Virus record (IMG/VR): IMGVR_UViG_3300010224_000001 | Location: 224,001-288,000 of that record | From: a virus | DNA: 64,000 nucleotides | Strand: one strand, 5' to 3' | Shown: positions 1-64,000 of the stretch, one piece after another | Position numbering within the stretch: the stretch's first letter is position 1 | How the letters are laid out: every line of letters starts with the position of its first letter | Notes under the pieces: model-generated | What the model saw: only the letters and a program-made list of their open reading frames with translations | What the model was told of the DNA's origin: nothing | Database searches by the model: none | Translations under genes and position numbers: made by a program

Positions 1-120
1 GTACGCCACTGCAGCAATTCCGCCTTGAGGTTCCCAGCCGTTTCGAAGGAAGGAATTCACAATACCTTCGAGTTCGGTGAGTGTATCACCGGCAGCAGTC
101 GTGTATTCAAGAACAGCCAT
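1..120 (-). CDS. DUF1737-like small protein (partial, runs off window)
   Basis: ATG at 120; MAVLEYTTAAGDTLTELEGIVNSFLRNGWEPQGG has the VN..L..GW...G pattern. Confidence 0.45.
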   Translation of the reverse strand, partial: MAVLEYTTAAGDTLTELEGIVNSFLRNGWEPQGGIAAVAY

Positions 121-121
121 G

Positions 122-907
122 TTAATTTTCCTTATTATCTTTAGGTGGGTGTTCGGAAATATCACGAACCGCTTTCATGACATCCACTTCTTCTAATGAA
201 ATCTGAGGAAGTAGATCAAAACTGTATTTGATCGCGTGTCCAGATTCATTCAACTTTCGTTGTTTACCACGTTGGAAGGTCAGCACTTTACCAAAGTGTT
301 CATTTACAATGAAAGCAGCACTTACGTAAGTATCGAGAAGATCAGGTTTCTTTTCACCACCGATATCACTTTGCTTAAGATTCACGCCTTTGACGTCGAT
401 AGGTGCAAGCAGGGAGAAATCAGGAGCACCAATTTGCGGAACGAACGTGTCAAACGTGTAGTGATCAGGCACTTTAGGAACACTGAACGCGATGTTTGCA
501 TCACGCGCAAAACTACGCAGGTTGTCAAACAACTTGTCAAACTCGTGATTCTCTCGAGGCGTGTCGACGAAACTGAATGGTTTGAAATCGCCAGGTAGTT
601 CATCATGGACGTCAGCATGAATACTACGCGGATTCATACCGCGTTTACCAAAATCGAAGAACCGATATTCCGTACGTTCACCAGTCGCAATAAGCTTGAA
701 AATATTGGAAGACATAGTTGACATTTCTTCCATGAATTCGCGATAATCATTATCGATATCAGGGAAAGGTACAAATGTCGCCAATGTATAAACTCGCACA
801 GCAAGCATACGTACTTCCTGATCGGTCGGAGCAATACGACGTAATTGTTCTGCTTGACCAAATGCGACCTTGGCAGCATATTCGCGATGTTGTTCTTTGC
901 TTAACAC
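122..907 (-). CDS. hypothetical protein
   Basis: 261 aa ORF, AAGGAG SD. Confidence 0.7.
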   Translation of the reverse strand: MLSKEQHREYAAKVAFGQAEQLRRIAPTDQEVRMLAVRVYTLATFVPFPDIDNDYREFMEEMSTMSSNIFKLIATGERTEYRFFDFGKRGMNPRSIHADVHDELPGDFKPFSFVDTPRENHEFDKLFDNLRSFARDANIAFSVPKVPDHYTFDTFVPQIGAPDFSLLAPIDVKGVNLKQSDIGGEKKPDLLDTYVSAAFIVNEHFGKVLTFQRGKQRKLNESGHAIKYSFDLLPQISLEEVDVMKAVRDISEHPPKDNKEN

Positions 908-945
908 GGAGCACTCCTTTATTAAAGTTGGATTATTGATTCTTA

Positions 946-1278
946 TTAGAGACGCTTTAACAACGCCATAAACAACCTGCTGGGTTCTTTGACCTCTTTG
1001 GTATAATCAGGCTGTTCATCCATTCGAGTGATGTATTGCGGTCCATCAAAGAAATGTGGACGAATTGGACTAAGGCCATGCAAATCGCCCACCATCACAA
1101 CTCTTTGCACATCTTTAAGTGGAACCATACTACATCCAGCTTCAATCAAAGCGTCTTTAATCTTACCCGAGACGTTTGGATCTAACCCATTATCGTCGAT
1201 GGCTATTTCTGTCCCTGTAAACTTCTTAGCAAGAACGTCAGCAGCCATTCTAGTAATAAGTTTCTGTCTGTTATTCAT
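946..1278 (-). CDS. hypothetical protein
   Basis: 110 aa ORF coupled to upstream gene. Confidence 0.65.
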   Translation of the reverse strand: MNNRQKLITRMAADVLAKKFTGTEIAIDDNGLDPNVSGKIKDALIEAGCSMVPLKDVQRVVMVGDLHGLSPIRPHFFDGPQYITRMDEQPDYTKEVKEPSRLFMALLKRL

Positions 1279-1828
1279 CAGCTTTTGGTTCAGGAAAGAT
1301 TGCCGAAATCACGGTGGTGATCTTGGTTTTCTCGGGCGGATTCATTGGCTTGGATTTGAGCTTAACTGGAGAATCCTTTGGAGGGCCAGTTAGCCAGTCA
1401 GGACAGGAATCTACTTCAAACATCGTTTTGCAATCTTGATAGCTTTTGATATTGACAGTATCAAAAGCTGGAGCTTCCAAATCGAATGCGATGTGTGTCG
1501 CTTTTAAGTATCGCTCACGCAAGACTGGATTGCTCATGATCAGATGCCAGGTAAGCAGGCTCTTACCGCTGAACAACTGATGATGATCTTCCGGACCAAG
1601 TACCACATCGTCTTTGCCTTCGAAGAGTGCTTTCAATCCAGGACTCATCGCAGGTCGAAAATGCGCCGTTCCTTGCACGTAAAGCTCACCTCGTCTGAAA
1701 CCACCTTCCAACATCTGACTTAAATTAGGAAGGAGGCCAACAGGAAGCTTTTTACTCGCATCACTTTTCAGCTTAGCGATGAGAGCATCCTGGTAAGGAC
1801 GCAACGGAATGACATTATCGTCGCTCAT
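1271..1828 (-). CDS. protein with a degenerate DnaB/RecA-like helicase N-terminal segment
   Basis: LSQMLEGGFRRGELY, SGKS, IAFDLE resemble DnaB motifs; only 185 aa. Confidence 0.4.
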   Translation of the reverse strand: MSDDNVIPLRPYQDALIAKLKSDASKKLPVGLLPNLSQMLEGGFRRGELYVQGTAHFRPAMSPGLKALFEGKDDVVLGPEDHHQLFSGKSLLTWHLIMSNPVLRERYLKATHIAFDLEAPAFDTVNIKSYQDCKTMFEVDSCPDWLTGPPKDSPVKLKSKPMNPPEKTKITTVISAIFPEPKADE

Positions 1829-1830
1829 GA

Positions 1831-2118
1831 TTACTCCTTTCGAGTATAAGAGATTTCGGTGGTGCGAATGGTGAAGTTCTTACCTTTCAGCGGTGCGGAG
1901 AATTCATTATTCTCTTCACGAATCAATGTACGCAACGAATAGAGACAACGCAAACGTGCCAAACATTCGATGTGAATATGTAATTCCGCTGGATCATCAA
2001 TTGAATGGATGGGTGGTTGAATATTCGTGTGATGATAATCGCTCTCATGCAACACTTCACCGCTTTGAATATCAATCGCTTGAAACTTCATTGTTACGTC
2101 GAATCCGGTTGGTGCCAT
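1831..2118 (-). CDS. hypothetical protein
   Basis: 95 aa ORF in tight operon. Confidence 0.6.
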   Translation of the reverse strand: MAPTGFDVTMKFQAIDIQSGEVLHESDYHHTNIQPPIHSIDDPAELHIHIECLARLRCLYSLRTLIREENNEFSAPLKGKNFTIRTTEISYTRKE

Positions 2119-2700
2119 TTACGCTGCCTCCAATTGTTCAGGGATTGCTTTTGCTTCTTGCTTTTCTTGCGCAAGAGTCTGCATCATCTTGATCCGTTCC
2201 AGTGTTTCAAACGGATAGCTCTGCATGTTCTTTTCAATGACGCGCTCGTAATAGTTCTTGACTTCGAAGTTAACATGCTTGAGTTCGAGCAAGTTAAGCT
2301 TATCAGTCAGAAGACTCGTAACGTTCAGAGCTTCAGTAACGTCGTCAAGTTCCATCATACGGAGAATGAATTCACCCGTCAGATGTACCCGGACCATCAT
2401 CGCACCCAAACGGTCCAAACCTGCCGAGAATACTTCTTCCAATTCAGGATTGTATTCGTAGTAGTGCTGAGCAATGTAAAGACCCATGATGATGCGATAG
2501 TGCACAAACATCCAGTCTTTCATATCAGCTTCGCGCGCCCCGAGTTTTACCAGGCAGCTAATTGCATGCTGCGCTTGCCGAGCTTTCTCACGTTGCTCAG
2601 GTGTCGCTGTCTCCACTACTAACGGCTCGCGATGAACCGGTTTAGGGCTCATCACTTTTGCTTTTGTAGTTGGTTTTCGTTTCGATTTGCTTGTCGGCAT
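2119..2700 (-). CDS. hypothetical protein
   Basis: ORF from MPTSKSKRK, downstream of early promoter. Confidence 0.65.
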   Translation of the reverse strand: MPTSKSKRKPTTKAKVMSPKPVHREPLVVETATPEQREKARQAQHAISCLVKLGAREADMKDWMFVHYRIIMGLYIAQHYYEYNPELEEVFSAGLDRLGAMMVRVHLTGEFILRMMELDDVTEALNVTSLLTDKLNLLELKHVNFEVKNYYERVIEKNMQSYPFETLERIKMMQTLAQEKQEAKAIPEQLEAA

Positions 2701-2832
2701 AGTTTCTTTTGATTGAGAGTTTACTTGTTTATTATTAAACAACGAATAGACATGCTTCGCCTACCTTAAAATAAGAGTGAAGAATCTTTTTTTGCTTCTA
2801 CATCAAGATTCATCTTCCTCTTACTCAAGGTA

Positions 2833-2858
2833 GTAATATATGCCCAATTTATTTTACA
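2833..2858 (-). promoter_or_regulatory. phiKZ-type early promoter
   Basis: TGTAAAA-N11-TATATTAC; TATATTAC is the known phiKZ early motif. Confidence 0.65.
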
Positions 2859-2934
2859 AACATAGAAAAAAAAAGAAGACTACGCCACAACTCTACTACG
2901 CTTTTAAGGGCGTAGTAGAGCGTGGTGAAGTTAA

Positions 2935-3327
2935 TTAAACTTCAAGTGGTGTTGTGCTGTGAATGATGGTGGCAATGCTCCAGGTCTGCGAGTTGATATT
3001 GCGTTCCAATTCTTCGTAAGCATCTTGCGGCACTTTACCACGTACGTTCGCCAGGTACTGATGAGCGACTTCAGCGGTAGGACGTGCACCGTTCGATGTG
3101 GCAAACACGTTGGTTTCTTTCACGTGCGGGTATTGCGAGACTTCTTGATTCGTTTCAATGTCCACGACATAGGCTTCCCAGTTAACGGATGCTTTCTGCG
3201 CGACTACCGTTACTGCGGGCACGTTCACGAGTTGGCCCGAACGATCGGACCAGATACGACGGCGAACCACAGGTGCAGCAAACAGAGCGGGGTTGATAGC
3301 AGTAGCATACGAAGCATGTACGTTCAT
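2935..3327 (-). CDS. hypothetical protein
   Basis: 130 aa ORF, GAGG SD. Confidence 0.65.
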   Translation of the reverse strand: MNVHASYATAINPALFAAPVVRRRIWSDRSGQLVNVPAVTVVAQKASVNWEAYVVDIETNQEVSQYPHVKETNVFATSNGARPTAEVAHQYLANVRGKVPQDAYEELERNINSQTWSIATIIHSTTPLEV

Positions 3328-3462
3328 TTAAGTATTTCCTCTTTATTTAAAGCCACGTCTAGGTGTGGACTTTCTTACCATGAAAAGATAAAGTTAGCTG
3401 TTGTATCAGCTGGATGTTTATAGTACTGCAGTCCTGTTCCGGATCCAGGACCTCTTGGTTGA

Positions 3463-3870
3463 TTAAGCCATAGCAGCACTGGCTCGTGGGACTCTTGTGT
3501 CAAGATTAAACAACATTAAACTCAACTTGCTCTTCACATAACGACGTGTGGTCGTGCCACAATACGTTAGCTTGCCATATCGACGCACAACGTCAGGCAA
3601 TTGAAGCAGTTGTTCGAATGAATCAATCAGATCAGACAGAGTCGTGTCAGGATCTAATTGAGTAGGGTTAATCTCAGGCGAGAGTTTGAGCCCGAAACGA
3701 TAAAACTTGCTATCCCTGTAAGGAGCAGCAAGCATGAAACCGAAATTATCAACCGCTATTTTCGTAAGCTTGGTTGAAGAGTCGCCGCGCAGTTCTAACA
3801 CGCCAACTGGCGTCTCAATGCTGGCAACAGATGTACTGAAGAACATGATTCTATTCCTATAAAAAGACAT
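3463..3870 (-). CDS. hypothetical protein
   Basis: 135 aa ORF after early promoter. Confidence 0.55.
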   Translation of the reverse strand: MSFYRNRIMFFSTSVASIETPVGVLELRGDSSTKLTKIAVDNFGFMLAAPYRDSKFYRFGLKLSPEINPTQLDPDTTLSDLIDSFEQLLQLPDVVRRYGKLTYCGTTTRRYVKSKLSLMLFNLDTRVPRASAAMA

Positions 3871-3891
3871 TCCTAGTTGCTCACCAGGAGA

Positions 3892-3917
3892 GTGATATAG
3901 GTCTTAAAAACTCTACA
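3892..3917 (-). promoter_or_regulatory. phiKZ-type early promoter
   Basis: TGTAGAG-N11-TATATCAC, same 26-nt spacing as other copies. Confidence 0.6.
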
Positions 3918-3931
3918 TCACTCGGATTGTC

Positions 3932-4459
3932 TTAATACTTAGGCCCTGCTGTGAGATACTTGGCGGGATTCCAATAACCTGGGTTATCGATGTTGTCGCT
4001 ATAATCCCGAGGAATGTCGTATTGCGATTCAATCAGTAACGGCACAGCATTGCTAAACTTCTTTAAGTCAGTGGTTCTGACTAAGTAAGGCGAGAATGGA
4101 CTAGCCCAACCTCCGATGGTGTATGCCAGCTGTTCATTACCATCGTAAAGTTGGGATTCCAAAAGTTTCTTGTAGACGATGTCGATAAACCCCCTGCATA
4201 ACAAATCTACATGTTCAACTAGAGCCGGATTCTTTTCGATATCGGGAAAGTACTTATCCGCTATCTCAAAAGTCAATGCTTCTACCGCTTCTTTCTTGCA
4301 ATGCGCGTGATGCAAGAAACGTAAAGTATCGACAAAAATCCTTTCTATTTGAATGACTTGTCTACCCATGGTGTACACTGTTAAGAGTCTTGTAAACTCA
4401 GCCAGTGCTTGGGCGATGTCGAGAATAATGACTCGACTTTTGTTATTTGGGTTGTTCAT
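3932..4459 (-). CDS. hypothetical protein
   Basis: 175 aa ORF. Confidence 0.65.
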   Translation of the reverse strand: MNNPNNKSRVIILDIAQALAEFTRLLTVYTMGRQVIQIERIFVDTLRFLHHAHCKKEAVEALTFEIADKYFPDIEKNPALVEHVDLLCRGFIDIVYKKLLESQLYDGNEQLAYTIGGWASPFSPYLVRTTDLKKFSNAVPLLIESQYDIPRDYSDNIDNPGYWNPAKYLTAGPKY

Positions 4460-4940
4460 CGATCGTGTATGACCAGTTCTGATGCTTGTTAATCCTGGCT
4501 GTCCATTTCTCTAAAACGATGTCGTTGAAGTTCTCTGTCTTTACAGGAACAAGAGAATACGGTAAGTATCCTTTCAAAGTGCGCAAACCATACTCTTCAA
4601 TTTGTTCTTGAATGGTTTTTGAAAACGCTCTTGCGATCTCTCTGAAGTTACGTTTATCGTGCAGTTTACATTCTGCATCCACGTTTCCTTCACTGTCAAC
4701 TGACAGAGCATGATAAGGATAAGGTGGCAACCAGAGATTCATATCGGTTTTGATCAGCCAAGTGCGTGCTTTGCGTTCGGATTCACTGTAAATGTAAAGA
4801 GCGTCGATTAACTCGCTTACCTCTTTATTCAAACGACGACGCAGATATAGCTTCGGGCGTTCAGGGAACGATGCTTCAAGAATCTCTAGCATCGCTGGAT
4901 AGTTACCACCCGACGAGAGAACCAGTCTTTGTTTTTCCAT
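4443..4940 (-). CDS. hypothetical protein
   Basis: 165 aa ORF, AAGGAG SD. Confidence 0.65.
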   Translation of the reverse strand: MEKQRLVLSSGGNYPAMLEILEASFPERPKLYLRRRLNKEVSELIDALYIYSESERKARTWLIKTDMNLWLPPYPYHALSVDSEGNVDAECKLHDKRNFREIARAFSKTIQEQIEEYGLRTLKGYLPYSLVPVKTENFNDIVLEKWTARINKHQNWSYTIDEQPK

Positions 4941-5061
4941 AATGCAGTTTTCTCCTTCACTAGATCAGAATGCTAAATATATTTGTGACGAAAAAATTGA
5001 CGTAGAACAAATTCTCAACCATACGGCATAAAGCCAGCCATAAAGGCTGGCCACTATGCTG

Positions 5062-5484
5062 TTATTTACGAGCGATTGGAGCGATTGATAAATCAATAAT
5101 ACGATAGAAGCCATTTAACTGAATCAGGACAGCACGTCTTCCTAATGGCTTATCTTCCCAACCACCACGTACTTGGGCAGGTTTATCATTGTAGACTAAA
5201 CCTTTACAGAGATGTTCAACTAACTCTTCAGCGGATACCGCGGTTTCAATCCAAGGAAACGCCATGATGTCGTAATCACGTAATTGTGACCCATGTGTAC
5301 CAATAGCGTAACCTACTTCTTTTGCCAATGCGCGAATTAAGTGTATGTCGGGATTTTCAGGTTCATCCCAACCAACAGCCACAGTACCGTCGTCACATTG
5401 CCAGCATGGCTTTAATGGAATGCTGTACATCTGCGTACCGTTGCAGACACCACACGGCTTCACCGGATATGGTTTCTTACGCAT
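5062..5484 (-). CDS. hypothetical protein with N-terminal CxxC pairs
   Basis: CGVC and CWQC; HGS..RD.D motif could be nucleotidyltransferase-like. Confidence 0.6.
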   Translation of the reverse strand: MRKKPYPVKPCGVCNGTQMYSIPLKPCWQCDDGTVAVGWDEPENPDIHLIRALAKEVGYAIGTHGSQLRDYDIMAFPWIETAVSAEELVEHLCKGLVYNDKPAQVRGGWEDKPLGRRAVLIQLNGFYRIIDLSIAPIARK

Positions 5485-6019
5485 CGCGCTTTTCCACCTT
5501 GCGCTCTTCAATTACACGCATGATACCAAACGGTCCCCGACCTTCTACGTCGTCTGTGAATTCACCGTTCTTCAGCCAGCCATGATAACCAGGCACAACA
5601 ATCGAAGGCATTGCAGTCAGATTCAAACCTTCGCCTGTAATCTTCCAACCTTCACCATTGGTTGCTACTTGGTCAATAATCCACATGGAACCATTTGGAC
5701 ACATCACACAAATCGGTGGACGTTTATGGGAATGCTCTAACCAATAGAAGCGCGATAACATCGTACCTTTAAACGTGCCATTTTGAATACGTTCTAAAGC
5801 TTTGGTGCGCCGTTCTTCATCATCAGGATTTTGCGGATCAAAGATCCACGGCGTATACCACATCGTACCTGGTTTGATGATCCGTGGATCGTCACGCCAA
5901 AACCCTTTCTCGATCGCTTCTTCATTTAATCGAGAATGCTCTTTATCAGTTAAGAGCGTATGTATTTTCAAAGCCATGATAACTCTCCTGTCCCGTAACA
6001 TAGGATCAGGAGAGGACAT
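5477..6019 (-). CDS. hypothetical protein, DUF6527-like C-terminus
   Basis: LTAMPSIVVPGYHGWLKNG. Confidence 0.5.
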   Translation of the reverse strand: MSSPDPMLRDRRVIMALKIHTLLTDKEHSRLNEEAIEKGFWRDDPRIIKPGTMWYTPWIFDPQNPDDEERRTKALERIQNGTFKGTMLSRFYWLEHSHKRPPICVMCPNGSMWIIDQVATNGEGWKITGEGLNLTAMPSIVVPGYHGWLKNGEFTDDVEGRGPFGIMRVIEERKVEKRDA

Positions 6020-6020
6020 G

Positions 6021-6413
6021 TTACTTCTGGAGTAAGAACGGCTTAAAGTAAGTCTCTAGCCATTCTTGGGGAAAGGGTTCGTCTGGTTTATCAACAGTAA
6101 ATGATTCGATCCACAGTTCGTCATTCTTAGGCGTATTGCGATGTCTGCCGTACAATGAAAGATTTTGATCACCTTCATTGATCTCAACATCAATGTAGTG
6201 TGTATCGTTATCCCAATAGACACCCGGCATATTCTTATCCATAGGACCGAAGTTGCCTTCATCATTACCGTACATGGGAATAGGTACAGATACAGACAAG
6301 CAAATCTTGTTAATGAAGTCTACCATCATCTTGCGTCTTAAATCCGTTAAGGGATAACTGTTCAATTCCTTTAACGTCACTTCTTTCGTACATACACGCT
6401 TTCCTAATGGCAT
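6021..6413 (-). CDS. hypothetical protein
   Basis: 130 aa ORF, AGGAGG SD. Confidence 0.65.
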   Translation of the reverse strand: MPLGKRVCTKEVTLKELNSYPLTDLRRKMMVDFINKICLSVSVPIPMYGNDEGNFGPMDKNMPGVYWDNDTHYIDVEINEGDQNLSLYGRHRNTPKNDELWIESFTVDKPDEPFPQEWLETYFKPFLLQK

Positions 6414-6428
6414 GTTTTCCTCCTAGAC

Positions 6429-6459
6429 GACGTCATAAAGCCAGTCCCGAAGGACTGGC
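6429..6459 (-). terminator. intrinsic terminator with TTTATGACGT tail
   Basis: GCCAGTCC-TTCG-GGACTGGC followed by TTTATGACGTC. Confidence 0.75.
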
Positions 6460-6481
6460 CATCCACACAATCAAAAATAGA

Positions 6482-6765
6482 TTCAACACTAAGAAGGAAT
6501 ATGATTTTAGGTTCCAACGCCTTTTGATCAAAATCTTCTTAATGTTGAAACCTGGAGGAAGTTCCATGAATTTAACAGGAGTCTATCTCATGCTATTTTG
6601 TCTCGACTAATAGATACATAGCGTGTACTAAAAGGATCGAATGAGACGCGATAGGACGAGATTGCTTTAGCACTAAGCTAACTTCCAGTGAAAGGAGCTT
6701 CTATTAACCGCTGCTTGGAATCCAACTTTCAGCCAAAAGTTTAAAGGATTACGATTAATAGAAGC
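6482..6765 (-). ncRNA. candidate structured ncRNA (two long helices)
   Basis: 14-bp helix 6697-6710/6752-6765 and about 15-bp helix 6482-6496/6535-6549; no credible ORF. Confidence 0.4.
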
Positions 6766-6771
6766 GTGATC

Positions 6772-7062
6772 TTAAATTGCTAACAGGCTGAGTAATTTAG
6801 CGAGACGATCGTTCACATTGCAAATGCTAGTATCAAGTCGATTGATGCTCTCACCAAGGGGCGAATACATCGGACGATCTTTAGGCTGCTCTGTCGGCGC
6901 ATCTGTAACATAATCACCAGTCAATACTGGAACCAGACGTCTCTCTAAACGACCGATATTCTCCTGGAGAAGAGAAAGCGAATCACGGGCCAATTGCAAA
7001 CAACCATCGACTTCACTAACACGTACGGGTTCATCTAAGGGAATATCTGAAACACAAGCCAT
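6772..7062 (-). CDS. hypothetical coiled-coil protein
   Basis: 96 aa ORF. Confidence 0.6.
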   Translation of the reverse strand: MACVSDIPLDEPVRVSEVDGCLQLARDSLSLLQENIGRLERRLVPVLTGDYVTDAPTEQPKDRPMYSPLGESINRLDTSICNVNDRLAKLLSLLAI

Positions 7063-7092
7063 ATTCTTTTTCTTTCAAGATATTAAGGAAAA

Positions 7093-7168
<76 letters not shown>

Positions 7169-7175
7169 AAAAACT

Positions 7176-7484
7176 TTACCAGCTAATTACAGTGCAGAGA
7201 ATTCGCGGTAAAGTAGGGAAGAAATTATCACGAATTGTTTTCTCTACAAACGACACTTTGAAACCTAAGTCTTCAAGACGCAACTTAATAGCAATCATTG
7301 TCGTAGTTGCTTGAGGTCTTTCTTCCAACCCGCAACGAGTCGCACCAACACCTTCGGATAAGGTGAGTTCGGTCTTACCTTTTGTAGCGCTTTCTTTAAT
7401 CTTAGCTTCAAGATCCATCATGATGACGGTCAGTTGAACTTCAGATGTGTTCGTTAACTCACGAGCTTGTTTAGCGGTGATCAT
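7176..7484 (-). CDS. hypothetical protein
   Basis: 102 aa, MITAKQAREL start common in phage proteins. Confidence 0.65.
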   Translation of the reverse strand: MITAKQARELTNTSEVQLTVIMMDLEAKIKESATKGKTELTLSEGVGATRCGLEERPQATTTMIAIKLRLEDLGFKVSFVEKTIRDNFFPTLPRILCTVISW

Positions 7485-7504
7485 AATAAAGACTCAAGAA
7501 GAGT

Positions 7505-7581
7505 TGGTCTCCCGAACTGGGTTCGAACCAGTGACCCGCATCTTAGAAGGATGCTGCTCTATCCAACTGAGCTATCGGGAG
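7505..7581 (-). tRNA. tRNA-Arg(TCT)
   Basis: GCATC-CTTCTAA-GATGC anticodon arm, full cloverleaf, ACCA. Confidence 0.95.
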
Positions 7582-7589
7582 ACTGATAC

Positions 7590-7796
7590 TTAATAGTTAG
7601 AGAACTCGTTATACCACTTCTTGATAAGCGGCATTGAATCTTTGATCACGACTACAGCTACAAGGATGTTAACCAGCGGGACCAGAGCAATCACTGCTGT
7701 AACAATCAGCTGAAGTTTATTACGACGGTTGTTCCAATCGAGACCCAGCAGAATCAGAGTAACAACCAGGCAGAACCAATAGATAAAGGCAAGCAT
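7590..7796 (-). CDS. small membrane protein
   Basis: two hydrophobic segments, AAGGA SD. Confidence 0.6.
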   Translation of the reverse strand: MLAFIYWFCLVVTLILLGLDWNNRRNKLQLIVTAVIALVPLVNILVAVVVIKDSMPLIKKWYNEFSNY

Positions 7797-7812
7797 GATT
7801 TCCTTAATGTTT

Positions 7813-8007
7813 TTAATAGTATCGTTTGCTAGACTCAGAAAGCTTTTCAAACAGTCGATCAGTGGTTTCTTGAATACTCATGATCCAGTCTAGAGTGGTT
7901 TGCCGATCAGGTAACGGAATACCCGAATCAACCATCTCGTCGTACAGAGGAATTGCTCTAATCAATCGAGCGAGATTCTTTTGTGCTCTTTCTTTCATAG
8001 ACATCAT
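7813..8007 (-). CDS. hypothetical protein
   Basis: short ORF, GAGG SD. Confidence 0.5.
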   Translation of the reverse strand: MMSMKERAQKNLARLIRAIPLYDEMVDSGIPLPDRQTTLDWIMSIQETTDRLFEKLSESSKRYY

Positions 8008-8034
8008 AAGCTTCCTCTGTACGTAAAACACTTC

Positions 8035-8496
8035 TTAAGCTACGAACGAAGAAGCATGCTTGACTGCTTTAACCGCATCTTCATTTTTAAGCTTTGCCAT
8101 ACCAGCTAAGACTTCACCCAGAGCCGGAATGATTTGTGAATTCTTTTCTGCTGCGCGCACCAAGGCTGATGTGATATCGCCAAACTCTAACGTTATCAGA
8201 GCGGAAGTAGCAATATCTTCATCATTGAGTTCTTTGCCAGGTTCCAAAGAACAGGGGATATTGGTGCCACGCGAAGCAATAGTCTTGCCTGAATCGCTCA
8301 AGATATACACGTTGCCATGCATGAGGTATTCTTCAGGATCTTGCTCGGGATTGTGAATGATGCAAACGTCAAGATTATTCTGATTACGTTTAAACTCGAC
8401 TTTGCCACCATCCGGTAAGCTGATCAACTGAAAACCTTTATAAGGGCTCGAATCAGGCAGACTTTCATTCGACATCAACTTTACAAAACCAGCCAT
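8035..8496 (-). CDS. hypothetical protein
   Basis: start at MAGFVK after AGGAG SD. Confidence 0.65.
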   Translation of the reverse strand: MAGFVKLMSNESLPDSSPYKGFQLISLPDGGKVEFKRNQNNLDVCIIHNPEQDPEEYLMHGNVYILSDSGKTIASRGTNIPCSLEPGKELNDEDIATSALITLEFGDITSALVRAAEKNSQIIPALGEVLAGMAKLKNEDAVKAVKHASSFVA

Positions 8497-8577
8497 GTTA
8501 TTTCTCCTAGTACTAGTAAGTGGTATCTCTACCATGGTGATTTTAAATCTGTTCACCAACAGTGCTACAATGAAACT

Positions 8578-8662
8578 TGGTGGGCAGGGTTGGATTTGAA
8601 CCAACGAACCACGAGGGAGATGATTTACAGTCATCCGGGTTTAACCACTTCCCTACCTGCCC
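8578..8662 (-). tRNA. tRNA-Tyr(GTA)
   Basis: GATGA-CTGTAAA-TCATC, long variable arm, ACCA. Confidence 0.95.
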
Positions 8663-8669
8663 GAAACTT

Positions 8670-8867
8670 CTACTTGAATATCGCTGCGATAATCCAAGCT
8701 ACTAACGCAACAGCCAACGCAGGAATCGTCATGAACATTCTGGTTATACCACCACCCCAACGACCGTTTTCTTTAACAGGCCAATAATTCAACCATAAGA
8801 AAGCAATCACAGTTACTGCGGTAGGAATCATCCACCATGAAATCGATAACTCTAAGTGAATGTTCAT
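8670..8867 (-). CDS. small membrane protein
   Basis: 65 aa, two TM-like segments. Confidence 0.6.
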   Translation of the reverse strand: MNIHLELSISWWMIPTAVTVIAFLWLNYWPVKENGRWGGGITRMFMTIPALAVALVAWIIAAIFK

Positions 8868-8915
8868 TTGGTTATTCCCATAATCTTCAGATGTAAGATG
8901 CGTTGCTAGAATTCT

Positions 8916-8992
8916 TGGCTCCCCGACCTGGACTCGAACCAGGGACCTGCGGATTAACAGTCCGTCGCTACTACCAACTTAGCTATCAGGGA
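8916..8992 (-). tRNA. tRNA-Asn(GTT)
   Basis: CGGA-CTGTTAA-TCCG, G73, CCA. Confidence 0.95.
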
Positions 8993-9091
8993 ATACTACG
9001 GTCACATTGCTGTGAGATCTTTACTACAACTACGGGCTACTCATCACTTATGCATTTAGTATGAAGTATCCTTTATTACTGGAGTAACCTC

Positions 9092-9442
9092 ATGCCTGCT
9101 GCAAAGAAAAAAGATGTTTACATTCGCAACGCTAAAGTAATTCGCGTTGTTGACGGAGATACCGCTGAATTTAATGTCGATCTCGGTTGTGATATCCACA
9201 TTAACATGACTTGCCGTTTCAACGGTATTAATGCACCTGAAGTCAGTACTGACGAAGGCAAAGCTTCTAAGGTTTGGCTGCAGAACAAACTTCCACCAGA
9301 ACTGCCTGTTGTCATTCAAACTGTCGCAGATAAGAAAGAGAAGTACGGTCGATATTTAGCCGACGTTTACTTACCTGGCGCATCTACTAGTATCAATGAC
9401 GAGTTGGTGAATGAAGGTCTTGCCAAACCTTACAAACCTTAA
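9092..9442 (+). CDS. thermonuclease (SNase-like)
   Basis: VIRVVDGDT, RFNGINAPE, KYGRYLA, INDELVNEGLA. Confidence 0.9.
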   Translation: MPAAKKKDVYIRNAKVIRVVDGDTAEFNVDLGCDIHINMTCRFNGINAPEVSTDEGKASKVWLQNKLPPELPVVIQTVADKKEKYGRYLADVYLPGASTSINDELVNEGLAKPYKP

Positions 9443-9501
9443 AGCTACTACATCCCTTTAATCCTGACATGACGTTAGGGTTAGAGGGACTTATGACGTA
9501 T

Positions 9502-9591
9502 TGGCGGAAAGCTTGGGATTCGAACCCAAGGATAGATTGCTCCATCGCCGTCTTAGCAGGACGGTGCTTTAGACCACTCAGCCAGCTTTCC
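9502..9591 (-). tRNA. tRNA-Ser(GCT)
   Basis: CCGTC-CTGCTAA-GACGG, long variable arm, GCCA. Confidence 0.95.
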
Positions 9592-9602
9592 ACATTTACT
9601 AC

Positions 9603-9851
9603 TTAACCATGTGCTATTTTGTTCTGATAATCATTAGAGAACACATGCGGTTCACCAATCGATTTACGAGCCTGTTCAATTAGAGCATCTACGTTATCGT
9701 AATCGATGTAGTAGAAGGTTTGACCGTCTTTAACGCGATGTCGTGGCAACTTCTCTAAGTCTTTACAGAGTTTAATCAACGCGTCTTTAGCTGTAGTATC
9801 TGTAATTGGGAATTGGCCTTCCCCTGCAAAACTATCATTACTGAAACACAT
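9603..9851 (-). CDS. hypothetical protein
   Basis: start at MCFSND after GGAG SD. Confidence 0.55.
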   Translation of the reverse strand: MCFSNDSFAGEGQFPITDTTAKDALIKLCKDLEKLPRHRVKDGQTFYYIDYDNVDALIEQARKSIGEPHVFSNDYQNKIAHG

Positions 9852-9870
9852 GACTTCTCCGTAAAGTGTT

Positions 9871-10008
9871 TGGTCGGGCGTTCTTGGAATCGAACCAAGG
9901 ACCTTCGTCTTGTGGTGAGGTTCCCCTCTGGCCGATCGCCTAAGCGGTCGCATCCGCCGAAGCGAATGGAATATTGGACGATGCTCTACCGAACTGAGCT
10001 AAACCCCG
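9871..10008 (-). ncRNA. tRNA-scaffold RNA 1 (67-nt three-hairpin cargo in anticodon loop)
   Basis: acceptor CGGGGTT/AAC(G)CCCG, D arm GCTC/GAGC, stem TCGTC/GACGA around 9910-9976, T arm, ACCA. Confidence 0.85.
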
Positions 10009-10016
10009 TAAGTCTT

Positions 10017-10691
10017 TCAACCTTTTGCTACTAGTGTAAACTCAACAGGTTTGCCATCTGGTAAGAATACACTCTCAGCGTAGGTGAACATGTAAAACTT
10101 GTCAGCAGGATCCCATTTCTCATCATCCATTTTGTACATTGCAAACACTAACTCGTGAGTAATGTGTAAACAACGATTGGCTAACTTGGAGAACTCAGCA
10201 CTGACAATGATGTTACCGTAGGAGTAAGTAGTACCTTTATCCCACGAGAACGACATTGGCTTTTCTGGAGCATAACTCCATTTATCACCAGGCTTGGCTT
10301 TCTTGTATCGTTCAGTTATACCAGCGTCTTGCTGACCTGGATTAATTTTGAAACCACGATACAGCAATGGATGATTCGGAGGACGTTGAATCGATTCAAA
10401 GACTTTTTTAGCTTCTCGAAGTTTATCTAAGAGACTGTAATCAGTAACAGACACCCACTGATCAACAGCTTGAAGAAGTTCTTTGTGCTGCAACATCTTT
10501 TCAACGATCTTCATGTCTACATCTTCTTTCTGGAATGCCAGTTGAGGCGTGTATCCAAAAAGTTTTATTAAGCGCATCAGAATTTTCTTCTTCCACTCAG
10601 CTTCTTTGTAGACTTCGTTGAAGTTTGCTTCTTTCTCTAGACTGACAGAATTATCTGTAATCCAGTCTATATAAACAGGTTTAGTCGTCAT
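10017..10691 (-). CDS. putative ADP-ribosyltransferase-fold protein
   Basis: R-S-E type signature: LLYRG, MSFSW, YAESV. Confidence 0.45.
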   Translation of the reverse strand: MTTKPVYIDWITDNSVSLEKEANFNEVYKEAEWKKKILMRLIKLFGYTPQLAFQKEDVDMKIVEKMLQHKELLQAVDQWVSVTDYSLLDKLREAKKVFESIQRPPNHPLLYRGFKINPGQQDAGITERYKKAKPGDKWSYAPEKPMSFSWDKGTTYSYGNIIVSAEFSKLANRCLHITHELVFAMYKMDDEKWDPADKFYMFTYAESVFLPDGKPVEFTLVAKG

Positions 10692-10752
10692 GGTTTACCG
10701 TTACAAATGAGGGTGATAATCATAGTAATTGGTGAGACTAAACCTGTTGAAT

Positions 10753-10917
10753 TGGTGGGACGTTCCTAGATTTGAACTAGGGACCTCGATCTAGTTTAGA
10801 TGGAACCTGATTAGGGTTCTGCCTTTAACCACTCGGCCATACCTCCTAACGGAGATAGAGGGATTCGAACCCTCGGATCTTTGGTTGATCGCGCTCTAAC
10901 CGCTGAGCTAAACTCCC
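10753..10917 (-). ncRNA. tRNA-scaffold RNA 2 (permuted Ser-like tRNA nested via its variable arm)
   Basis: outer GGGAGTT/AAC(G)TCCC-ACCA; insert 10792-10886 has T arm, GTTA-closed acceptor, D arm, anticodon arm. Confidence 0.9.
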
Positions 10918-10938
10918 GGATACTTCTACTACAATGTT

Positions 10939-11110
10939 TGGTGGAGCGATGCAAGATTCGAACTTGCGACCTCTGTCTAAGCTTTGACTAGCAGGATTGT
11001 GCTCTAACCATCTGAGCTACTAACGGACGTTGACACCCGTTAGATCGGACTTGAACCGATGACCCCAATCGTGAATAAGACAGCGTTCTACCTGACTGAA
11101 CTAATCCCCC
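10939..11110 (-). ncRNA. tRNA-scaffold RNA 3 (permuted tRNA nested anticodon-to-anticodon)
   Basis: outer GGGGGAT/ATC(G)CTCC-ACCA; insert 10978-11078 has T arm, closed acceptor CTAACGG/CCGTTAG, D arm. Confidence 0.9.
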
Positions 11111-11128
11111 ATGTACTACTTTGAAACT

Positions 11129-11288
11129 TGGTGGAGCGATCTAGGAATCGAACCTAGGACCTCTGCCTGAGTCGAATGCTCTACCAGCTGAGCTACCGAT
11201 AAGTAACGAAGTGTTACCTACCGAGCGGGACTCGAACCCGCGACCCGTCGATTAGAATGGCAGCGCTCTATCACTGAGCTAATCCCCC
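11129..11288 (-). ncRNA. tRNA-scaffold RNA 4 (permuted tRNA nested anticodon-to-anticodon)
   Basis: outer GGGGGAT/ATC(G)CTCC-ACCA; insert 11168-11258 has T arm, 12-bp closed acceptor, D arm. Confidence 0.9.
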
Positions 11289-11307
11289 GCAAACTGCTTT
11301 GTGAAAC

Positions 11308-11437
11308 TGGTAGGGCGCTTCTGGATTTTAACCAGAGACCTCCGTCTAGTTAACCAATAACCACACCCCCGTTGGGAGGTACGGCTGGACTTGAACCAGC
11401 GATTTGACGGCGCTCTAACAGGCTGAGCTAAGCCCCT
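11308..11437 (-). ncRNA. tRNA-scaffold RNA 5 (minimal T-acceptor-D module nested)
   Basis: outer AGGGGCT/AGC(G)CCCT-ACCA; insert 11347-11405. Confidence 0.85.
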
Positions 11438-11446
11438 AATGAAACT

Positions 11447-11617
11447 TTACTTAAGAACACACATTAAAGTGATGCTCTGCTTTTTATCACTGTTAGCAAT
11501 CTTCGCATTCTTAGTAGCTTCGATGCATTGCTCCCAGCTTTGCATCGGAAACTCTTTCTGATCTATACTCCAACCATCGGAATGGATCCAGATAAGAAAT
11601 ACTGCTAATGCCTTCAT
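11447..11617 (-). CDS. small hypothetical protein (56 aa)
   Basis: MKALAVFLIWIH...WEQCIEA...LMCVLK read by hand; not in the supplied ORF track. Confidence 0.5.
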   Translation of the reverse strand: MKALAVFLIWIHSDGWSIDQKEFPMQSWEQCIEATKNAKIANSDKKQSITLMCVLK

Positions 11618-11638
11618 GTCAATGATCTTTCTATTCGT

Positions 11639-11894
11639 TAGTGGAGAGATTGCGGGAGTTCAACCCGCGACTTTGATGGAACCCTAAAGCTGCAGCACTT
11701 GGTTTAGTTAAAGGTGAGTTACGATAATTTACCGCACTTGACCACCCAAAGCTTATGCATAAAACCCAAACTGTAAGAAAACCATGAAAGAAAACTTACA
11801 GAGGTTTTATAGAAGGTAACCTACAAACTTTAGAAGTATAATCTGCACCGAAGCCTTCCGCCAAGAAGGAGTCTTGCTTCTCGACTATCTCTCC
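11639..11894 (-). ncRNA. 256-nt tRNA-like RNA with 183-nt variable arm
   Basis: GGAGAGA/TCTCTCC-ACTA, D arm GTC/GAC, CCTTC/GAAGG arm, T arm GCGGG-TTGAACT-CCCGC. Confidence 0.75.
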
Positions 11895-11912
11895 CAAGAG
11901 AACTTAATCTCT

Positions 11913-11940
11913 TGCACATTATGGGAAGTACGTGTAATTT
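11913..11940 (-). promoter_or_regulatory. putative promoter of the tRNA-like RNA cluster
   Basis: AAATTAC-N9-CCATAATGTGCA; TTAC-N9-CCATAATGTGCA recurs at 33166-33190. Confidence 0.55.
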
Positions 11941-11947
11941 TTTACTT

Positions 11948-12403
11948 TTAGACAACTATTTGACCGATAGCGATCCGTTGCTTGGTCTTAGCTAAACGAG
12001 GTCCAAAGTGGTTGAGCCATTTTACAGTAGCTATGCGAAGGTGACGTGTTCGGCATTCTTCGTTATACTCACCTTTAAAAGCTGCTTCTTGGTAAGTATT
12101 ACGAATAGTCCAAACGTTGTGTTTCCACACCTCCACAGTAAAGCTACCGAGCTGACTTAACTCAAGAGCAAGTTCATACGAGCACTCGAAAGCAATATAG
12201 AAACCGTAAGGATGACCTTCACAAGAGAAACGGGTTTTAGCACCGAGTTCTTCTAGTGCCAAGATGAAGAAATTCACACCTGGTTCCAGCGTTGAAACTG
12301 GATATGTAATCTCTACACTTTCAAAGCCGCGCTCAAGCTTAAGTTTACAAGCTTGATCCCAGGGATGTTCTGACATAATCGCCGGACCATTAATGAATGA
12401 CAT
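11948..12403 (-). CDS. hypothetical protein with TYW3-like T..SC.GH motif
   Basis: LEPGVNFFILALEELGAKTRFSCEGH. Confidence 0.45.
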   Translation of the reverse strand: MSFINGPAIMSEHPWDQACKLKLERGFESVEITYPVSTLEPGVNFFILALEELGAKTRFSCEGHPYGFYIAFECSYELALELSQLGSFTVEVWKHNVWTIRNTYQEAAFKGEYNEECRTRHLRIATVKWLNHFGPRLAKTKQRIAIGQIVV

Positions 12404-12816
12404 TATTTCACCTTGACTTTATCGAAACACTCATGAAGATCCTGGGAAGAACGACCACTTTCCCAATCGATGATAAGCCAGCGTTCACCATTACGATGTT
12501 CTCGGATATATTTCTCCACTACTTTACCAGGCGTATTGATCGCGGAGATAAGTTCCAGACCTTCGCAGATTTTTTCATACGGCATCTGGGACAATGGTTT
12601 GCCTGAATAGTCGGTTGTTTCAACCACGACGATATCTGCGCAATCGCCTTCGTTATGGCGTGTCCACTTACCGTTATCCCAATCTACGTGAATCTCTTTA
12701 GCTTGAGTAGTAAAGCGAACAATGCCTTCTTCTTTCTCTGCATTGGCTACTCGTAAATCGGTCGTGATTTGAGCGATAGGGATTTCCGACAATTTCTTAC
12801 CTACAAGTTGTTCCAT
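12403..12816 (-). CDS. hypothetical protein
   Basis: 137 aa ORF. Confidence 0.6.
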   Translation of the reverse strand: MEQLVGKKLSEIPIAQITTDLRVANAEKEEGIVRFTTQAKEIHVDWDNGKWTRHNEGDCADIVVVETTDYSGKPLSQMPYEKICEGLELISAINTPGKVVEKYIREHRNGERWLIIDWESGRSSQDLHECFDKVKVK

Positions 12817-13118
12817 TTTTTCTTCTCTCTTATAAAGGCAACAGTGTTTTGAGTTTTTGATATAGGAATGGATTGCTACGGCAAGCTATGTTAATCGCTC
12901 GTGCTGCATCTTGTTCATTCATTTGACTCAGCAGTTGGGACAATTGGTTGAACTGTTGTTCTTCTGTTGAGGGGATTAATTCGTTACTTGCCATGTTCTA
13001 TTCCCGGTTGGAATGATGAACGATAAAGCTCGTTCGTTTTCAGATCTACATTAACACAAAAAAACTAGATTACGAACATAAAAAAACAGAGAGACCTTTC
13101 AGTCTCTCTGTATTGTTT

Positions 13119-13445
13119 TTAATGCCAATAGTTCAGATGGGGATTCTTACGCACCATCACTTCATAGTCGCTGTCTTTCTTATAGCGAGCCAGTTCATGA
13201 CGAATCCGGGCACGGTGAATCTGATGCTGGAGTTGACGGCTTTCATGAGGATAGATGTTACAGTAACGACTATCTTGATAACGGTCGCTATGGTAATGTG
13301 CAATTGCTTTCGCTTTGGCTTTACCCTCATGACGAACTTCTTTCAAATACTTACCGCCGTATTTGCTTTCAACGTAAATCCAGTCAAACATACGCCAGAC
13401 AGTGTTTCGGTTATACCCATTCTTCCTACGAATTGTTCTACTCAC
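13119..13445 (-). CDS. basic MSRT-family hypothetical protein
   Basis: paralog of 13735-14064 and 20222-20542. Confidence 0.7.
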   Translation of the reverse strand: MSRTIRRKNGYNRNTVWRMFDWIYVESKYGGKYLKEVRHEGKAKAKAIAHYHSDRYQDSRYCNIYPHESRQLQHQIHRARIRHELARYKKDSDYEVMVRKNPHLNYWH

Positions 13446-13508
13446 TTTAATCTCCAGATAGTAATACCACCTACCTGGAGTTTGTGAAATGCGAAGTGAT
13501 GAACATGG

Positions 13509-13724
13509 TTAATAGACGCGTTTACGACGAATACGAAGCGGATGCATCTGAACCAGATGCGCTGCCAGGATAGACCAGGCGCCAACCATCAACCAACCCA
13601 CCATGGCGATGTTGAAGGCGCCGCTCGAACCCTGATCCATTAAAGCCGGGCTAGTGATGAAACCGTGAACGAGGATTGCGATAACGGAAGCTACGAGATT
13701 TACGATATATTTCATTTTTATCAC
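13509..13724 (-). CDS. small membrane protein
   Basis: two TM-like segments. Confidence 0.55.
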   Translation of the reverse strand: MIKMKYIVNLVASVIAILVHGFITSPALMDQGSSGAFNIAMVGWLMVGAWSILAAHLVQMHPLRIRRKRVY

Positions 13725-13734
13725 CTTTTAAAAG

Positions 13735-14064
13735 TTAATCCCAATAATCCCAACGTGGTTGTGCGCGAAGCATAATCACGTACTCAGAGTTATGACGATA
13801 GTTGGCCAGAGCAGTTCTTGCTTTGACACGATGCCTGCGATGATCTACGTTACGATACACCCAAGGGGTATTACCAATATGACAACGAGCAAAACGGTCG
13901 CTATGAAATTCAGCCAGTCTGCGCTTGAATTCTTTACCCTCGCATTTTACACGTACGTAGTATTTCCCACCGTATTTACTTTGACGCCATTCACTATTTT
14001 CCATCCACATATCAAACCAAGGATTAAGTTTGACTGCATTTTTCCTGCGAAAGGTTCTGCTCAT
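13735..14064 (-). CDS. basic MSRT-family hypothetical protein
   Basis: MSRTFRRKN, SKYGGKY, FHSD, C-terminal YW. Confidence 0.7.
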   Translation of the reverse strand: MSRTFRRKNAVKLNPWFDMWMENSEWRQSKYGGKYYVRVKCEGKEFKRRLAEFHSDRFARCHIGNTPWVYRNVDHRRHRVKARTALANYRHNSEYVIMLRAQPRWDYWD

Positions 14065-14126
14065 TATGTTCTCCGATTAAAGGGGCTAATCGGGAACAAG
14101 TAAAGTGATGTACGATGAACATGTGT

Positions 14127-14330
14127 TTATTTCAGAGAAAGAGTAATCGGACTAACGCTAAAAACAGAACGCAGAGTTTCTATCCATTGCTTAGCGTCAG
14201 CATCAGACAGCGGTTTAAAGCCTTTCAATTCTTCCGCGGTAAAAGTCATCTTTGGATTCTTGATGCGTGTTCCTACACGCTTACCATTAATGATGATTGG
14301 TTCATAAGTTGTTTCTTTTGATTCACTCAT
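14127..14330 (-). CDS. hypothetical protein
   Basis: 67 aa, coupled by ATGA overlap. Confidence 0.55.
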   Translation of the reverse strand: MSESKETTYEPIIINGKRVGTRIKNPKMTFTAEELKGFKPLSDADAKQWIETLRSVFSVSPITLSLK

Positions 14331-14686
14331 AAGCCAAGTCTTTCACATAATCGAGCAAACCAGCTTTTAGGAGCTACTGCTCTGGGAGATTGGTCCAGTA
14401 ATGATTCATACCGAGGTGAAGGTCGGAGAGCCATGGCAGAACTTTCACCTACAACAACCCAACCAAGATGAAAATGGTAGTTTGTTATTACACCTTTTCT
14501 CTGCCATTTAATGGTGTAATAGACCGTCCGACTAGGATCGTCTTTAACAGGTGAACGAACACTCTTAATGGACAAGAGAACGCCGAGATCGCCATCACTA
14601 TCAACCGCCTTTAAACCTACCGCTTCGTCTTCAGGTACACCGATTAAGCGGTAACCTTTGTACTTTTCTTGGTTGGGGTTTCGCAT
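14327..14686 (-). CDS. hypothetical protein
   Basis: 119 aa ORF. Confidence 0.55.
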   Translation of the reverse strand: MRNPNQEKYKGYRLIGVPEDEAVGLKAVDSDGDLGVLLSIKSVRSPVKDDPSRTVYYTIKWQRKGVITNYHFHLGWVVVGESSAMALRPSPRYESLLDQSPRAVAPKSWFARLCERLGL

Positions 14687-14789
14687 TGTTTGTTCGGCTT
14701 AGAAGGAGGTTGTTGTGATGTTGGCTTATTCGGTTTCTTCTTGATGTTACCCATTGCAACACAATGAGAACATTTGTCAGTGCAATTAC

Positions 14790-15302
14790 TCACAGCTTAA
14801 CCTTCTTAAGAATGTCACTCACAAAAGCACAAAGATCAGATAGACGCACTGAAGTATAGATCGTTTCACTTACCATTTTCTTAGGACGATCTTCCGAAAA
14901 GATAATGGTATCCATCGCTTCTTCAATATCGGTTTCTGAGATTTCATTGGAAACCAAATACTCACTACTCGGCGTATCCAAATGCTTAATAGTGAGTTCT
15001 GCGTATTTAACAGGATCAGAAATACCTCCTGCAATACGTTTGAATGCAAACAAAGCAAAACGACGACATTGATCTAATACCTTGATCTTCTGTTCATCCG
15101 TTAAGCCTTCTGGAAGAAGCTCGCCCAAACTGTTACGCTTGGTACGTTCTCGTACACGACCTCCATGCCATGCTTTCCAGGCCCAGAGCGCGGCTGGAGA
15201 ATCCCAGTTAGGCTCAGAGACACACATGCTGCGGATATCGTCTTGGAACAATTTATAATCTGGGTGATTTGCAGGAATAGACTCCGTTTGCGCTTCAATC
15301 AT
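14790..15302 (-). CDS. hypothetical protein
   Basis: 170 aa ORF. Confidence 0.6.
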   Translation of the reverse strand: MIEAQTESIPANHPDYKLFQDDIRSMCVSEPNWDSPAALWAWKAWHGGRVRERTKRNSLGELLPEGLTDEQKIKVLDQCRRFALFAFKRIAGGISDPVKYAELTIKHLDTPSSEYLVSNEISETDIEEAMDTIIFSEDRPKKMVSETIYTSVRLSDLCAFVSDILKKVKL

Positions 15303-15326
15303 TTTGGAATTCTCGCCTCGTTGTTA

Positions 15327-15695
15327 TTAATGTAGGATGGTGTTCTTTTTGATTTCTACAAAGTCAACCGGTTTACCTTTATCCATTACCAGGATAAAAG
15401 CATGGCGGTTCGTACTGATCGGATCTTTGGGATCAGAACCAGCCGGACCGTAAGCGATAGTCAAGAGATGTCCATAGTACTCTTGACCCATCTCAAACTT
15501 ATACTCGGCCAAACCAAACAACATAGACGAGTAGCCAAACTTGTCGGAACCGAACGCATCGTAGTATGCCTTACTAAGCGGCACGACTAGCTCATCATAC
15601 TTAGCAGCGATCTCTGGATTATTGATACAGAGCTTAGCAATAAACTCCGACACCTTATCGAGATCATTCCTTACTTCAATTATGTCAGTAAACAT
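15327..15695 (-). CDS. hypothetical protein
   Basis: 122 aa ORF, AAGGA SD. Confidence 0.65.
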   Translation of the reverse strand: MFTDIIEVRNDLDKVSEFIAKLCINNPEIAAKYDELVVPLSKAYYDAFGSDKFGYSSMLFGLAEYKFEMGQEYYGHLLTIAYGPAGSDPKDPISTNRHAFILVMDKGKPVDFVEIKKNTILH

Positions 15696-15722
15696 TGCGA
15701 TGATTTCCTTTATAATTGATTA

Positions 15723-16406
15723 TTAGTCTAAACTATTGGTGATAACTTCCTCACCTTGACTAAATGCTTTATTCGCCATGTCAACCAAAAACTGAGGATC
15801 GTATTTAGTAGCTGGCAATATCGAAGGTTCTGAAGTATTGAAATCAATAGTTCGTATATCGCCACCAACCCCTACTTCGACACCCTCCACCATTACCATG
15901 TTGATAATAAGCGGTGCTGTAATATTGGGAATCAGACGATTAATCCATTGCGCAGCCACCTGACCAGAACCAATCGCAATGAAGTCTTTCTTTTCGTATT
16001 CCTTTACGATGAGTTTACCTTTCTTGGGAATACGAATCGTGTAATTCTTGTTCTCGCAAACAAGCAACATTGTGCAAGTGGTTTTATTTTCTTCAAAGGT
16101 GCCAAGAATCGAACGATAGTTTTCATAAACCTCTTCGATATTCTTACCGTAACGAATTATGCTACGCATGTTAGCAATAATACTGGTTTCACCAGCTGCA
16201 GCGAAAGCCAAGATCTTGTCACCGCGAAAACTAGGCTTGTGCTTACTGCGCATCAGAACTAATTTATCAGTAGCGTCCCGCACTACACTAGCTGGTTTAG
16301 AGCAATGACCGCAAGTATAAGGTTCGCCTCCTACCTCAGGAGGTATGCTGCGAGTACTACGACTGTCGCCAGCTAACACGTTGTCTTTGAATACGATGAG
16401 CGTCAT
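15723..16406 (-). CDS. Ntn-hydrolase (HslV/proteasome-beta-like) protease
   Basis: N-terminal Thr (MTLIV), AGDSR, AIGSG, GVGG. Confidence 0.7.
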   Translation of the reverse strand: MTLIVFKDNVLAGDSRSTRSIPPEVGGEPYTCGHCSKPASVVRDATDKLVLMRSKHKPSFRGDKILAFAAAGETSIIANMRSIIRYGKNIEEVYENYRSILGTFEENKTTCTMLLVCENKNYTIRIPKKGKLIVKEYEKKDFIAIGSGQVAAQWINRLIPNITAPLIINMVMVEGVEVGVGGDIRTIDFNTSEPSILPATKYDPQFLVDMANKAFSQGEEVITNSLD

Positions 16407-16452
16407 GGTTGGAAACCTTTTTTAATTGATTATTTGGTCTAACTTCAGCAGA

Positions 16453-16478
16453 ATGATATATATCTGAGATTTTCTACA
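16453..16478 (-). promoter_or_regulatory. phiKZ-type early promoter
   Basis: TGTAGAA-N11-TATATCAT. Confidence 0.55.
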
Positions 16479-16522
16479 TCCATAAAAGACAGAGGGACAT
16501 TCCCTCGCTTTATGACGTCTAC

Positions 16523-16843
16523 TTACATTACGGTCATACTGTTGATTTTGTATATTGTCCAGTTATCTGCATCTTCACGACGGAGCATAATAACAGCCGC
16601 ATCAGGACGAAACCAATTAATACTGCGAAACTTTTCAATGAGATCTGAGCCATCTGCAGCTTGATTGACAGAAACAGTAAATACACCATTGACCGTGGTG
16701 CTTTCAAGTTCGGGTTTAGTTCCAGGCCATTCTTCTAACAGCCAATCTCTAAACTTTGCTACACCGGTTTGAGTCTCACCGACGGCTACATATTCAGTGT
16801 CGTCAAAACTCACCATGAGTACAACGTCAGTATAACAAGACAT
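16523..16843 (-). CDS. hypothetical protein
   Basis: shares FRSI.W..P with 21178-21501. Confidence 0.65.
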   Translation of the reverse strand: MSCYTDVVLMVSFDDTEYVAVGETQTGVAKFRDWLLEEWPGTKPELESTTVNGVFTVSVNQAADGSDLIEKFRSINWFRPDAAVIMLRREDADNWTIYKINSMTVM

Positions 16844-16855
16844 GTCTGCTCCTTT

Positions 16856-17317
16856 CTATTTCTTGATCCTCACACCATTCTTTTCGTAGAACAATTCGCT
16901 ACCCGGAATACCTTTGCGATAAGTCAATGTAGGATGATCTTTCTTCATGTCTTCGATCAGCATTGTACCAATGCCACGACGACGATAATTTTCTCGCACA
17001 AATACACTTACCCATGGTGGGAAGTAACCGAAGTCAGCCAACACTACGCCAACATACAGACCATCAGAATTCTCAGCTAACGTAACCGTGTAAGGACCGC
17101 CACACGCTGCGTCTTCTAATTGATGACGGAGTGTCCAGCCGCGAATGAACAGGTTATGCAGCAGAGCTTCACGAGCTGCTTCTTTGTTATAAACCCCCTT
17201 GACAATCCGGAAGGTCTCTTCTTTATTACTGGACTCTGGTGGATGCTGAGGACACGGCCAACGTAAAGAACCATCACCACTTGGGCAGGTACAAGTTTCT
17301 ACTTCTGCAATAGCCAT
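16856..17317 (-). CDS. GNAT acetyltransferase
   Basis: VFVRENYRRRGIGTMLI acetyl-CoA motif, FYEKNG. Confidence 0.8.
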   Translation of the reverse strand: MAIAEVETCTCPSGDGSLRWPCPQHPPESSNKEETFRIVKGVYNKEAAREALLHNLFIRGWTLRHQLEDAACGGPYTVTLAENSDGLYVGVVLADFGYFPPWVSVFVRENYRRRGIGTMLIEDMKKDHPTLTYRKGIPGSELFYEKNGVRIKK

Positions 17318-17322
17318 AATTG

Positions 17323-17682
17323 TTAGTTGAGTATAATGCTGTATTGATCGGTGAATTTAACTTCCACATTTTTGATCAGATTAACTTCATGATAAGATAA
17401 CTTCTTACCGTTCTGATCAACCAACGTGAACATCGTAAGTGCTCGCCGCATTTCATCTCGCGGAGCGTAGTCTTCAGTACGATCTACCGCCCAGTCATTA
17501 AATACATTAGAGCGTTTCATTCTGTTGTCCGCATAGCGCTTTGCAACACTATACATGTCTACACCAGTGACTCGCAGAATCTCCCTCTTCGGAACAACGA
17601 TCTTCATCAGCGATTCAGCTTTAACGATAGCGGGAGCGCTACCGGCAGCTAACATCGCTGCAAGAAATCCACGACGATTCAT
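17323..17682 (-). CDS. twin-arginine (Tat) signal protein
   Basis: MNRRGFL...AIVKA. Confidence 0.7.
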   Translation of the reverse strand: MNRRGFLAAMLAAGSAPAIVKAESLMKIVVPKREILRVTGVDMYSVAKRYADNRMKRSNVFNDWAVDRTEDYAPRDEMRRALTMFTLVDQNGKKLSYHEVNLIKNVEVKFTDQYSIILN

Positions 17683-17693
17683 TTATTCTTCCT

Positions 17694-18359
17694 TTACCAT
17701 AAACATGATTTCTCAGCAATCTCCATACGTTTCCAGTTCTTCTTTAGTCCGTAGATGCGTCGAGTCAAACCAGACAGATCATTAACTGGAAATACCATTT
17801 TCTTAAAAGGATCACCACGTACAAAACGCGGCCAGGGATCAACGATATACATATCGTCCACTATAGCAAAGTCATGACCACCTGGGTGGAGATTGCGTTT
17901 TACGATTTCACAATCAGGATTGTCTTCATTGTGAAAACCATAAATCTTTACACGACCAGGTAACTTGTCGTAGATGAACTTAGCATAATGCGTGCAGCAA
18001 ACAGCAGAGCCGCCATTACCAAGATGAGACGAACACGACGGCATATCTTTACCTAAGCGAATACACAGCGCTTCGTAGTCTTTAATGCTGATACGACCAG
18101 ATAGTACTTCTGGATGCGCTAACTCTGCTTCGAAATAGATACCAAATGCTTCTTCAGTGCCGAACAGTTCTTCCATCTCTTTGGCGAATTCTTCTTCAAG
18201 CATTGGCATCCGCATGTGGTGTTCTTTGCAGAATTCCTCCAATGCTTTACGAGCAGCTCCAGCTGACATCACTGCTGGATTGTGAGTTCGTTTAAGGAAA
18301 TATTCCCTGGCATTAAATGGACGAAGTGGTTGTTGTTGGTTATTATCAGGTGTTTCCAT
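17694..18359 (-). CDS. hypothetical protein, possible transglutaminase-like C-H-D triad
   Basis: CCTHYA, GHDFA, IVDPW. Confidence 0.5.
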   Translation of the reverse strand: METPDNNQQQPLRPFNAREYFLKRTHNPAVMSAGAARKALEEFCKEHHMRMPMLEEEFAKEMEELFGTEEAFGIYFEAELAHPEVLSGRISIKDYEALCIRLGKDMPSCSSHLGNGGSAVCCTHYAKFIYDKLPGRVKIYGFHNEDNPDCEIVKRNLHPGGHDFAIVDDMYIVDPWPRFVRGDPFKKMVFPVNDLSGLTRRIYGLKKNWKRMEIAEKSCLW

Positions 18360-18370
18360 GTTGCTCTCCT

Positions 18371-18763
18371 TTATGCTGCTAGTCGAGTACTACGTGTTCT
18401 ATCAAACGCATCAAAACGAGGCATCGTAGGTTTAATACCGCCGATATCATACAAGTCTTTCAAACTTAGGCCACTGTAATCCGACATACGCACCAACCAC
18501 TCCAATGGTAGGTTTTCTTTTCCATTGCGTACTCGGGATACACTACCTGCATGAATTTCCAATTCTTTCAGGAGTGTTTCAGATTTAACATGACCAGTGA
18601 CGATCATCAGGTGATTAATCAAACGGTCAATTGCCGAAGGTAAGGGTTTCCATTCACCAGGCTTCATACTGGCATCACGATACATCATGACGCCATACAC
18701 CATTGCTTCAGTGTAACCAAACGGACGATAGAAATACAACTTGTCTTTCGATTTTAGAGCCAT
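18371..18763 (-). CDS. putative HTH (XRE-like) protein
   Basis: VSRVRNG; paralog of 35938-36303. Confidence 0.55.
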   Translation of the reverse strand: MALKSKDKLYFYRPFGYTEAMVYGVMMYRDASMKPGEWKPLPSAIDRLINHLMIVTGHVKSETLLKELEIHAGSVSRVRNGKENLPLEWLVRMSDYSGLSLKDLYDIGGIKPTMPRFDAFDRTRSTRLAA

Positions 18764-18870
18764 TACAAAACCTCTTGGGGTGTTGGTTTTACTGTTGACT
18801 ATTCTATTTGGCAGCAGGATAAATACTTAACATCATATAGCGATCACCTCACTATCTAGAGAATGTAACT

Positions 18871-19398
18871 ATGTCCAATACACCTACTCTTCTGTATCAT
18901 GGTTCAAGATTTGAGCAAACTGAACTAATGCCTGGCTTTCTCCGTAGCGGTGTTCTTGTCGAATGGGATAAGACAGAAAGCAATCGTTTCCTCTATGCGA
19001 CGAGTGTTCTGAATACTGCTTGGGAGCTAGGTTTCGCTAGTTCGATTGAGAAGGCATTTGACATTGAACGCTTTCATGTCCATCAAGGTAAGATCCTTAT
19101 TCAAACTCAAGAACCGATTACCGTTGAAGACTTAGAGAAAGTTCCTGTCTATCTGTACACCATCCATTATCAAGACAAAGATGGCTGGGTTAAGAACTTT
19201 AACGAGCATAACGGCCTTGATACTGAATACAAGACCAAGCAAACCATCCGCGCCATCGAGAGCTGTGTTAAACTGGATGTACGTAAATGGATTTGCAATT
19301 ACGATGTCACGATTGAAGAAGTGCTTCCAGACATTAAAGTGGGTAAGAGTAAACAAGTGACGTTAGAATCACACCGTCCTGTCTATCTTAAATGGTGA
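18871..19398 (+). CDS. putative ADP-ribosyltransferase-fold protein (H-Y type)
   Basis: LLYHGS, L.PG, FLYAT. Confidence 0.45.
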   Translation: MSNTPTLLYHGSRFEQTELMPGFLRSGVLVEWDKTESNRFLYATSVLNTAWELGFASSIEKAFDIERFHVHQGKILIQTQEPITVEDLEKVPVYLYTIHYQDKDGWVKNFNEHNGLDTEYKTKQTIRAIESCVKLDVRKWICNYDVTIEEVLPDIKVGKSKQVTLESHRPVYLKW

Positions 19399-19451
19399 GA
19401 ATAATCCAGAGGGCTACGGTCCTTTGGATTATCTACCCTTATGCCGTCTTA

Positions 19452-19486
19452 ACGTCATAAAGAAGGAGAGAGCCGAAGCCCTCTCC
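19452..19486 (-). terminator. intrinsic terminator with TTTATGACGT tail
   Basis: GGAGAG..TTCG..CTCTCC hairpin plus tail. Confidence 0.7.
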
Positions 19487-19494
19487 CTCAGGTG

Positions 19495-20079
19495 TTACTT
19501 GTGGTTACGAGCAATACCAAAATCAGCTGCTTTGAGTTTCACCATACGACCATCAGGATGATACCAGACGACACCTTCGATGTTCGTCTTGCTGAAGTAT
19601 TCCTTCAGTTCGTCAAACGTACGTGGGCAGTCTTCCATAATGTCTTGACCGTGCGGGATAAGAATGTGCTTTTGCAAATTCTCAGGATTCGGGCCATGGC
19701 GAGTACCAACTTTGGGTCCGCACACTTCATACGTACCGTCAGGTGGCATTGAACCCTTAACCCAATTACCCTCAGTAAGAGCGACAGCTTCCCATACATG
19801 TTTAAGTGTAGGAGAAGCGGGTACCCAACCAGGCCAGTGTCCAGTTTGCGGATCTGGTTCAGGTTGAGCAGGGATAAAGTCTGTCGGCGGTATACGGCCT
19901 GTCTTAGCATCGTAACGCACATACACCTTGAGTGACTGAATAAGCACAGCTAAGCCATCCCATTTACGAGTAGCGTAGCCAACACCATTCAACACCCATT
20001 CCGAACCTGGAACGGCCTCGTTACGGACTTGACGATCACCATCATAGTTACGTTGAAACAAAGACTGAATCTTTTTCAT
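19495..20079 (-). CDS. ATP-dependent RNA ligase, DUF5565/RLIG1-like
   Basis: motif I ATRKWDG, motif III TYEVCG, motif IV EGVVW, motif V VKLK. Confidence 0.7.
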   Translation of the reverse strand: MKKIQSLFQRNYDGDRQVRNEAVPGSEWVLNGVGYATRKWDGLAVLIQSLKVYVRYDAKTGRIPPTDFIPAQPEPDPQTGHWPGWVPASPTLKHVWEAVALTEGNWVKGSMPPDGTYEVCGPKVGTRHGPNPENLQKHILIPHGQDIMEDCPRTFDELKEYFSKTNIEGVVWYHPDGRMVKLKAADFGIARNHK

Positions 20080-20221
20080 GCTTTTCTTCCTATTGGATGT
20101 TGGTAAGTTTCGAATCCCGCCCCCATCCATAACCTTTCCTATCTGAGTATTTTTTTGATTATTTGCAACAAATAAAAATACGTCATAAAAGAGAGAGCTT
20201 TCGCTCTCTCCCAGATACTAC

Positions 20222-20542
20222 TTAGGTCCAATAATCCAGCTTATCTTTAGCGTTGAGAATGACGACCGTCTCAGGGTCTCTCAGGTAAAGATCGAGTTGA
20301 CGTTTCGCTTCGCGGCGCTGGGGGCGTTCAGTAAACAGGTTACGGAACCATGCCGGGCCAGGCTCTTTGAAACGAATGTACTTGTCAGAATGGAAGACGG
20401 CTAAACGTTTCTTACCTTCTTTCGATTTAGGGTCAATCGAAGGCGGATGGATAGCGTCAGATTCATCGTCTCTCAGTACCCATTTGCGGGTATAGCAGAA
20501 AGTATCGGAGTGGTTGCCAGTACGGCGTTTAGTGCGAGACAT
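20222..20542 (-). CDS. basic MSRT-family hypothetical protein
   Basis: MSRTKRR, FHSD, DYWT. Confidence 0.7.
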   Translation of the reverse strand: MSRTKRRTGNHSDTFCYTRKWVLRDDESDAIHPPSIDPKSKEGKKRLAVFHSDKYIRFKEPGPAWFRNLFTERPQRREAKRQLDLYLRDPETVVILNAKDKLDYWT

Positions 20543-20618
20543 TAAAGCTCCATGGTTGTTGAACTTACAACATGGCAGCCTCCTTAAAAATGGGTTAATC
20601 GTAAAAGAAATAAATTCG

Positions 20619-20708
20619 TGGCGTAGGAGGAAGGAGTCGAACCTTGCTAGCTTTCGCCAGACCTCCGTCACTCAAGAGTGCCTCACAACCGTTTGGCTAA
20701 CCTCCCAC
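20619..20708 (-). ncRNA. 8/4-fold tRNA-like RNA (allo-tRNA-like) with aberrant anticodon arm
   Basis: 8-bp acceptor GTGGGAGG/CCTCCTAC, 4-bp T stem AAGG/CCTT, long V arm, GCCA. Confidence 0.75.
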
Positions 20709-20751
20709 ATTCTCTACAAACTATTAGACTACTTGGTATTTTTCAACTACT

Positions 20752-20979
20752 TTAGTCGCCCGTAGAGAGCAATCGTGGCTCACCTAATTCGGTGCGGAGT
20801 TCCAGAAGGGTCTTCTGCGCGGCAGCTATCTTGAGTTTAAACTCATCGTTGAATTCATCAGCACCCCAGCAAGGATTGATAACAATTTCATTAAATGCAT
20901 TATTCACAGACTTCAATGCTTTAGCGACATCGCTACGCATTTGATCGACAACGCGATCTGCTTCAGTAGTAACGCTCAT
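20752..20979 (-). CDS. hypothetical protein
   Basis: 75 aa ORF. Confidence 0.6.
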   Translation of the reverse strand: MSVTTEADRVVDQMRSDVAKALKSVNNAFNEIVINPCWGADEFNDEFKLKIAAAQKTLLELRTELGEPRLLSTGD

Positions 20980-21177
20980 TTTTCTTCCTTTTTAAGAACC
21001 TGAACAAACTCATCTCTAGAAAAGACACATCGCGCTGCTCGTGCAGGATTACGACCCCAATTCTCGTCAAGTTTAATCCAATTACTGCAATTATAACGAA
21101 AAATACCATCTATAGGTATAGCGCCAAATGTGGTGTTTTCGATTTCATACATAGTTGTACCTTGTTGTTATTCCTTT

Positions 21178-21501
21178 TTATCTAAGTAAAAAGCTTTCTT
21201 GAGTTATAACTGAATTCGCACCCATCTCGCGAATCATGAGAAGAGTAACTTCTGGCTCATTCCATTTAATGGAACGGAATTGTTCTACCAATCTGTCCTT
21301 ACTGACATTGGTAGTCTTGATGTAGAACACACCCGGCATTGGTGCGTTTTCAAATTTCACATGTGGCTTACCAGACTCTTGTTCTATCCACATGGTAAAA
21401 GTACCGACGTTAGACTTAGTGTTATCGTTAGGTCTAATGTTATCTGATTTTGTTGCTAAAAGTAAGACTTCCATTTCAAATCCTTTCTTGGTTGTTCTCA
21501 T
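21178..21501 (-). CDS. hypothetical protein
   Basis: paralog of 16523-16843; start may be MEVLL. Confidence 0.6.
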   Translation of the reverse strand: MRTTKKGFEMEVLLLATKSDNIRPNDNTKSNVGTFTMWIEQESGKPHVKFENAPMPGVFYIKTTNVSKDRLVEQFRSIKWNEPEVTLLMIREMGANSVITQESFLLR

Positions 21502-21531
21502 TATGGGATATCTAGGTGAAAAATGATACAG

Positions 21532-21567
21532 ACGTCATAAAGTCAGAGAACCCGAAGGCTCTCTGAC
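21532..21567 (-). terminator. intrinsic terminator with TTTATGACGT tail
   Basis: GTCAGAGA/TCTCTGAC stem. Confidence 0.75.
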
Positions 21568-21573
21568 TCACGA

Positions 21574-22104
21574 CTATACTGGAATAATTTTACGACCAAA
21601 CATGTCGTCCTGCACTTCACTTGAAGTGCGTTGTTTGCCGGTCCAAGGATTATACAACCAGGCGCCGCCCCAGTTATAATCGCGATATTCTTGCGCCAAA
21701 ATTGGTTCGCTTTCGGAGTCTTCTTCAAAACGCTCCTTGATGTCTTTACCATCAGCTGGATCGTATTTAAGAGGGATTAACTGTTCAACGCTAGAAGGTC
21801 CGTTCAACTCACGATAATGATCGTCGTGTTCTGTTTTTACAAATACTTGCACGTCTTCAGGAAACTTCCACGGTAACGAATAGACGCGTTTACGAAACTC
21901 TTCCTCATCAAGGTAGATGAATGAGCCGATATACGTGTTGGAATCTATCAAAAGATTTTCATCAGGATGTATATTTTCAATACGAACGAAATCATTGTTG
22001 CTGCAACGGCTGTACTGTTTTGGATTTTCTAATAATGCCGCAATAATGGAATCATCAACCTGATTATTGTTAGTACTAAGAATTACAGTAGTAATTGTAC
22101 CCAC
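21574..22104 (-). CDS. hypothetical protein with C-terminal YNPWTG module
   Basis: YDPADG...WLYNPWTGKQR. Confidence 0.65.
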   Translation of the reverse strand: MGTITTVILSTNNNQVDDSIIAALLENPKQYSRCSNNDFVRIENIHPDENLLIDSNTYIGSFIYLDEEEFRKRVYSLPWKFPEDVQVFVKTEHDDHYRELNGPSSVEQLIPLKYDPADGKDIKERFEEDSESEPILAQEYRDYNWGGAWLYNPWTGKQRTSSEVQDDMFGRKIIPV

Positions 22105-22132
22105 GATGTTTTTCCTTTTTATGTTAACTTGA

Positions 22133-22813
22133 CTATTTAATATCTACGTATGTCTTATTATTCCAAATGTTCACAATACCAGAATGCGCAATACCAAATC
22201 GTTCGCTAGCTTCACGCGCGGTAATTGAACCTTTTAATGCTCTCAACTCACGAACATTGTCTTCGTTTAATTTGGCAAGAGTTCCGTCACATCCACGCTT
22301 AGGTTCGGCTAAACCATTTTCGAAAGCGTGCTCAGTATTTTCTTGATGTGTTGCCCATTCTAAGTTTGTACGGTGATTATGCATTTTAACACCGTCTTTA
22401 TGATTCACCGTAGGTTTGTTTTCTGGATTAGGTACAAATGCCCCGGCCACAACTCGATGGACTCGTATCATTACATTCGTGCCGTCTCTACCGCCTATTT
22501 TAGTAGCAATGACTTCATAACCTGATTTACTTTCTTGTGACTTCAAGACCTTGTTTGTAGACTTGGAGATAACACGAGCATCTTCAGTAACAAGAAAACG
22601 ATTATCATATCCTTCTACAGGTTTAACTTCGGGATGGTCAATTCCTGCGCGTTTTTGCACAGGCATATTCTTTGGCCATAGCTCGCTACGTTTTGTTTCA
22701 TCGTCTCGAGTTTCGGTAAGGATTACCATTTCCGAACCATTGCGCTCAGTTATCGTAGGTCCTTCTGTAATTCGATCAGATAATTCTTTTGGCATTGTAA
22801 GCATTACTATCAT
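22133..22813 (-). CDS. HNH homing endonuclease (NUMOD4-like, HNH, HTH)
   Basis: VHRVVAGAFVPNPENKPTVNHKDG...NLEWAT. Confidence 0.9.
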   Translation of the reverse strand: MIVMLTMPKELSDRITEGPTITERNGSEMVILTETRDDETKRSELWPKNMPVQKRAGIDHPEVKPVEGYDNRFLVTEDARVISKSTNKVLKSQESKSGYEVIATKIGGRDGTNVMIRVHRVVAGAFVPNPENKPTVNHKDGVKMHNHRTNLEWATHQENTEHAFENGLAEPKRGCDGTLAKLNEDNVRELRALKGSITAREASERFGIAHSGIVNIWNNKTYVDIK

Positions 22814-22825
22814 TCCTTCATCACG

Positions 22826-22862
22826 ACGTCATAATACCCAGACCATTGCGGGTCTGGGTATT
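22826..22862 (-). terminator. intrinsic terminator
   Basis: ATACCCAGACC/GGTCTGGGTAT stem plus TATGACGTC. Confidence 0.75.
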
Positions 22863-22906
22863 TTTATTACGCCACACTGAATTAAAGAACGAGATAACAA
22901 GGGTTA

Positions 22907-22991
22907 TAGTGCCGGGAACGGGACTCGAACCCGTAAGCCTTGCGGCGGCGGATTTTAAATCCGCTCCCTTTACCAATTTGAGCACCCCGGC
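22907..22991 (-). tRNA. tRNA-Leu(TAA), 3' end ACTA
   Basis: GCGGA-TTTAAAA-TCCGC, long V arm; CCA not encoded. Confidence 0.85.
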
Positions 22992-23091
22992 ACTATAACC
23001 CCTATTGTCATGCTCCCACTAAACTTTACTGCATCATCCTTCTTCTCAAACTATTAGCGTAAGTTGTAAAAAATTACTTAATAGCAACTGT

Positions 23092-23460
23092 TTACTTCGC
23101 TGGCTTAAAAAGTTCTAGAGAAGAGAGTGCTGGACGAAACTCAAATGACGAATCGCTCTTACGACGTTTGTATTCTTCGGCACTGATGTCTGTCCAATCA
23201 GTCCAAGACTGATCACCGCTACACCAACGACGAGCCTGCCAGTTTATCGAATTATTCGTTTCAGTTATTGTCAGAAACGTCACTCGTTCCCACGAACCGT
23301 TCTGCAACCAGTGAGTAGGTTCATCTGAATTGATTGCTACTGTTGGAATATCATCAACTAAGAAGATACCACGAAGAGTACCTATTTCTTCTGCTAGCCT
23401 AACTTGGTAAGGAGTTAAAGCAGAGACATCGGTACGTTTGATTGAGCTAACTGTTTTCAT
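23092..23460 (-). CDS. hypothetical protein
   Basis: 122 aa ORF. Confidence 0.6.
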   Translation of the reverse strand: MKTVSSIKRTDVSALTPYQVRLAEEIGTLRGIFLVDDIPTVAINSDEPTHWLQNGSWERVTFLTITETNNSINWQARRWCSGDQSWTDWTDISAEEYKRRKSDSSFEFRPALSSLELFKPAK

Positions 23461-23668
23461 TCATCACTCCTACAGCGTCAACATTACGCATAGCTAGACT
23501 GAACAGCTTCTTACCGTAACTAACTTGGAGTAAGCCGTTCTTGCATTGCTTTACGAGAATGCAGGTTTTACCGATAATCTCACGCCTACATTCACACATC
23601 CATAAATCACGATCGCTATTGATCGTGACTTCTTTACCAATGTTGTCGTTTACTTCCCGAGGACGCAT
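23447..23668 (-). CDS. hypothetical protein
   Basis: 73 aa, AAGGAG SD. Confidence 0.6.
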   Translation of the reverse strand: MRPREVNDNIGKEVTINSDRDLWMCECRREIIGKTCILVKQCKNGLLQVSYGKKLFSLAMRNVDAVGVMNENS

Positions 23669-23688
23669 GACGGGCTCCTTAGGTTAAA

Positions 23689-24012
23689 TTACTCAATTGG
23701 TTTAACAAGCTTTACTTGGACGTTTTCATTCGAGTTATTGATAACCTCGACTTCTTTACCAATAATCGTAATGCTGTTCTCGTCACCTTCAATCGACACA
23801 CTGCCTTTGGCTTTGATGGTAACGCCGTTGACGCTAATGCCGTCACCACTTATCGTAAGACCATTACCTTTACCACCTTTGATCTTTACACCAGTAATAC
23901 GGATACGTTCGCTTGATGGGATTTCCACAGATTCTTGTTCAGCAGTTGGTTTATCGAAGCAGGACAGGATTTCTGATCTGCTAGTAAAAAGACGTTTAAA
24001 GAAATCCCACAT
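23689..24012 (-). CDS. hypothetical beta-rich protein
   Basis: start MWDFF after GAGG SD; G/I/V-rich. Confidence 0.6.
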   Translation of the reverse strand: MWDFFKRLFTSRSEILSCFDKPTAEQESVEIPSSERIRITGVKIKGGKGNGLTISGDGISVNGVTIKAKGSVSIEGDENSITIIGKEVEVINNSNENVQVKLVKPIE

Positions 24013-24013
24013 A

Positions 24014-24283
24014 TTAACCTCGATGGATAGCGACTTTAACTGCAATCACGATTGGTTTAAGTCTGGGAATTGCCCAGTCAGGCATAGTGTCAAGGTGTGG
24101 ACCAGTGCTTACCCAGGTAGGAACACCTTCTGAATTACTGGCATGCCAAACTTGACCCTTTTCGTCTATGCGGATATGCGCCGTATTACTTATACGACCA
24201 AGGGCTTTAGTGTCAGCTAGTAAACCTTGGAGCGACGTACTCTTACCGACACTACGACCTTTGATTATAATCTTTTCTGTCAT
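24014..24283 (-). CDS. hypothetical protein
   Basis: 89 aa, contains GRSVGKST. Confidence 0.55.
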   Translation of the reverse strand: MTEKIIIKGRSVGKSTSLQGLLADTKALGRISNTAHIRIDEKGQVWHASNSEGVPTWVSTGPHLDTMPDWAIPRLKPIVIAVKVAIHRG

Positions 24284-24555
24284 GATGCGTAGACTTCCCC
24301 GTAGAAGAGAGCTTTAGGATTCTTTTCTTTAGTACGTTCCATCCAGCTTGTGTAATCTTCCACATCTTCAAAGTCAAGACCTTTACCGATTTTAACACGA
24401 TAGAAGACACTACCGTCTTCAAGTGTTTTATGCGGTTGGATTTCGTCTTGCTTAGCAATAGTCTTCACACGACGAGTAACGGCAGCAGCTTCAGCGGCTA
24501 AAAAACCACCGAGTACAAACAGCATGACTTTCTTCAACAGACTACGACGTGCCAT
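24280..24555 (-). CDS. Tat-signal protein
   Basis: MARRSLLKK; IGKG.DFE...DY..W shared with next gene. Confidence 0.65.
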   Translation of the reverse strand: MARRSLLKKVMLFVLGGFLAAEAAAVTRRVKTIAKQDEIQPHKTLEDGSVFYRVKIGKGLDFEDVEDYTSWMERTKEKNPKALFYGEVYAS

Positions 24556-24569
24556 TCTTATTTCCTCTT

Positions 24570-24920
24570 TCAGGTAGATGTACCTTTAATACCGAACATG
24601 GATTGGGCTAATTCTGGACTGATGGTTTGGCTCTCGCAAATATCGCCAATATACTGGATATTCGAGTCTGCTAGATTCGAAGGAAGCCAGTTGAAATAAT
24701 CCTGAAGCGTCTCGAAGTCTTTACCTTTACCAATCGTCATGTGAACGATCTTACGTTCTTTCTCGATCGGCGCGATAGCAGGAATATCCATCTCTTCAGG
24801 AATCAGATGATTCTTCGGAGTCAGGTCATCTTTACTACCGATCGATAAAGCTGCTTTAGTGGTGACAACACCTAAAACAACACCTACACCTGCTTTAAGA
24901 AAGCTACGACGAGAAGCCAT
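24570..24920 (-). CDS. Tat-signal protein
   Basis: MASRRSFLK; IGKGKDFETLQDYFNW. Confidence 0.7.
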   Translation of the reverse strand: MASRRSFLKAGVGVVLGVVTTKAALSIGSKDDLTPKNHLIPEEMDIPAIAPIEKERKIVHMTIGKGKDFETLQDYFNWLPSNLADSNIQYIGDICESQTISPELAQSMFGIKGTST

Positions 24921-25187
24921 TGTTATTCCTTTTTTCTTTGAATGTATATTTTTTTGTTTATCGACTTTTGAGATGACAAACAAAAAAAAGAAAAAGCTAC
25001 CCAAGCATAGATGCAAGATCTAAACCTGGGTAGCGAAGCACTGCGTTTCCAATCAACTTAAAGGAAGATCATCACTCTTCCAAAATATTGGAGCTGATTA
25101 TAAAAAATTACTTCTTTACAACATTACCAAATACGCCAGGGGTCTTTGTCGTTCATTCTTTTTTCCAGTTCTTTGATAAAGCACACG

Positions 25188-25433
25188 TTACTTCAACACT
25201 TTCATAGTAACGTTCTTAATCATGAGTTCTTTAATCTCTGCCGCACGAAAATCGGTAAAAGCTTCACCACAGTCGTTACAGGTGACAACCGGTATCGAAG
25301 CACTAAGCTTCAACTCGTCTTCACCGGCGCCGTATTCGAAATTGTCAACCACAATTTCTTCCTTGAGATTAACTGACTCACAACGCGGACATTGATACTT
25401 AATATCGTCAGGTTGCGTCTCTTGATTGCTCAT
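25188..25433 (-). CDS. YgiT/MqsA-type zinc-ribbon protein
   Basis: CPRC...VVTCNDCGEAF. Confidence 0.7.
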   Translation of the reverse strand: MSNQETQPDDIKYQCPRCESVNLKEEIVVDNFEYGAGEDELKLSASIPVVTCNDCGEAFTDFRAAEIKELMIKNVTMKVLK

Positions 25434-25728
25434 GAAGTTCTTTCACAATAGCCAAAAACTCTTTTTCGTTTTGAGGGAAGGTATCTGCCGCAGCACCACG
25501 GCTATTTGCCCAACGATCAAAATGTGGAAGCGGGCAAGAACATTCAAAGATACCATGGCAGTTAACCCGCCAGTGACGGCTCTTACCCTTGAGGTAAAGC
25601 GCATAACGTAAACCACGGCTTCTCCAACCACCATTCGGTTTCAGTCCTGCCTTCTTCGCCCAATGAATCCATTGTTTAGGAAGAACGATTCGACCGTTTT
25701 CATCTTTCTTAGCGACGAGTGTACTCAT
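25408..25728 (-). CDS. hypothetical protein
   Basis: 106 aa ORF. Confidence 0.55.
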   Translation of the reverse strand: MSTLVAKKDENGRIVLPKQWIHWAKKAGLKPNGGWRSRGLRYALYLKGKSRHWRVNCHGIFECSCPLPHFDRWANSRGAAADTFPQNEKEFLAIVKELHEQSRDAT

Positions 25729-25856
25729 AGAGGCTATTGAACATGTTGTTAATGATACTTAGGAAACCCATGACTAAGCAAGTGTCATACTTCTCATACT
25801 GCAAACCGTATGCGAAAAAGAATGCAGTGATAAAGAATAGGAACAAGTAAGAGAAT

Positions 25857-26750
25857 TTAAATCGTTTCTTTGTTGGTTTCATTATTTTCCTTTTCTTCTA
25901 GGTATTCCATCCACGCGCCTAAGATATCTGGCACGTTATCGAAACCATAGAAACCAGAAGAGTTAATACAGTTTATTTCCATTACCGACATGGATGACCA
26001 GCTACCGTTGTGAGGAATAGCGAAGTCTACCGTAAAGCATTCCGGGAAGTCTTCTTTCAATCCTTCTTTAAGAATAGAAATCAATGGGAAGCCGCGATAG
26101 AAGAATTCAACTATCTCTTTAAACGAGAAAGTAAATGGCTTGGCCATCGGCTTACCGTCTTCCATGTATTGACTTACAGCACCAATCTTTCCATTGATGA
26201 CCCAGCAACGGTATTCAGCTTTAGGCGCTTCTTGTCTTTCACTGATCCAGCACATCAGATCGTCAGGTAAGCTACGATCCTTAACTAACTGATGCCATTT
26301 CTCAGCATTGTAAACACCGCCATTGAACACTTTGTGTGCTTCATCTGGACGAATGAAAAACTCTTTTGGTTCGAACATGTTTTCGGACCATTTCGTAATC
26401 CACTCGCTGATAAGCTTTGCAGGATATGCTGCACCGTGATGGTTAAACATAATCCGGCCGCACTTATCGACCAAGTTAGACATCGCGATCGCTTTACGAT
26501 CGTTAAAGACGTACTTAGCCAGTTGCTCAGATTTAGCACAAGCGTTAACGAACTCAGCAGTACCGTAGATAAGGACTGGACCGTACTTGCTCCAATCGAT
26601 ACCGCAGTCGTTGATATCGAAGCTAGGTCCAGCATAACAGCGATCATGCACGACCAGGTTGTTATCCCAACCGTAACGGGAAACCTTACTGAAGAGATTG
26701 CCGAATGCATTGTTCTGCACCAAGATGCAGGGTAGCTTCTGTGTTGTCAT
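25857..26750 (-). CDS. ATP-grasp domain protein (DUF4343-like)
   Basis: FIRP...KVFNG, EYRCWV, VDFA, MEINCINSSGFY. Confidence 0.75.
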   Translation of the reverse strand: MTTQKLPCILVQNNAFGNLFSKVSRYGWDNNLVVHDRCYAGPSFDINDCGIDWSKYGPVLIYGTAEFVNACAKSEQLAKYVFNDRKAIAMSNLVDKCGRIMFNHHGAAYPAKLISEWITKWSENMFEPKEFFIRPDEAHKVFNGGVYNAEKWHQLVKDRSLPDDLMCWISERQEAPKAEYRCWVINGKIGAVSQYMEDGKPMAKPFTFSFKEIVEFFYRGFPLISILKEGLKEDFPECFTVDFAIPHNGSWSSMSVMEINCINSSGFYGFDNVPDILGAWMEYLEEKENNETNKETI

Positions 26751-27547
26751 TTGTTTTTCTCTCTTTCAATGAGTGCATTCATCCAGCCAGTGACAACTTT
26801 CTTACCCAGCTCGTGATCGTACCACATCGTGCTATGGATAGGTAAGAAGCTATTAATGCGGTAAGACCAGCCACGCTGTTCTGTTATCACAATAGAGTAA
26901 GCGAATTCTGGGAATTTACCAATCACAGTACGCTTAACGTATTCGATAACATGCGTACAGTCAGCGAAGGTATTAACAGCAAGTTTATCACCATCTTTTA
27001 TCATTGACGCCGAAATGACTTTATCGCCAGCTACCCAAACCTGGTACGAATCACCAACACCCGAAGGTGCTTTAGACACCCACAAGTTACGACTCTGTCG
27101 AAGATTTTTAGCAGACGCGAGAACCTCAAACTCTCGACGTGTATACAGACCCGCGTGAAAACCTGGTTCTTTATACCCGGTAGGTTCAATGTAGATTGGT
27201 TCATGCGTACCATACCACTCTATGCTGATATCGAACACTCGTCGCACTTCACCTTCATGACGCATAAAGTCACGACCAAACATAGCGGTCCATGCTTCTG
27301 GTCTGAAGTTCTCTTCGTCAAAGAAGATATAGTCACGCGCCCGGAAATCTTGTTTGAGCCCAGCCACAAAGGTAATAGGTCCAAATATCAAGAACGGATA
27401 ATTATCATCCCAATTTTCCCTTCCTTCACGCGGGAAAGAATAATGAGTGCCGTCGAGTACTCTAACGTCGTTTTCTTTAGCGTAATCGTTAAAGACATTA
27501 TTGACAGTCCGGAGTCCGTCATCAGCGTAGTAGATACAGGGTTTCAT
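26747..27547 (-). CDS. degenerate ATP-grasp paralog
   Basis: collinear with neighbour but lacks EYR, D and ExN residues. Confidence 0.55.
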   Translation of the reverse strand: MKPCIYYADDGLRTVNNVFNDYAKENDVRVLDGTHYSFPREGRENWDDNYPFLIFGPITFVAGLKQDFRARDYIFFDEENFRPEAWTAMFGRDFMRHEGEVRRVFDISIEWYGTHEPIYIEPTGYKEPGFHAGLYTRREFEVLASAKNLRQSRNLWVSKAPSGVGDSYQVWVAGDKVISASMIKDGDKLAVNTFADCTHVIEYVKRTVIGKFPEFAYSIVITEQRGWSYRINSFLPIHSTMWYDHELGKKVVTGWMNALIEREKNK

Positions 27548-27559
27548 TTACTGCCTTTC

Positions 27560-28282
27560 TTATTGGTTATTATCAGTCGACAAAATATCTTTAACAAGAG
27601 TAAACGTAGTCAAACCAGCGTACTTCATGTCATTGCGTTCTTCTTCCGCCACGCCGAGCACTTTACCGCCGCGAGTGACCACGACCTCAGTAATCGGAAT
27701 AGCATTGATACGATCGATCTTCTTCTGGATATCGGCCATCTCTTCTGCAGTTACTTCAATCTCAGACATCTGGTCGACTTCTTTATGAGGACGCGGTCCA
27801 GCGTAAAGACGATTACCGAGATCACCATAAGTGGCCATGGCAAATTTCTCCGCGGTCTCGGCAATCTGTCGAATATACTCACCCAGATTAACGTCACGGC
27901 TAGGGTCTGCCCAATACGCTGCAAACGTATTTGCCATGTCATCAGGAAGAGTAATCCGAGCAGCTTCATTTGCAACCGCTTGAACAAACATGGGTTCGTC
28001 AATACAACGAAGTAACGTACCAGCAGAAGCCAGTTCGCTTACCTTGCTATCCTGCATGAGAGTTTCCTCACCAGTTTCATACGGCGGTTTACTGATTTCA
28101 CCGGCGCCGCAGCACGCAGGACAGGTGTCGTCATCAGCCATTGCTTCGGCGAGGTCTTTAGTTTCCTGAGACGGTTCTTTGTCACCAAAGCTAAAGACTA
28201 TACGTGTGCTTTTTACAGTTTTGCTACCTTTGCACAGCGGGCAGGTTTCTTTCTTCGGAGCATAGACAAAGTTGGTATTCAT
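27560..28282 (-). CDS. protein with DnaJ-type CxxCxGxG zinc finger
   Basis: CPLCKGS, CPACCGAG. Confidence 0.6.
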   Translation of the reverse strand: MNTNFVYAPKKETCPLCKGSKTVKSTRIVFSFGDKEPSQETKDLAEAMADDDTCPACCGAGEISKPPYETGEETLMQDSKVSELASAGTLLRCIDEPMFVQAVANEAARITLPDDMANTFAAYWADPSRDVNLGEYIRQIAETAEKFAMATYGDLGNRLYAGPRPHKEVDQMSEIEVTAEEMADIQKKIDRINAIPITEVVVTRGGKVLGVAEEERNDMKYAGLTTFTLVKDILSTDNNQ

Positions 28283-28337
28283 GATGTTATTCCTTATTAG
28301 AGGGTAAAACGAAAGTGAGAGATGCAAATATCTGCCA

Positions 28338-28751
28338 TCATTTTGGCTGTTCTTTAGAAGCGACAATACGGTCTAGTACATACTGAGGAACGTCAGTTGT
28401 TTTCGGATGACGGAAGTCAGGACGATAATTTGGATTCGCCTTAACTATCTTCGTGAAGTAAAATTCTGGATCAATTCTGGCTCGCTTAAAGATCGCTTCC
28501 TTTTGTTCTTCGGTGAGATTAGGATCCCAAGGATCGATTCCGTCTGTTAGAACGAATTCTGGAGTTAAGAAGTCATTCATGAATTCATTCATCAGCGGAA
28601 CAAATCGTTCTTTCCCTTCCATTTCAACTTGGAATTCAGCCATATGCTTCAACCAACCAGGAGATGGGGTAACGTCAATCGAATAAGGTTTAGGATTGAT
28701 AGTGACTTCTAGTTTCTTACCAAACAGATTGTTCCATAGTTTCTTTAACAT
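28338..28751 (-). CDS. small protein with jumbo-phage terminase N-terminal-like segment
   Basis: GIDPWDPNLTEEQKEAIFKRARIDPEFYFTKIVK. Confidence 0.45.
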   Translation of the reverse strand: MLKKLWNNLFGKKLEVTINPKPYSIDVTPSPGWLKHMAEFQVEMEGKERFVPLMNEFMNDFLTPEFVLTDGIDPWDPNLTEEQKEAIFKRARIDPEFYFTKIVKANPNYRPDFRHPKTTDVPQYVLDRIVASKEQPK

Positions 28752-28767
28752 GGGTAAATTCCTAAAT

Positions 28768-28802
28768 GACGTCATAAAAGGAGTGGTCTTACTGACCACT
28801 CC
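28768..28802 (-). terminator. intrinsic terminator with TTTTATGACGT tail
   Basis: GGAGTGGTC/GACCACTCC stem. Confidence 0.75.
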
Positions 28803-28815
28803 GTTATTAGAATTA

Positions 28816-28903
28816 TGGTAGACCGAGCGGGCTTTGAACCCGCAGTGGAGTTTCCTCGCTGAATTATGAGTTCAGTGCCTGCGACCAGTACGGCTTCCGG
28901 TCC
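28816..28903 (-). tRNA. tRNA with CAT anticodon (Met/Ile2) on a long-variable-arm body
   Basis: CTGAA-CTCATAA-TTCAG, V arm GAG-GAAA-CTC, ACCA. Confidence 0.85.
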
Positions 28904-28910
28904 AACAATC

Positions 28911-29369
28911 TTAACACCTGCGACTAGCTAAAAACTTACGCTTGGCGACATGATAACTAGCTGCGCAACTATGACTGCAAAATGCCATCTCAACACCCTG
29001 ATTAAGTCGCATCTTTATCTGTCTTTCAGTTAGTGTGAAATAAGTGCCGCAGTTATTAGCACAAGAATAACCATATACTACTTGATTTTCAAAATCTTTA
29101 GTAGCTTGTTTAATAAGATTTTGAGCTTTTGTCAAGACCTGAAGATTATCAATGCGATCATTAGTCTTGTCGTCGTCTTTATGATCTACTTCGTATTCGT
29201 CACTTAAAATGTAACCTAAATGAACACACATCAAATAACGTGCATAGGAAATAGTAGTACGATCTGCTTCGCTATTATAAAGCACTACGTTCTTTCTGTT
29301 CTCAGGATTAACGACCAAGTAGCCGTTTCTCCACCTTGAACTAAAAGGTTCTTGAAGGCTAATTATCAT
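28911..29369 (-). CDS. HNH endonuclease
   Basis: YARYLM, EVDHKDDDKTNDRIDNLQVL, FCSHSC. Confidence 0.85.
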   Translation of the reverse strand: MIISLQEPFSSRWRNGYLVVNPENRKNVVLYNSEADRTTISYARYLMCVHLGYILSDEYEVDHKDDDKTNDRIDNLQVLTKAQNLIKQATKDFENQVVYGYSCANNCGTYFTLTERQIKMRLNQGVEMAFCSHSCAASYHVAKRKFLASRRC

Positions 29370-29412
29370 TACTATCCTTTACCAGTCATGAGCTAGAGGT
29401 CCAGAGATGATA

Positions 29413-29613
29413 CTAAAAATTATTAACCGGAGCGTAATTGTTTAACTCTGGGGACCAGTTACACTTCTCACAACGATGCATCCCATTTGGACATTTACAC
29501 AAACGGGATCTACCGCAATGAGGACAACCATTCTCACCATTGTCATATTCAAGAAGAGCCCACTGTTCTTCTAGTTTCTTCTCTTCGTCATCGTCTTCGT
29601 GTAATCGCAACAT
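29413..29613 (-). CDS. small zinc-finger protein
   Basis: CPHCGR, CEKC; AGGAG SD. Confidence 0.6.
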   Translation of the reverse strand: MLRLHEDDDEEKKLEEQWALLEYDNGENGCPHCGRSRLCKCPNGMHRCEKCNWSPELNNYAPVNNF

Positions 29614-29632
29614 TTGCTACTCCTAGAAATCA

Positions 29633-29763
29633 CTTACGGCTGCTGCGTATGTGCGGGACTTTCACCCCACCTCCGAGAGAATCCGCCGATCAGAGCAGAA
29701 GCCTCCAAAAGATTTACGACCCTCGACGTACTGATCATAGTCCGAGTCTGACGCAGCCGTAAG
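29633..29763 (-). ncRNA. candidate structured ncRNA unit A
   Basis: 11-bp terminal helix CTTACGGCTGC/GCAGCCGTAAG, TGAAA-loop hairpin near 3' end. Confidence 0.55.
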
Positions 29764-29774
29764 CAATCTCAATA

Positions 29775-29898
29775 GAAAGTGCTTTATGAGAGCGACGGCA
29801 TTTCACCGTCGAGTTACACTGGATGATCGGTCCAATATGTAACCCCCGCCTTAGACCCCCCGATAGAAATCTTAGCTTGGCAATCATAAAACACTCTC
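29775..29898 (-). ncRNA. candidate structured ncRNA unit B
   Basis: 15-bp terminal helix, GACGG-TGAAATG-CCGTC hairpin near 3' end. Confidence 0.55.
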
Positions 29899-29899
29899 A

Positions 29900-30330
29900 A
29901 AAGAACTAGGAAGAAACCGCCTGGCCTGGTTGCCCTTAACCTCAGCGATTCCTTCCTGTCCCCCGAATCAAACAGCACCCAACCGCAATAAGCGGAAGTA
30001 ATGCGATTCAACTCTAATAACACTGTCTATTCCTCTTTGTCTGGCCTGACTCCAAGCAATATCAGCGGCTGCTCATCTCTTAAGGCTACTTTCCATCGCA
30101 AGCAGGACGTTACCTTACTCGAATTTACTAATAGGCAGAAGAGACTACAACTTGCTGTAGATCCCTCTTATTCTGTTGACAGCAGAATAATGGTTCGTTA
30201 ACAGCCATACAGTTTAAGCATCGGTGTCAACGATGCTACCTAGGGACGAAACCCTAAAAGTCTCCACTAAGGTAAGACCAGTCTTACCGCTAGATTCAAC
30301 TCAGCCACCACTGTTAGGAAGCTGTACTGG
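29900..30330 (-). ncRNA. candidate large structured ncRNA
   Basis: dense hairpins with complementary loops; no credible ORF. Confidence 0.55.
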
Positions 30331-30334
30331 TAAC

Positions 30335-30769
30335 TTATTTACCTTTACGTTCAGATTTATCTTTACGCTCGGAACTACGTTCTCGTGCTTTGATAATCCA
30401 CTCAGGAACAGTTCTCCAAACTTTGTCACCTTGTTTAAAGAACTTAACGCAATCACCTGAATCAGTTGTTTCTACTGTTGCAACACCATTAATTATTACG
30501 GAATCTGCGTAGACTGCATAATCTTCTTCACCATCAGTCAACCACTCACCACGTTTGATGGTAGAGATATCAGCGATAGGACGAAGCTGGGTAAACGGAT
30601 GTTCACGTTTCATAAAGTGCCACCAGCGTTTCTTGACACCGTATGGTAATATCAAATGCGGGTTCGCTTTTTGCATCTTCTCACAATGAGCGAAAAACAA
30701 TCTTTCACGCTCTTCATAAGTAGCGCCAGCACGAACCGTCTCCATTGTAACGTTTATGAAACAACTCAT
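30335..30769 (-). CDS. hypothetical protein
   Basis: 144 aa, AAGGA SD. Confidence 0.65.
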   Translation of the reverse strand: MSCFINVTMETVRAGATYEERERLFFAHCEKMQKANPHLILPYGVKKRWWHFMKREHPFTQLRPIADISTIKRGEWLTDGEEDYAVYADSVIINGVATVETTDSGDCVKFFKQGDKVWRTVPEWIIKARERSSERKDKSERKGK

Positions 30770-30825
30770 GTGAACATCCTTTATTTGTTTATCTCTATAA
30801 ATTCTGTATTCTGAGTAATAAATTA

Positions 30826-31494
30826 CTAGTCAGAATTGTAACGTTTACCGTTCCATACGTCCGCTATAACTGAACGACTAACGTTGAATAGAGGCGCTGC
30901 CTTCCTGGTCGACGTAGTTCCTTTCAGCTTCTTAATTTCTTCCACTTGTTGAGGAGTTAATTTAGAAGACGGGCTATCGTGTCCTTTGGGATTATGAGCT
31001 AAGCCATTATCGAACGCATGTTTAATGTTTTCTTGATTAGTGGACCATTCCAGATTATTCTTACAATTATTTGTTTTTACACCATCATCGTGATTAACGA
31101 ATGGTTTATTATCAGGATTAGGAACAAAGGCTTCAGCTACAAGACGATGTGTTCTGAGAAGAACAGATTTACCATTTCGACCACCTATTTTGGTAGCATG
31201 ATTGAGATAACCTTCGTTGCTTTCGCATTGACTCAAAATCTTATTGCTGACTGTTGAAACTAGTTGACCATCTTCAGTAACCATGAAACGATTATCGTAA
31301 CCTTCTACTTTTCTTATTTCTGGCGTCGGCGTAGAGGCACGTTTAATCGGAGAGGGATCGTTTGAACATACAAAGTTCTTATGTTCCCCTTCCGCCCCCA
31401 CTTGGGTTACAATAACCAAACTATTACCTTCTCGATCTTTTATCTCCCTGCCTTTGATTAGACGATTAGCCATGTCATCTGGCATAATTAACAT
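30826..31494 (-). CDS. HNH homing endonuclease (paralog of 22133-22813)
   Basis: HRLVAEAFVPNPDNKPFVNHDDG...NLEWST. Confidence 0.9.
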   Translation of the reverse strand: MLIMPDDMANRLIKGREIKDREGNSLVIVTQVGAEGEHKNFVCSNDPSPIKRASTPTPEIRKVEGYDNRFMVTEDGQLVSTVSNKILSQCESNEGYLNHATKIGGRNGKSVLLRTHRLVAEAFVPNPDNKPFVNHDDGVKTNNCKNNLEWSTNQENIKHAFDNGLAHNPKGHDSPSSKLTPQQVEEIKKLKGTTSTRKAAPLFNVSRSVIADVWNGKRYNSD

Positions 31495-31512
31495 TATTGA
31501 CCTTTCGTTAAT

Positions 31513-31543
31513 ACGTCATAAAGCCAGAAGGTTTCCCTTCTGG
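31513..31543 (-). terminator. intrinsic terminator with TTTATGACGT tail
   Basis: CCAGAAGG-GAAA-CCTTCTGG. Confidence 0.75.
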
Positions 31544-31559
31544 ACTTTACTTTTCTAAC

Positions 31560-31651
31560 TGGAACGGAAGCGGTGGGATTCGAACCCACGGATGGTTTAA
31601 CCCACCGGCAGTTTTCAAGACTGCTGCCTTAAACCCCTCGGCCACGCTTCC
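31560..31651 (-). tRNA. tRNA-Ser(TGA), 3' end G-TT-CCA
   Basis: GCAGT-CTTGAAA-ACTGC, long V arm. Confidence 0.9.
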
Positions 31652-31659
31652 ATTGATCT

Positions 31660-32250
31660 TTACTGAAGTAACGAACCTGAAGGTCGGGTACTTTCCAACA
31701 CTTGCGGTGTAATACCGTGATCAAGATAAGTGTAGATGTACGATGCCGCTAATTTAGCGATAGCTTCATCTAATTCTTCAGAGATAATCACTGATTCACA
31801 TTCTTGATCATCGGGACCAAACAGGAAACTTATTTCTACTGCGTTGTTCTGAAGATTAACGGCAATCATAACCCAGCGTTTACCTTCGGTAATCTTGACG
31901 TCGTCCTTGTCTTTCGCATCTTCTTTGGTGCCGTAAAGAAGATGTATATCCAGTTCGGATTCAGGACTTTTACCCAACAAGAAGTCGGCAATCTTACCTC
32001 TTAGTGCACAGACTTCATTGCAGATTTCTGTAGCGATGCTATTAAGACGAGCGCCTGCTTGTTGCTCTAACTCGCGCGATCGTTCTACAATTGCTACTGC
32101 GCGTTCTTTGGCATCATCAGGATCATTCTTGAATTCGTCGAGAAACGCTTGACGAGAAACCTCATCTTCCAGATACGTAGCTGCATCATGTTCAGGAAGA
32201 GCCTTGATTGCCGCTACATCGAATTCCACATCCCCAACTTCTTCTGTCAT
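31660..32250 (-). CDS. acidic hypothetical protein
   Basis: 196 aa ORF. Confidence 0.65.
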   Translation of the reverse strand: MTEEVGDVEFDVAAIKALPEHDAATYLEDEVSRQAFLDEFKNDPDDAKERAVAIVERSRELEQQAGARLNSIATEICNEVCALRGKIADFLLGKSPESELDIHLLYGTKEDAKDKDDVKITEGKRWVMIAVNLQNNAVEISFLFGPDDQECESVIISEELDEAIAKLAASYIYTYLDHGITPQVLESTRPSGSLLQ

Positions 32251-32262
32251 TATTCTTCCTTC

Positions 32263-32628
32263 TTACAGTGTATTTTCTTGCAAAGCCCAATCTGGAACAA
32301 AATTCGGAAACGTGTATTGAAGAATGCAACGCACAATGGCTTCACCACGGGTAGCAGCAGTGTAAGTAGAAACCTTGAGAAGATCAGTCAATACACCAGC
32401 AGTCCATTTATCGTTCTGCTGCAAGCATTTCACACCAGCGATGCGCGCTAACTTGTTATGCTGGTATTCATCCGTGATGGGTTCAAAACGACAACCATCA
32501 ACCACTGTACCTTCCTTACACCAGTCATCAATCATGACATAAGGACGATTCTTGTATCGGATGTGGTAACCGAGGCTACGGGCTAATGCGACTTCTGCTT
32601 GTAGCGGTGTAAGTTGGTCTACTTTCAT
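32263..32628 (-). CDS. hypothetical protein (NinX/DUF2591-like)
   Basis: MKV..L...ALARSLG, FEP..D, EAIVRC. Confidence 0.5.
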   Translation of the reverse strand: MKVDQLTPLQAEVALARSLGYHIRYKNRPYVMIDDWCKEGTVVDGCRFEPITDEYQHNKLARIAGVKCLQQNDKWTAGVLTDLLKVSTYTAATRGEAIVRCILQYTFPNFVPDWALQENTL

Positions 32629-32639
32629 TTTTCTTTTCT

Positions 32640-33165
32640 TCTAAAGTGTTACATTGCACATGCAAAATCACCCTCTCATAAAAGGTGATTAAGGCTGTAC
32701 AATGATTGAGTTTCTGAGAACTGGATGACACTACTCATCCCGTCCTACAGATGTCAATCCAAATCAATAGACTGCACCACAATCCATTAATCTGTTTACT
32801 CTATTGCTAGAGGTACAACTTCCTACGTATACAGTTGTACAACGTAAGCGAACCTAGCGATCCAAAAAGCTTAGGGCTAATGAACCGCTAGGGTAATCCT
32901 AGTGTCGTAGGCTAATTGATTCGTTAAGAGAGCGCCACCCCTCAAGCTACCGGTTTCCCTTCAAGGATCTCTTCCCTGGGGAGCCAAGTCTTCCGTAAGC
33001 CGACTCTCAGACCTCGGGATGAAGTTTGCGTTATCGCCTATTTCACTAGATATCTAGATCCAGTGAAAATAATCGGACTGATAACCATCCCATGCTGGGG
33101 CAATATGCCTTAGCGCTTCATGACAACCTCCGTTTGTGGTTTCAATAAGCTATTGTTCGTCAGTG
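32640..33165 (-). ncRNA. candidate large structured ncRNA (about 530 nt)
   Basis: ORF-free, many helices, possible pseudoknot, own promoter-like motif. Confidence 0.6.
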
Positions 33166-33190
33166 TGCACATTATGGATAGCTGTGGTAA
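33166..33190 (-). promoter_or_regulatory. putative ncRNA promoter
   Basis: TTAC-N9-CCATAATGTGCA, same as at 11913. Confidence 0.55.
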
Positions 33191-33209
33191 GAAATTACCA
33201 AACCAGCAA

Positions 33210-33602
33210 CTAGCGCATACCAAACATGTTGAGGAACTTACGTTTTGATTCTGTCTTAACTACAGTCGGCTTTACTTCACGAACTGTTGGAATGATAAGA
33301 CCTTTATCAGCATCGTACTTCATGTTGCTATAAGGTTCGAACACCGCAGATGGAAACGCCGCACGTTCAAAACGCGGACCGCCAGGACCCATAAACCAGT
33401 CATGTCCGCTAAGCTGACCTGGTTCGTAATTCCAGACACTTTCAGACCACTCCACATCACCATCAAAATCACCAGCCAGATCCGCAAGAGTAAGAATCTT
33501 CTTCTCTTTTGGAACTGCGATCTTCATCAACGATTCTGCACGCACAAAAGCTGGAGCTGAAGCAACTGCCAGCATTGCACCTAAAAAGCCACGACGATTC
33601 AT
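33210..33602 (-). CDS. Tat-signal protein
   Basis: MNRRGFLGAMLAVASAPAFVRAESLMKI. Confidence 0.7.
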   Translation of the reverse strand: MNRRGFLGAMLAVASAPAFVRAESLMKIAVPKEKKILTLADLAGDFDGDVEWSESVWNYEPGQLSGHDWFMGPGGPRFERAAFPSAVFEPYSNMKYDADKGLIIPTVREVKPTVVKTESKRKFLNMFGMR

Positions 33603-33913
33603 AGATTACTCGGTAAGTGTTGAGTGGATTTCAACGCCGCCACAGCAGAGTCTCTGAAACCTGTATACACTTCAAGACGAAGCTCTGCCTCAGATATACC
33701 ACGCTCTTTTGCCATTGCTGAACATTGAACGTAATCGAAATAAGAAGTGTCAGGATACCATCCGTCATAAAGAGCAGCGGAAGCATCCATATACTCATTA
33801 TAGACTCGACTGGCTTGCTGTTCAATGGTCTCAGTGTTTTGCGACTTAGCTAACGCAAAGACTGGTGTGATGGCGCCAGCAACAGCAAAATTAAGAAATT
33901 GTCGCCGGTTCAT
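33599..33913 (-). CDS. Tat-signal protein
   Basis: MNRRQFL...ALA. Confidence 0.7.
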   Translation of the reverse strand: MNRRQFLNFAVAGAITPVFALAKSQNTETIEQQASRVYNEYMDASAALYDGWYPDTSYFDYVQCSAMAKERGISEAELRLEVYTGFRDSAVAALKSTQHLPSNL

Positions 33914-34286
33914 ATCGGAATCTTTCAGTCACCCACTCATTATCCAGCCAGTTAGACATGGGGTCGTGAGGGAATAGTTTTGAATGTTCTACTATCTCAG
34001 CAGCGTTCATTACTCTAGGATGAGATAAACCAACTGTTATTAAAGCTGGTAAATCTGCCACATGGTTGAAAGCTGGCTGCACTCGCAGTTCACTAGTTGG
34101 GTTCCGGCTAACAGGCACAACCATAACGAGTTCTGGTTTCCAGACCATCGTTCCAAACGCTAGAGGATGTGGTAGAAGGATTATCTCCTTCTTTGGCACC
34201 ACTATCTTCATTATGTTTTCGGCTTTAACAATAGCAGGCGCCGCTATAGCGCCTACCATTAAGCCGAGGAAGCCCCGGCGTTTCAT
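33891..34286 (-). CDS. Tat-signal protein
   Basis: MKRRGFLGL...APAIVKAENIMKI. Confidence 0.7.
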   Translation of the reverse strand: MKRRGFLGLMVGAIAAPAIVKAENIMKIVVPKKEIILLPHPLAFGTMVWKPELVMVVPVSRNPTSELRVQPAFNHVADLPALITVGLSHPRVMNAAEIVEHSKLFPHDPMSNWLDNEWVTERFRYEPATIS

Positions 34287-34289
34287 ACC

Positions 34290-34859
34290 TTAACCGCGCT
34301 TGTAGTCGTTCGTTTGTTTAGTGTCGCCATATGCAGCTACTTCAGCAACACTGACATGCAGACGGCTATTGGAACCGGTCGAGCTGGTCTTGCCAACTTT
34401 GGTGGTATCGACCGGTTGAGCTGTTGTTTCAACGGCTTGTGCTTCTTCAGCATTCACAGTTACCACTTCTTTGGTTTTATCCAGATCCGGAGTGAGTGTA
34501 TCCGCAGGTGGTTCGATAGCGGCAGAGGCCGAAGCAGGGCTATCCGGAAGAGGTTCAACCATACGCGAATCCAGGACCTGCAGATCGCGATCAATCGATT
34601 CATCCACCCAGGTCGGGAGAGGCACGATCGACAGCAGGGCGTCACGACCCATGAAGCCAACTGCAGGCCAGCCACTCATCACAGCGGCTTTCATAAACCA
34701 TTGTTTCATGCGCAGTTCATCTTCATCCGAAGTCGACATGGTCTGCGCGCCATGATTTTGTTGGTAGTACAGATCCAGATAATCGTCGATGCTAACGAGA
34801 ACCGACGGGTGATTCAGTGAGCGATCTTTGTAATCAGGAAGGGTAACTTGTTGTGCCAT
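34290..34859 (-). CDS. hypothetical protein
   Basis: start MAQQV after GGAG SD. Confidence 0.6.
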   Translation of the reverse strand: MAQQVTLPDYKDRSLNHPSVLVSIDDYLDLYYQQNHGAQTMSTSDEDELRMKQWFMKAAVMSGWPAVGFMGRDALLSIVPLPTWVDESIDRDLQVLDSRMVEPLPDSPASASAAIEPPADTLTPDLDKTKEVVTVNAEEAQAVETTAQPVDTTKVGKTSSTGSNSRLHVSVAEVAAYGDTKQTNDYKRG

Positions 34860-34894
34860 GACATTCTCCAAGTAAAGTGTAAAGTAGTAAAAGG

Positions 34895-35359
34895 TTATTC
34901 GCTGAAGGTGAGCGTGTCGATACCCATACCGCAGACGGGGCTGTGTTTAGTCGCAATCTCCACCGCGCGTCGAGCATCCGCTCCCATTTCTAAGGCACCT
35001 GCTGCCAAGTCAGAGCCTGCGCCAATTGCCGTGAATGGTTGTTCATTTTGCCACGGCACATGGCTGTTTTCGTAAATGTAGGTACGATGACCTTTTTCAT
35101 CATCTCGAGCAATGCAAAGGATGATGTTTCGTTTCTCGGGATCCTTTTGGTTCTCAGGCATTCTATCCTGAGCAAACCCAGTTTGAGCCCATTCAAATAC
35201 TGCTTGCGCAGTTACGGTGTGACCAGACACACCTACCAACATCTCATGACCTTCCACGACAATCTTACGAATCTTCGTGATCCGTGCATTCGGGCCATGA
35301 AAATTGAAATTCATCTTGTCAGCTGCAAGCGTCTTACCATCCCAGACAATAACAGTGAT
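34895..35359 (-). CDS. Ntn-hydrolase (HslV-like) protease with probable ATC start
   Basis: frame extends to (I)TVIVWDGKTLAADK with GGAGG 5 nt upstream; AIGAG, VCGMG. Confidence 0.7.
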   Translation of the reverse strand: MTVIVWDGKTLAADKMNFNFHGPNARITKIRKIVVEGHEMLVGVSGHTVTAQAVFEWAQTGFAQDRMPENQKDPEKRNIILCIARDDEKGHRTYIYENSHVPWQNEQPFTAIGAGSDLAAGALEMGADARRAVEIATKHSPVCGMGIDTLTFSE

Positions 35360-35374
35360 AATAGCCTCCGTTTT

Positions 35375-35926
35375 TTAAGATTGATTAAAGCTATTCTTCT
35401 TTTGAAGATTAGGTAAAGCTGGAATAATGCGAAGATTGTTTTCAACATGCAAACCTGATACATTCTTTCCTTTTAATGGAACTTCATGATCAACGTGCAT
35501 TTGAATGCCAGTCTCCCTAGTCTCTTCTTGGGCCTGCTTATAGATAGATTTAATCTTTTCTTTATCAGCCCAAGGAGGTGTTGCTTGTTTCTTTTCTAAC
35601 CGTTGCTGCGCTGATCTTTTAGCATCAGCTTCTTTGTTGTTTTGTTGCCAATCACGACTTTGCTCCCGACGTTGTTCGCGATGAGACTCGTTGTATCGAT
35701 CCATAACCGCTTTAGCTGCTTCTGGGTTATTAGCTTTCCATCGAGCCTGTTTTTCTGCACCCTTCTCGGGATTATTCTTTTGATACGCTGCTTGAATAGG
35801 TTTGCGACATTCATTGCAATCCGGTCGATATCCTGTCCTGCTAGCGCTCATCCGATTAAAACAACTCACATCTTTAGTTACACCACATTTAGAGCAAGTA
35901 AGTGTGGTATAAACAATCACCGTCAA
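35375..35926 (-). CDS. HNH endonuclease with N-terminal zinc finger
   Basis: CSKC, CNEC, TPPWAD, HVDHEVPLKGKNVSGLHVENNL. Confidence 0.85.
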   Translation of the reverse strand: MTVIVYTTLTCSKCGVTKDVSCFNRMSASRTGYRPDCNECRKPIQAAYQKNNPEKGAEKQARWKANNPEAAKAVMDRYNESHREQRREQSRDWQQNNKEADAKRSAQQRLEKKQATPPWADKEKIKSIYKQAQEETRETGIQMHVDHEVPLKGKNVSGLHVENNLRIIPALPNLQKKNSFNQS

Positions 35927-35937
35927 AACTTTTCTCC

Positions 35938-36303
35938 TTAAATGTAGCTAGTGTATACACGTACGACTGGTTCAAGACCACCAACAGCACGCAGTTCAGG
36001 AATAGTCATTGTCGAATACTCAGACAACTTTACCAGCCATTCTTGCGGAAAGTCTTTGGTATGACCATTGCGAAACTTCGAGACACAGGTCGAATTGATT
36101 TTGACACGTTTCAAAAGCGCACCACGAGTAAGTGTTTTGGTGGACAACTGAACGTGGTCTAGAAGTCGGTCAATGGTGTTAGGTAAAGGGAGCCATTTAC
36201 CAGAAGGAAATTGGTTATTGCGATACAGCTTAACGCCATGTAATACTTTTTCTTCATGAGACGGATGATAACAGAACATCTCTAGTTCATTCTTAATTGG
36301 CAT
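35938..36303 (-). CDS. putative HTH protein (paralog of 18371-18763)
   Basis: W.PLP..IDRL..H, VSKFRNG, EWLV. Confidence 0.55.
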   Translation of the reverse strand: MPIKNELEMFCYHPSHEEKVLHGVKLYRNNQFPSGKWLPLPNTIDRLLDHVQLSTKTLTRGALLKRVKINSTCVSKFRNGHTKDFPQEWLVKLSEYSTMTIPELRAVGGLEPVVRVYTSYI

Positions 36304-36327
36304 TACGCACCTACTTATAATTGTAGT

Positions 36328-37068
36328 TTAAGGAACGATTAACAGACCCAACACGTCAGTGCCGATATCGCCAGGATGACGTTGCTTACCTGTCCACGGA
36401 TTGTACAGCCAGGCTACATGACCATGATAAGCACGATACTCGTCAGCGTAGTAAGGCTTTGGATGATCTGCGCCGGTAGCAGGATCATACCACATCATTT
36501 TAGCTTGCTCAGACTTGATATCTACTTTGGGATCGATGTTCGCCATACGTGCACGAACTTCATTGCATTCTCGTGCCTTGGCTTCTGCACGTTCCCAACC
36601 TTGCTTAGCGTACAGTTTAGAAGCACCCAACTCACGATGCAAGCGAAGGATCTCTTGTTTATCACGCATGTGTTCACGAGAGACTTCTGAATAAACACCA
36701 TAACTGTCTTCGGCTTCAGCGCCGCCCTTATTAATGGCCCAAGCAACATTCATCAACAGAGTCATGCGCTTACGCATCGTGTCTACAACTTCTTGCAGCG
36801 TCTTACCAGCCGAATAGCGAAGCCATGATTGGATTGACTGCAATTCGTTATCAGGACCAGGCTCGCCAGTACCGCTCCACAGTTTCAAGTAGTCCGCAAG
36901 ATACTGAGGCACTTCCATCGTTACTCGCTTTAATTGCGTCTTAACCTCTACAGCAATACCGAGTCGTTTGTTTTCAGCCGCAATATGTTCTTCACTGCAC
37001 TGACAGACATCGTCTTGATCGCCGCCACCTACAGTTAGGCAAGAGCGTTGATGTTGGAATTCATTCAT
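36328..37068 (-). CDS. hypothetical protein with C-terminal YNPWTG module
   Basis: YDPATG...WLYNPWTGKQR. Confidence 0.65.
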   Translation of the reverse strand: MNEFQHQRSCLTVGGGDQDDVCQCSEEHIAAENKRLGIAVEVKTQLKRVTMEVPQYLADYLKLWSGTGEPGPDNELQSIQSWLRYSAGKTLQEVVDTMRKRMTLLMNVAWAINKGGAEAEDSYGVYSEVSREHMRDKQEILRLHRELGASKLYAKQGWERAEAKARECNEVRARMANIDPKVDIKSEQAKMMWYDPATGADHPKPYYADEYRAYHGHVAWLYNPWTGKQRHPGDIGTDVLGLLIVP

Positions 37069-37186
37069 GCGTTTGGTTTCCCTTTCTTTTTGGTTTCGTT
37101 ACCTGTTTTTGGTTTTTGTGGTTTACGCTTTCGCTGAAGCATAACCTTACGGCTATACTTCAACTTAGCTTCTAAAGTGTCATCAG

Positions 37187-37465
37187 TCATGAAAGGCTAA
37201 ATGGATAAGCTTCCGCTGCCTCGCCACGAGCAATCTCTGCGCGTGACTTCCACACCCACCAGAGACAGTCGATGTCGGCATCAGCATAACGTGTTTCGTT
37301 CTCACAATCTCTGCGAAGCAAATAAAGTTTTAAATCTGGATCCCCAAGAAGAATCTTGTCAATCATGAAATCTTCAAAATCTTCTCGTTCCTTTTCTTCC
37401 TTTGCTTTGGTATTCTTGAGATTAGCTTCCGCTATATTGAGAACTGCTTGTATTGAGGCATCCAT
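37187..37465 (-). CDS. hypothetical protein
   Basis: 92 aa ORF. Confidence 0.55.
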   Translation of the reverse strand: MDASIQAVLNIAEANLKNTKAKEEKEREDFEDFMIDKILLGDPDLKLYLLRRDCENETRYADADIDCLWWVWKSRAEIARGEAAEAYPFSLS

Positions 37466-37477
37466 GATGAGCTATCC

Positions 37478-37936
37478 CTACACGACCTTATAACACGTCA
37501 CGCCATTTTTCTTAAAGAAGGTATCCCAACCAGGAATACCAGGCGCACCAATAATTTCTTGAACACGGGCTTTGACCGCTTTGATAATCATCGTTCCGAC
37601 ACCTTTACGACGATTCTCACGTGAGACATACACGTAAAGAATACGACGCACTACCACGCCAACACCAACGGGCGTACCAAATTTATCAATAGCCAGATAA
37701 ACATGGTGGGAACCGTTATGCTTGGTAGTAATGAGGGAACGATGCAAATTGCGATCTTTAATGAAGAGCTGATAGTCTAATGCAAGAGTAGCAGCTTCAT
37801 CAGTAGATAGTCCTTTTGCAAGACTATAATTTTGAACAGGCATTTCGTCAACCAAAGTTAGTAAACTCATATGGTTTATCACTTCGGTATCGTTTTGGAC
37901 GGTCTCCAACGAAATGCTTGCAAGTTGTGCGTTCAT
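37478..37936 (-). CDS. GNAT acetyltransferase
   Basis: VYVSRENRRKGVGTMII, FFKKNG. Confidence 0.8.
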   Translation of the reverse strand: MNAQLASISLETVQNDTEVINHMSLLTLVDEMPVQNYSLAKGLSTDEAATLALDYQLFIKDRNLHRSLITTKHNGSHHVYLAIDKFGTPVGVGVVVRRILYVYVSRENRRKGVGTMIIKAVKARVQEIIGAPGIPGWDTFFKKNGVTCYKVV

Positions 37937-37972
37937 TATGGTTGTGTGTAGTTGGTTATTATAGACGTGTTA

Positions 37973-38365
37973 CTAAGCGGCTGCTACGTTACTGGCAAGT
38001 GCGGGATGTTGGCCTGTGCTGAAGAACGTGTTGATATGTTTAGAAATCGTAACAGCAGCAACTTGAGTTTTCGGGTAATGAAAACCTACCATCTTAAACG
38101 CTTCGTCTTTAGCCAGATCATGACCAAAGCCGACTGTCCATTTATCTTGATCATGCTTACATTGCGTGATCTCAACAAACCTTACACCAGTGTGCTGACT
38201 GAATGGAGTGGAGTTAACACCAAACCGAGTTACGAACAGACGCATATACACGTCTTGGATGGAGACACAATGCAAGTAATACTTCTTCTTGCTTTTGAGT
38301 TTCTTCTCTACCAAAGGACGAATAGTCGCTGTTAGTAATGTTAGAGCGGACGAATAAGACGCCAT
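37973..38365 (-). CDS. hypothetical protein
   Basis: 130 aa ORF. Confidence 0.55.
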   Translation of the reverse strand: MASYSSALTLLTATIRPLVEKKLKSKKKYYLHCVSIQDVYMRLFVTRFGVNSTPFSQHTGVRFVEITQCKHDQDKWTVGFGHDLAKDEAFKMVGFHYPKTQVAAVTISKHINTFFSTGQHPALASNVAAA

Positions 38366-38367
38366 TG

Positions 38368-39489
38368 TTATTCCTTGTTGTCACCGTATTCAATATTAAG
38401 ACCGAAAGGATCGTCTTGAATCTGTTGTTCAGTACGTTCTTTACCAGTCCATGGGTTATATCGCCACACTACATCTAAGAAGACGCATTGTTGACGAAGT
38501 GTGCTACCGTCCCAATCACGACCGCTGATGTTTTCACCAGTCACTGGGTCGTAACTGATTCTGACGTTGTCAATATGTAAAGCATCGCCCGGTTCACGCT
38601 TCTTAACGATAGCGCGCTCATGAGACAGATCAATCGGCATTATAACACTGCCGACTTCAGGACCACCAACTTCAACCACCTGGAGCTTAACAGTCCCTGT
38701 TTTCTTTAACAGAACATTCTTACGTTTGGGGAAGTTAAACAACCAGCTAATTACTTTAACGGCATAGTGCGAACGACCGTAGTAGACATGCGCACGATTC
38801 TTATGGCTAACCGGGTAATAGGAGTTGTGACTTTGACCACTCGATGCTTCATTGATATCGCCGGTCCATTTAGAAATAACACGACTAGCTACATGTGGAT
38901 CTTCATAATGCACGACACTAGCTGAATTACGTTTTCGCGTCCAAGTCCCTAATGAATGTCCTTTCTCTTGCATTTCGTTTTGATGCGCGTAATAGTAACG
39001 AACATCGTCAATGACCTTAACGATCATGTAAAGTGGTGGCGGATTAGGATGAGTGATCTTGTACATAAGTGCTTGAGCGTCCCAAATAGCGCAATGCTGC
39101 ACCGCTCCTCTGAGTCGAGTTGGATAAGCATCAATGCGGCGCACGTCAAACTTAATACCGGGGATATTGATCATCGTACCTGGACCAGTCAGAAGTAGCT
39201 TACTAAAGTATGCGACGTCATCAGGCCAGTCAGTAATGATTTCGATATGGTTATCACCTGCGAAGAACTTCTCCAAGTCTTCCTGAACTTCTTTATTAGT
39301 CCTCCAGCGAATCGGAATAGGACCAGAATTAAGAAACGGTAGTACATTCTTTGCCACCCAAGGATCAAGAGAATTTCGAGCAGTATCTTTAAAACCCACA
39401 TACATAGAAACCAAATCTTCGCGGACTAACGCCATGGAGATTAATTCACCCATGTAACCATCAAACTCAAAATCGAGTGTGTATTGCAT
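38368..39489 (-). CDS. DEDD 3'-5' exo(ribo)nuclease (Rv2179c-like) fused to YNPWTG module
   Basis: LDFEF, DWPDD, HCAIWDA. Confidence 0.7.
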   Translation of the reverse strand: MQYTLDFEFDGYMGELISMALVREDLVSMYVGFKDTARNSLDPWVAKNVLPFLNSGPIPIRWRTNKEVQEDLEKFFAGDNHIEIITDWPDDVAYFSKLLLTGPGTMINIPGIKFDVRRIDAYPTRLRGAVQHCAIWDAQALMYKITHPNPPPLYMIVKVIDDVRYYYAHQNEMQEKGHSLGTWTRKRNSASVVHYEDPHVASRVISKWTGDINEASSGQSHNSYYPVSHKNRAHVYYGRSHYAVKVISWLFNFPKRKNVLLKKTGTVKLQVVEVGGPEVGSVIMPIDLSHERAIVKKREPGDALHIDNVRISYDPVTGENISGRDWDGSTLRQQCVFLDVVWRYNPWTGKERTEQQIQDDPFGLNIEYGDNKE

Positions 39490-39596
39490 ATTCTTTATTT
39501 CCCTATGTTAATAGATTTTCTATCCATTTGATTACCATAGGAAATAAAAAAAGAAAAGAGGGAGAGATTTATCTCTCGCCTCCTTTCAAACAACAA

Positions 39597-40673
39597 TTAT
39601 TCAACAAAGCCGAGTTTCGTACCGAAACGATTGATGGCTTGGCGCGCGCCGTACTCATCGGACAGCACTTCAGCAAGTGACCAGCTGTGACGACCAGTGT
39701 AGTCCAGAGGAGGTTTACCCATATCAGAACGAACCACACCTGCTTCTTCGTTTGACAAATGACGGAATTCGAGAATGTCGAAGCAACGACCGGCACGTAG
39801 CAGAGCCTGATCGATACGATTGACTGAGGGCAGATTGGTAACGAATACGATCTTCTTACCCTTGCGTTGGACCACACCGTCCGCAGCATTCAAGAGCGAC
39901 GACATCAGGAAGTTATCGTCTTCACGTTTACCCAGATGACGATCGATGTCTTCGTAGCCCAGAATGCGTGCTTTGGGATGCTGGAAGAAAGTCCTGAGCA
40001 GCGCAGGCGATTCAACCACCTCTTTGTTGTAAGCCAGGAACGCCTGATAGTTGCCATGCGCAATAAGGCTGCGCAAGAACGTCGACTTGCCAGTACCGGC
40101 ATCACCAAACATTACTAGGATCGATTCTTCTGCATCCATGAACGATTGGTAGTATTCTTCGAGAGGCACCGAAAGCCACGGATAGAAGCTTTGCTTTGCC
40201 ATCTTGAATTCACCCTCAGGGATGAAGGTCTTATCGGTTTCGACACGACCGTGTGAGTCGAGTTCAGTAGCGGTATGAATCACCGAACCCAACGTATTGA
40301 AAGTGTCTTTGAACCATTGGGCGATCGACTCGCATTCAAGCTGATCACCTACAGCCGTCATATCTGCGGTATGATCGCCGCCAGAGAAGATGGTGAAATC
40401 CACCATGTTTTCGATATGATTCTGATGTTCTTTGGCTTTCAAACCAAAGATACCAAGACGGTTTTCGACTGTGAGATAACCGCGCTGTTTCAATTCAGCC
40501 AAAATCTTCTCTCGCGTGATTCCTGTATCGAGAGAGAAACGCGTCAACTTTTGATTGACGGACGACAGTCCTGCTTCTAGGCGTGACAGCACAACCAGCT
40601 GAGGCCATTGAATGGACTTCTGTGATGTGTAAGTAATTTGATCAATGAGAGATTGGAGCGGAATGTTTTTCAT
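39597..40673 (-). CDS. AAA+ ATPase
   Basis: GDAGTGKS, YEDID, IDQALLRAGRCFD. Confidence 0.9.
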   Translation of the reverse strand: MKNIPLQSLIDQITYTSQKSIQWPQLVVLSRLEAGLSSVNQKLTRFSLDTGITREKILAELKQRGYLTVENRLGIFGLKAKEHQNHIENMVDFTIFSGGDHTADMTAVGDQLECESIAQWFKDTFNTLGSVIHTATELDSHGRVETDKTFIPEGEFKMAKQSFYPWLSVPLEEYYQSFMDAEESILVMFGDAGTGKSTFLRSLIAHGNYQAFLAYNKEVVESPALLRTFFQHPKARILGYEDIDRHLGKREDDNFLMSSLLNAADGVVQRKGKKIVFVTNLPSVNRIDQALLRAGRCFDILEFRHLSNEEAGVVRSDMGKPPLDYTGRHSWSLAEVLSDEYGARQAINRFGTKLGFVE

Positions 40674-40736
40674 GTTGGATGTATAATTGATTGTTATTAA
40701 AAAGGGAGAGCAAAAGCTCTCCCACTTATGACGCGA

Positions 40737-42437
40737 TTACATAAAGCCGCTATCTACACGTTTGGTGACCTTCAGGATATTCACCAAGGTGTATTTGAAA
40801 CGAACGCCACACAACTCAACTGCACGGTTTAACGCCGTTACGAATTCAGGACGAAGAGAGATGCGCTCGCTGATTTCGTAAAGAGAAAGCTTACCCGGCA
40901 CTGTCATATGTTTCATAGCCAGCGCAGTATAGATCTCCATACGCTTTTCAACGATGCTGTTGATATCAACACCCATGTGGTTAGTAGCTTTATAGCCAGA
41001 GGGAGCTGTAAACATGCCGTTAATACCTTCGTCATTATGGACCTTACCCGTCGGAGAATGGCTATTGATGTACTCGTCCATTTCCTTGGAATCCATACTC
41101 GAACTAGCATTCAAGAAATGGAAGTTCCGCAAGTCCTGCACGCCGACGTTAGTAATAACATCGCCAATGGTAACTACTTCATTGGTGTGATAAATTACAC
41201 TCTCAGGCGCTAAGGAATTGTCATTGAAGTACCGGTCAAAACCGCCGTTCGTGAAATTGTTGATGATGGTTCGCATTTCACGATGTGCTCCTTCGCTACC
41301 ATTTTTTAGTGCCGCCAACATCCCCAGCAGATCTTCCGACGAACTTGCCAATGATGGGTAGTCGAAGGAAACGATTGCATTCTCATGACATGCCTTACGC
41401 ATGAATTCAAGCACATTGTTTTCATCAACTTGCTCGAACTCCTTGCTGATCCGTTTGTTACCCCCCAAAAGTTTATTAACGCAGAGAATGCCATCCGAGT
41501 CTTTAAGGTTAGTGAAACCGTTAACCCAAATATACTCGTTATTGATCTTCTGCACCGAAGCCAAAATGGTAAGAAGGACTTCGTTATCAGAACCTTCAGT
41601 GCTTACCGCGGTTACGATAAAGCGAGGAATATACTTCTTAACTTCATCCTTCCCATCCCAGACCAAATCGAAATAACCATACGCAGTACCGAGTGGCGAG
41701 TTGGAGTTGTACACCGGATGATTGATTTGAGCACTTACTTCGTAAAGACTGATTTTAACATCAGCCCGGACCGGCGAACCGTAGTAGTTGTGGATCTTTT
41801 CTTGACAGTTAAAATCGATCTCCACATCAAAACGGCTATTTCTCGAAACCTCGGCCAGATTGAAAGGAACGAATTCCTTGTCATTGCGACTCATGCCGGT
41901 GGAGATCTCAGAGAGTGCTTTATTGCAAAGCGCCATTACGGTTTCAGAATTGCAGAAATCAACTTCCCAGGGAATGTAAGTTTCACCGCAGTGGATAGCA
42001 GGAGCACTTTCCTTTTCAAGTAACTCATTACGAATATACTGATTGATATCAACCATGAATTCACGATGAATAAGGTCGACAGCTTGCCGCGAAACCAGCG
42101 GCTTCTGGGTTCTGTTGAACAAGGTCGCGCCGTTTGGCGCCTGAGCCGGAAGATGAATGATGTGGTAGAAAAGCTGCCCGCTATCCTGCGGACGAACTGT
42201 CATCAGAATTGCGGTGAAGACGCCATCGTTTTTGTAATCGAAAGGGAAGGCACCGACGGACACATTCGACATCATGCTCTCTGCTTCGCTAGCGAACGCA
42301 TCCAGTTTGGTTTTGAATTCCGTCAGGAGACTGTTGCTAGACTTCGGACCGAAAGCGTGGCGTTTGAATAAATCTTTGAAATGATTACGCGGTTCTTGTT
42401 GGTTTTGATAGCCTTGCTGTTGTTTGCTGTTTTCCAT
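40737..42437 (-). CDS. chimallin (phage nucleus shell)-like protein, probably a divergent paralog
   Basis: GSPVRAD, GYFDLVW, YIPRFIVT, DLRNFHFLN, RISLRPEFVTAL match ChmA motifs as recalled. Confidence 0.6.
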   Translation of the reverse strand: MENSKQQQGYQNQQEPRNHFKDLFKRHAFGPKSSNSLLTEFKTKLDAFASEAESMMSNVSVGAFPFDYKNDGVFTAILMTVRPQDSGQLFYHIIHLPAQAPNGATLFNRTQKPLVSRQAVDLIHREFMVDINQYIRNELLEKESAPAIHCGETYIPWEVDFCNSETVMALCNKALSEISTGMSRNDKEFVPFNLAEVSRNSRFDVEIDFNCQEKIHNYYGSPVRADVKISLYEVSAQINHPVYNSNSPLGTAYGYFDLVWDGKDEVKKYIPRFIVTAVSTEGSDNEVLLTILASVQKINNEYIWVNGFTNLKDSDGILCVNKLLGGNKRISKEFEQVDENNVLEFMRKACHENAIVSFDYPSLASSSEDLLGMLAALKNGSEGAHREMRTIINNFTNGGFDRYFNDNSLAPESVIYHTNEVVTIGDVITNVGVQDLRNFHFLNASSSMDSKEMDEYINSHSPTGKVHNDEGINGMFTAPSGYKATNHMGVDINSIVEKRMEIYTALAMKHMTVPGKLSLYEISERISLRPEFVTALNRAVELCGVRFKYTLVNILKVTKRVDSGFM

Positions 42438-42479
42438 GATGATTTTCCTTTATTGATGAATTGAGTTGATATCGAGAGT

Positions 42480-42510
42480 ACGTCATAAAGGAGTAGTTTT
42501 CACTACTCCT
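42480..42510 (-). terminator. intrinsic terminator with TTTATGACGT tail
   Basis: AGGAGTAGT/ACTACTCCT stem. Confidence 0.75.
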
Positions 42511-42522
42511 CGTTGTTATTAT

Positions 42523-43017
42523 TTAGTCGTCCAGGTAAGTCTTTTTGGGTTGCGCAGCCGGACGACCACGGTAACCGTCAGGACCCTTCTCGACGAGATC
42601 ACGAAGGGTGTAGGTATAATCAGCATTTACGATCCGCATCGACGACTCTGGTAATTTGACGATGTACCAGTAATCGCGAGCGAATGCCAAGGTAATGCCA
42701 GCTTCGAAGAGCTTGTCCGAAAGCACTGCGTAGTATTCACGCAGTGCAAGATTAGCCATCGCATCTTGGAACATCATGCCCAATTCAATGCCGAGAATCT
42801 CGACCATCGCATCTTGATCGACAGGCACGACGTAACCCATGTAATCATCAGGCATCGGACGCACTGCAGGTTTACCAGGTTCTTGCCAGCCACGTTTACC
42901 AATCACCTGACGAGTGTCGTTACGATAGCAGATCGCTGCAATGACGCGCACTGCTTTAGTGGGCGTTAGCGGAACTTGTGCTTCGTGTTTGGAAGTCGAA
43001 CGGAAAGTGTGAGACAT
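42523..43017 (-). CDS. hypothetical protein
   Basis: 164 aa, AAGGAG SD. Confidence 0.65.
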   Translation of the reverse strand: MSHTFRSTSKHEAQVPLTPTKAVRVIAAICYRNDTRQVIGKRGWQEPGKPAVRPMPDDYMGYVVPVDQDAMVEILGIELGMMFQDAMANLALREYYAVLSDKLFEAGITLAFARDYWYIVKLPESSMRIVNADYTYTLRDLVEKGPDGYRGRPAAQPKKTYLDD

Positions 43018-43120
43018 TTATAACTCCTTTAAAAGGCACTCCATTTACAACAAAAAAGTAAGTCTACACATCGTCGTTATAGACGTGCTCCATGTAGACT
43101 TACTGCTACCATTCAGACTA

Positions 43121-43146
43121 GTGATATAGGTCTGAATTATTCTAGA
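43121..43146 (-). promoter_or_regulatory. phiKZ-type early promoter
   Basis: TCTAGAA-N11-TATATCAC. Confidence 0.6.
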
Positions 43147-44016
43147 TTAGCGAGGACGGCGGTTGTAATTAACACGGTAGGCTTGAATATCATAACCAAG
43201 TAATTCGACTTTGTTATTTTGCCAGTGTTCGTTACGCACTTGGACAATTTCGCCATTTACTTCAATCGTGCCGAACTGAAGATTAACAGTACCGGTAATT
43301 TTAACATATGCCTTTGCATCACCAAAATCTTGAATGCCGTCAAAATTAAGAACTTGGTCACGGTAATTACTCGCAACAGACGGTGTGAATACATTCAAAG
43401 CTTGATCGAGTAAACTGACTTTCACGACAGCGCCATTCACATTCGCGTAGATGTTAGCCAGGCTTACTGCCGGATCAATGCAGTCGGTGCAATCTTGAAT
43501 GCCGGTATTAATGAGCGCATCAACAAAGCTAATACCTAGCAGATCGAGTTTCTTACCAAATTGAAGAGCGGAAGTCAGAATCTCTTGACCTGCGAGTTCA
43601 ACAACGTTAGGAGTCAGTGTGTTGATGTTGACGAAGAAATCAGCAGACTCTTTCCTGTAGACCGGAACAATTGGAAGACCAGGAAGAGTTGCTTCTGCTG
43701 GAGCTTCTTCTGTTAAAATATAGCCACTGGTATCTTCGGCACCATACAGTTCCCAATCCTCAGCGAAGATGTCTTCCATATTAGGAATCCAGTTCTTAAC
43801 TAAGCAATTATCTTCGCCAAGTCTGGTTTCTACAGCCATTGAAAAAGTATGGTCTTGTTTACCTTCGCTGTAATAGGTAAACTTAAACACGTACCTTTTC
43901 ATAGGTGGAGTTTCCCAAGCTAGACGAGTAACATGAAAGCCTCGTTTCATGCGTTCTAGAGCATCGCCAAAGGAGAGACCAGTTCTCTTTTCTGCTTCTT
44001 GTGTAATTTCGGACAT
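43147..44016 (-). CDS. DUF2829/Tad2-like domain fused to a major-capsid-protein internal domain
   Basis: FGDALERMKRG..VTRLAW...W.P...DIFAEDW; then ADFFV, LDLLGIS, D.IDPA..L.N, N.NRR.R. Confidence 0.7.
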   Translation of the reverse strand: MSEITQEAEKRTGLSFGDALERMKRGFHVTRLAWETPPMKRYVFKFTYYSEGKQDHTFSMAVETRLGEDNCLVKNWIPNMEDIFAEDWELYGAEDTSGYILTEEAPAEATLPGLPIVPVYRKESADFFVNINTLTPNVVELAGQEILTSALQFGKKLDLLGISFVDALINTGIQDCTDCIDPAVSLANIYANVNGAVVKVSLLDQALNVFTPSVASNYRDQVLNFDGIQDFGDAKAYVKITGTVNLQFGTIEVNGEIVQVRNEHWQNNKVELLGYDIQAYRVNYNRRPR

Positions 44017-44277
44017 GTTTTGTTTTAAGGTAATAAGAGTTGAATCCTACGCCTCCTAATATTGGAAGCGTAGGTATTTTGTTATGCCGTCTTAACGAAT
44101 CGAAGCGCTATTACCTTCGAGCACACGCACTTCGTCATCAAAACGAGTATCCGGCACTTTGAAGGTAGAGCTAGGTTCTTGCTTAGCAGATTCGGTTTTC
44201 TGGTTTGCTTTGACCATTCGAGCGATGTCGTCAGTCAGAGGGACTTTACGTTTGGTGATTGGATCGTCCATTTGTAT

Positions 44278-45873
44278 TTATTCAGCCTTAGGAGTATCGG
44301 TTTCAAGAGCAATGGATTCTGGTTTATACGAAAGATCATCGATGTGGAAAATCGCACCATTCATACCGCGAGGTTGCTTTACTTCATCTTGCGGATTAGC
44401 TTTCAGATAAGCTTCGACTTCTTCTGGGGTCGGAACTTGACCAGGATCGCCAGTGATCATCTCATTAAAAGATGCGTTCGACATTTCTTGACCATCCAGA
44501 AGCGGAGTCAGATTGACATCAGGATCCACATGACCACCGTCATCTACTGGAGCTTTCGTACCGTCTTCACCTTTAAGAACTGCAAACTTTTGACGCCAGC
44601 TAACTTCAAGAGCTTTTTCTTCCTCAGGAGTCAAGAAGATAGTACGACCTTTATCATCAGTAATACTAACAGTACGGGTCTTATCGGTAGTATCCGCAGT
44701 GCCGTCAAGATTACGTTTTACGTTCATGCTAATGAGCGGGACGAATGGCTTGAGCACCGGAGGATCGACCGACATGTCCATCGTCGTGCTATCTACATTA
44801 CCAAGGAAGACTTGGAACAGCGCTTCCGCAGTTACGTCACTTGCACAGTTAAGGAAGTTAGCGCGTTCTTCCGGATCAGTGATCTCTTCAACGCCTAGAG
44901 CAAGCTTAAGTGGTTCAGTAGAAGTAGTGATCGCTTCAGCAACCTTTGCTTCTTCTTCCAAGAAATTACTGTTAGCTTGCACTTGATCCTTAAGACTCTC
45001 AGCCAACTTACCAGCCACATCCAGCGCATCACTCAGCTTCGTTTTACGATCAGCCACGTCCGCTTCCAGCATAGCGCGCGTCCAAGGTTCGAGCGTATAT
45101 TCAGAATCCAGCAGTTGGCGCGCAGTCATCGGCTCCATGACTTCCAGTTCATCTTCACCTGCGGTCAGTTTGTAACCCAATGGCAGAATCATGTTCATGA
45201 TCACGCCCAGGTGCAGAATCTCTGGATCGGTATTTTGGGTGATGAACTGATTAGCGAACTCGAACCTGACTTCAGTCTCGCTAACCTGTACTCCGCTCTT
45301 GTTATAAATACGGGTTTCTTCAGTCAGGATTTCACGAACTGAATTACCAATGACAGTATTGAACAAATCAATATCGCCATTCGGAAGGTAAATAACGTCC
45401 GGAGCATCAATGTGACCGCCGTAACCAATCGAGACTTTGTTAGCCAGTTTCGATTCGCCTACCTTATTGGTACGGAAGTACGGGAAGTACAGCTTCTCAC
45501 CGTTTTCCAGAATCGAGCAGATTGCACAATACGGAAGGATCTGACGGAAGTTACGATTACCGGTATACGTCTGACCATTTTCATCGTAATTTATTTGATT
45601 GTCCAACATCTCACGACGACCAATGAACAGATAACTCTTTACTTCTTTCAGCCACTGCACCGCCGGATAAGCATTAATGCCATCTTTAAAGTTTTCTACA
45701 TTCCTGACCACAACACCGTTACTGGAGAATGAAATGGGGCTGAAATAATCAGCATCGACAGCTAGGATGAATTGCGGATGTTTGGGATCTTCTACATGTT
45801 GCTGTTGATCTTCGTTCCACTTATATTTAAACTGAAGTGCGACAGCGAGTTCTTGCGGATTTTCTACTTGCAT
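44278..45873 (-). CDS. NUDIX-like hydrolase with acidic C-terminal extension
   Basis: RQILPY, SIGYGGHID, REILTEET, HLG, LEPWT. Confidence 0.65.
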   Translation of the reverse strand: MQVENPQELAVALQFKYKWNEDQQQHVEDPKHPQFILAVDADYFSPISFSSNGVVVRNVENFKDGINAYPAVQWLKEVKSYLFIGRREMLDNQINYDENGQTYTGNRNFRQILPYCAICSILENGEKLYFPYFRTNKVGESKLANKVSIGYGGHIDAPDVIYLPNGDIDLFNTVIGNSVREILTEETRIYNKSGVQVSETEVRFEFANQFITQNTDPEILHLGVIMNMILPLGYKLTAGEDELEVMEPMTARQLLDSEYTLEPWTRAMLEADVADRKTKLSDALDVAGKLAESLKDQVQANSNFLEEEAKVAEAITTSTEPLKLALGVEEITDPEERANFLNCASDVTAEALFQVFLGNVDSTTMDMSVDPPVLKPFVPLISMNVKRNLDGTADTTDKTRTVSITDDKGRTIFLTPEEEKALEVSWRQKFAVLKGEDGTKAPVDDGGHVDPDVNLTPLLDGQEMSNASFNEMITGDPGQVPTPEEVEAYLKANPQDEVKQPRGMNGAIFHIDDLSYKPESIALETDTPKAE

Positions 45874-45934
45874 GACATTCCTTCTTAGTTGATTATTGGC
45901 AATTCTACATTTGATTACGTAGGTGCAACTTTTT

Positions 45935-46264
45935 TTATTTCTTCTTACGTTTCTTAGCAGCTTGAAGAAACTTCTCAACCTGATTTATCTTTGCTCTCTT
46001 ACCGACGATAGAATTAGCGAGAGGTCGTTTACCTTCTTTTGCTTGCTTGTCAAAACTATTTTCAGCAGCAATTAACTCCAAGTCAGTCTTCTGTCGGCCT
46101 TCAGGACGATTCCATCCGAAGAATGCAGTATTCGGCCAAGGTATTGGAAAGTTAGTACTAGTAACAATCGTTTCACTTGTTCCAAAAGGAGCACGATAGA
46201 AGTATTCACGACTAGACAAACTTGGAGTAGGATACGTAATTTCGGATTTGGTAAAATGTTTCAT
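45935..46264 (-). CDS. hypothetical basic protein
   Basis: 109 aa ORF. Confidence 0.55.
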   Translation of the reverse strand: MKHFTKSEITYPTPSLSSREYFYRAPFGTSETIVTSTNFPIPWPNTAFFGWNRPEGRQKTDLELIAAENSFDKQAKEGKRPLANSIVGKRAKINQVEKFLQAAKKRKKK

Positions 46265-46893
46265 GCTGTTACCTCTTCACTACTTGTCAAGAATCTTGAA
46301 TCGTTCGTTACATCCGGAACGTTTAGATAGAAGTGACCACGAATAGTACCGTTGCCATGAGAACGCAGATGTACGACATCATAACCGTTCTTAGTAAACT
46401 TAGGTGGGTAGTCATTATCCCAAACGATACGGTCAAACAAGACTTTAAAGCTACCAGCATTGAAGAAGCGTAGACGCAAGAAAGTAGGATCGCCTTCGCC
46501 AAGTCGAACGTATGGCCAATCCTTGGTATAAATAACAAGGTCCTTATCTACCGTGATGTCGTAGCCTCGCATGCTATCGCGAAGACTAAAACACAAAGTA
46601 CTTACTTCAATGTCTTTAACGGGGAAAGCTGTCTGTTCGTCGAAAGGCGACTTCTCAGGTAAGGGATGGGTGAATGGTAAACATTTAGCCTGATGAAAGA
46701 CGCCGCGTGTGGTTTGTTCAAACAAACGGACGATCTCATCGAAATGACCAGTTATTGTAGAACTATTATCTTCGGGTAAATTTAAATCAGTAACCAAGAG
46801 TTCCCATTTGCCATTTCCTACAGGTTTCATAACAACTCTTGTACCGTTAAACTCAAATATACCTAATTTATCTTGGTGTCGAACATCACCCAT
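46261..46893 (-). CDS. hypothetical protein (two modules shared with the two upstream genes)
   Basis: LGIF..FEQTTR plus IYTK.WP..L.F...G..K..FD. Confidence 0.6.
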   Translation of the reverse strand: MGDVRHQDKLGIFEFNGTRVVMKPVGNGKWELLVTDLNLPEDNSSTITGHFDEIVRLFEQTTRGVFHQAKCLPFTHPLPEKSPFDEQTAFPVKDIEVSTLCFSLRDSMRGYDITVDKDLVIYTKDWPYVRLGEGDPTFLRLRFFNAGSFKVLFDRIVWDNDYPPKFTKNGYDVVHLRSHGNGTIRGHFYLNVPDVTNDSRFLTSSEEVTA

Positions 46894-46914
46894 ACCGTCA
46901 CCTTGCAAGAAGCA

Positions 46915-47595
46915 TTACTCAAAACCACACATGAGAGGTTCAAGATACACGTTTCTCAAACCACGCGATTTCATGATCAACATGTCCTTAGATGCTTCGC
47001 TAAAGACAGGTAGAATACCATTGTAGAAATTGAAAGCATTAAGTTTATCGTCAAACTTAATTTTGTAATTTCCCACATCTTCAAACACCAACCAGAGTTG
47101 ATTGTAGCCGTCTTCATCATCACACATCACTGGCCAGCCTTTGGTGTAGATCGTGATCTCTCGAGACGGACCAACTGGACGGAAATACTGAGCCGTACCA
47201 TTTCTGTAATCCACCGTTACATGTGTATCCGTGGGATGGACAAGAATGTTGTAAACGTTGTTGGGTGGATGTTCTGGTAATACTTCAGCTTGCGGACTAT
47301 CCATCACAGCACGCATGCGTTCGTAGCTATTGCTAACTGTGATCTTGACATCGGTATGACCCATGCCGTAAGAATCTTCACAGCGCACATCTTCAATCTT
47401 GAGATTGTAACCCGACATCTGAGCATCAGCCACCAAACGAGCAGCGGCGCTAGCGATCTCTTTAGCCGATCTTACCACTCCACCTTGCAGATCTCGGCTC
47501 CAGATCGACGCGTCGATGAAAGGTTTCCTGTTAATGAATTTAATCTTGGTCAGTAAATTGACAAAGATACGTCGTGGTTTAATAGTGAATTTCAT
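46915..47595 (-). CDS. hypothetical protein
   Basis: C-terminal IYTKGWP module. Confidence 0.6.
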   Translation of the reverse strand: MKFTIKPRRIFVNLLTKIKFINRKPFIDASIWSRDLQGGVVRSAKEIASAAARLVADAQMSGYNLKIEDVRCEDSYGMGHTDVKITVSNSYERMRAVMDSPQAEVLPEHPPNNVYNILVHPTDTHVTVDYRNGTAQYFRPVGPSREITIYTKGWPVMCDDEDGYNQLWLVFEDVGNYKIKFDDKLNAFNFYNGILPVFSEASKDMLIMKSRGLRNVYLEPLMCGFE

Positions 47596-47822
47596 CGGAT
47601 TTTCTTGTTGACTTCGTCAGTAATGCTGGCAGAAATCGCACGACGTGTACCTTGTTCAAAAGCACGGCGAGCAATAGTAACACTCGTATAGGGTGTCTTT
47701 ACTGGGTTAGGATCACGGTTATCAATATTCGTCAGTGTTACCAGATAACCATTACTGGTCTGTTCGAATAACACTGACTTCTCACCGTACTGGAATAAAC
47801 CTAATTGGTTACTTGAAGACAT
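47592..47822 (-). CDS. hypothetical protein
   Basis: LGLF...FEQGTR module. Confidence 0.6.
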   Translation of the reverse strand: MSSSNQLGLFQYGEKSVLFEQTSNGYLVTLTNIDNRDPNPVKTPYTSVTIARRAFEQGTRRAISASITDEVNKKIR

Positions 47823-48333
47823 TCGAGTCGCTCGGTAGTACGAAGCTTTCTGCTACTTGTTCAGGAGTCATCACAACACGCACAGTGTTAGTCTCAACAA
47901 TGTACTGTCCTGGTGTAATGTATTTGTGATCCCGGCTGCCGTCTGCGAGAATCATCTCGATGAAAGCATTGCCAAACGAGAATTCCACTTCAGGATGATC
48001 ACCTGGTTTAAACCACTGGGTAATCTTTACAGGTTCCATCCGCGGCACTACAGTGAGTGTGTTACCTTCGCCGAAAGCTTTCTTGGAGCAGTCTGGACAC
48101 AGATCAATATCGCTATTGCGTGTCATCGGACCAGTCCAGCCTAAAGCGCGAGCATCGCGACGAATTGTTTCATCTTCGTAGGCTTTATAGCCTGCGACAA
48201 TCGGACCAGGTTTAGTTGAACCGTTACCACCATTGTAATTGGCTTTGCAGCACTGGCACTGAATACTGATCCAGCTAAAACCTTGACGTTCGATTCCATC
48301 AACGATAGCGGTCTGCATGATTCTATCTTCCAA
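47809..48333 (-). CDS. hypothetical zinc-binding protein
   Basis: CQCC, CPDC, QWFKPGDHP. Confidence 0.6.
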   Translation of the reverse strand: MEDRIMQTAIVDGIERQGFSWISIQCQCCKANYNGGNGSTKPGPIVAGYKAYEDETIRRDARALGWTGPMTRNSDIDLCPDCSKKAFGEGNTLTVVPRMEPVKITQWFKPGDHPEVEFSFGNAFIEMILADGSRDHKYITPGQYIVETNTVRVVMTPEQVAESFVLPSDSNVFK

Positions 48334-48352
48334 GAGTGATAATTGAATGGAG

Positions 48353-49396
48353 TTACTTTCGGATTAAACGTGGCTGTGCTGATTCGTTCTCTGCCAGATG
48401 AGTAATGATCTCATCAATAGTAGCTGCATCACCACGGTGGTGGTTTTCACTACAGAGCAGAGCACCTTTCTTCAGCGATTCAGTCCACGCACGAAGCTTT
48501 GGGATATCTCGACGATTGGTATCGCGATAAATTGCACGGCTCATGCCTAACTCAGGATTCGCCGTTTTGAATTCACGCATGTCACGCGCGATGGCGTATG
48601 CGGTACTAGGTTTAGCACTCATCGGATCACACAGCGCGCGCATATCCGCCCAGTCTTCAATCAATGCAGGTGCTTGTGGATCACGACCTTTGAGAATAAA
48701 AACTGGTTCGCCTTCTGCTAGGTCAATCTTAATCTCGGTCGATTTAGCAGCGTTATATTCAGGGATGGGTGAACCATCGAAGTGTGCTTTGATCGCTTCT
48801 TGTAGCCAGTTCTGATGATCCTCATCGCCTTGTTTGATGCTTTCAAACAGAGTTTCAACTTTCTTATTCAGCTTACTAATCTGCTCATGCACAAAGGCAT
48901 CTAAGGAGCTATACAAGTTTCGTTGTTCTGCATCCGACAAGTTATCCCAGCAAAAACCAGGCTGGTCAATTGCGTCTTGCAATTCATCGATCGTGAACAG
49001 TTCTGATTTAGCTGCAGTCGTATTGCTTTCGAGGGTGGCGATCTGTTCCATGAGGCTAGCTCCTATTAGGTCTTCCAGTGAAGAATGACGATTATTTAAC
49101 AGCCAATGATGAAGACTTCCTTTTAAGAAGTACTCACACGAATTAGCAGTAATATCGTTCTCTTCGATTTTATTCGGTGTGCTAGCAATGATAGAGAAGG
49201 CCTCTTGCACGGTCATCCCGCGATGAACTAAACCTTCTAAAGTGCAGCCAAACTCTTTCAGGATGGCGTTTTTATAATCGGTAAACATGAGGATAGGCAA
49301 CTCGTGAAGACGTTGACTGTTACTCAGTTTAACGCTATGGTATTCTAGCAATACAGCTGTCTCCATCTCCTCCGAAGAACTAACGCTTACTCGCAT
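48353..49396 (-). CDS. multidomain hypothetical protein
   Basis: 347 aa; EPVFILKGRDPQAP phage module. Confidence 0.65.
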   Translation of the reverse strand: MRVSVSSSEEMETAVLLEYHSVKLSNSQRLHELPILMFTDYKNAILKEFGCTLEGLVHRGMTVQEAFSIIASTPNKIEENDITANSCEYFLKGSLHHWLLNNRHSSLEDLIGASLMEQIATLESNTTAAKSELFTIDELQDAIDQPGFCWDNLSDAEQRNLYSSLDAFVHEQISKLNKKVETLFESIKQGDEDHQNWLQEAIKAHFDGSPIPEYNAAKSTEIKIDLAEGEPVFILKGRDPQAPALIEDWADMRALCDPMSAKPSTAYAIARDMREFKTANPELGMSRAIYRDTNRRDIPKLRAWTESLKKGALLCSENHHRGDAATIDEIITHLAENESAQPRLIRK

Positions 49397-49525
49397 AACG
49401 ATCCCTTGTTTTGGTTAATTATTTTCTTGCATTGCGGACACTTTCCTTATTATTAATTGCCGCTAATAAAAAAATAATGCGTCATAGATACTCTACCTCG
49501 AACCCGAAGATCCGAGGTAGAGATT

Positions 49526-49963
49526 TCACTGAACAACGAGACATGCATCTGGAGTTGGCTCGAGGTTATCTGTTAAAAACGCCAGATAACTCCCGATAGT
49601 TTTCGCATCTTTAATGTAATTCGCATCTGGACGAATCGCCCAAGTTTGATTACTGTTGCGGTAGTAGCAATGAAAGATTTCTAACAACTGTATAGCACGT
49701 TCGGATTCAACATCCGGCTGAACGCCGATCGGATCCAATACACGAATGAGTGGATACCGTTCATCGTGGGGAAGATAGTTCTGTTTGTCTTCGACCAAGA
49801 GTTCATATGCTTCTTGGACGTAGCTCTGATACTCATATTCCCAACGCTCTGGGCCTGATATTAAATTTCTCATCAGATCCATAGTGAAGTTTTGTTCAGC
49901 GGCATATACAATCGCCAGATCAAGTGGGAGTTTCACCTCCGACGTATCCACATACACGTTCAT
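49526..49963 (-). CDS. hypothetical protein
   Basis: 145 aa, AGGAGG SD. Confidence 0.6.
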   Translation of the reverse strand: MNVYVDTSEVKLPLDLAIVYAAEQNFTMDLMRNLISGPERWEYEYQSYVQEAYELLVEDKQNYLPHDERYPLIRVLDPIGVQPDVESERAIQLLEIFHCYYRNSNQTWAIRPDANYIKDAKTIGSYLAFLTDNLEPTPDACLVVQ

Positions 49964-50555
49964 TTACAAGTCCTCCTAGCACTGGACGACGGCTGTAATA
50001 ACAGAAGCGGTAAGAAAGCGTATGGCCATCACGTACTGACTTGTGCGTGCTATATTGATAATCCCAAACAGTACTATCTACCGTCGGGAAGAATCGATCA
50101 CACTCGTACGTGTTCTCAAGCAAGGTAAGAATCAAGTCATCAGCAATCGGTAATGCTTGCTGATAAATCGATTCGCCACCAATGATGAAAATTTGACGAT
50201 CACCCGCCATGTCAATCGCTTCTTCCAAAGAAGAGGCAATCTCCACCATCGGGTGAGTAACCGCGCCACTTGCGCTTACCACAATGTTACGACGACCTTT
50301 GAGATATTTCGGATGAGGCAACGACTCTTGAGTCTTACGACCCATGATAATCACGTGGCCTTCGGTGAGTCGTTTAAATTGCTTCAGGTCTTCCGACAAC
50401 TTCCACGGAATATCACCATCTTTGCCGATACCCATGCTCTGATCCACGGCAGCGATCAGTGTGATGTTGCGGGAAGAACCACCACCAGTTTTGTGAATTA
50501 CTTGCCCATGTGTGTTAAACGTAAAGCGGGCAGGTTTAGTTGTTGTGGATGTCAT
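49920..50555 (-). CDS. folA: dihydrofolate reductase
   Basis: IAAV..GIG..IPWKLSEDLKQFK, IMGRKT, IIGG, CDRFFP. Confidence 0.95.
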   Translation of the reverse strand: MTSTTTKPARFTFNTHGQVIHKTGGGSSRNITLIAAVDQSMGIGKDGDIPWKLSEDLKQFKRLTEGHVIIMGRKTQESLPHPKYLKGRRNIVVSASGAVTHPMVEIASSLEEAIDMAGDRQIFIIGGESIYQQALPIADDLILTLLENTYECDRFFPTVDSTVWDYQYSTHKSVRDGHTLSYRFCYYSRRPVLGGLVNERVCGYVGGETPT

Positions 50556-50564
50556 GATGTTTGA

Positions 50565-51152
50565 TTAAAGGCGATTCTGAAGAACTAATTCCTGACGATA
50601 ATCAGAGAACGTGTGAAAGTTACCACTGTTTGTAACAAACCCGCGCACTCCTTTACCAACTGGAAAATTGTTGATCCAACGCAAACCACGCCCACGTTGA
50701 TCTTCACGAATGACTTCTTCGATATCTGCAAACGTGTCTTCTTGAGAAGTTGCAACTACGAGAATATCACCATACAAAATGGCATTCGGATTATCAACAT
50801 GCCTGACTCGTTGGTCGCGAATGCTGCCTTTCTCCCGTTCACCAAACCGGTCACGTTGACTAATCTCCACCGACTTATAATAGCGTAAGTTCAATGGGTT
50901 ACTAGCGTTCGGCCAAGGACCTTGTACAGTCACAAGATGAATATCGTACATCTTGTAATAAAAACGCAGCCAGTACGAAAGGTATCCTAAAGAAGCGATT
51001 ACAATTAGAACTGCTAATGTTCGAACGGTGAAGTCAGACGGGATGGTAAAGAGCATCCAAGTTACAACTAATAGCACTGGAATGAACAGGCAGGTAATCG
51101 TGATCAGCTTAAAGGTTTTGTTTATTGCAAAACCTAAACGTTGATAAGACAT
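50565..51152 (-). CDS. membrane protein
   Basis: two TMs; GFVTN tail related to next gene. Confidence 0.6.
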   Translation of the reverse strand: MSYQRLGFAINKTFKLITITCLFIPVLLVVTWMLFTIPSDFTVRTLAVLIVIASLGYLSYWLRFYYKMYDIHLVTVQGPWPNASNPLNLRYYKSVEISQRDRFGEREKGSIRDQRVRHVDNPNAILYGDILVVATSQEDTFADIEEVIREDQRGRGLRWINNFPVGKGVRGFVTNSGNFHTFSDYRQELVLQNRL

Positions 51153-51206
51153 GGCAGGAATCCCCTATGAAAAACGACAAATGATAAATCACTGTTTATC
51201 ACGTTA

Positions 51207-51232
51207 GTGATATAGCTTTTCTTTCTTTTAGA
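51207..51232 (-). promoter_or_regulatory. phiKZ-type early promoter
   Basis: TCTAAAA-N11-TATATCAC. Confidence 0.55.
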
Positions 51233-51251
51233 ACCACATCTACTAAATTAC

Positions 51252-51920
51252 TTATTTGTTACGAGGATGGTATTCGCTAGGCTCAGTCATGTCTTCCGGC
51301 GTGGTCCAGAGGTTTTCAGAGAAGATCTCATCGGGGTGATGAATGTAAAGCGCTTGACCATTTGCTACTGCTAATGCTCGCGCTTCTCTACGACCGATAT
51401 ACCGATTCGTATTGGTCATGAAACCTTGTTTACACGTGTTGCCCGAAATGTGCATTTCAGACGCATCCTTTTCCCACATCAAGGTAATGCAGTGGTGATG
51501 TCGTCCTGGTTTCATTACTGAATATACATCACCGTTAATTGCTTTAATCGCTGACGCTACGATGATTTCTTTCTCTTTAGGGAAACCTTCAAAGTAACGC
51601 TTTTGCTCAGCTAACTGCTTTGGACTCCAGATGTAAGCTTTATACTTAGGCCAAGATTTAATTGTTACATAGCCACGGTATTCCCAGCATTTACTTAGAT
51701 AGGAGGGAATCGTGGCAACTATACAAACACCCCAGAACAAAGCGGTGATAAGACCCATGCAAATCAACAAACCCCAATGGTCGGCTAGCGTGATAGCAGC
51801 ATTAGCATCTCTGGTAAAGAGGTTCGTTAGAGTACCACTTAACAGTGATACAAAATAGATCTTGCTGAGAGTATTCCACGGATAGTAACTGACAAGAAAT
51901 GGAATGAACTTTACCTTCAT
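51252..51920 (-). CDS. membrane-anchored conserved phage protein
   Basis: TMs plus PGRHH, QGFMTN...R.EA, FSENLW. Confidence 0.65.
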   Translation of the reverse strand: MKVKFIPFLVSYYPWNTLSKIYFVSLLSGTLTNLFTRDANAAITLADHWGLLICMGLITALFWGVCIVATIPSYLSKCWEYRGYVTIKSWPKYKAYIWSPKQLAEQKRYFEGFPKEKEIIVASAIKAINGDVYSVMKPGRHHHCITLMWEKDASEMHISGNTCKQGFMTNTNRYIGRREARALAVANGQALYIHHPDEIFSENLWTTPEDMTEPSEYHPRNK

Positions 51921-52414
51921 GCTACCGCTCCTTGACGACGCTGTTTAATCGCACAACCGAAGTGCTTACGAAGAGTAATCGAAATGGCAGCCAATGAATA
52001 CGGATATTTGGCGGCAATCTCACGCAACTTAATATTCGGTTTATCGGTTGCCATTTTAATCATTCCTTCGCGTACGTCATCCGGAATCCGTAATTGAACT
52101 TTGTAAGGCAGGTGATTCTTCTTAAGACCAAGCTTACAATTACCAGGTGTATATTTACCCTTCTTACGTCGTAGTACCAAGCAGTACTTGGCTGGATTTG
52201 CATTCTTAGGTAAGGCTTTGTATTGCTGCCACAACCATACTACAAAACGACGAGAACCAACACCATTTGGCTCAGACCATTCTTTGCCAATACAACCATC
52301 TCCGTAGCGACTACGTAATGCCGTTAAACGATTACGTAATAGGCGTTGTTCGTACGCGCCAATATCGCGTCCTAAAATGATTGCGACTTCTTTGTCTTTT
52401 TCTTCAAGGGTCAT
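51917..52414 (-). CDS. degenerate HNH-like/HTH DNA-binding protein
   Basis: basic; L.R....G.Y.PGNC and C-terminal LREIA HTH. Confidence 0.45.
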   Translation of the reverse strand: MTLEEKDKEVAIILGRDIGAYEQRLLRNRLTALRSRYGDGCIGKEWSEPNGVGSRRFVVWLWQQYKALPKNANPAKYCLVLRRKKGKYTPGNCKLGLKKNHLPYKVQLRIPDDVREGMIKMATDKPNIKLREIAAKYPYSLAAISITLRKHFGCAIKQRRQGAVA

Positions 52415-52429
52415 TGTTGTTGGCTCTTA

Positions 52430-53335
52430 TTAAAATTCGATTTCTTCTTCCAGGATACGACGGACTTCCATCCAGACTTTACCCATGCGGTTTTCACCTT
52501 GCCATTTATCAGGATCGTGAATACGTTCATCATCCTTAGCAATGCCAACACCCCATTTGGTATCACTCTTACTGGCTTCAACTAAAAGCTTACCTTTAGT
52601 CGCCATTAAGTATTCGTAAACGTCTTTGTGTTCCCTAGCTTTTTGTAAACAAGCTTTGACGAGTAAAGCATCGGCTCTCTCATTCCATAAAGCGTCATTG
52701 TAAGGAGTTACTAGACGACCTAACTCTTTACATTTTGCTGGATCTTTCTCTTGCAGAATTAATGCGGCATTGACGTCATCTTTCATCAGCTTGGCTTTAC
52801 AGTACATCATGAAGCATTCGACTGTATGAAAGTAAACATCTTTTAACGTAAAACCACGACCGTTCCAATTCGAGAGTAAATCTTCTTTACCATGGAAAGC
52901 TACGACTTCTTTCTTACGACGTGGAACAGTGTGTTTGGGAAATGGGACTTTCCCATTAGGACGAGTTAACTCACCCACTATAACAACAGTATGTCCTTCT
53001 GATTCTAGATAATCCTTGGCTTTATAAATGAACATATGCCGGTGGCAGTATTCTCCCTTACGGCAGTAGCAAGCAAACGCTACCCGAGTATGTTCTTTCA
53101 GCATCTGCCAAATATGACCAGCTTCTGCACGCGAACGTTGCATCCGTTCGTTATAGATTGCTGTATATTGAGTCTGCGTTAATTCGCCATCTTTATAACG
53201 CATGACGTCAGACATCTTCGGAGAGAAAGCTTTCACTCCAGATGCGGCAGTAATATCTAGAAGCTCTACATTGGATTCTCTGGCAATCCGCCATTGTGCT
53301 AATTGAATCGTGTAGAGGTAATAAACTTGTCCCAT
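52430..53335 (-). CDS. DUF488-like domain fused to NADAR (YbiA) domain
   Basis: CYC...CHR; LSNW, KELGR, LVEAS..D.KWGVG, GENRMGK. Confidence 0.85.
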   Translation of the reverse strand: MGQVYYLYTIQLAQWRIARESNVELLDITAASGVKAFSPKMSDVMRYKDGELTQTQYTAIYNERMQRSRAEAGHIWQMLKEHTRVAFACYCRKGEYCHRHMFIYKAKDYLESEGHTVVIVGELTRPNGKVPFPKHTVPRRKKEVVAFHGKEDLLSNWNGRGFTLKDVYFHTVECFMMYCKAKLMKDDVNAALILQEKDPAKCKELGRLVTPYNDALWNERADALLVKACLQKAREHKDVYEYLMATKGKLLVEASKSDTKWGVGIAKDDERIHDPDKWQGENRMGKVWMEVRRILEEEIEF

Positions 53336-53439
53336 ATTTCATTCCCTTGTTATGCTAACGGTATAAATCCCACTCCCTGACGTTGCAGTCGGAGAGTGGG
53401 GATAAAACGTTACTACTACCTCAGCATACCATTTGTGAA

Positions 53440-54156
53440 TCAAGCATCGGATTGCGAATTACCTTCAGCTGCAGCTAAGATCTGTTTGTTGTTCTCAACC
53501 ACACGCTGAGCAAAGCCGAGCACAGAACCCATGCCAGAGTAAGGATTTGCACCTTGCATGCTCATGCCGGAGAGAACTTCTTTAGCTTTATCGAGAACAG
53601 GGTTATTACCACTGATATCGTAATTAGCCATCATTGGTTTAACACTGCCGTTGAAACTAAAGCCGCAGTAAACAACATCATCAGGAAAAGGCACTGTCTT
53701 ATCCAGGAAGGAACGAGGACCTTCAAAACTGGCTACCGCGCTCACCTTAAAGATCCACGCATCCACGACTTGTGTGCGAGTTAGATCAGGTTCAATTGCA
53801 ATGAATGTAAACAAATCGTCATTGAATTGAAACTTATTTTTCAAAGTTACCAAACGATGAATGGTAGACGTGATAGCTTTACCAAAAATTTCTTTGGCGC
53901 GGAAATGGGGTCGGCATTCGTGGAATGGCTTGCTTGGTTGATATGAATTGAAATGTAGATTATTATCAAATCCTTCAACGTTCTCTACATAAATCTCAAT
54001 CAATGCCGTTATGGCAGCTGCAAGCTGAGTACTGTACTTAGAGATGTTCTCATCTAGAACCTTAATGACCAGGTTCCTGCCAACATACTTCTGTTTACCG
54101 ATAAACTCAGCAGTAAGCTCAGGCAATACCAGATCGCCATTTTCATTTGCATGCAT
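53440..54156 (-). CDS. hypothetical protein
   Basis: 238 aa ORF. Confidence 0.65.
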   Translation of the reverse strand: MHANENGDLVLPELTAEFIGKQKYVGRNLVIKVLDENISKYSTQLAAAITALIEIYVENVEGFDNNLHFNSYQPSKPFHECRPHFRAKEIFGKAITSTIHRLVTLKNKFQFNDDLFTFIAIEPDLTRTQVVDAWIFKVSAVASFEGPRSFLDKTVPFPDDVVYCGFSFNGSVKPMMANYDISGNNPVLDKAKEVLSGMSMQGANPYSGMGSVLGFAQRVVENNKQILAAAEGNSQSDA

Positions 54157-54159
54157 GGT

Positions 54160-54741
54160 TTAAGCTTCCTTATCCGGAGCGCTAGCAACAGGCTCATGCA
54201 GCAGGACATGGATGACGTTAACGTATTCTTCGTCATCAGCCAGAACGAATACCCACGAATCGCTAATCGCGCGTTTAGTGGCATAGCACTTGACAGCTTT
54301 CGTGCTAATCACACGCAACAGCGGCAGCAGTGAAGACAGAGCGGATTTATGATCACCGTTCGGAACCAATTCGTTGTGACGAGTAAAAGCCGTCTGGAGC
54401 GACTCAATGACGACTGCCGATTCAACTTGTTCGTAAGCATCCTGGATGCCGTCATGCTGCAGTTCTTTATCGATGGCGATGTCGATAACGTCTTCACCTT
54501 CAACAACGATCGTGGCAGATTCGCACAGACGCTGCACCTTGCCTTCCTTCACCTCAACAACCAGATCATAGTTCACACTATGCTTGGCGCCAAACGAACG
54601 CTCTTTCATGTAGCTACGCAGTTGGCGATTCGTCGTCAGAGCTTCTTTACTGTACAGCGGATCGACGTGATACTCGATGAAAGCTGTAGCGGTTTTGTGG
54701 AAATCGAAAGCTGCGTGTTGAATTACGAAGTTTGCGTACAT
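54160..54741 (-). CDS. hypothetical protein
   Basis: 193 aa ORF. Confidence 0.65.
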   Translation of the reverse strand: MYANFVIQHAAFDFHKTATAFIEYHVDPLYSKEALTTNRQLRSYMKERSFGAKHSVNYDLVVEVKEGKVQRLCESATIVVEGEDVIDIAIDKELQHDGIQDAYEQVESAVVIESLQTAFTRHNELVPNGDHKSALSSLLPLLRVISTKAVKCYATKRAISDSWVFVLADDEEYVNVIHVLLHEPVASAPDKEA

Positions 54742-54995
54742 CTATTCTTCCTTTGTGTGGTGTTACTGTTGAGTTTGATCAACGCTTTCAATAATCGCAA
54801 CGACTGTTGCAACATCATCAGCGACCTGAGATTCTTGGTTATTGTGGAGACTACAACGCCAACGTGGATTGACGCCTTGACCTTTACCGCCAGTGCGATA
54901 AATGGCGATGCCTTGTCTTGGACCCTGCTGGCAGATTTCACAGCAGTGTTGGCTTACAGCAGGGATTAACAAGTCTGGATTCATTATTGAATTAC

Positions 54996-55361
54996 TCATC
55001 GCCATGTCTCACGGTCTCTAGGAGCCTCTGCTTCAGGGCGAGGTTCCGGATTGTTATAACGAATTTCATCATCCGCTAAACGCTTTTGCACCACTTTAGG
55101 ATTACAGTGAGCGCAATGCTTGCGTCTCTTTAAACCCACGAAAGGGTGGTGGCATGTAGCGCAGGTAATCTTACCAACGTTCTTCTTACCAGTATCACAG
55201 AGCCAATCGCGGTTAACTGGCTTCTTGTCTGGCTCGTGTGTTTCTTTCTTTTTCTTTGCACCAGCGTTTACTGTACCTTGGGCAGCTAACGCAAGTAATG
55301 TCGCAGATAATAAAGCGCGTTGGTAACTTTTCATTTTATCACCCCTAGTTGAGAAGGACAT
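54996..55361 (-). CDS. hypothetical zinc-finger protein
   Basis: CATC, CAHC. Confidence 0.55.
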   Translation of the reverse strand: MSFSTRGDKMKSYQRALLSATLLALAAQGTVNAGAKKKKETHEPDKKPVNRDWLCDTGKKNVGKITCATCHHPFVGLKRRKHCAHCNPKVVQKRLADDEIRYNNPEPRPEAEAPRDRETWR

Positions 55362-55748
55362 CCATACTGATGTCGAACTTAATTAAGAGGCACAAAGAGG
55401 TAGGGTGTGGTCTGTTGGTTCATTCCCCGTAATGCGCGTAGACTCAAGCCATTTCTTAAAGAACTCTGTAATAGCCAGACCGGTTTGGGGCGGATAAGTT
55501 TCTATGTAAGTAACAGTAAACGATCCGTAATGACGGTAACGACGCTTTCCATTTGGCCAATAGTAGTTGAGCCGTTTCTTTCGCATGTTCATGTGTTTAA
55601 CGCTTATTAAATTCAATCTCAGCTAATACCTTCTCGGCAAATGAATCTACACCAAGACCGTATTGAACAATAGTAACCCTCGCTGGGACAGGTGGCTTAA
55701 CTCTAAGGACTGGTAACCAATAATGCTTATAGCGTCGTTTGCGCATGT

Positions 55749-56135
55749 TCATAGGTACTTGATCGACAGGTAGTTAATTGCAAGGTGAAGGAAGTTATCA
55801 AAGATAATCATTAACCATACCGACATCCAAGGTGGCATATCGTTCGAGTAACCTGTCTTGTTGCAGTCTTCCCACTTGATGTTACGATCATCAATCCAGT
55901 TCTTTGCGAAGATCAGATACTTCGCTAATCTGAAGCGATCAATTACTACATGGGTCGAAAACATGACAAACCATGCAAGTACTGAAATAGGGAGGAATAA
56001 GATGAATGGTCCGGAGTAAATGAAACCATGTAGAATAGCTGCATCCCATCTACTCGTTTTATCTTTTGCTATTCTATCAGTCTGGGTAACATAGTCACCA
56101 AAAATATGCAGAAGTAACTGCTCGTAACCGCCCAT
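55749..56135 (-). CDS. DUF3307 membrane protein
   Basis: H..GDY..Q, H...Y, H..ID, DN..H. Confidence 0.8.
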   Translation of the reverse strand: MGGYEQLLLHIFGDYVTQTDRIAKDKTSRWDAAILHGFIYSGPFILFLPISVLAWFVMFSTHVVIDRFRLAKYLIFAKNWIDDRNIKWEDCNKTGYSNDMPPWMSVWLMIIFDNFLHLAINYLSIKYL

Positions 56136-56137
56136 GT

Positions 56138-56383
56138 TTAATCCTTAGGAAATGGTACTTCTTCTTTCTTTGTTTTGATTAAGTCATCAAGCAAAGTGAC
56201 ATAACCCTTTATTCTGCGCATATTACCGTTCACTATTAGTCTTCGTTGTGGCGGTGCAGTAAGTACAAACGGCTCGTAATTGGTAACCTGGTCTTGAGCT
56301 AATTGTCGAATATGTTCGAGTTTGCTAAGACTTAACGTCTCTAACTTCTTGTAAAATTTATGATTAATTCTAATTTCAGCCAT
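56138..56383 (-). CDS. hypothetical protein
   Basis: 81 aa ORF. Confidence 0.55.
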   Translation of the reverse strand: MAEIRINHKFYKKLETLSLSKLEHIRQLAQDQVTNYEPFVLTAPPQRRLIVNGNMRRIKGYVTLLDDLIKTKKEEVPFPKD

Positions 56384-56438
56384 AATACATCCTAAACACC
56401 ACTAGCCAATGAAGGCTAGTGGCTTTATGACGCTTGAA

Positions 56439-57341
56439 TTACTTAGCGTTCAGGAAAGGAATTGGAGCACTGCCGTACATCGTTTGCGGAAGTTTACCAT
56501 CCCACTTCTCAGCACGCATGGCTTCCACTTCGATGCGACGCAGTTCCAGCAGATCTTTGTTCTGCGCGAGCGCTTGAGCTTTAACACGGATTGCTTGAGC
56601 TTCCGCTTCCGCAGCTTTCGTCACCGCATAGGCTTGGCCATCAGCCGTCTTCTGTGCAGCCGTAGCTTCCGCTTCTGCGATCGCCACTTTCTGTTTCTGT
56701 TCAGATTCGACAGTTTTCAGTTTGTTGTCAGCAGCTTGGCGTTTCTGCTCTTGAGTGACTTTCTCAATGATAGCGTCCATGTAGCTTTTCTGATAAGAAA
56801 AGCCAGTCATATCAATGCTGATGACGTGAGCGCCGTAGACGCTCAGTTTACTGTCGAGAAGAGCACGTACTGCTTTAGACACATCAGTACGTTTAGCAAT
56901 CAAATCAGTAGCAGTGTAATTGGCTGTTACAGAACGGAACACTTCTTGCGTAGCGCTGTCCACGTTCGAGCTGAGGTCGCCGTTGTGCGTATACTTTTCA
57001 AACACTTCAGCCATACGAGCTGGAGTAATCGCATAGCGGACCGTCAGACTAACAAAAACTGGCTGAGTATCGCTTGTACCGCCTTCGGCATTTTGGATCT
57101 TTGCTTCTTGGGCACGAAGATTGAAGAGGTTCATCTCTTCCCACGGCCACACCCATGCAGGACCTTCAGAGGTAGAGCGCACAATGGCACCCAGTCGCGT
57201 TACAACGCCACCAAAACCAGTAGGAACAGTACGGATAGGACGGAAGCTCCACAGGAACATCAGAGCGATAAGAACGACAGCGATCTTGATATACAGTTTC
57301 ATACCAAGTTTCACATTGCGCAGTTGTTGAGGATTAATCAT
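56439..57341 (-). CDS. SPFH/band-7 (prohibitin-like) protein
   Basis: N-terminal TM, VPTG..GVV, AEAEA coiled coil, EKWDGKLP. Confidence 0.9.
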   Translation of the reverse strand: MINPQQLRNVKLGMKLYIKIAVVLIALMFLWSFRPIRTVPTGFGGVVTRLGAIVRSTSEGPAWVWPWEEMNLFNLRAQEAKIQNAEGGTSDTQPVFVSLTVRYAITPARMAEVFEKYTHNGDLSSNVDSATQEVFRSVTANYTATDLIAKRTDVSKAVRALLDSKLSVYGAHVISIDMTGFSYQKSYMDAIIEKVTQEQKRQAADNKLKTVESEQKQKVAIAEAEATAAQKTADGQAYAVTKAAEAEAQAIRVKAQALAQNKDLLELRRIEVEAMRAEKWDGKLPQTMYGSAPIPFLNAK

Positions 57342-57431
57342 GTTTCTTCTTTTATCCTAGAGATGGAAAAGGTTTGTTACGCCATAAATACCCTACCCCT
57401 TACAACTGGGGTAGGGCTGCACTACTACCGC

Positions 57432-58901
57432 TTAGTCAATACCTTCAAGAGCACGAACGCAAACGTCCTCTTCGAATTTCTGACGCCATTCACGACGACC
57501 TTCGTTCAACCACAGGCGGTGTCCCGGACCTGGAGTAAAGAACGAATACAAGCTGTTCTCGTTAATAGCATCATACACTTCGAGGTTACCGTTTTCATCT
57601 TCACGGCAACGCACCAGACCCGACAAGGATTTCTTACCAAGATCGGATTTCGGCTCTTTCAGAACACGTTTCCAGCCGCCGTCACGGAACTCAGCAATAA
57701 CCTTCATGCTGAAGCTAAACCAGTCGCGGCTACCATCGTTAGCGATACCGCCACCGCAACCCAACAGGAAATTGTCAACGCACCAGCCTTTATCGACAGC
57801 ACCTTTAATGACAGACTCGAACGACTCTACGTTGATACCGTCACCATACAGCGCGCCAACGGCCCACGGCAGATTACGATAACCAGCGTCATTCGGAGTC
57901 GAACCAAAAGTCTCTTCCAGCCAGCCTAACACTTGCGCCAGCTTAGTAGTTGGGTCACCTGAGTCAGGACGAGTCACAAGGCGAGCACCGCAGTTAAGGA
58001 TTTCGTCCTTGAACTTCGGAATGAACTCCCTTACGAAACGTTCATCATCGTAGGTATCAGGAACAGCAGAAGCCACAGGAATACCAATACCGGCTTTGGC
58101 ACGAGCCGCCACACGGTGCAGAAGTTCCATAACCATCTGCATAGCACCGAAGTCATCTTTTGCTTCAGCATTAGAATTCAAGCACATGGTGGTGTGCTCG
58201 GTAGCTACAACAGAACTAGTGCGAGGTTTACCGGTGTTGTAGAGACGCTTAATGTACCCATTAGCGCGTCCACAATCGCTACCTTTGAAGATTGCCGCGT
58301 GCGCCATGCCTTTGAGAACAGGTGTTTCGTCCGGAGAATCTGCACCACGATCACCAAAGAAGTGTACGAAGTAATCAAGCATGGCCATGTTACCGCCAGT
58401 CATCTTGAAATACTTAGCAGCCACTTTACGCATATAGCGGCAAATCGAAGCAGTCGTCGACATCGACCAGACCGTCGATTGAATCACTGGCTCAAAATAC
58501 GGAACCAGCCATTTGACTTGTTCGTCTTCATGAGTAACAAGAAGAATCGGTGTTTGTGGTTTAACGATACGACCTTCTTCCACACCAAAGAAAGTAAGGG
58601 GAATGCGACCACCGTAAACACGGAGGATGTATTCCCAACCTTCACGGTTGAAAGTATAACCTTGCTCAGTGACTTCAACTTCTGCTTCGTCAATCATCCA
58701 CTGCTCGAGTCGCGCCGTAGCAAACACATGCGAAATAAAGGTTTGACCCATTGCGACGATTTCATCAGTAAACCACGTTTTCTTACGCGGCACTACTGCT
58801 GATACCAGTCGCTTAGATTTCTTAGGCATCTGATAGACGTGGTCGAACTTGTAGGTGTCACACCAGAGGATGATATTGAAAGGTTTAATAAGTTCTAACA
58901 T
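57432..58901 (-). CDS. nadV: nicotinamide phosphoribosyltransferase
   Basis: DTYK..H, FGDRG, ATEH, RPDSGDP, GDGI, K.SLSG. Confidence 0.9.
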   Translation of the reverse strand: MLELIKPFNIILWCDTYKFDHVYQMPKKSKRLVSAVVPRKKTWFTDEIVAMGQTFISHVFATARLEQWMIDEAEVEVTEQGYTFNREGWEYILRVYGGRIPLTFFGVEEGRIVKPQTPILLVTHEDEQVKWLVPYFEPVIQSTVWSMSTTASICRYMRKVAAKYFKMTGGNMAMLDYFVHFFGDRGADSPDETPVLKGMAHAAIFKGSDCGRANGYIKRLYNTGKPRTSSVVATEHTTMCLNSNAEAKDDFGAMQMVMELLHRVAARAKAGIGIPVASAVPDTYDDERFVREFIPKFKDEILNCGARLVTRPDSGDPTTKLAQVLGWLEETFGSTPNDAGYRNLPWAVGALYGDGINVESFESVIKGAVDKGWCVDNFLLGCGGGIANDGSRDWFSFSMKVIAEFRDGGWKRVLKEPKSDLGKKSLSGLVRCREDENGNLEVYDAINENSLYSFFTPGPGHRLWLNEGRREWRQKFEEDVCVRALEGID

Positions 58902-58967
58902 GATAATTGAATCCCAATTATTTACGTCACCAGTGAGGGACTGGTAAGCCCGTTCTTGTTTGTGGTA

Positions 58968-60062
58968 TTAGACGAAGTACTCAACCATATCTGGATGGTC
59001 GTCGTACATAATCTCTTTAGCGCTCAGGATGTGGCCAGTCGGAATCCAATCCACGCCGTTATTTGGCAGCCAAGTTGCTTTCGCATCATCGCCACCTTTA
59101 GCACGAGGCGGATTACCATGATCATCACGCGGTTCCAACTTGAAGTAGAAACCATGAGTGACACGAGGGATACCGTTATTGCGCGCTGGGTGATCAAACA
59201 CATGTTGCTTACGCAGAGCAAGCCGCAGCGTTTTCTCAGATACACGCAAATTGGTTTCTTCGTAGATTTCCTTAATCACTGAATCAAACAGCGACAAGTT
59301 TCTCTCTTTGAAACCACCTGGTAATGCACGGCAACCATAACCAGGACCATGTTCATTTGCACGAGTCACAGTCAGGATATGTCCAGCACACTCAATAATC
59401 GCATCCACACAAATGAAGCTGAGCGTATCCTGGTAGGGATAGTCTTTGAACTTCTCTGTCTCGCTAAGGTAATAGCGATAATCACGCTGTGCGTTCGTAT
59501 CGAACTCACGGTGTTCCAGGAAGATCTTCATCTGCGGTGGCAGGTGTTGATCTAAGAGTATACTGTTGCCAAGCTTTTGCTCGTTAGCGAACCACTCATC
59601 GCGCAGACGAGTAGCGTCGATATCAACCTGAACACCCAAATCACGACGTTTCCATTGCGGGAACTTCTTGAGATAGTAAGTAGTCTGATCTTTATCTTGA
59701 CCGTACAGCGTTACGTTAGAATCATGAATACCGTTAGGTACTGCAAATTCATACACGTGTCGCTGTACCTCTGACTCCCAACGTGCTTCCTTGTAAAGAT
59801 TATCAAACAGAGGCACAATCGAATAGTTACTCGTGAAAGTCGCGAGCACATGTTCGAGCACACGTTTACGTTCGATAAAATCAAAAGGATTCTTGTTGGA
59901 CTTACGACGGTTCGCAGATCCAATCAGAATAAGCAAGTGGGTATTCTCTTTTGCCATTTCTTTGAGCATGCGAACATGTTCATTGTGCAGCATAGAGAAA
60001 CGAGCAATTACCACAGCTAAAGTTTTACCACTAAAGTTTTGACTGCTAGTTACAATTTGCAT
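58968..60062 (-). CDS. bifunctional NMN adenylyltransferase / Nudix hydrolase (NadM-Nudix, NatV-like)
   Basis: ARF..LHNEH, IGSAN, NPF, ALPGGF, E..EET, GGDDA, DDH. Confidence 0.9.
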   Translation of the reverse strand: MQIVTSSQNFSGKTLAVVIARFSMLHNEHVRMLKEMAKENTHLLILIGSANRRKSNKNPFDFIERKRVLEHVLATFTSNYSIVPLFDNLYKEARWESEVQRHVYEFAVPNGIHDSNVTLYGQDKDQTTYYLKKFPQWKRRDLGVQVDIDATRLRDEWFANEQKLGNSILLDQHLPPQMKIFLEHREFDTNAQRDYRYYLSETEKFKDYPYQDTLSFICVDAIIECAGHILTVTRANEHGPGYGCRALPGGFKERNLSLFDSVIKEIYEETNLRVSEKTLRLALRKQHVFDHPARNNGIPRVTHGFYFKLEPRDDHGNPPRAKGGDDAKATWLPNNGVDWIPTGHILSAKEIMYDDHPDMVEYFV

Positions 60063-60155
60063 TTTCGTATCCCGAAAAATAAGTGCACCTATTCGAAGGC
60101 GTGCACGATTCCTCTACTTCTCAAACGATGTTGCTATTAGGTAAAAATTTCCTAT

Positions 60156-60626
60156 TTACAACGATTCTTCTGCGCGCTTCTTAATTGCTGCTAAGTCAAG
60201 AGCAATCTCTTGCTCAGAGTCCTCCGACCATCGCATCCAAGACCCGCCATTAATTCCATTTCCAACGGACCTTACTAATGTTTCACAGGTCTGCAAATTA
60301 ATCAGAAGTTCAACACGCTCGTCACAAATAGAAGCAAACAGAGTACGCTCTTTAACAAGATGACTATCCCAAGCTGCTATCTCAAAATTCGTATTGAAGA
60401 ATATCGGGTTAGGGAAACTAGGAAAGTCAGTAAGAGCATTAGCGTGATAATCACCACTACCGTAAAGGGAGTCAGTATAGTAGTAAGGCTTACTATTGTA
60501 TTTCACTTCTCCCGTGGCAGATGGCATGTAACTCTTATTAAGACGTTCACGTAAGACTTGAAGTACTTCCTGCAGCTTAACTTTAGGAAGTACGATTTGC
60601 GGTAAATCAAACGGCGAAGTCGACAT
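60156..60626 (-). CDS. hypothetical protein
   Basis: 156 aa ORF. Confidence 0.6.
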   Translation of the reverse strand: MSTSPFDLPQIVLPKVKLQEVLQVLRERLNKSYMPSATGEVKYNSKPYYYTDSLYGSGDYHANALTDFPSFPNPIFFNTNFEIAAWDSHLVKERTLFASICDERVELLINLQTCETLVRSVGNGINGGSWMRWSEDSEQEIALDLAAIKKRAEESL

Positions 60627-60627
60627 A

Positions 60628-61305
60628 TTACTTTCCGCGGTAGGTAACCTTCATTGCACTACTAGAGGACGAAGACGAAGAACCATAGCTCAACTTAGGA
60701 GCAGCATACGACGTCGTTTGTTTCGGAGCGTAAGATACTTGCGCAGGCTTACTCAGATCTACTCGAGCGGGAGCAGGCAATGCTTTCGGAGCAGCAGCGT
60801 AAGTAAGAGCCGGTACTGCCGGTTTGGCTAGTGCAACTTGAGTTACAGGAGCAGGCATGGATTTAACAACTGGAACTGGATTGGAAGTACCAGGAATAGC
60901 GAAACTCGTAACTTTGGGCGCAGCTGGTTGAACAACAGCCGGAGCAACTGCAGCTACAGCGGACGCGGCCGGTTGCACAGGTGCTGCCACTACGTTGTTA
61001 TTCACTACAACGGTCTTGTTAACAATCTTGGTGACTTGTTGCGGTTGTGATTGAATGGCAGGAGCTTGATAGTAACGATCACGACCATTGTCACTCAGAG
61101 CGGTAGCGGCAACTGCGCCAATAGCCGCACCTGCCAGAAGGGCGCCAGCATCACTGTGATTATCAGCTTGCTGCACAACGACAGTCGGCGCAGGCTGCTG
61201 AACCACGACAGGAGCCGGTTGTTGATATTGAACTTGTTGTTGCGGTTGACCATCGCAGCCAGCCAGGAGAGCTACAACAGCAAACAGAGTTGCGAATTTC
61301 TTCAT
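60628..61305 (-). CDS. lipoprotein, P/A/V/Q-rich
   Basis: lipobox LLAGC. Confidence 0.75.
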   Translation of the reverse strand: MKKFATLFAVVALLAGCDGQPQQQVQYQQPAPVVVQQPAPTVVVQQADNHSDAGALLAGAAIGAVAATALSDNGRDRYYQAPAIQSQPQQVTKIVNKTVVVNNNVVAAPVQPAASAVAAVAPAVVQPAAPKVTSFAIPGTSNPVPVVKSMPAPVTQVALAKPAVPALTYAAAPKALPAPARVDLSKPAQVSYAPKQTTSYAAPKLSYGSSSSSSSSAMKVTYRGK

Positions 61306-61369
61306 GGTAATTCCTTTCAGGATGAAATAGGGTAATCCTCGACCTCACAAAGAAGTCGAGGTGTTCTTC

Positions 61370-61633
61370 TTAGAGCTTAACGCAGGAAATGGCTACCGTT
61401 GGATTCTCCGTCCCGCCATAACCAATACTAGAAGCTGTCGTGCACTTAATGCCGTCATCGGTCCAAGTATTAACTTGGATATTGCGAGTACCCAAACCTT
61501 TAAAAGTAAAAACTTTCATGTCGGTAGTTACAGCAGGAATAACAGCAGCTTTTGGTTTGTCAACATTAATAGCTAGCCAAACCACAATACCAATCAGACT
61601 AACTTTGAGAATATCTTTAGCGATTGATTTCAT
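61370..61633 (-). CDS. membrane-anchored small protein
   Basis: N-terminal TM, two Cys. Confidence 0.6.
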   Translation of the reverse strand: MKSIAKDILKVSLIGIVVWLAINVDKPKAAVIPAVTTDMKVFTFKGLGTRNIQVNTWTDDGIKCTTASSIGYGGTENPTVAISCVKL

Positions 61634-61908
61634 GTCTTGTCTTTCTCGACAGGCTGCCACTCTGGTAGATCTAACTTGTCAATACCTTCGCCTGACAAGT
61701 AACCAATCACCCACCATTCGCGACCTTCTTTATATTCAGCCATCAGCGTATCGCCACGTGAGATTGAATACTTGAAGAAACCTTCTCGGCTTTTACGTTC
61801 AACCATCCACGGATGATTCATTAATTCATCGAGTGAATTAAACGTAATCCTAACACGGTCTTCTTCATCCTGATCAACGAAACCAGGTACGTGTTGTGCA
61901 AATTCCAT
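61630..61908 (-). CDS. hypothetical protein
   Basis: 92 aa, GGAG SD. Confidence 0.6.
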   Translation of the reverse strand: MEFAQHVPGFVDQDEEDRVRITFNSLDELMNHPWMVERKSREGFFKYSISRGDTLMAEYKEGREWWVIGYLSGEGIDKLDLPEWQPVEKDKT

Positions 61909-61911
61909 TTG

Positions 61912-62994
61912 TTACTCCCAGTTGAGAGTACCGCCAGTTTTAGCTTCCACGGCTTTAGCTGCAACTGCAGTACCACCTTCGTTACGCAGACCAAATGCTT
62001 CAGCAAACCACGGGAAGGGATTCTTAGCACCTGGGAACAGAACACCAATACCGACAGCAGCAGCGCGTTGATTCGCTACCGATTGCAGATAGGTCAGGAA
62101 CATATCAGCGTTCATACCGAGTATGTCGGCAGGCAGTGTTTCTTTAGCTACCGCAAACTCCAATTCTACAGCTTTACGAATCAACGCAGTCACATCTGCA
62201 AAGATAGGTTGCCACAAATGCGGGTTCTCGATACGGATCGTACTAACGATGTTAGCTGCTGCTTTGAAGTGCGTCAGTTCATCACGCAGCATCAGTTGGT
62301 ATTGTTCCGAAGTCTTTACCATCTTGCCGTTACGACCCAGCGTCAGCATCTGAGTAAAGCTAACTGTCGAGAACAGACCCTTCAGGATACAAGCATATAC
62401 GACAAGCGACTTAAGGAATTGCGCGTCGCTCTCAGGAGTGCCGGTTTTGAACTGAGGGTCTTGGAACAGATTCAGATACGGTTTAATGAATTCGTTCTTA
62501 GCACGAACTGAAGCGAAACTATTGTAAGTGTCGTAAACGGCTTGCTCGTCAATCTTGAGTGCATCACTCACGTGGTAATAGACGTGGTGACGAATTGCTT
62601 CTTCCATACCTTGACGCAGCAAGTACTGACGCACTTCTGGAGCAGTCACGTGACGATAGATACCAATAGCCAAACCACCTGCACGGTCATTAAGCGTAAG
62701 CAGACCAAGATTACGAATCACCAGTTGCTTCTCTTGTTCAGACAGTGACCCAGAATTCCACTGAGCGACATCTTGTTCCATGATGTACTCTTGCGGCATC
62801 CATTGATTCTCACAAGCCTTCAGGTACTGATCCCAAGCCCATTTATACTTAAACGGCACGAGTTGGTTCACGTCAGTAGTTGCGTTAATCATGCGTTTGT
62901 CTGACGCGTTAACCCGTTTAGAAGTATCAACGTCACTATCGACTTGTTCTGCATTTACTGCCGACGTTCCTTCATCATCCCAATCCAACGACAT
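61912..62994 (-). CDS. nrdB: ribonucleotide reductase beta subunit homolog, degenerate
   Basis: QLVPFKYKWAW, WMPQE, RQ..EEAI, RDE..H, NPFPW; two metal ligands and the tail Tyr are missing. Confidence 0.85.
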   Translation of the reverse strand: MSLDWDDEGTSAVNAEQVDSDVDTSKRVNASDKRMINATTDVNQLVPFKYKWAWDQYLKACENQWMPQEYIMEQDVAQWNSGSLSEQEKQLVIRNLGLLTLNDRAGGLAIGIYRHVTAPEVRQYLLRQGMEEAIRHHVYYHVSDALKIDEQAVYDTYNSFASVRAKNEFIKPYLNLFQDPQFKTGTPESDAQFLKSLVVYACILKGLFSTVSFTQMLTLGRNGKMVKTSEQYQLMLRDELTHFKAAANIVSTIRIENPHLWQPIFADVTALIRKAVELEFAVAKETLPADILGMNADMFLTYLQSVANQRAAAVGIGVLFPGAKNPFPWFAEAFGLRNEGGTAVAAKAVEAKTGGTLNWE

Positions 62995-63054
62995 GCTAAT
63001 TCCTTTAATTGATAATACAAAAGAGTAGGTAGGAGTTAATCCTACCTACTTGAT

Positions 63055-63408
63055 TTATTTCCGAGCTTCTTGCAGTAGTTCGGTTTGACGTTGCTGAATG
63101 ATTTCTTCAGTAAGCCAGATTCCAGTATCGCACTTGTAATACGGTTCAGGATCTCTACCAGCAAAACCAGCACGTTCGCAATGATGAAGATGTTGATAAT
63201 CCGAGAACAAAAGAGTACGCATTTGGAAAAGCTCTCGCTGCTTGGCATTATTACTGTCAATAAACTTACCGACCGCCACGCAGAAACCAACTACCACCGC
63301 CACAACTATCATCATAAAGAACGTTGTAAAAATACCTTCATCGTGGTCAACAACGAAACCGATAAATCTTCCCAAGATTTCCTTGCCCCGTTCAAGTATC
63401 TTACTCAT
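63055..63408 (-). CDS. membrane-anchored protein (tandem paralog)
   Basis: TM plus C.R.GFAGR..EP.Y.CD.G.WL. Confidence 0.65.
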   Translation of the reverse strand: MSKILERGKEILGRFIGFVVDHDEGIFTTFFMMIVVAVVVGFCVAVGKFIDSNNAKQRELFQMRTLLFSDYQHLHHCERAGFAGRDPEPYYKCDTGIWLTEEIIQQRQTELLQEARK

Positions 63409-63700
63409 CGGAAGAATCTTTCTTACTCTTCTTCTTAATCTCACCACGCAACCAAACACCATTATCGCACTGGTAAGTAGGTTCTGCGTTACGACCAGCA
63501 AAACCACTCCTCACACACTTGTGATCTTGCAGGTACTTGTGATCTGCTGGCGTAAGTTCATTTGACTTCTTATCCCAATAAATCATAGCACCAATAACAA
63601 TCCCTATCAGCACTAAGCTGATGAGTGCTTCAGCCAGGGTGACCTCTTCACAGCTGCAGTGACATTTCGACATGTACGTATCCTTAGTTAAGCATCCCAA
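63401..63700 (-). CDS. membrane-anchored protein (tandem paralog)
   Basis: same motif as neighbour. Confidence 0.65.
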   Translation of the reverse strand: MGCLTKDTYMSKCHCSCEEVTLAEALISLVLIGIVIGAMIYWDKKSNELTPADHKYLQDHKCVRSGFAGRNAEPTYQCDNGVWLRGEIKKKSKKDSSDE

Positions 63701-63873
63701 ATAACTGCATCAGCTTTACCCGTGAAAACCATCCAAGCAAGCTTAAAACGAAAACGCAAAGCAAACCACTGCGGACGAATACCGCGCATTGGCGCCCAGT
63801 GATCGTTCGGTAGAAGAGCACTCGTGAGAGTGTATCTGATATCAGTAGCGTTAACTAGTTGCGGTAGATCCAT
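63688..63873 (-). CDS. small conserved phage protein
   Basis: R.K.AW.VFTGKADA..W; AAGGA SD. Confidence 0.6.
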   Translation of the reverse strand: MDLPQLVNATDIRYTLTSALLPNDHWAPMRGIRPQWFALRFRFKLAWMVFTGKADAVIWDA

Positions 63874-64000
63874 GTTTCTTCCTTTTCTTTATAAAAGAAT
63901 CTAAACACCACACAAGAACAAATACCCAAAGAAAGAGTAACCAGAATAGATTAGAGGCAATGCTCTTGCAATTATTGTACATCTGTTTCCAGAATGTCAT

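Follow-up and report, generated by a model that had tools for sequence, protein, structure and literature searches.

Scaffold 2 of a giant soil phage most likely imitates tRNA and reads no codons

Scaffold 2, a 165-nt unit on the minus strand of a giant soil phage, carries tRNA arms in an unusual order, and this raises the question of whether they belong to a working tRNA, to two adjacent degenerate tRNA genes or to an RNA that merely resembles tRNA. The window, that is, the whole stretch of DNA analysed here, comprises 64,000 nt (positions 224,001 to 288,000 of IMG/VR record IMGVR_UViG_3300010224_000001), and all coordinates below count from its first letter. The most likely answer is that scaffold 2 imitates tRNA without codon reading: with a probability of roughly 0.7, it is a single gene whose RNA, stable and non-decoding, mimics tRNA with two tRNA-shaped bodies. 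Judged from its sequence, this non-decoding mimic would represent a novel form among YrlA-like RNAs. The outer body would be a conserved shell, consisting of an acceptor stem in which one G is bulged, the D and T arms and an encoded ACCA, with no anticodon; the inner body would be a class II serine-type tRNA in rotated order with a sealed amino-acid end, running from T arm to 3' acceptor strand, GTTA loop, 5' acceptor strand, D arm and anticodon arm. The features of the unit, in transcript order, are as follows.

10753–10917, minus: whole unit of scaffold 2, outer tRNA-like shell plus cargo, 165 nt
10911–10917, minus: outer acceptor stem, 5' strand GGGAGTT, pairing 7/7 with 10757–10764 if G10761 is bulged
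10893–10908, minus: outer D arm, 4-bp stem and 8-nt loop
10887–10891, minus: outer anticodon stem, 5' strand CGATC (strand a), 5/5 Watson-Crick pairs with 10787–10791
10792–10886, minus: cargo, 95 nt, between the outer anticodon-stem strands
10877–10880, minus: AGAT, proposed tether 5' strand (strand b), complementary to 10798–10801
10858–10874, minus: inner T arm, GAGGG/TTCGAAT/CCCTC
10840–10857, minus: inner acceptor stem, TATCTCC/GGAGGTA, 7/7 paired, with loop GTTA at 10847–10850
10821–10837, minus: inner class II D arm, 3-bp stem and 11-nt loop, preceded by TG (10838–10839)
10803–10819, minus: inner anticodon arm, GAACC/CTAATCA/GGTTC, 5/5 stem, 7-nt loop, U33
10810–10812, minus: nominal anticodon AAT, with C37 at 10809
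10798–10801, minus: ATCT, proposed tether 3' strand (strand c)
10787–10791, minus: outer anticodon stem, 3' strand GATCG (strand d), followed directly by AGGTC, as in 9 of 11 shell units
10765–10786, minus: outer variable loop AGGTC and outer T arm CCTAG/TTCAAAT/CTAGG
10753–10764, minus: outer acceptor 3' strand AAC, bulged G10761, TCCC, then ACCA

A serine-type body in rotated order

The preliminary description had read the cargo as a serine-like class II tRNA opened in its variable arm, and its segments do all lie on the minus strand as written, from AGAT at 10880 to ATCT at 10798. The span that it gave, 10792–10886, is exactly the 95 nt between the outer strands CGATC and GATCG, and it also takes in AACCAA and AAACTA. 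In native order, the cargo yields 0 ARAGORN tRNA genes and departs from the canonical succession of acceptor, D, anticodon, variable and T arms and acceptor; a cloverleaf emerges only after re-joining. The re-permuted sequence had been expected to score as a tRNA, and with ARAGORN it does, as a class II cloverleaf with stems paired 7/7, 3/3, 5/5 and 5/5, while none of 500 dinucleotide shuffles obtains any tRNA call. The nearest 29 of 1433 tRNAs, a comparison set enriched for class II tRNAs, are all tRNA-Ser, and the 3-bp D stem, the long D loop and the arm at the variable position likewise correspond to a tRNA-Ser or class II body. Altogether, the cloverleaf, the tRNA-Ser neighbours and the compensatory changes reported below bear out a serine-like class II body that is rotated, sealed at its acceptor and exposes its anticodon arm.

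The free 5' end and free 3' NCCA end of a canonical tRNA are both lacking, the inner acceptor strands being joined by GTTA in a stem of ensemble probability 0.88–1.0. CCA is encoded in six of the eight ordinary tRNAs of the array; in its place, GTTA comes after the inner 3' strand. The junction within scaffold 2 is a 4-nt loop; neighbouring genes lie about 19–25 nt apart and share a common GTAGTA-like spacer motif. The loop CTAATCA, its U33, its nominal anticodon AAT and its C at 37 are just as first described, and this C breaks the canonical rule for anticodon loops, in which a purine is expected at position 37. With its end sealed, a C at 37 and an AAT that matches no serine codon, the inner body as encoded is neither chargeable nor usable for decoding. 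An origin distinct from that of the inner modules of scaffolds 3 and 4 had also been proposed, and it is supported by both the D-arm class and the opening point: in those modules the D arms are of class I, with 4 bp, and the opening lies at the anticodon; in scaffold 2 the D arm is of class II (3 bp/11 nt).

For the unit as a whole, the minimum free energy is -53.0 kcal/mol, with both nested acceptor helices kept in that structure. The fold z-score is only -2.17, with 5 of 200 shuffles folding equally well, which was counted against the main reading.

Conserved core and shell in related phages

A 54-nt core comprising the T arm, the sealed acceptor and the class II D arm recurs gap-free in four other phages of 310–324 kb (units "a" of G001, G006, G009 and L353), where it is combined with scaffold 2's shell. 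The search pattern for this core allowed N at all stem positions except two fixed invariant T-stem G-C pairs, and all four of its matches (4/4) have perfect stems. Across the five phages, every one of the 75 pair cells is paired and both sides have changed in 9 of the 15 pairs, a level of pairing matched by 0 of 500 shuffles, with slid registers at most 56% paired. These changes are spread over all three helices: all five T-arm pairs form in 5/5 sequences, with three changed on both sides; all seven acceptor pairs are kept, with four changed on both sides; and two of the three D-arm pairs have changed in the same manner. In the sealing loop, the first two letters, GT, are invariant in the five phages, so that a G at the discriminator position is kept in 5/5. 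G73 is the discriminator of tRNA-Ser.

The anticodon arm is absent from all four related units, in which, unlike in scaffold 2, the shell anticodon stem serves as theirs too. Of the five phages that have the core, this one alone carries the arm and the tether; their comparative support is nil, which was likewise counted against them. The anticodon arm would be a lineage-specific addition or retention and not a conserved working part. The preliminary description had further suggested that the free loop could be bait for anticodon nucleases; that idea is weakened, because four related phages keep the sealed core without an anticodon arm, and bait is accordingly not a conserved function.

The shell defines a family of its own, with a 7-bp acceptor, a 1–2 nt bulge in the 3' strand, ACCA and a location in a tRNA cluster, and with an interior of a 5-bp stem after position 26, cargo, an AGGTC-like loop and a T arm; scaffold 2 has this architecture throughout. 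Eleven bulged-acceptor shell units, scaffold 2 among them and all within tRNA clusters, were found in G000 (the phage of scaffold 2), G001 and G006 (5, 4 and 2 per genome) by a scanner that demanded at least 6/7 acceptor pairing. All 11 share the acceptor layout, with 2–5 pair types per position and co-varying stems, and all 11 have the bulge of 1–2 nt. Within the window, the pattern of the outer 3' acceptor strand gives 4 matches against 0.00 expected by chance, and the outer acceptor stem has an ensemble probability of 0.55–0.95. The shell RNA family resides in tRNA clusters of phages of about 310–324 kb that encode a homologue of the nuclear shell protein. Excision of the RNA from a tRNA transcript by tRNA-processing enzymes is suggested because the shell RNAs sit in tRNA clusters. 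A further locus, L168, holds a complete tRNA-Lys(CUU) with CCA inside a shell at the anticodon position; that inner tRNA has normal order and free ends, whereas the inner body of scaffold 2 is rotated and sealed.

Searches for further relatives returned little. The exact shell-end pattern gave 0 loci and a looser one 58; L007 alone among these showed, at the distance of an insert, a 5' strand with a D arm, and most of the rest were ordinary tRNAs. GenBank phages had no match to the array in distant-mode blastn, and scaffold 2 DNA gave only short T-arm or D-arm matches in five jumbo records. The flanking ORF and the chimallin-like ORF had no relatives in the viral contigs searched, and tblastn of the latter gave one weak Bacillus phage match. 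Cargo of the scaffold 1 type, considered as a synteny marker, aligned too weakly for orthology to be claimed. Twelve sequencing runs are listed for this DNA, all with small shares and none of them RNA, which was counted against the main reading; contigs of four runs, which leave 10757–10825 without cover, contained no scaffold 2 variants. A metagenome scan for the D arm plus CTAATCA retrieved two loci, neither of them a relative: each is the 5' fragment of one and the same bacterial tRNA-Ser. One apparent shell unit, L241, proved to be a scanner false positive formed by two tandem paralogous tRNAs, and cross-pairing alone was therefore not taken as proof.

Attachment of the cargo and rival readings

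The inner body would hang on the shell through its variable region, either by an AGAT/ATCT helix stacked on the shell anticodon stem, which is the family-consistent arrangement, or by the same four strands swapping partners. Of the tether first proposed, the attachment through the variable region is supported and the helix is not: AGAT and ATCT are complementary, but the ensemble probability of their pairing is about 0.01 (~0.009). Strands a and d pair in the same register as in the other 10 units, with an ensemble probability here of only 0.017. The competing hairpins are GATC-AACCAAA-GATC, which pairs strand b with strand a (probability 0.96), and ATCTA-AAC-TAGAT, in which strand c pairs with 10789–10793 (about 0.2). 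This alternative fold, in which the variable arm is an intact hairpin with the chain break directly after it, is better than the family-consistent tether by 1–2.3 kcal/mol in 6/6 parameter settings, and this was counted against the tether.

These competing pairings invite the suggestion that the GATC-type repeats a, b, c and d form a switch that flips the RNA between a:d plus b:c, with the cargo in the anticodon loop, and a:b plus c:d, with the cargo in the variable loop, thereby exposing either internal loops or a 7-nt AACCAAA loop and a native-like variable-arm hairpin. All four pairings are fully complementary and 1.0 kcal/mol separates the two folds at 37 °C (1–2.3 across the six settings); however, the pattern is seen in one sequence, palindromic GATC makes such alternatives easy by chance and no other unit of the shell family displays it, so that a functional switch is distinctly improbable. 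Still less credible is a dimeric precursor of two adjacent degenerate tRNA genes, one at 10850–10917 and the other a class II "tRNA-Ile(AAT)" at 10757–10846, even though ARAGORN calls the latter as tRNA-Ile(aat), the Rfam tRNA model (RF00005) scores 33.5 and 30.5 bits, just over its 29-bit cut-off, and the ATCTA-AAC-TAGAT hairpin could act as the variable arm of the second tRNA. The real tRNAs of the array score 52–67 bits. Read in tandem, the acceptors pair only 5/7 and 5/7, against 7/7 for the inner and 7/7 with a bulge for the outer helix of the nested fold; the first tRNA would lack a variable loop and the second would carry 7 unpaired nucleotides after its variable arm; the structure would be 12.8 kcal/mol worse (-37.8 versus -50.6 kcal/mol); and the ensemble probability of the tandem acceptors is 0. 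Moreover, the related units of four phages with the same 54-nt core are unreadable as tandem tRNAs, and among the matches listed in a sample of viral-contig junctions, each with a T arm followed by a class II D arm, the acceptor strands are cross-complementary at 7/7 positions in 0 of 121 tandem junctions and at 6/7 in 4.

A different outcome would follow if RNase P recognised the stack formed by the 7-bp sealed acceptor and the T arm, and cut between A10847 and G10846, after which the GTTA tail would be trimmed and CCA added, leaving strands of 71 and 94 nt that stay paired and a free CCA end that SerRS could charge. A precedent exists in the Mycobacterium smegmatis YrlA RNA, for which cleavage by RNase P and the addition of CCA are described in the available part of Chen et al. 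(2014; PMC4201824). The sealing loop starts in 5/5 phages with G at the discriminator position, and the tRNA-Lys(CUU) of L168, in the same place, must be cut out to work. Against this, the sealing loop contains no C of CCA, a serine body with C37 and the anticodon AAT would decode Ile codons wrongly, and, since the four relatives have no anticodon arm, the conserved role cannot be decoding. Such opening is unlikely, but if true, the phage would make a chargeable split tRNA mimic, serylated while tethered to an ACCA-ended shell, and the opened RNA might interact with SerRS, EF-Tu or some toxin acting specifically on long-arm tRNAs; the intact form of scaffold 2 could still act as a decoy.

YrlA and other tRNA-like RNAs

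The closest parallel in module order is YrlA (RF02553), a tRNA-like Y RNA of bacteria and mycobacteriophages that is encoded within about 4 kb of, and on the same strand as, a Ro60/Rsr (TROVE) gene, and whose 7-bp closed stem in M. smegmatis is an in vivo substrate of RNase P, is also cleaved by M1 RNA in vitro and receives CCA, as far as the available part of the source relates (Chen et al., 2014, PMC4201824). Scaffold 2 follows the YrlA order of T arm, closed acceptor stem and D arm, and both RNAs are non-decoding with tRNA-like T- and D-loop letters. They differ in that the Ro-binding stem of YrlA is replaced in scaffold 2 by a whole tRNA-like shell with ACCA, and in that the inner body of scaffold 2 retains its anticodon arm in full and joins the shell through the variable region, whereas YrlA is attached at the anticodon.

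These likenesses permit the reading of scaffold 2 as a Y RNA whose Ro60-type partner has diverged beyond detection, with the shell or the internal loops serving as the protein-binding handle. It draws on the YrlA topology itself (PMC4201824, available part), on YrlA model scores for the neighbouring units, scaffolds 3 and 4 (34 and 32.6 bits), and on a 480-kb phage (G004) with a TROVE ORF about 10 kb from a rotated tRNA-mimic module. Yet at E values of up to 10 the YrlA model, whose Rfam gathering score is 69 bits, finds no match in 10753–10917, and a regular-expression search of scaffold 2 finds no GNCGAAN0-1G, the motif that YrlA carries close to its 5' end. A YrlA match of 34.7 bits at L007 spans two adjacent genes, and such scores are therefore unspecific. 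TROVE is absent from G000, G001 and G006 (in G000 at E values of up to 1); a phmmer search with the G004 TROVE ORF against all ORFs of at least 100 aa in the three genomes gave a best E of 0.53, and phmmer with the phage TROVE ORF in G000 one of 3.7; and the ORFs within 5 kb are at most 227 aa long. A Ro60-type partnership is thus very doubtful. No protein neighbour is common to the arrays, which was counted against the main reading as well. RtcB, considered as a family partner, was rejected: it occurs in G000 and G005 but is absent from the shell-bearing G001 and G006. The ORF at 10017–10691, whose start in G000 lies about 60 nt downstream of scaffold 2, has homologues (P0001–P0004, from Logan and ENA) with 91, 73, 64 and 62% identity; folded as a single sequence, it reached a pLDDT of 36, too low to be of use. 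A scan for promoters (6 sites, 3.3 expected) and terminators (4 sites, 2.5 expected) gave no usable signal.

Permuted tRNA genes are known from the red alga Cyanidioschyzon merolae, in which the 3' half precedes the 5' half, the acceptor ends are joined by a short linker and the genes mature through a circular intermediate into working tRNAs by means of the splicing endonuclease. In scaffold 2, by contrast, the flanks pair into another tRNA-like body, and C37 together with AAT on a serine body would argue against decoding and against a permuted gene that matures into a working tRNA. In the engineered "tRNA scaffold" for recombinant RNA, cargo replaces the anticodon loop and the retained arms give processing and stability; scaffold 2 differs in being natural, in its bulged acceptor stem and in a cargo that is itself a tRNA look-alike. 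Allo-tRNAs, the most abundant group of which, allo-tRNA(UAU), comes from soil and sediment metagenomes, share with the inner body a serine-type body with an anticodon of the Ile codon box; the inner body has an ordinary 7/5 acceptor/T arrangement instead of 8/4 or 9/3, and differs in its ordinary Ser-type D arm, sealed acceptor and C at 37, as judged against the available part of Mukai et al. (2017, PMC5389517).

The likely job of scaffold 2 as a non-decoding mimic would be to show tRNA surfaces, namely the elbow, the sealed acceptor/T stack and the class II core, to a host or phage tRNA-binding protein, much as the tRNA-like domain of YrlA does. Full-text searches on nested, permuted or phage tRNA-like RNAs, covering a minority of subscription journals, turned up no account of such shells, and the shells set an annotation trap, ARAGORN and Rfam giving a bogus tRNA-Ile(AAT) and a second weak tRNA at scaffold 2. 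If the main reading is true, giant phages build modular tRNA mimics in which a conserved shell displays interchangeable cargo, in scaffold 2 a whole serine-type tRNA body, and is processed with the real tRNAs. Without a Ro60 partner, closed-acceptor tRNA mimicry would not be bound to the Ro60/Y RNA system, and scaffold 2 would offer a small RNA for testing which tRNA-binding enzymes, synthetases and tRNA-targeting defence toxins such a phage must occupy.

Architecture of scaffold 2

All segments listed in the preliminary description of scaffold 2 are present on the minus strand, the first being AGAT at 10880 and the last ATCT at 10798, and the cargo span also takes in the 6-nt strands AACCAA and AAACTA. 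This span is exactly the 95 nt lying between the pentamers CGATC (10891-10887) and GATCG (10791-10787), which constitute the anticodon stem of an outer tRNA-like shell. Scaffold 2 and its discussed features all lie on the minus strand, within a tRNA gene cluster.

Principal parts of scaffold 2
10917-10753 (-): outer shell; in order, 5' acceptor strand, D arm, pentamer stem, variable loop AGGTC, T arm, 3' acceptor strand, ACCA end
10792-10886 (-): cargo, a rotated Ser-type class II body
10821-10874 (-): core, comprising T arm, sealed acceptor, TG and D arm

The shell carries one extra G (10761) in its 3' acceptor strand, and the shell-end pattern gives four matches in the window against 0.00 expected by chance. 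Within the cargo, the loop CTAATCA has U33, the nominal anticodon AAT and C at position 37. The re-permutation check proposed in the preliminary description was run with ARAGORN: re-joined by coordinates (10846-10792 placed ahead of 10886-10849), the cargo is drawn as a class II cloverleaf of 92 nt, whose stems measure 7 bp (acceptor, including one G-U), 3 bp (D), 5 bp (anticodon) and 5 bp (T) and whose extra arm has 4 bp; a direct join minus the loop strands gives an 80-nt tRNA call. No genes are called by ARAGORN in the cargo in native order, and none of 500 dinucleotide shuffles of the re-joined cargo is called as a tRNA. Among 1433 ARAGORN tRNAs, a class II-enriched set, the 29 closest matches to the 5' and 3' parts of the inner element are all tRNA-Ser, and the nearness score is 31 for the phage's own tRNA-Ser(tga) versus 47 for the overlapping ARAGORN call.

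The window covers positions 224001-288000 of its parent record (322,570 bp, direct terminal repeats), which encodes a phage nuclear shell protein homologue (phrog_4795, E 3.7e-22) and, far from the window, an RtcB ligase. CCA is encoded by 6/8 ordinary tRNAs of the cluster. Spacers between neighbouring cluster genes measure ~19-25 nt and have a GTAGTA-like motif in common; the junction within scaffold 2 is a 4-nt loop. In spacers upstream of both tRNAs and shells, a GTAGTA / GTAGAAGT-like motif precedes the 5' end by ~5-12 nt; it is common to phages of 46% and 57% GC and may function as processing signal or promoter.

Motif-bearing spacers
Window 10918-10935, 11111-11128, 9592-9610, 8663-8680 (-); also spacers in viral contig loci L007 and L090

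Elsewhere in the window, adjacent genes for a nicotinamide phosphoribosyltransferase and a cytidylyltransferase-like protein (57432-60062, -) suggest a possible NAD salvage pair.

Competing readings of the unit and its fold

The unit could also be read as two tandem tRNAs (10850-10917 and a 90-nt tRNA-Ile(aat) at 10757-10846), the second of which ARAGORN calls as such, and both halves pass the Rfam tRNA cut-off of 29 bits, at 33.5 and 30.5 bits, respectively; the window's real tRNAs, however, reach 52-67 bits with the same model. The tandem reading is disfavoured, as it leaves only 5/7 pairs in each acceptor stem, a first tRNA without a variable loop, and seven unpaired bases after the extra arm of the second. 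Energetically, it reaches -37.8 kcal/mol, compared with -50.6 for the nested arrangement and -53.0 for the minimum free energy (MFE) fold, which retains both nested acceptor helices; ensemble probabilities are 0.88-1.0 for the sealed inner acceptor, 0.55-0.95 for the bulged outer acceptor and 0 for the tandem acceptor. Furthermore, in a control of at least 121 junctions from viral contigs, in which a class II D arm comes 19-25 nt after a T arm, cross-complementary acceptor strands pair at 7/7 in none and at 6/7 in four of the 121 listed. The ARAGORN tRNA-Ile(aat) (-) was rejected as a chimera that fuses the 5' two-thirds of the inner body to the 3' third of the shell, and represents a trap for automatic annotation.

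Within the nested arrangement, four strands with GATC-type repeats (a, CGATC; b, AGATC; c, ATCTA; d, TAGATCG) offer two candidate pairings. The AGAT/ATCT tether of the preliminary description corresponds to a:d plus b:c, in the same register as ten other shells, whereas an exchanged fold pairs a with b (4-bp stem, 7-nt loop) and c with d (5-bp stem, 3-nt loop). In that arrangement the shell would acquire an anticodon-like hairpin, the extra arm of the inner body would look native, and the inner body would sit in the variable region of the shell. The exchanged fold is the more stable one, its advantage being 1.0 kcal/mol at 37 C and ranging over 1-2.3 kcal/mol in six settings, gaps that lie within the error of an energy model that leaves out tertiary contacts, and ensemble probabilities are 0.96 for a:b, about 0.2 for c:d, 0.017 for a:d and 0.009 for b:c. 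The free anticodon arm, the sealed acceptor and the variable-region attachment hold equally in both folds. Altogether, we assign a probability of about 60% to the family-consistent fold, consider the exchanged fold clearly less probable, and leave the small remainder to a mixture or another fold.

Related shells and the conserved core

The scanner identified five shell units in the parent record and, over whole records, four in phage G001 (323,678 bp, GC 57%) and two in phage G006 (315,190 bp, GC 56%), whose nuclear shell protein homologues are distant (24-27% identity). All 11 sit in tRNA clusters, carry cargo of 56-101 nt and end in ACCA; in each, the 3' acceptor strand is interrupted by a bulge of 1-2 nt. 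Shell stems show 2-5 pair types per position; because the scanner itself required pairing, only this variety counts as evidence.

The core of scaffold 2 aligns gap-free to four relatives, in G001, G006, phage G009 (310,654 bp) and contig L353 (313,315 bp), with standard pairs in 75/75 cells and both-side changes in 9/15 pairs. These values are reached by 0/500 shuffles, and slid registers are at most 56% paired. The final scan pattern, with N at all stem positions except two invariant T-stem G-C pairs that were held fixed, gave four matches, all with perfect stems; moreover, a covariance model of the core scores 80.6 bits in G009, and the first two letters of the sealing loop, GT, are invariant across core sequences. 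The predicted sealed acceptor stem, T arm and class II D arm therefore have direct comparative support. In the four relatives, 2-3 nt separate the D arm from the shell anticodon stem that follows it, and their units have neither anticodon arm nor tether, so that scaffold 2 is the sole unit with a complete inner cloverleaf. At the level of sequence comparison, the conserved part is shown to be the sealed acceptor/T stack plus class II D arm on a tRNA shell.

Several other tRNA-like arrangements were observed in viral contigs.

Other tRNA-like genes
L168 ~2476-2610 (-), in G008 (122,743 bp): complete normal-order tRNA-Lys(CUU) with its own CCA, placed where an outer tRNA lacking an anticodon would have it; a two-headed tRNA mimic and a permuted tmRNA called by ARAGORN lie immediately upstream
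L063 ~1430-1740 (G004:C1 around 45,900): tRNA-ended RNA of roughly 300 nt with T arm, an acceptor stem of 7 bp that GAAA closes, and a class II D arm; a hairpin with a GAAA cap replaces the anticodon loop; ~10 kb from a TROVE ORF (583 aa); relative in L298
L073, L093, L103, L107, L115, L123, L134, L144, L178, L188 and others: two-headed tRNA mimics that combine a shell lacking the bulge with a rotated elbow, common in contigs of very different sizes
L081, L091, L098 (examples): short genes with acceptor, D and T arms, without anticodon arm, also common
L090 9117-9200 and 9214-9287; L353 636-805 (-): odd pair after the shells in the G006 clade, called by ARAGORN as tRNA-His(atg) and tRNA-Phe(aaa), with irregular loops
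L288, L191, L212, L216 and others (about 10 loci): conserved tRNA, recurring in many contigs, whose anticodon-stem strands are separated by a 49-nt insert; neither bulge nor ACCA

Candidate partners and function

The arrays have no protein neighbours in common, and RtcB is not common to shell-bearing phages. The sole ORF inside the array (10017-10691, -; 224 aa, phrog_29772) has no Pfam match. Its structural model (pLDDT 82, from a 22-sequence alignment) looks like an ADP-ribosyltransferase: among the best 50 matches listed, nearly all are ADP-ribosyltransferases or Tpt1/KptA RNA 2'-phosphotransferases, the top one (Z 6.7, rmsd 3.5, 131 aligned) being under the fold-proving level. R112, S147 and E206 are invariant, which we take to fit an R-S-E triad. 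The array-adjacent position is not kept, as the ORF lies 16-20 kb off in G009 and G006.

The closest experimental precedent is YrlA, a tRNA-like Y RNA; PMC4201824 describes, for M. smegmatis YrlA, a 7-bp closed stem, cleavage by RNase P both in vivo and in vitro, and the addition of CCA. By analogy, a comparable cut and CCA addition at 10847/10846 would be conceivable, and we consider it improbable. The YrlA model has no match on scaffold 2, and its 34.7-bit match in L007 spans two adjacent genes, so that partial matches are unspecific. The TROVE domain of Ro60, the partner protein of YrlA, was not detected in the parent record, G001 or G006; it was found only in the 480-kb phage G004, ~10 kb from a different closed-acceptor RNA, and this ORF has no phmmer match (best E 0.53) among all ORFs of at least 100 aa in the other three.

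Judged from its sequence, scaffold 2 RNA as encoded can be neither charged nor used in decoding. The earlier suggestion that the anticodon arm serves as bait for nucleases or modifying enzymes is possible for this lineage only, not as a conserved role. Our literature search on nested, permuted or phage tRNA-like RNAs returned no account of phage shells of this kind. The new features are a tRNA shell as carrier and the lack of a detectable Ro60; scaffold 2 RNA would be processed together with tRNAs and may act by tRNA imitation towards a tRNA-binding protein.

Follow-up and report, generated by a model that had tools for sequence, protein, structure and literature searches.

What kind of RNA is encoded by phage DNA in which a tRNA-shaped sequence carries, in place of its anticodon loop, the parts of a second tRNA in permuted order? 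The DNA in question belongs to virus record IMGVR_UViG_3300010224_000001, of which positions 224,001 to 288,000 were analyzed. This 64,000-nt stretch is called the window here, and all coordinates refer to it. Positions 10939-11110 (minus strand) form a 172-nt tRNA-shaped shell with an insert, which we term unit C.

Because the fold of unit C is kept in related phages, unit C probably functions as a tRNA look-alike with no part in reading codons. We lean toward the view that the locus is a gene for a non-decoding mimic RNA of ~172 nt that is processed in the manner of tRNAs.

Architecture and genomic setting

The 101-nt segment at 10978-11078 (minus strand) is exactly what separates the two strands of the outer anticodon stem, CTGTC and GACAG. 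In this insert, the upper body of a tRNA is circularly permuted, with a T arm, a closed acceptor hairpin, a D arm and a 5-bp stem, and two strands, of 8 nt and 17 nt, connect it to the shell. The original prediction had described a head-to-head tRNA with an asymmetric linker, and all the sequence elements that it named, as well as both connectors, were located where it had placed them, on the minus strand (Table 1).

In the outer shell, the acceptor, D arm, T arm and ACCA end are all present. Both elbows retain G18, G19, T54, T55, C56 and G53-C61, and the inner module keeps the nucleotides of tertiary pairs (G15/C48, G18, G19, T54-A58 and G53-C61). The RNA has two tRNA elbows arranged head to head, and an anticodon loop is absent. 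The outer acceptor is not a regular 7-bp tRNA acceptor, as its 3' strand has 8 nt with a bulged G.

Table 1. Parts of unit C, listed in 5' to 3' order of the RNA
Feature	Positions	Strand	Remarks
Outer acceptor, 5' strand GGGGGAT	11104-11110	minus	forms 4 bp, a bulged G and 3 bp with the 8-nt 3' strand
Outer D arm GTTC-AGTCAGGTA-GAAC	11085-11101	minus	stem covaries with GCTC/GAGC of unit B
Outer anticodon stem, 5' strand CTGTC	11079-11083	minus	helix 3: 5/5 pairs change on both sides among 10 shells
5' connector TTATTCAC, 8 nt	11071-11078	minus	
Inner stem, 39-43-type strand GATTG	11066-11070	minus	partner CAATC
Inner variable loop GGGTC	11061-11065	minus	C48 opposite G15
Inner T arm ATCGG-TTCAAGT-CCGAT	11044-11060	minus	helix 4: 100% paired
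Inner acceptor hairpin CTAACGG-GTGTCAACGT-CCGTTAG	11020-11043	minus	helix 5: 7/7 pairs change on both sides; CTAACGG at 11037-11043, CCGTTAG at 11020-11026, closing loop GTGTCAACGT at 11027-11036
Inner D arm GCTC-AGATGGTTA-GAGC	11001-11017	minus	from the YrlA alignment and the fold of the 101-nt piece
Inner stem, 27-31-type strand CAATC	10995-10999	minus	partner GATTG
3' connector CTGCTAGTCAAAGCTTA, 17 nt	10978-10994	minus	contains CTAGTC, an alternative partner for GATTGG
Outer anticodon stem, 3' strand GACAG	10973-10977	minus	
Outer variable loop AGGTC and T arm GCAAG-TTCGAAT-CTTGC	10951-10972	minus	helix 7: 100% paired, 4/5 pairs change on both sides
Outer acceptor, 3' strand ATC-G-CTCC (bulged G), discriminator A, encoded CCA	10939-10950	minus	

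Unit C is the third in a tandem array of five tRNA-shell RNAs (units A to E), and the phage's ordinary tRNA genes, as called by ARAGORN, surround this array. In all five units, the acceptor consists of 4 bp, a bulged base and 3 bp, followed by A and CCA. The cargo of unit E is not a tRNA, and the same holds for shells in the phages G001, FLC9 and RP12. We define here a family of 'tRNA shell + cargo' RNAs, the criteria for which include location in a tRNA gene cluster; unit C has its tRNA upper body, 5-bp stem with insert, irregular acceptor 3' strand and NCCA end. One alternative drawing, in which unit D is two tandem cloverleaves with swapped acceptors, was dropped, since our covariance model R1 pairs CGATC with GATCG and yields a nested fold.

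No ORF of at least 50 aa is present on either strand between 10692 and 11446. Promoter-like sites (6 versus 3.7 +/- 2.5) and terminator-like sites (4 versus 2.4 +/- 1.8) occur at chance levels, and no Pfam families were detected among 9 neighboring proteins. The sequencing runs surveyed for this stretch included no RNA run, and no share exceeded 0.12. Separately, one ORF of the phage matches the PHROG 'nuclear shell protein'. Because its sole tblastn match was to one Bacillus phage, we make no claim that this phage forms a nucleus.

Predicted folding

The RNAfold MFE structure of the 172-nt unit is the nested fold, except in the partner of one inner-stem strand: GAUUGG pairs with CUAGUC of the 17-nt strand, not with CAAUC. 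When folded alone, the 101-nt insert matches the structure originally drawn for it, so that the proposed inner stem GATTG/CAATC holds for the isolated insert but not for the MFE structure of the whole unit. The inner acceptor CTAACGG/CCGTTAG, predicted as 7 bp, is present and can be extended to 10 bp with a 4-nt TCAA loop (RNAfold). Pair probabilities in the ensemble are modest; the outer anticodon stem has a value of about 0.46, and GAUUG:CAAUC one of 0.055. Compared with shuffled sequences, the MFE is not significant for either the 172-nt unit (z = -0.75) or the 101-nt insert (z = -1.30). Because the folding energy is no better than that of shuffles, the case that the structure is not due to chance rests on the covariance-model match and on covariation among homologues.

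Conservation and covariation

Unit C scores 161 bits with model R1. Our search covered 14 whole jumbo-phage records and about 200 loci, and R1 identified nested units in 4 of the 14 records: this phage, the IMG/VR record G003 and the cultured phages RTH11 (Xanthomonas) and FLC9 (Burkholderia). When shells are counted irrespective of their cargo, the number of records rises to 6 of 14, G001 and RP12 being the additional ones. Five nested units were verified, namely units B and C, which are paralogues, and those of G003, RTH11 and FLC9.

In an alignment of 10 shells (A4), pairing holds in 96.8% of 343 pair cells, and both partners change in 29 of 37 pairs; these counts are biased towards the structure because the alignment was fitted to the model. 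The observed values were reached by none of 500 shuffles, and slid controls were 35-46% paired. Between the paralogues B and C, compensating changes affect three outer stems (D, anticodon and T) and two inner ones (T and acceptor). The stem equivalent to GATTG/CAATC is paired in 19 of 20 cells over four nested units (hand count). With the bulge, the outer acceptor is paired in 94.3% of cells among the 10 shells, versus 67.6% in the register without a bulge that ARAGORN uses, which we rejected.

Other dimensions vary. The 5' connector has 8 nt in unit C and 7 nt in unit B, but a single nucleotide in the nested units of G003 and RTH11, where both connectors together amount to only 7 nt (1 + 6). 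Inner acceptor hairpins range from 7 to 12 bp (12 bp in unit B) and have tight closing loops, which are 4 nt long in G003, FLC9 and unit D.

These data bear on whether unit C might be non-functional debris, left when recombination scrambled a tandem pair of tRNA genes that is now in decay. Such an origin would fit the unremarkable folding energy and the fact that the halves score as partial tRNAs: their matches to RF00005 are partial (model positions 8-63) and, at 25.3 and 23 bits, stay below the gathering score of 29. However, compensating changes preserve all helices of the nested fold in the paralogues and in three other phages, and the elbow nucleotides common to both bodies have been retained. 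Also, the cis pairings expected of tandem genes are impossible by inspection (GGGGGAT versus CTAACGG; CTGTC versus GATTG). We therefore consider decay very improbable.

Wider searches for homologues were largely negative. A blastn search (distant mode) with 10700-11460 found no match in 50,697 phage records, and searches for homologous loci with single proteins (a 224-aa neighbor and a 566-aa ORF) found nothing. An alignment of the 224-aa protein did recover 5 homologous loci. No tRNA-like RNA was detected with Rfam near the homologous gene in three of them (L006, L008 and L010), and ARAGORN found tRNAs at only one of the 5, the RP12 copy. On this basis, the array is not syntenic. In phage records, blastn showed only generic tRNA similarity for the RTH11 units. 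The sole blastn match of the 3' part of the shell in E. coli genomes was an insignificant one to tRNA-Arg, and descent from tRNA-Ala is thus unsupported.

Pattern searches gave similar results. The pattern of the shell 3' end matched no stretches in viral contigs and 26 in metagenomes, where R1 had 9 matches of at most 61 bits; no nested fold was seen in the metagenome stretches inspected (one by folding, the two longest by ARAGORN). A pattern of the G003/RTH11 type returned G003 alone. A generic pattern of T loop, gap and D arm matched more than 118 IMG/VR stretches. Among the matches listed, we inspected 80 loci (88 matches), and the hairpin was complementary at 7 of 7 positions in 5 and at 6 of 7 in 8. 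At these 13 hairpin-bearing loci, R1 matched ordinary tandem tRNAs best. At six loci among the matches listed (L177, L173, L133, L129, L123 and L142), the permuted module sits in a plain helix, as in YrlA, without a tRNA shell.

Comparison with YrlA RNAs

YrlA, found in bacteria and some phages, mimics tRNA and resembles Y RNAs (RF02553; Chen et al. 2014, PMC4201824; Wang et al. 2018, bioRxiv 10.1101/312249). The original prediction likened the topology of the locus to that of YrlA, with a tRNA shell in place of the Ro-binding stem, and this likeness is borne out by an end-to-end alignment: positions 1-114 of RF02553 align to 10970-11083 (minus strand) at 34.0 bits (E = 8.8e-6 when 421 nt were searched, 1.5e-4 when 7 kb were searched). 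Unit C matches the model in the two arms (T and D), the closed acceptor and the 4-bp stem, and the outer 6-bp helix of the model maps onto the anticodon stem of the shell. In the 7-bp middle helix of the model, which binds Ro, the 5' side is deleted and the 3' side unpaired. Full-length alignment was obtained for unit C alone; unit B aligned at model positions 27-81 only. Both YrlA and the inner module are circularly permuted tRNA upper bodies in which tertiary-pair nucleotides are kept, both are reached via a helix that replaces the anticodon stem, and neither has a free CCA.

Unit C might then be a genuine Y RNA of the YrlA type, bound by host Ro60/Rsr via an internal loop between two stems. 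The full-length alignment is consistent with this idea, and YrlA RNAs have been reported in phages (PMC4201824, in excerpt). However, the score of 34 bits is half the gathering threshold of 69, and YrlA had no match when the window was scanned with Rfam at gathering thresholds; the proposed match to the YrlA model thus extends over its full length but falls short of membership. Moreover, the Ro-binding helix is missing, and the Rsr/Ro60-binding motif of the YrlA basal helix, GNCGAAN0-1G (PMC4201824, in excerpt), has no matches in unit C by regular expression.

Two genes had been named as worth seeking in the phage, Ro60/TROVE and RtcB. The latter was found, full-length, at 432 bits. The search for TROVE (PF05731) gave no candidates near the locus or anywhere in the complete 322,570-bp record, and the control was positive in 2 of 14 genomes. 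None of 5 relatives has a YrlA match above the cut-off. Also unlike YrlA, unit C is built on another complete tRNA upper body, which ends in a free A-CCA. Unit C has YrlA topology without YrlA membership, and the relation is one of resemblance; we hold it highly improbable that this is a true Y RNA.

Decoding and splicing

With default settings, ARAGORN makes no call at unit C. When introns are permitted, it calls a tRNA-Asn(AUU) with C37 and a 94-nt intron at the canonical 37/38 site, and in unit B an 84-nt intron whose removal leaves the canonical loop A-U-UCU-A-A. These calls raise the possibility of an intron-containing tRNA gene with two products, an outer tRNA and a permuted inner tRNA. 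An endonuclease would excise the 37/38 intron, RtcB of phage or host would join the exons and circularize the intron, and the permuted inner tRNA would later be opened at its acceptor loop.

Archaea and algae have permuted and intron-containing tRNA genes, and in the red alga Cyanidioschyzon, the products of permuted tRNA genes are opened at the acceptor loop. Unit C shares with such genes the order of 3' half, linker and 5' half, and an insert at the canonical 37/38 site. Its inner 3' connector begins with CUGCUAG, similar in form to an anticodon loop (U33, GCU, A37), and the RtcB gene of the phage could supply the ligase.

Several observations argue against splicing. Neither tRNA_int_endo (PF01974), for which the control was positive in 4 archaeal genomes, nor archease has a match in the phage; bacteria are not generally known to have a tRNA splicing endonuclease. 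No bulge-helix-bulge could be drawn by eye at the junctions, where the MFE structure has open internal loops. RtcB occurs in 1 of 5 relatives (RP12) and is absent from G003 and RTH11, which have nested units, and from G001, which has shells. In G003 and RTH11, the 1 + 6 connector bases are insufficient for two anticodon loops. Rejoining would give unit C the outer loop UUAUUCA, reading AUU with C37, and the phage already has ordinary genes for tRNA-Arg(UCU) and tRNA-Ser(GCU). Units of the same cargo type in different phages receive different anticodon calls and intron positions from ARAGORN, and no conserved anticodon was found among the shells. Finally, the acceptor stems of the shells are irregular, unlike those of the ordinary phage tRNAs, and the inner acceptor hairpins are closed by tight loops. 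We consider splicing into two tRNAs unlikely.

Acceptor ends

The outer stem of units B and C has bacterial alanine determinants (G2-C71, G3.U70, G4-C69 and A73), and on this basis it may be chargeable by AlaRS. A further hypothesis is that unit C is a chargeable decoy, of which the outer alanine-type end, or both ends, are aminoacylated or act as bait for host toxins or enzymes whose targets for modification or cleavage are tRNA 3' ends and acceptor stems. If both ends were used, RNase P would have to open the inner hairpin, and CCA would have to be added, as in M. smegmatis YrlA, for which RNase P cleavage and CCA tailing were attributed to a 7-bp stem (Chen et al. 2014, PMC4201824, in excerpt).

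The outer end supports this hypothesis in that G1-C72, G2-C71, G3.U70, G4-C69, A73 and CCA form the bacterial alanine set (PMC9976931, in excerpt), and the perfect 7 bp of the inner acceptor resemble the RNase P-cut M. smegmatis YrlA (PMC4201824, in excerpt). The alanine set of PMC9976931, as excerpted, also includes G20, whereas position 20 in the outer D loop of unit C is U. Since G3.U70 is restricted to the paralogues B and C among the 10 shells (pair 3-222: GU in 2), alanine charging is not a feature of the family. The bulge after base pair 4 may affect recognition by AlaRS and EF-Tu. The inner hairpin, at 10 bp in unit C and 12 bp in unit B and with the 4-nt loops noted above, seems made to remain closed, and no candidate toxin target emerged. 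We regard a chargeable decoy as rather unlikely.

Proposed function

The anatomy, conservation and covariation of unit C instead suggest to us a non-decoding RNA that borrows tRNA maturation. Its shell would let host tRNA machinery excise the RNA from a polycistronic transcript through RNase P, 3' trimming and CCA maintenance, and would keep the excised RNA stable. The mature RNA would have no role in translation; it might occupy proteins that recognize tRNA elbows or acceptor ends, and so act as a decoy, sponge or tether.

A more elaborate scheme, which we offer only as speculation and think decidedly unlikely, is that the five shells are a phage toolkit in which unit C gives rise to a two-piece, bivalent tRNA body, matured by RNase P and CCA-tailed. 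RNase P would cut each of the two acceptor stems, the inner cut falling within the hairpin, and would leave two base-paired pieces that lack an anticodon but offer two ends for aminoacylation. Host immune effectors directed at tRNA acceptor ends could be titrated by such a body, or it could bridge two tRNA-binding enzymes. If this were true, unit C would be a naturally occurring relative of Y RNAs that acts independently of Ro and has a biology of its own.

Relation to other tRNA-like RNAs

The known free-standing RNAs that mimic tRNA are chiefly YrlA (with Ro60) and tmRNA. The tRNA-like domain of tmRNA and unit C share an alanine-type end (G3.U70, A73, CCA) and a T arm that close a large RNA, and in both, other structure replaces the anticodon arm. 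In contrast to tmRNA, the shell retains a full D arm and has a bulged acceptor stem. ARAGORN found no tmRNA in the window, and the sole tmRNA-type match, to tmRNA_permuted (Rfam), has 15 bits versus a gathering score of 47 and spans a spacer.

In engineered tRNA scaffolds for recombinant RNA, cargo placed on the anticodon stem gains tRNA processing and stability. The shells likewise have cargo grafted on the anticodon stem of a tRNA body, but they are natural and phage-encoded, conserve an irregular acceptor, and usually carry a tRNA body as cargo.

The T4 tRNA cluster encodes the stable species 1 and 2 RNAs (rnaC and rnaD; NC_000866 annotation), which, like unit C, are non-tRNA RNAs adjoining phage tRNA genes. 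The rnaC RNA folds with a terminal stem that adjoins a T-arm-like hairpin, GGGUUCGAAUCCC. However, both RNAs lack a D arm and a second tRNA body, and model R1 had no match to either at E <= 1. Viral tRNA-like structures such as the TYMV TLS are also virus-encoded tRNA mimics, recognizable by host tRNA enzymes, and they lie at the 3' ends of plant-virus genomic RNAs and have pseudoknotted acceptor stems (PMC9976931, in excerpt). Unit C, by contrast, is a free-standing gene of a DNA phage, with two cloverleaf-type bodies.

Conclusions

A literature search that stopped short of the supplementary phage YrlA lists of PMC4201824 returned no description of a phage tRNA nested in a tRNA. The homologues in RTH11 and FLC9 are unannotated in their records (the record checked was that of RTH11), and for annotators, it is relevant that tRNA finders that permit introns call the shells intron-bearing tRNAs with spurious anticodons. 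Because RTH11 and FLC9 are cultured phages, function is directly testable at the bench.

In unit C, the permuted module of YrlA sits on a second tRNA body instead of a Ro-binding helix, and it occurs in phages without Ro60, in tandem with sister RNAs that have the same shell and other cargo. These findings suggest that phages use the tRNA body as a natural scaffold for expression and stability, and that the YrlA-type module has a Ro-independent partner.

Architecture of the array

The parent virus record is complete (322,570 bp, with direct terminal repeats), and the window covers its bases 224001-288000. Five tandem minus-strand units (A to E) share a common outer design, which we call the shell. 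It begins with a 5' acceptor strand of 7 nt, continues through U8-A9 and a D arm to the 5-bp anticodon stem and, beyond this stem, has an AGGTC variable loop, a T arm, a 3' acceptor strand of 8 nt and then A and CCA. Each shell carries a cargo in place of its anticodon loop (see table). The acceptor strands pair as 4 bp, one bulged G and 3 bp. Across ten aligned shells, this register is 94.3% paired and 7 of 7 pairs change on both sides; the no-bulge register drawn by ARAGORN, at 67.6% paired, was rejected. Acceptor stems are regular in the ordinary tRNAs of the phage, of which Thr at 7096-7168 is an example.

Unit C is read 5' to 3' from 11110 to 10939. The span originally proposed as a head-to-head tRNA, 10978-11078, coincides exactly with the 101-nt insert that separates the two outer anticodon-stem strands, and the inner stem, T arm, acceptor and D arm named for it are all found in place on the minus strand, so that the observation is confirmed. 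The inner fold drawn for this span is recovered when the 101-nt piece is folded alone; in the RNAfold minimum-free-energy structure of the whole unit, CUAGUC from the 17-nt strand, and not CAAUC, is the partner of GAUUGG. The inner acceptor hairpin can be extended until it has 10 bp and a loop of 4 nt. No ORF of at least 50 aa is present on either strand across 10692-11446.

Coordinates and composition of shells, nested units and related modules
Feature	Position	Strand	Composition or cargo
Unit A	11308-11437	-	T arm, hairpin, GG-containing strand
Unit B	11129-11288	-	Permuted tRNA upper body
Unit C	10939-11110	-	Permuted tRNA upper body
C, outer shell 5' side	from 11110	-	GGGGGAT, TA, GTTC-AGTCAGGTA-GAAC, G, CTGTC
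C, 5' connector		-	TTATTCAC
C, inner module, first part		-	GATTG, GGGTC, ATCGG-TTCAAGT-CCGAT, CTAACGG-GTGTCAACGT-CCGTTAG
C, inner module, remainder		-	TA, GCTC-AGATGGTTA-GAGC, A, CAATC
C, 3' connector		-	CTGCTAGTCAAAGCTTA (17 nt)
C, outer shell 3' side	to 10939	-	GACAG, AGGTC, GCAAG-TTCGAAT-CTTGC, ATCGCTCC, A, CCA
Unit D	10753-10917	-	Class-II-like cloverleaf attached via variable arm (CGATC paired with GATCG)
Unit E	9871-10008	-	60-67 nt, three small non-tRNA hairpins
G003 (IMG/VR record), nested unit	181-325		Found with R1
Xanthomonas phage RTH11, nested unit	75849-75998		Found with R1
Burkholderia phage FLC9, nested unit	129228-129378	-	Sequence read by eye
FLC9, shell	129085-129202		Other cargo
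G001 (IMG/VR record), two shells			Other cargo; bulged T and A at the same bulge site
Ralstonia phage RP12 (AP017924), shells	L004:2426-2533; about 2636-2745		Unannotated; non-tRNA inserts in anticodon loop
Vibrio phage BONAISHI (L095), module	54530-54659	-	Permuted tRNA module without tRNA shell; T arm, closed acceptor, D arm, CCTTG/CAAGG stem

Other features of the array differ among units. For unit D, ARAGORN and Rfam give two weak tRNAs: one, Ile(AAU), spans 10757-10846, and the other, scoring 33.5 bits, spans 10850-10917. A GTTA loop links the 3' end of one to the 5' end of the other, and these ends are base-paired; because of this pairing and the CGATC/GATCG stem, we draw the unit as a single shell. 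Unit E overlaps an ORF (9603-9953), the upstream part of which is therefore probably not coding. In unit B, the outer D loop (AGTGATA) lacks the GG pair, which may weaken the outer elbow relative to that of unit C. Units A and D carry AACUA directly 5' of the 3' strand of the outer anticodon stem, as do the nested units of RTH11 (L011:1471-1620) and FLC9 (L096); G001 and G003 have AACCA(A) at this position, and units B and C lack AACUA.

After the CCA ends, the spacers (11289-11307, 11111-11128 and 10918-10938, minus strand) contain (A)GTTTCA and then a GTAGTA-like stretch. The same motif occurs in G003, RTH11 and RP12 (L019, L011 and L004) and also 3' of ordinary tRNAs, and it may be a processing or promoter signal. 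At the head of the array is an RNA of about 256 nt (11639-11894, minus strand) whose ends pair with each other (GGAGAGAT/ATCTCTCC); this helix lies beside a T-arm-like hairpin, GCGGG-TTGAACT-CCCGC. A weak tmRNA match (12.9 bits) is confined to 11651-11687.

Comparative evidence

The folding energy of unit C does not differ significantly from that of shuffles (z = -0.75; -1.30 for the insert), and standard finders overlook the unit: ARAGORN makes no call there at default settings, and Rfam gives no match at gathering thresholds. Below those thresholds, partial tRNA matches, one per half, score 25.3 and 23 bits (model positions 8-63). Compared with such single-sequence scores, comparative data make the stronger case that unit C is not a chance structure.

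Related jumbo phages were reached through homologues of a neighboring 224-aa protein, and 14 whole phage records were searched with a covariance model, R1, built from units C and B and one unit each of G003 and RTH11. Nested units, in which a tRNA body sits inside a tRNA shell, are found in 4 of the 14 (this phage, G003, RTH11 and FLC9), and shells with any cargo in six, always in tRNA gene clusters. R1 found only ordinary or tandem tRNAs in PaBG and Noxifer, a single tRNA-sized match (76 nt) in SXP01, and no match at E <= 1e-8 in Lu11, HRDY3 or pEa_SNUABM_54. The region of the nested unit is without annotation in the RTH11 record, and the two RP12 shells flank an annotated tRNA-Asn.

When ten shells are aligned to R1, standard pairs occupy 96.8% of 343 cells (shuffled mean, 64.7%) and 29 of 37 pairs show both-sided changes, in an alignment that is fitted to R1 and consists of related sequences, with B and C as paralogues. 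None of 500 shuffles reached these values, and slid-register controls are 35-46% paired. The inner 5-bp stem dropped out of R1 and was therefore counted by eye: in four nested units, it has four different sequences (GATTG/CAATC, TCGA(C)/(T)TCGA, TTATA/TATAA and TCTTT/AAAGA), with 19 of 20 cells paired. The inner D and T loops, on whose conservation the original prediction depended, are conserved at the sequence level, because 5 of 5 nested units keep the D-loop GG and have T loops that read TTCRAGT or TTCGAAT.

A separate 566-aa ORF in the window (40737-42437, minus strand) matches a PHROG (E = 3.7e-22) that bears the label "nuclear shell protein"; a tblastn search of 50,697 phage records gave one Bacillus phage protein as its sole match.

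Comparison with YrlA RNAs

Unit C had been likened to YrlA, for which Chen et al. (2014, PMC4201824) give three defining features: a tRNA-like module, a presumed Rsr-binding motif (GNCGAAN0-1G) and adjacency to a Ro60 gene. Wang et al. (2018) showed that the module mimics tRNA closely but has no free CCA. Under permissive thresholds, YrlA model positions 1-114 align to 10970-11083 (minus strand) at 34.0 bits (E = 1.5e-4 when 7 kb is searched and 8.8e-6 when the search covers 421 nt). Both RNAs thus have a tRNA-like module, and the predicted topology holds to the extent of this full-length alignment. [quoted passage not shown] A true Y RNA is therefore a far-fetched reading: unit C is like the YrlA module in shape, and outside the YrlA family.

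Among the matches listed, other viral contigs in IMG/VR carry permuted modules on plain helices, so the tRNA shell is the distinctive feature of unit C. YrlA-like permuted modules closed by plain long helices occur at no fewer than six IMG/VR loci (at least L177, L173, L133, L129, L123 and L142). Also among the matches listed, hairpins complementary at 7 of 7 positions (5 of 88, with about 0.1 expected) are far commoner than chance.

Decoding and splicing

With introns allowed, ARAGORN reads unit C as a tRNA-Asn(AUU) in which a 94-nt intron at 37/38 follows C37, unit B as Arg(UCU) and unit E as Val(CAC). The inner module might then be excised as an intron, and the phage does encode a full-length RtcB RNA ligase, a gene sought on the original prediction (432 bits; G000:C1:191211-192338, minus strand, outside the window; its three neighbor ORFs have no Pfam match). 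However, neither tRNA splicing endonuclease nor archease was found in the phage, and unit C matched no ribozyme family. Among five relatives, RtcB occurs only in RP12, and so is missing from G001 and from the nested-unit carriers G003 and RTH11. Connectors in the G003 and RTH11 nested units comprise only 1 + 6 bases, too few for the anticodon loops of two tRNAs. ARAGORN anticodons and intron positions differ in other phages with the same cargo type. Moreover, inner acceptor hairpins range from 7 to 12 bp with tight closing loops, which argues that they would stay closed. Splicing is thus improbable, and unit C is probably neither a decoder nor spliced.

Possible roles

The outer stems of units B and C (G1-C72, G2-C71, G3.U70, G4-C69 and A73) match the acceptor determinants of bacterial tRNA-Ala that are listed in PMC9976931, so alanylation of these two units is possible. 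G3.U70 is absent from the other eight shells, and G20 is missing; we consider a chargeable acceptor-end decoy unlikely, though a better candidate than splicing.

In the literature searched, we came across no account of phage tRNAs nested one inside another. T4 rnaC and rnaD are old stable RNAs beside T4 tRNA genes, and rnaC has a T-arm-like hairpin; R1 matched neither.

The nested fold is conserved, has two canonical elbows and one free A-CCA end, lacks an anticodon loop and adjoins tRNA genes. That it is debris seems very improbable, and we lean toward a non-decoding tRNA mimic. The shell would direct RNase P cleavage and 3' processing and would confer stability, and the RNA may work as a ligand of proteins that recognize tRNA elbows or acceptor ends. 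The nested RNA would be a variant within the tRNA-mimic noncoding RNAs.

Follow-up and report, generated by a model that had tools for sequence, protein, structure and literature searches.

Layout of the unit

Clusters of tRNA genes in phages are usually read as aids to codon usage or as spares against tRNA-cleaving defences. The question raised by unit S4 in the tRNA cluster of a giant soil phage is whether a tRNA body held within the anticodon loop of a second tRNA-like RNA is released by splicing or is kept in place, in which case S4 would stand for a phage making non-decoding RNAs from tRNA parts. All coordinates below refer to the window, i.e. the whole stretch of 64,000 nt that was analysed, and the unit is read on the minus strand. 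S4 (11288–11129, minus strand; about 160 nt) is one RNA with two tRNA-shaped modules, which are joined through their anticodon stems; between these stems, 7 nt (ATTCTAA) face 4 nt (CTCA) in an internal loop. The insert (11258–11168, minus strand) fills exactly the gap between the outer anticodon-stem strands CTGCC and GGCAG. From 5′ to 3′ the features are as follows:

11282–11288, minus strand: outer acceptor 5′ strand, GGGGGAT; 7/7 pairs with 11133–11140, the fourth nucleotide (G) of the latter being bulged
11265–11279, minus strand: outer D arm, GCTC-AGTGATA-GAGC; stem 4/4, D loop without GG pair
11259–11263, minus strand: outer anticodon stem 5′ strand, CTGCC; 5/5 pairs with 11163–11167
11252–11258, minus strand: 5′ linker, ATTCTAA; ATTC at 11258–11255, TAA at 11254–11252, the TAA completing the inner CAT loop
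11247–11251, minus strand: inner anticodon stem 3′ strand, TCGAC, tRNA positions 39–43; 4/5 pairs with 11172–11176
11225–11246, minus strand: inner variable loop, GGGTC, and T arm, GCGGG-TTCGAGT-CCCGC
11196–11224, minus strand: inner acceptor in a 12-bp hairpin; 7-bp acceptor with three G-U pairs, 5-bp extension, loop ACTTC
11177–11195, minus strand: inner U8-A9, canonical D arm, GCTC-AGCTGGTA-GAGC, and A26
11172–11176, minus strand: inner anticodon stem 5′ strand, TTCGA, positions 27–31
11168–11171, minus strand: 3′ linker, CTCA, inner positions 32–35
11163–11167, minus strand: outer anticodon stem 3′ strand, GGCAG, pairing with CTGCC
11141–11162, minus strand: outer variable loop, AGGTC, and T arm, CTAGG-TTCGATT-CCTAG
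11129–11140, minus strand: outer acceptor 3′ strand, ATC(G)CTCC, then encoded ACCA

In the outer shell, the 7-bp acceptor includes G3:U70 besides the bulged G, and its ACCA end is encoded. The 5′ strand of this acceptor is identical in the paralogue S3, and the outer anticodon stem of S3 (CTGTC/GACAG) shows a compensated change with respect to that of S4. The outer D arm is similar to the D arm of the phage's own tRNA-Arg(tct), with a gap of 2 nt.

The inner module has all the parts of a tRNA body in a circular permutation whose break lies within the anticodon between positions 35 and 36: the anticodon-stem 3′ strand comes first, followed by variable loop, T arm, sealed acceptor, canonical D arm and, finally, the anticodon-stem 5′ strand. 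Its variable loop and T arm are identical to those of the phage's own tRNA-Thr(tgt) in 19 of 21 positions, and the segment 11177–11195 together with the inner stem 5′ strand in 22 of 24, the D arm itself being identical. The inner acceptor is characterized by U1-G72, three G-U among its 7 pairs and G at position 73, and is closed by an extension of 5 bp that is perfectly palindromic, so that the closure looks built to stay closed. When the insert was permuted by script, ARAGORN called a tRNA-Met(cat) of 76 nt, and the rejoined sequence forms a full cloverleaf. The inner elbow looks canonical and the outer one degenerate, since the outer D loop lacks GG and the strain differences described below all lie in the outer T loop.

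The eight helices are intact in S4 (41/42 pairs) as well as in S3 and in L117u, a nested unit from another virus (42/42 each). Two tandem cloverleaves were ruled out, because the acceptor and anticodon strands pair in a nested manner only.

Origin of the inner anticodon arm

As pointed out in the preliminary description, the insert starts with ATTC-TAA-TCGAC and ends with TTCGA (11176–11172) plus CTCA (11171–11168) on the minus strand, and joining CTCA to TAA indeed gives CTCATAA, a loop of the CAT type. Of the 805 tRNAs (650 anticodon arms) that ARAGORN called in the phage and in 119 viral loci and that served as a library, 72 are CAT, and 59 of these have the same loop. The joined inner arm of 17 nt has two mismatches to the nearest of these 650 arms, and both nearest arms are CAT; an equal closeness was reached by 2 of 2000 controls with random loops and the inner stem kept, and by 9 of 2000 fully random arms.

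The likeness extends to individual genes. A 15-mer ending in CTCA gave at least 120 matches in bacterial genome contigs; among the matches listed, nine lie in tRNA genes, all nine CAT, seven of them having the insert start as the next 8 nt and seven of the nine sharing the T27/C43 mismatch with the inner arm. The corresponding 16-mer was found in 20 stretches of viral contigs, which include 14 ARAGORN tRNAs, all CAT and 12 of them with the same 8 nt. Taken together, among the matches listed, the bacterial and viral tRNA genes with the 15- or 16-mer are CAT in 23 of 23 cases and carry the 8 nt of the insert start in 19, and CTCA is followed by T in all 23. Over its whole length, one of the 23 genes shares 86–88% identity with genes of E. 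coli that are annotated as tRNA-Ile. Read across the insert ends, the inner arm equals the arm of Ile2-type tRNA(CAU) genes, those of the lysidine tRNA (ileX-like), letter for letter.

As the inner anticodon arm is identical to the arms of real CAT tRNA genes, the inner body most probably descended, as judged from its sequence, from a tRNA(CAU) of the Ile2 type that had been opened between 35 and 36. The earlier suggestion of descent from a tRNA(CAU) split within its anticodon is thus supported both by the identity of the arm and by its being closer to real arms than the controls are. The origin of S4 would then be datable: an Ile2-type tRNA would have been cut open in its anticodon and inserted, with its halves in reversed order, in a second tRNA. 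Like the Ile2-type tRNAs(CAU), the inner module has the 17-nt arm including the T27/C43 mismatch, and 48–54 of 58 body positions are identical; unlike them, it is permuted in order, opened at 35|36 and devoid of free acceptor ends, and its acceptor (TTATCGG/TCGGTAG) is unrelated, the 23 real CAT genes among the matches listed having mostly G-C-rich acceptor stems. With the loop excluded, the best library matches of the inner body are Thr, Lys and Val tRNAs, with no CAT-specific likeness outside the arm, and the proximity of the inner D and T arms to the phage's own tRNA-Thr counts against a CAT-specific body.

The loop alone is a different matter. All five possible 7-nt joins of the linkers beside the inner stem satisfy U33/R37 and four of the five are real library loops, so CTCATAA by itself is weak evidence, and the weight lies on the identity of the arm taken as a whole. 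The TAA may alternatively be the end of the outer loop ATTCTAA, in which case the CAT loop would be partly coincidental: the TAA would be a remnant of the outer loop, the inner body would have lost positions 36–38 with its arm still being CAT-derived, the permutation would only look exact, and the CTCA|TAA join would be meaningless. U36-A37-A38 is in fact the commonest loop end (A37 in 699 and A38 in 615 of the 805 tRNAs), and TTCTAA occupies positions 33–38 in 51 of 55 UCU loops. Against this stands the recurrence of ATTC in the 5′ linkers of the paralogues S1 and S3 with other letters after it, which fits a boundary between ATTC and TAA; furthermore, C43 after TCGA matches the real arms as well (19/23 among the matches listed) and the whole outer arm is not above chance. 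Such a partial coincidence is rated as rather unlikely.

Proposed splicing and circularization, and phage enzymes

The preliminary description also proposed that excision plus ligation makes a circular tRNA. In this scheme cuts at ATTC|TAA and CTCA|GGCAG would free the inner body, an RtcB-type ligase would join A35 to U36 to form a circle with a CUCAUAA loop, and a shell with a 4-nt loop would be left; an opening of the acceptor as in Cyanidioschyzon merolae (RNase P, 3′ trimming and CCA addition) could linearize the circle. The permutation is exact, no nucleotide being missing or extra at 35|36, rejoining yields an arm of the real Ile2 type, and the red-alga permuted tRNA genes do mature through circles (PMC4090602). 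The ligases invoked do exist in the phage: apart from RtcB (432–433 bits; G000 191211–192338), its genes include one for a CCA-adding enzyme (74.9 bits), one of the Thg1 type (93.9 bits) and one for a KxDG protein:

19495–20130, minus strand: KxDG protein of 211 aa with an RKWDG motif and a partial match to RLIG1 (PF17720, formerly DUF5565)

This is the ligase named in the preliminary description; its RLIG1 match (30.8 bits, cut-off 25) covers only profile positions 214–271 of 324 and 54 residues.

The bulge-helix-bulge motif consists of a 4-bp helix flanked by two 3-nt bulges, as given in PMC4090602; on inspection of the sequence, the S4 linkers form no such motif, the 7 nt lying directly opposite the 4 nt and CTCA having no complement in ATTCTAA. 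No match to the splicing endonuclease family tRNA_int_endo (PF01974) was found in the 100%-complete phage record, the same search being positive in four archaeal control genomes. Bacteria are not known to have a tRNA splicing endonuclease. Since the inner acceptor is sealed in the 12-bp hairpin, with three G-U pairs and G73, an excised circle would probably not be chargeable; even the opened form with its U1-G72, three G-U and G73 would presumably, by the identity rules of these enzymes, be a poor substrate for IleRS or MetRS. The phage was searched for TilS, which would be needed to mature a CAU Ile2 anticodon, and none was found. Moreover, S3 and L117u, which share the design, yield no 7-nt loop when their whole linkers (8+17 nt and 4+7 nt, respectively) are joined. 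Contigs of four DNA runs contained no joint deleting the insert, a result that applies at the strain level; DNA contigs cannot show RNA processing. With the motif and the endonuclease gene missing and the acceptor sealed, the circular tRNA is unsupported and considered highly improbable. Were S4 spliced, protein-dependent tRNA splicing and circular RNA formation would extend to bacterial viruses; in the improbable event that the circle is freed by cleavage and ligated by RtcB, bacterial viruses would have their first case of a tRNA intron or circle spliced by proteins.

The permuted tRNA genes of the red alga C. merolae mature via a circular intermediate (Soma et al. 2007, as described in PMC4090602). 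As in the inner module of S4, their 3′ half precedes the 5′ half and a short intervening sequence links the acceptor ends, and their permutation points include the anticodon loop (37/38, as compared with 35|36 in S4). These genes stand alone with bulge-helix-bulge ends cut by the splicing endonuclease, whereas the S4 body is nested, without motif or enzyme, and its acceptor is sealed by 12 bp. With archaeal and animal tRNA introns and the circles made from them (tricRNAs; PMC4536317) S4 shares an insert in the anticodon-loop region of a tRNA-like gene, and RtcB, which circularizes introns of this kind, is also encoded by the phage; unlike those systems, S4 has no bulge-helix-bulge and no EndA/TSEN, is bacterial-viral and has an insert that is itself a tRNA body.

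Removal of the inner body in favour of the outer tRNA was weighed as well. The earlier statement that the outer shell would be left with a 4-nt loop, and hence with no normal tRNA, holds under the cut proposed there; it fails under another, since ARAGORN with introns allowed (-i) calls a tRNA-Arg(tct) i(37,84). S4 would then be an intron-bearing gene for a tRNA-Arg(UCU)-like product with the loop AUUCUAA, the 84-nt inner body being an intron at 37/38. The 5′ half and the linker resemble the phage's own tRNA-Arg(tct), through GATAGAGC (D arm) and TTCTAA (loop). Against this, ATTCTAA is the loop of none of the 805 library tRNAs and A32 occurs in only 7, and the outer arm is no nearer to real arms than are 442 of 2000 random-loop controls. 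The missing G18-G19 in the D loop, the bulged G and G3:U70 in the acceptor and the strain-variable T loop speak against a working tRNA, and a normal tRNA-Arg(tct) is already present in the phage (7505–7581). Apart from the absent splicing endonuclease, no group I intron family occurs among the 28 Rfam matches with E up to 10 in 6500–12500, the insert being 84–91 nt long. The reading is considered extremely improbable. The intron-bearing calls of ARAGORN -i (Arg, Asn and Val) were rejected as real genes; those on the neighbours of S4, read as Asn(att) and Val(cac), are equally arbitrary. Without introns allowed there is no ARAGORN call on S4, which has no closed 7-nt anticodon loop; the nested design explains why tRNA finders miss such genes or give spurious intron-bearing calls.

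Relatives and strain variation

The tRNA cluster of the phage holds four more RNAs with a cargo in the anticodon loop, five in all, and scaffold RNAs built in the same way are also present in G001 and G003, two related jumbo phages. A generic nested-tRNA pattern was found in at least 119 stretches of viral contigs; 32 matches were flagged, of which one (L117) is truly nested, and the others were discarded as ordinary tandem tRNAs or single tRNA calls. The nested unit in question, L117u, has the design of S4 and S3 with a different sequence and lies on an unrelated viral contig of 74 kb.

No orthologue of S4 was found among GenBank phages, in pattern searches of viral, bacterial and metagenome contigs, or in the related jumbo phages. 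Specifically, blastn of 10700–11480 against GenBank phages gave no match; the acceptor/T-arm pattern gave none in viral contigs, and neither the pattern of both acceptor strands nor that of both D arms occurred in metagenome contigs. Neither the 224-aa neighbour nor the chimallin-like protein led directly to related loci, and tblastn of the latter returned remote matches only (19–27% identity). The 224-aa protein has 21 homologues (36–91% identity), of which P0001 at 91% and P0002 at 73% are close; the alignment of these proteins led to four viral loci from three jumbo phages where synteny with the tRNA cluster is lost. The whole records of these three phages contain scaffold RNAs but no S4-like unit. 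No tRNA-in-tRNA of a phage is described in the literature searched; the YrlA tables supplementing PMC4201824 may list similar RNAs.

The absence of an orthologue would agree with S4 being non-functional debris of a recent recombination between neighbouring tRNA genes, unused by the phage, as would the unchanged Ile2 arm, which is expected of a young event. Debris would hardly be expected to retain 41 of 42 helix pairs and an acceptor closed by a perfect, engineered-looking hairpin, and the five RNAs of the same design in one cluster, with more in related phages, also argue against it. In addition, contigs from two other metagenome runs cover S4: one of 256 nt spans the whole unit with three letters changed, all in the outer T loop (11147, 11149 and 11150), and one of 151 nt contains part of it unchanged. 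The remaining matching pieces from the four DNA runs are short tRNA-like matches of other organisms. On balance, mere debris seems quite unlikely.

Fold and tRNA-model scores

The minimum-free-energy fold of S4 recovers seven of the eight helices. With a pair probability of about 0.71, an alternative 5-bp stem, GGGUC/GACUC, is thermodynamically favoured; the tRNA-like inner stem of 4 bp reaches about 0.16. The stability of S4 is not above that of shuffles (z = −1.26; 23 of 200 shuffles equally stable). The alternative stem and the shuffle-level stability count against reading S4 as a two-module mimic. The Rfam tRNA model (RF00005) gives two partial matches to model positions 8–63 (26.7 and 23.8 bits, cut-off 29), each of which couples the D arm of one module to the T arm of the other. 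A tmRNA or permuted tmRNA was dismissed, the scores of 12.9–15 bits being noise. The scan of 9400–12400 revealed no sigma-70 promoter or terminator above shuffles.

Comparison with other tRNA-like RNAs

A related design is that of YrlA, the tRNA-like Y RNA of bacteria and phages (RF02553; Chen et al. 2014, PMC4201824). Both have a permuted T arm, a loop-closed acceptor-like stem and a D arm (in S4, those of the inner module), a canonical elbow, no anticodon loop and a tRNA-like module borne on another helix, and both occur in phages and in an RNA-repair context with RtcB. With the YrlA model S4 reaches 32.6 bits, below the gathering score of 69, and only model positions 27–81 are matched (11178–11245). 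Unlike YrlA, its 160 nt contain no Ro-binding motif of the form GNCGAAN0-1G (PMC4201824), its ends form a tRNA acceptor stem, and the carrier is a whole second tRNA-like shell in place of the Ro-binding stem. Dimeric tRNAs can score as YrlA false positives, as is stated in PMC4201824, where RNase P is also reported to cut the YrlA of M. smegmatis at its closed acceptor. A Ro60 partner was rejected, since the complete record of 322,570 bp has no TROVE (PF05731) match, the control search being positive in two genomes.

In engineered tRNA scaffolds (Ponchon and Dardel; PMC3753655) a cargo RNA replaces the anticodon loop and the shell serves processing and stability. The five RNAs of the cluster likewise carry different cargoes in one type of shell; unlike the engineered constructs, S4 is natural, is encoded by a phage and carries a second tRNA body as cargo.

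Probable role of S4

The evidence as a whole makes it probable that S4 is an uncut, two-headed tRNA mimic, non-decoding and related in design to YrlA, and that its CAT loop is not a splice junction. The S4 RNA would be released from the cluster transcript at its outer ends in a tRNA-like manner and would remain in one piece. Decoding would not be expected, because neither module has a closed anticodon loop. The working surface may be the intact inner elbow with its D and T loops, which the conserved Ile2-type stem and the split loop may extend. Such an RNA might act as a mimic of, or decoy for, a host or phage tRNA-binding factor, candidate targets being modification enzymes, defence nucleases that cleave tRNA and the phage repair enzymes. 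For a mimic of this kind, the CAT loop would be either an evolutionary scar or a split recognition surface. It should be mentioned that a pathway rejoining the loop would likewise be compatible with an exact permutation without loss and with an Ile2 arm left unchanged while the acceptor next to it has diverged fully; RtcB, the CCA-adding enzyme and Thg1 are present in the phage.

A more specific version, in which the cargo is a "pre-opened" tRNA-Ile2, appears unlikely. The cargo would display the elbow, the Ile2-type stem and both halves of the CAU loop with the backbone broken at 35|36 and tied to the shell, and would be a decoy that is not consumable, since its binding by TilS or by a defence nuclease of anticodon loops would lead to no productive modification or cleavage. 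Should the split loop have a function, S4 would represent a new mode of RNA substrate mimicry in which the mimic is not consumed.

The use of ATA by the phage, 281 of the 4632 Ile codons in 190 long ORFs, argues neither way.

Structure of the nested unit S4

The nested unit S4 runs from 11288 to 11129 on the minus strand (160 nt, encoded ACCA included) and consists of a tRNA-like outer shell carrying a permuted inner tRNA body, the cargo, in place of its anticodon loop. The segment 11258-11168 is exactly what the two strands of the outer anticodon stem, CTGCC and GGCAG, enclose (minus strand). It begins ATTC-TAA-TCGAC and ends TTCGA-CTCA, and CTCATAA results when CTCA is joined to TAA; the insert ends and rebuilt loop of the preliminary description were thus confirmed on the minus-strand sequence. 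Index-based dissection yielded eight helices.

Helices of S4 (all minus strand)
Outer acceptor: 7/7 pairs, one bulged G
Outer D stem: 4/4 pairs
Outer anticodon stem: 5/5 pairs
Inner anticodon stem: 4/5 pairs
Inner T stem: 5/5 pairs
Inner acceptor: 7/7 pairs, three of them G-U
Inner D stem: 4/4 pairs
Outer T stem: 5/5 pairs

The inner acceptor is extended by five extra pairs and closed by a 5-nt loop, and the inner body therefore has no free ends. An internal loop of 7 nt versus 4 nt separates the two facing anticodon stems. An arrangement as tandem cloverleaves was rejected, the strands pairing in the nested way only. The minimum free energy fold recovered everything except the short inner anticodon stem; nearest-neighbour folding, which takes no account of tRNA tertiary structure, favoured the pairing GGGUC/GACUC (p ~0.71) over that stem (0.16), with an energy gap of 0.5 kcal/mol. 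The stability of the whole fold is not unusual (z = -1.26). The inner elbow is canonical. The outer elbow is, as judged from sequence, degenerate: GG is missing from its D loop, and a 256-nt contig of a different metagenome run, which spans the whole of S4, shows only three differences, all in the outer T loop (window 11147, 11149 and 11150; TTCGATT to TTTAACT on the RNA strand), with loss of the outer-elbow C56.

Origin of the inner body

By itself the rebuilt loop is weak evidence, while the whole arm is strong evidence. The S4 linkers look loop-like in several registers: U33 and R37 hold in all five seven-nt joins beside the inner stem, four of which are loops of real tRNAs. In the paralogue S3, two of eight possible joins give real loops, of Glu or Asp type; its 3' linker begins CTGCTA, which are also the six opening letters of the GCU-type loop in the tRNA-Ser(gct) that the phage itself encodes.

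Comparison was made with a library of 805 ARAGORN-called tRNAs from the phage and 119 viral loci (650 distinct arms), in which CTCATAA is the loop of 59 of the 72 CAT tRNAs. Two distinct arms, both CAT, are the closest to the joined 17-nt arm, at two mismatches each; equally close to real arms were 2 of 2000 controls with the stem kept and a random loop, and 9 of 2000 fully random ones. Databases were searched with a contiguous window piece ending in CTCA, which is blind to the letters that follow. A 15-mer of this kind had at least 120 matches in genome_contigs; among the matches listed, 111 lay outside tRNA genes and nine inside, all nine genes carrying a CAT anticodon and seven continuing with the insert's opening eight letters, the C of the T27/C43 mismatch included. 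The 16-mer found 20 stretches in viral_contigs, none of them in a nested arrangement: 14 ARAGORN tRNAs, all CAT and 12 with the same eight letters, one further stretch at a locus edge also with these letters, and five non-tRNA stretches. Whole-arm identity and the exact matches in CAT genes therefore provide good support for the first alternative of the preliminary description, that a tRNA(CAU) opened inside the anticodon would be the ancestor of the inner body. One bacterial CAT gene shares 86-88% identity across its whole length with E. coli genes annotated as tRNA-Ile, which marks the arm-sharing CAT genes as putatively of the Ile2 (lysidine) type; CAT tRNA-Ile genes are presumably of the ileX type. 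Outside the arm the inner body is not CAT-specific, its best library matches with the loop excluded being Thr, Lys and Val, and its D and T arms are nearest to those of the phage's own tRNA-Thr(tgt) (22/24 and 19/21).

The TAA might instead be the tail of an outer loop, ATTCTAA, which agrees in its final six letters with the consensus of UCU loops (51/55). However, ATTCTAA is absent from all 805 library loops, and 442 of 2000 controls come at least as near to real arms as the outer arm does. Furthermore, ATTC occurs in the 5' linkers of the scaffolds S1 (9976-9969) and S3 (11078-11071) as well as S4 (11258-11252), offset from the outer stem by 4, 2 and 0 nt, respectively, and in S1 and S3 other letters follow it, which places the boundary between shell and cargo where it had originally been set, between ATTC and TAA. 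In all five scaffolds of the cluster, A is the final linker nucleotide ahead of the 3' strand of the outer stem.

Comparable units

The same eight helices are perfect (42/42 pairs) in S3 (10943-11110) and in a nested tRNA-in-tRNA at 7682-7828 of IMGVR_UViG_3300026430_000073 (L117), an unrelated 74 kb viral contig. Both differ from S4 in their stem sequences, and their linkers measure 8+17 nt (S3) and 4+7 nt (L117). Just upstream of the L117 unit, at 7525-7671, lies a second unit made up of a T arm, a hairpin that is closed, and a D arm resembling class II, and three more 'intron' tRNA calls lie at 8133-9226.

The cargoes of the five cluster scaffolds are hairpins, a class II cloverleaf, permuted tRNA bodies or a bare elbow. 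Three more scaffold RNAs, whose cargoes are one elbow and two hairpins, occur in two jumbo phages sharing a neighbour protein, G001 and G003.

Scaffold units in the related phages
L133 (G001:136970-140098), ~272-405 and ~432-575 of the 651-nt stretch L133 1331-1981, minus strand: two units of G001
L131 (G003:130442-133523), ~443-540 of L131 1259-1959, minus strand: unit of G003

A bulge in the acceptor 3' strand is present in all five window scaffolds and both G001 units, where it is T or A instead of G; the G003 acceptor pairs 7/7 without it. S4 belongs to a set of cargo-in-anticodon-loop RNAs, and no S4-like unit was found in G001 or G003. In G002, a lone tRNA 3' half (anticodon-stem 3' strand, variable loop, T arm, acceptor 3' strand and GCCA) stands between two normal tRNA genes (L132, G002:214800-217882; ~189-254 of plus-strand L132 1301-1901).

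Splicing or circularisation

Excision of the inner body and its ligation to a circle, the second alternative of the preliminary description, fared poorly. Protein-dependent tRNA splicing requires a bulge-helix-bulge, a 4-bp helix between two 3-nt bulges, according to PMC4090602, whereas the S4 linkers lie directly opposite each other and are not complementary. The complete phage record gave no tRNA_int_endo match in a search in which four archaeal control genomes were positive, no group I intron model matched, and TilS is absent from the phage. The inner acceptor is sealed by a perfectly palindromic extension and, if opened, would present U1-G72, three G-U pairs and G73; moreover, no loop is rebuilt in S3 or the L117 unit. 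Since the permutation is exact and the RNA end-repair kit of the phage is full, excision is kept as a live but unlikely rival.

RNA end-repair proteins of the phage record
RtcB: 433 bits
211-aa KxDG protein: RLIG1 (former DUF5565) match, profile positions 214-271 only, 30.8 bits
Thg1-like enzyme: 93.9 bits
CCA-adding enzyme: 74.9 bits

The ARAGORN reading, an intron-bearing tRNA-Arg, is a second rival and likewise unlikely. The CTCA-TAA join appears to record real ancestry; it does not speak for splicing.

Proposed nature of S4

On the features described, S4 is most likely an uncut, non-decoding two-headed tRNA mimic, and it may act as a decoy. Its outer shell would provide stability and processing of the ends as in a tRNA, while the cargo would contribute a tRNA elbow and an anticodon stem of Ile2 type whose loop is split. 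Among described RNAs, YrlA comes closest: its tRNA-like domain is permuted like the S4 cargo (T arm / closed stem / D arm; PMC4201824). However, membership was rejected, as S4 scores 32.6 against the 69 bits needed, the Ro-binding motif is absent, and the phage has no Ro60. In the literature searched, no phage tRNA nested within another tRNA was described. New for S4 is the identification of the donor tRNA type and the exact break point.

Phage and cluster setting

The phage record (322,570 bp, direct terminal repeats, rated 100% complete), of which the window covers bases 224001-288000, has no close relative among GenBank phages. A 566-aa protein (window 40737-42437) scores 26.8 bits against the Pfam cut-off of 27 for the phiKZ-type chimallin family and matches annotated nuclear shell proteins remotely in tblastn (~20% identity); on this basis the phage is probably a distant member of the nucleus-forming jumbo phages. 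Every gene discussed is on the minus strand. ARAGORN calls nine ordinary tRNAs in the window. In addition, 9871-11437 holds five tRNA-like genes that it either misses altogether or calls only with introns allowed; S4 is the fourth of these. The phage's only ARAGORN-called tRNA-Met(cat) (window 28816-28903) has 88 nt and a long extra arm, unusual in a CAT tRNA.

A sigma-70 promoter scan of the cluster gave nothing above shuffles. A loosely conserved element, AAGTAGTA / TTGTAGTAG / CCGTAGTAT, sits 3-12 nt upstream of most genes for tRNAs and scaffolds (for example window 8993-9003, 9592-9606, 10918-10932 and 11111-11125) and may be a phage promoter or processing signal; similar GTAGTA strings lie ahead of tRNA-like genes in G001-G003. 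The genes for a NADAR-domain protein (window 52430-53335), a nicotinamide phosphoribosyltransferase (57432-58901) and a cytidylyltransferase-NUDIX fusion (58968-60062) look like an NAD-salvage set, presumably of the kind used by phages against NAD-depleting defences.
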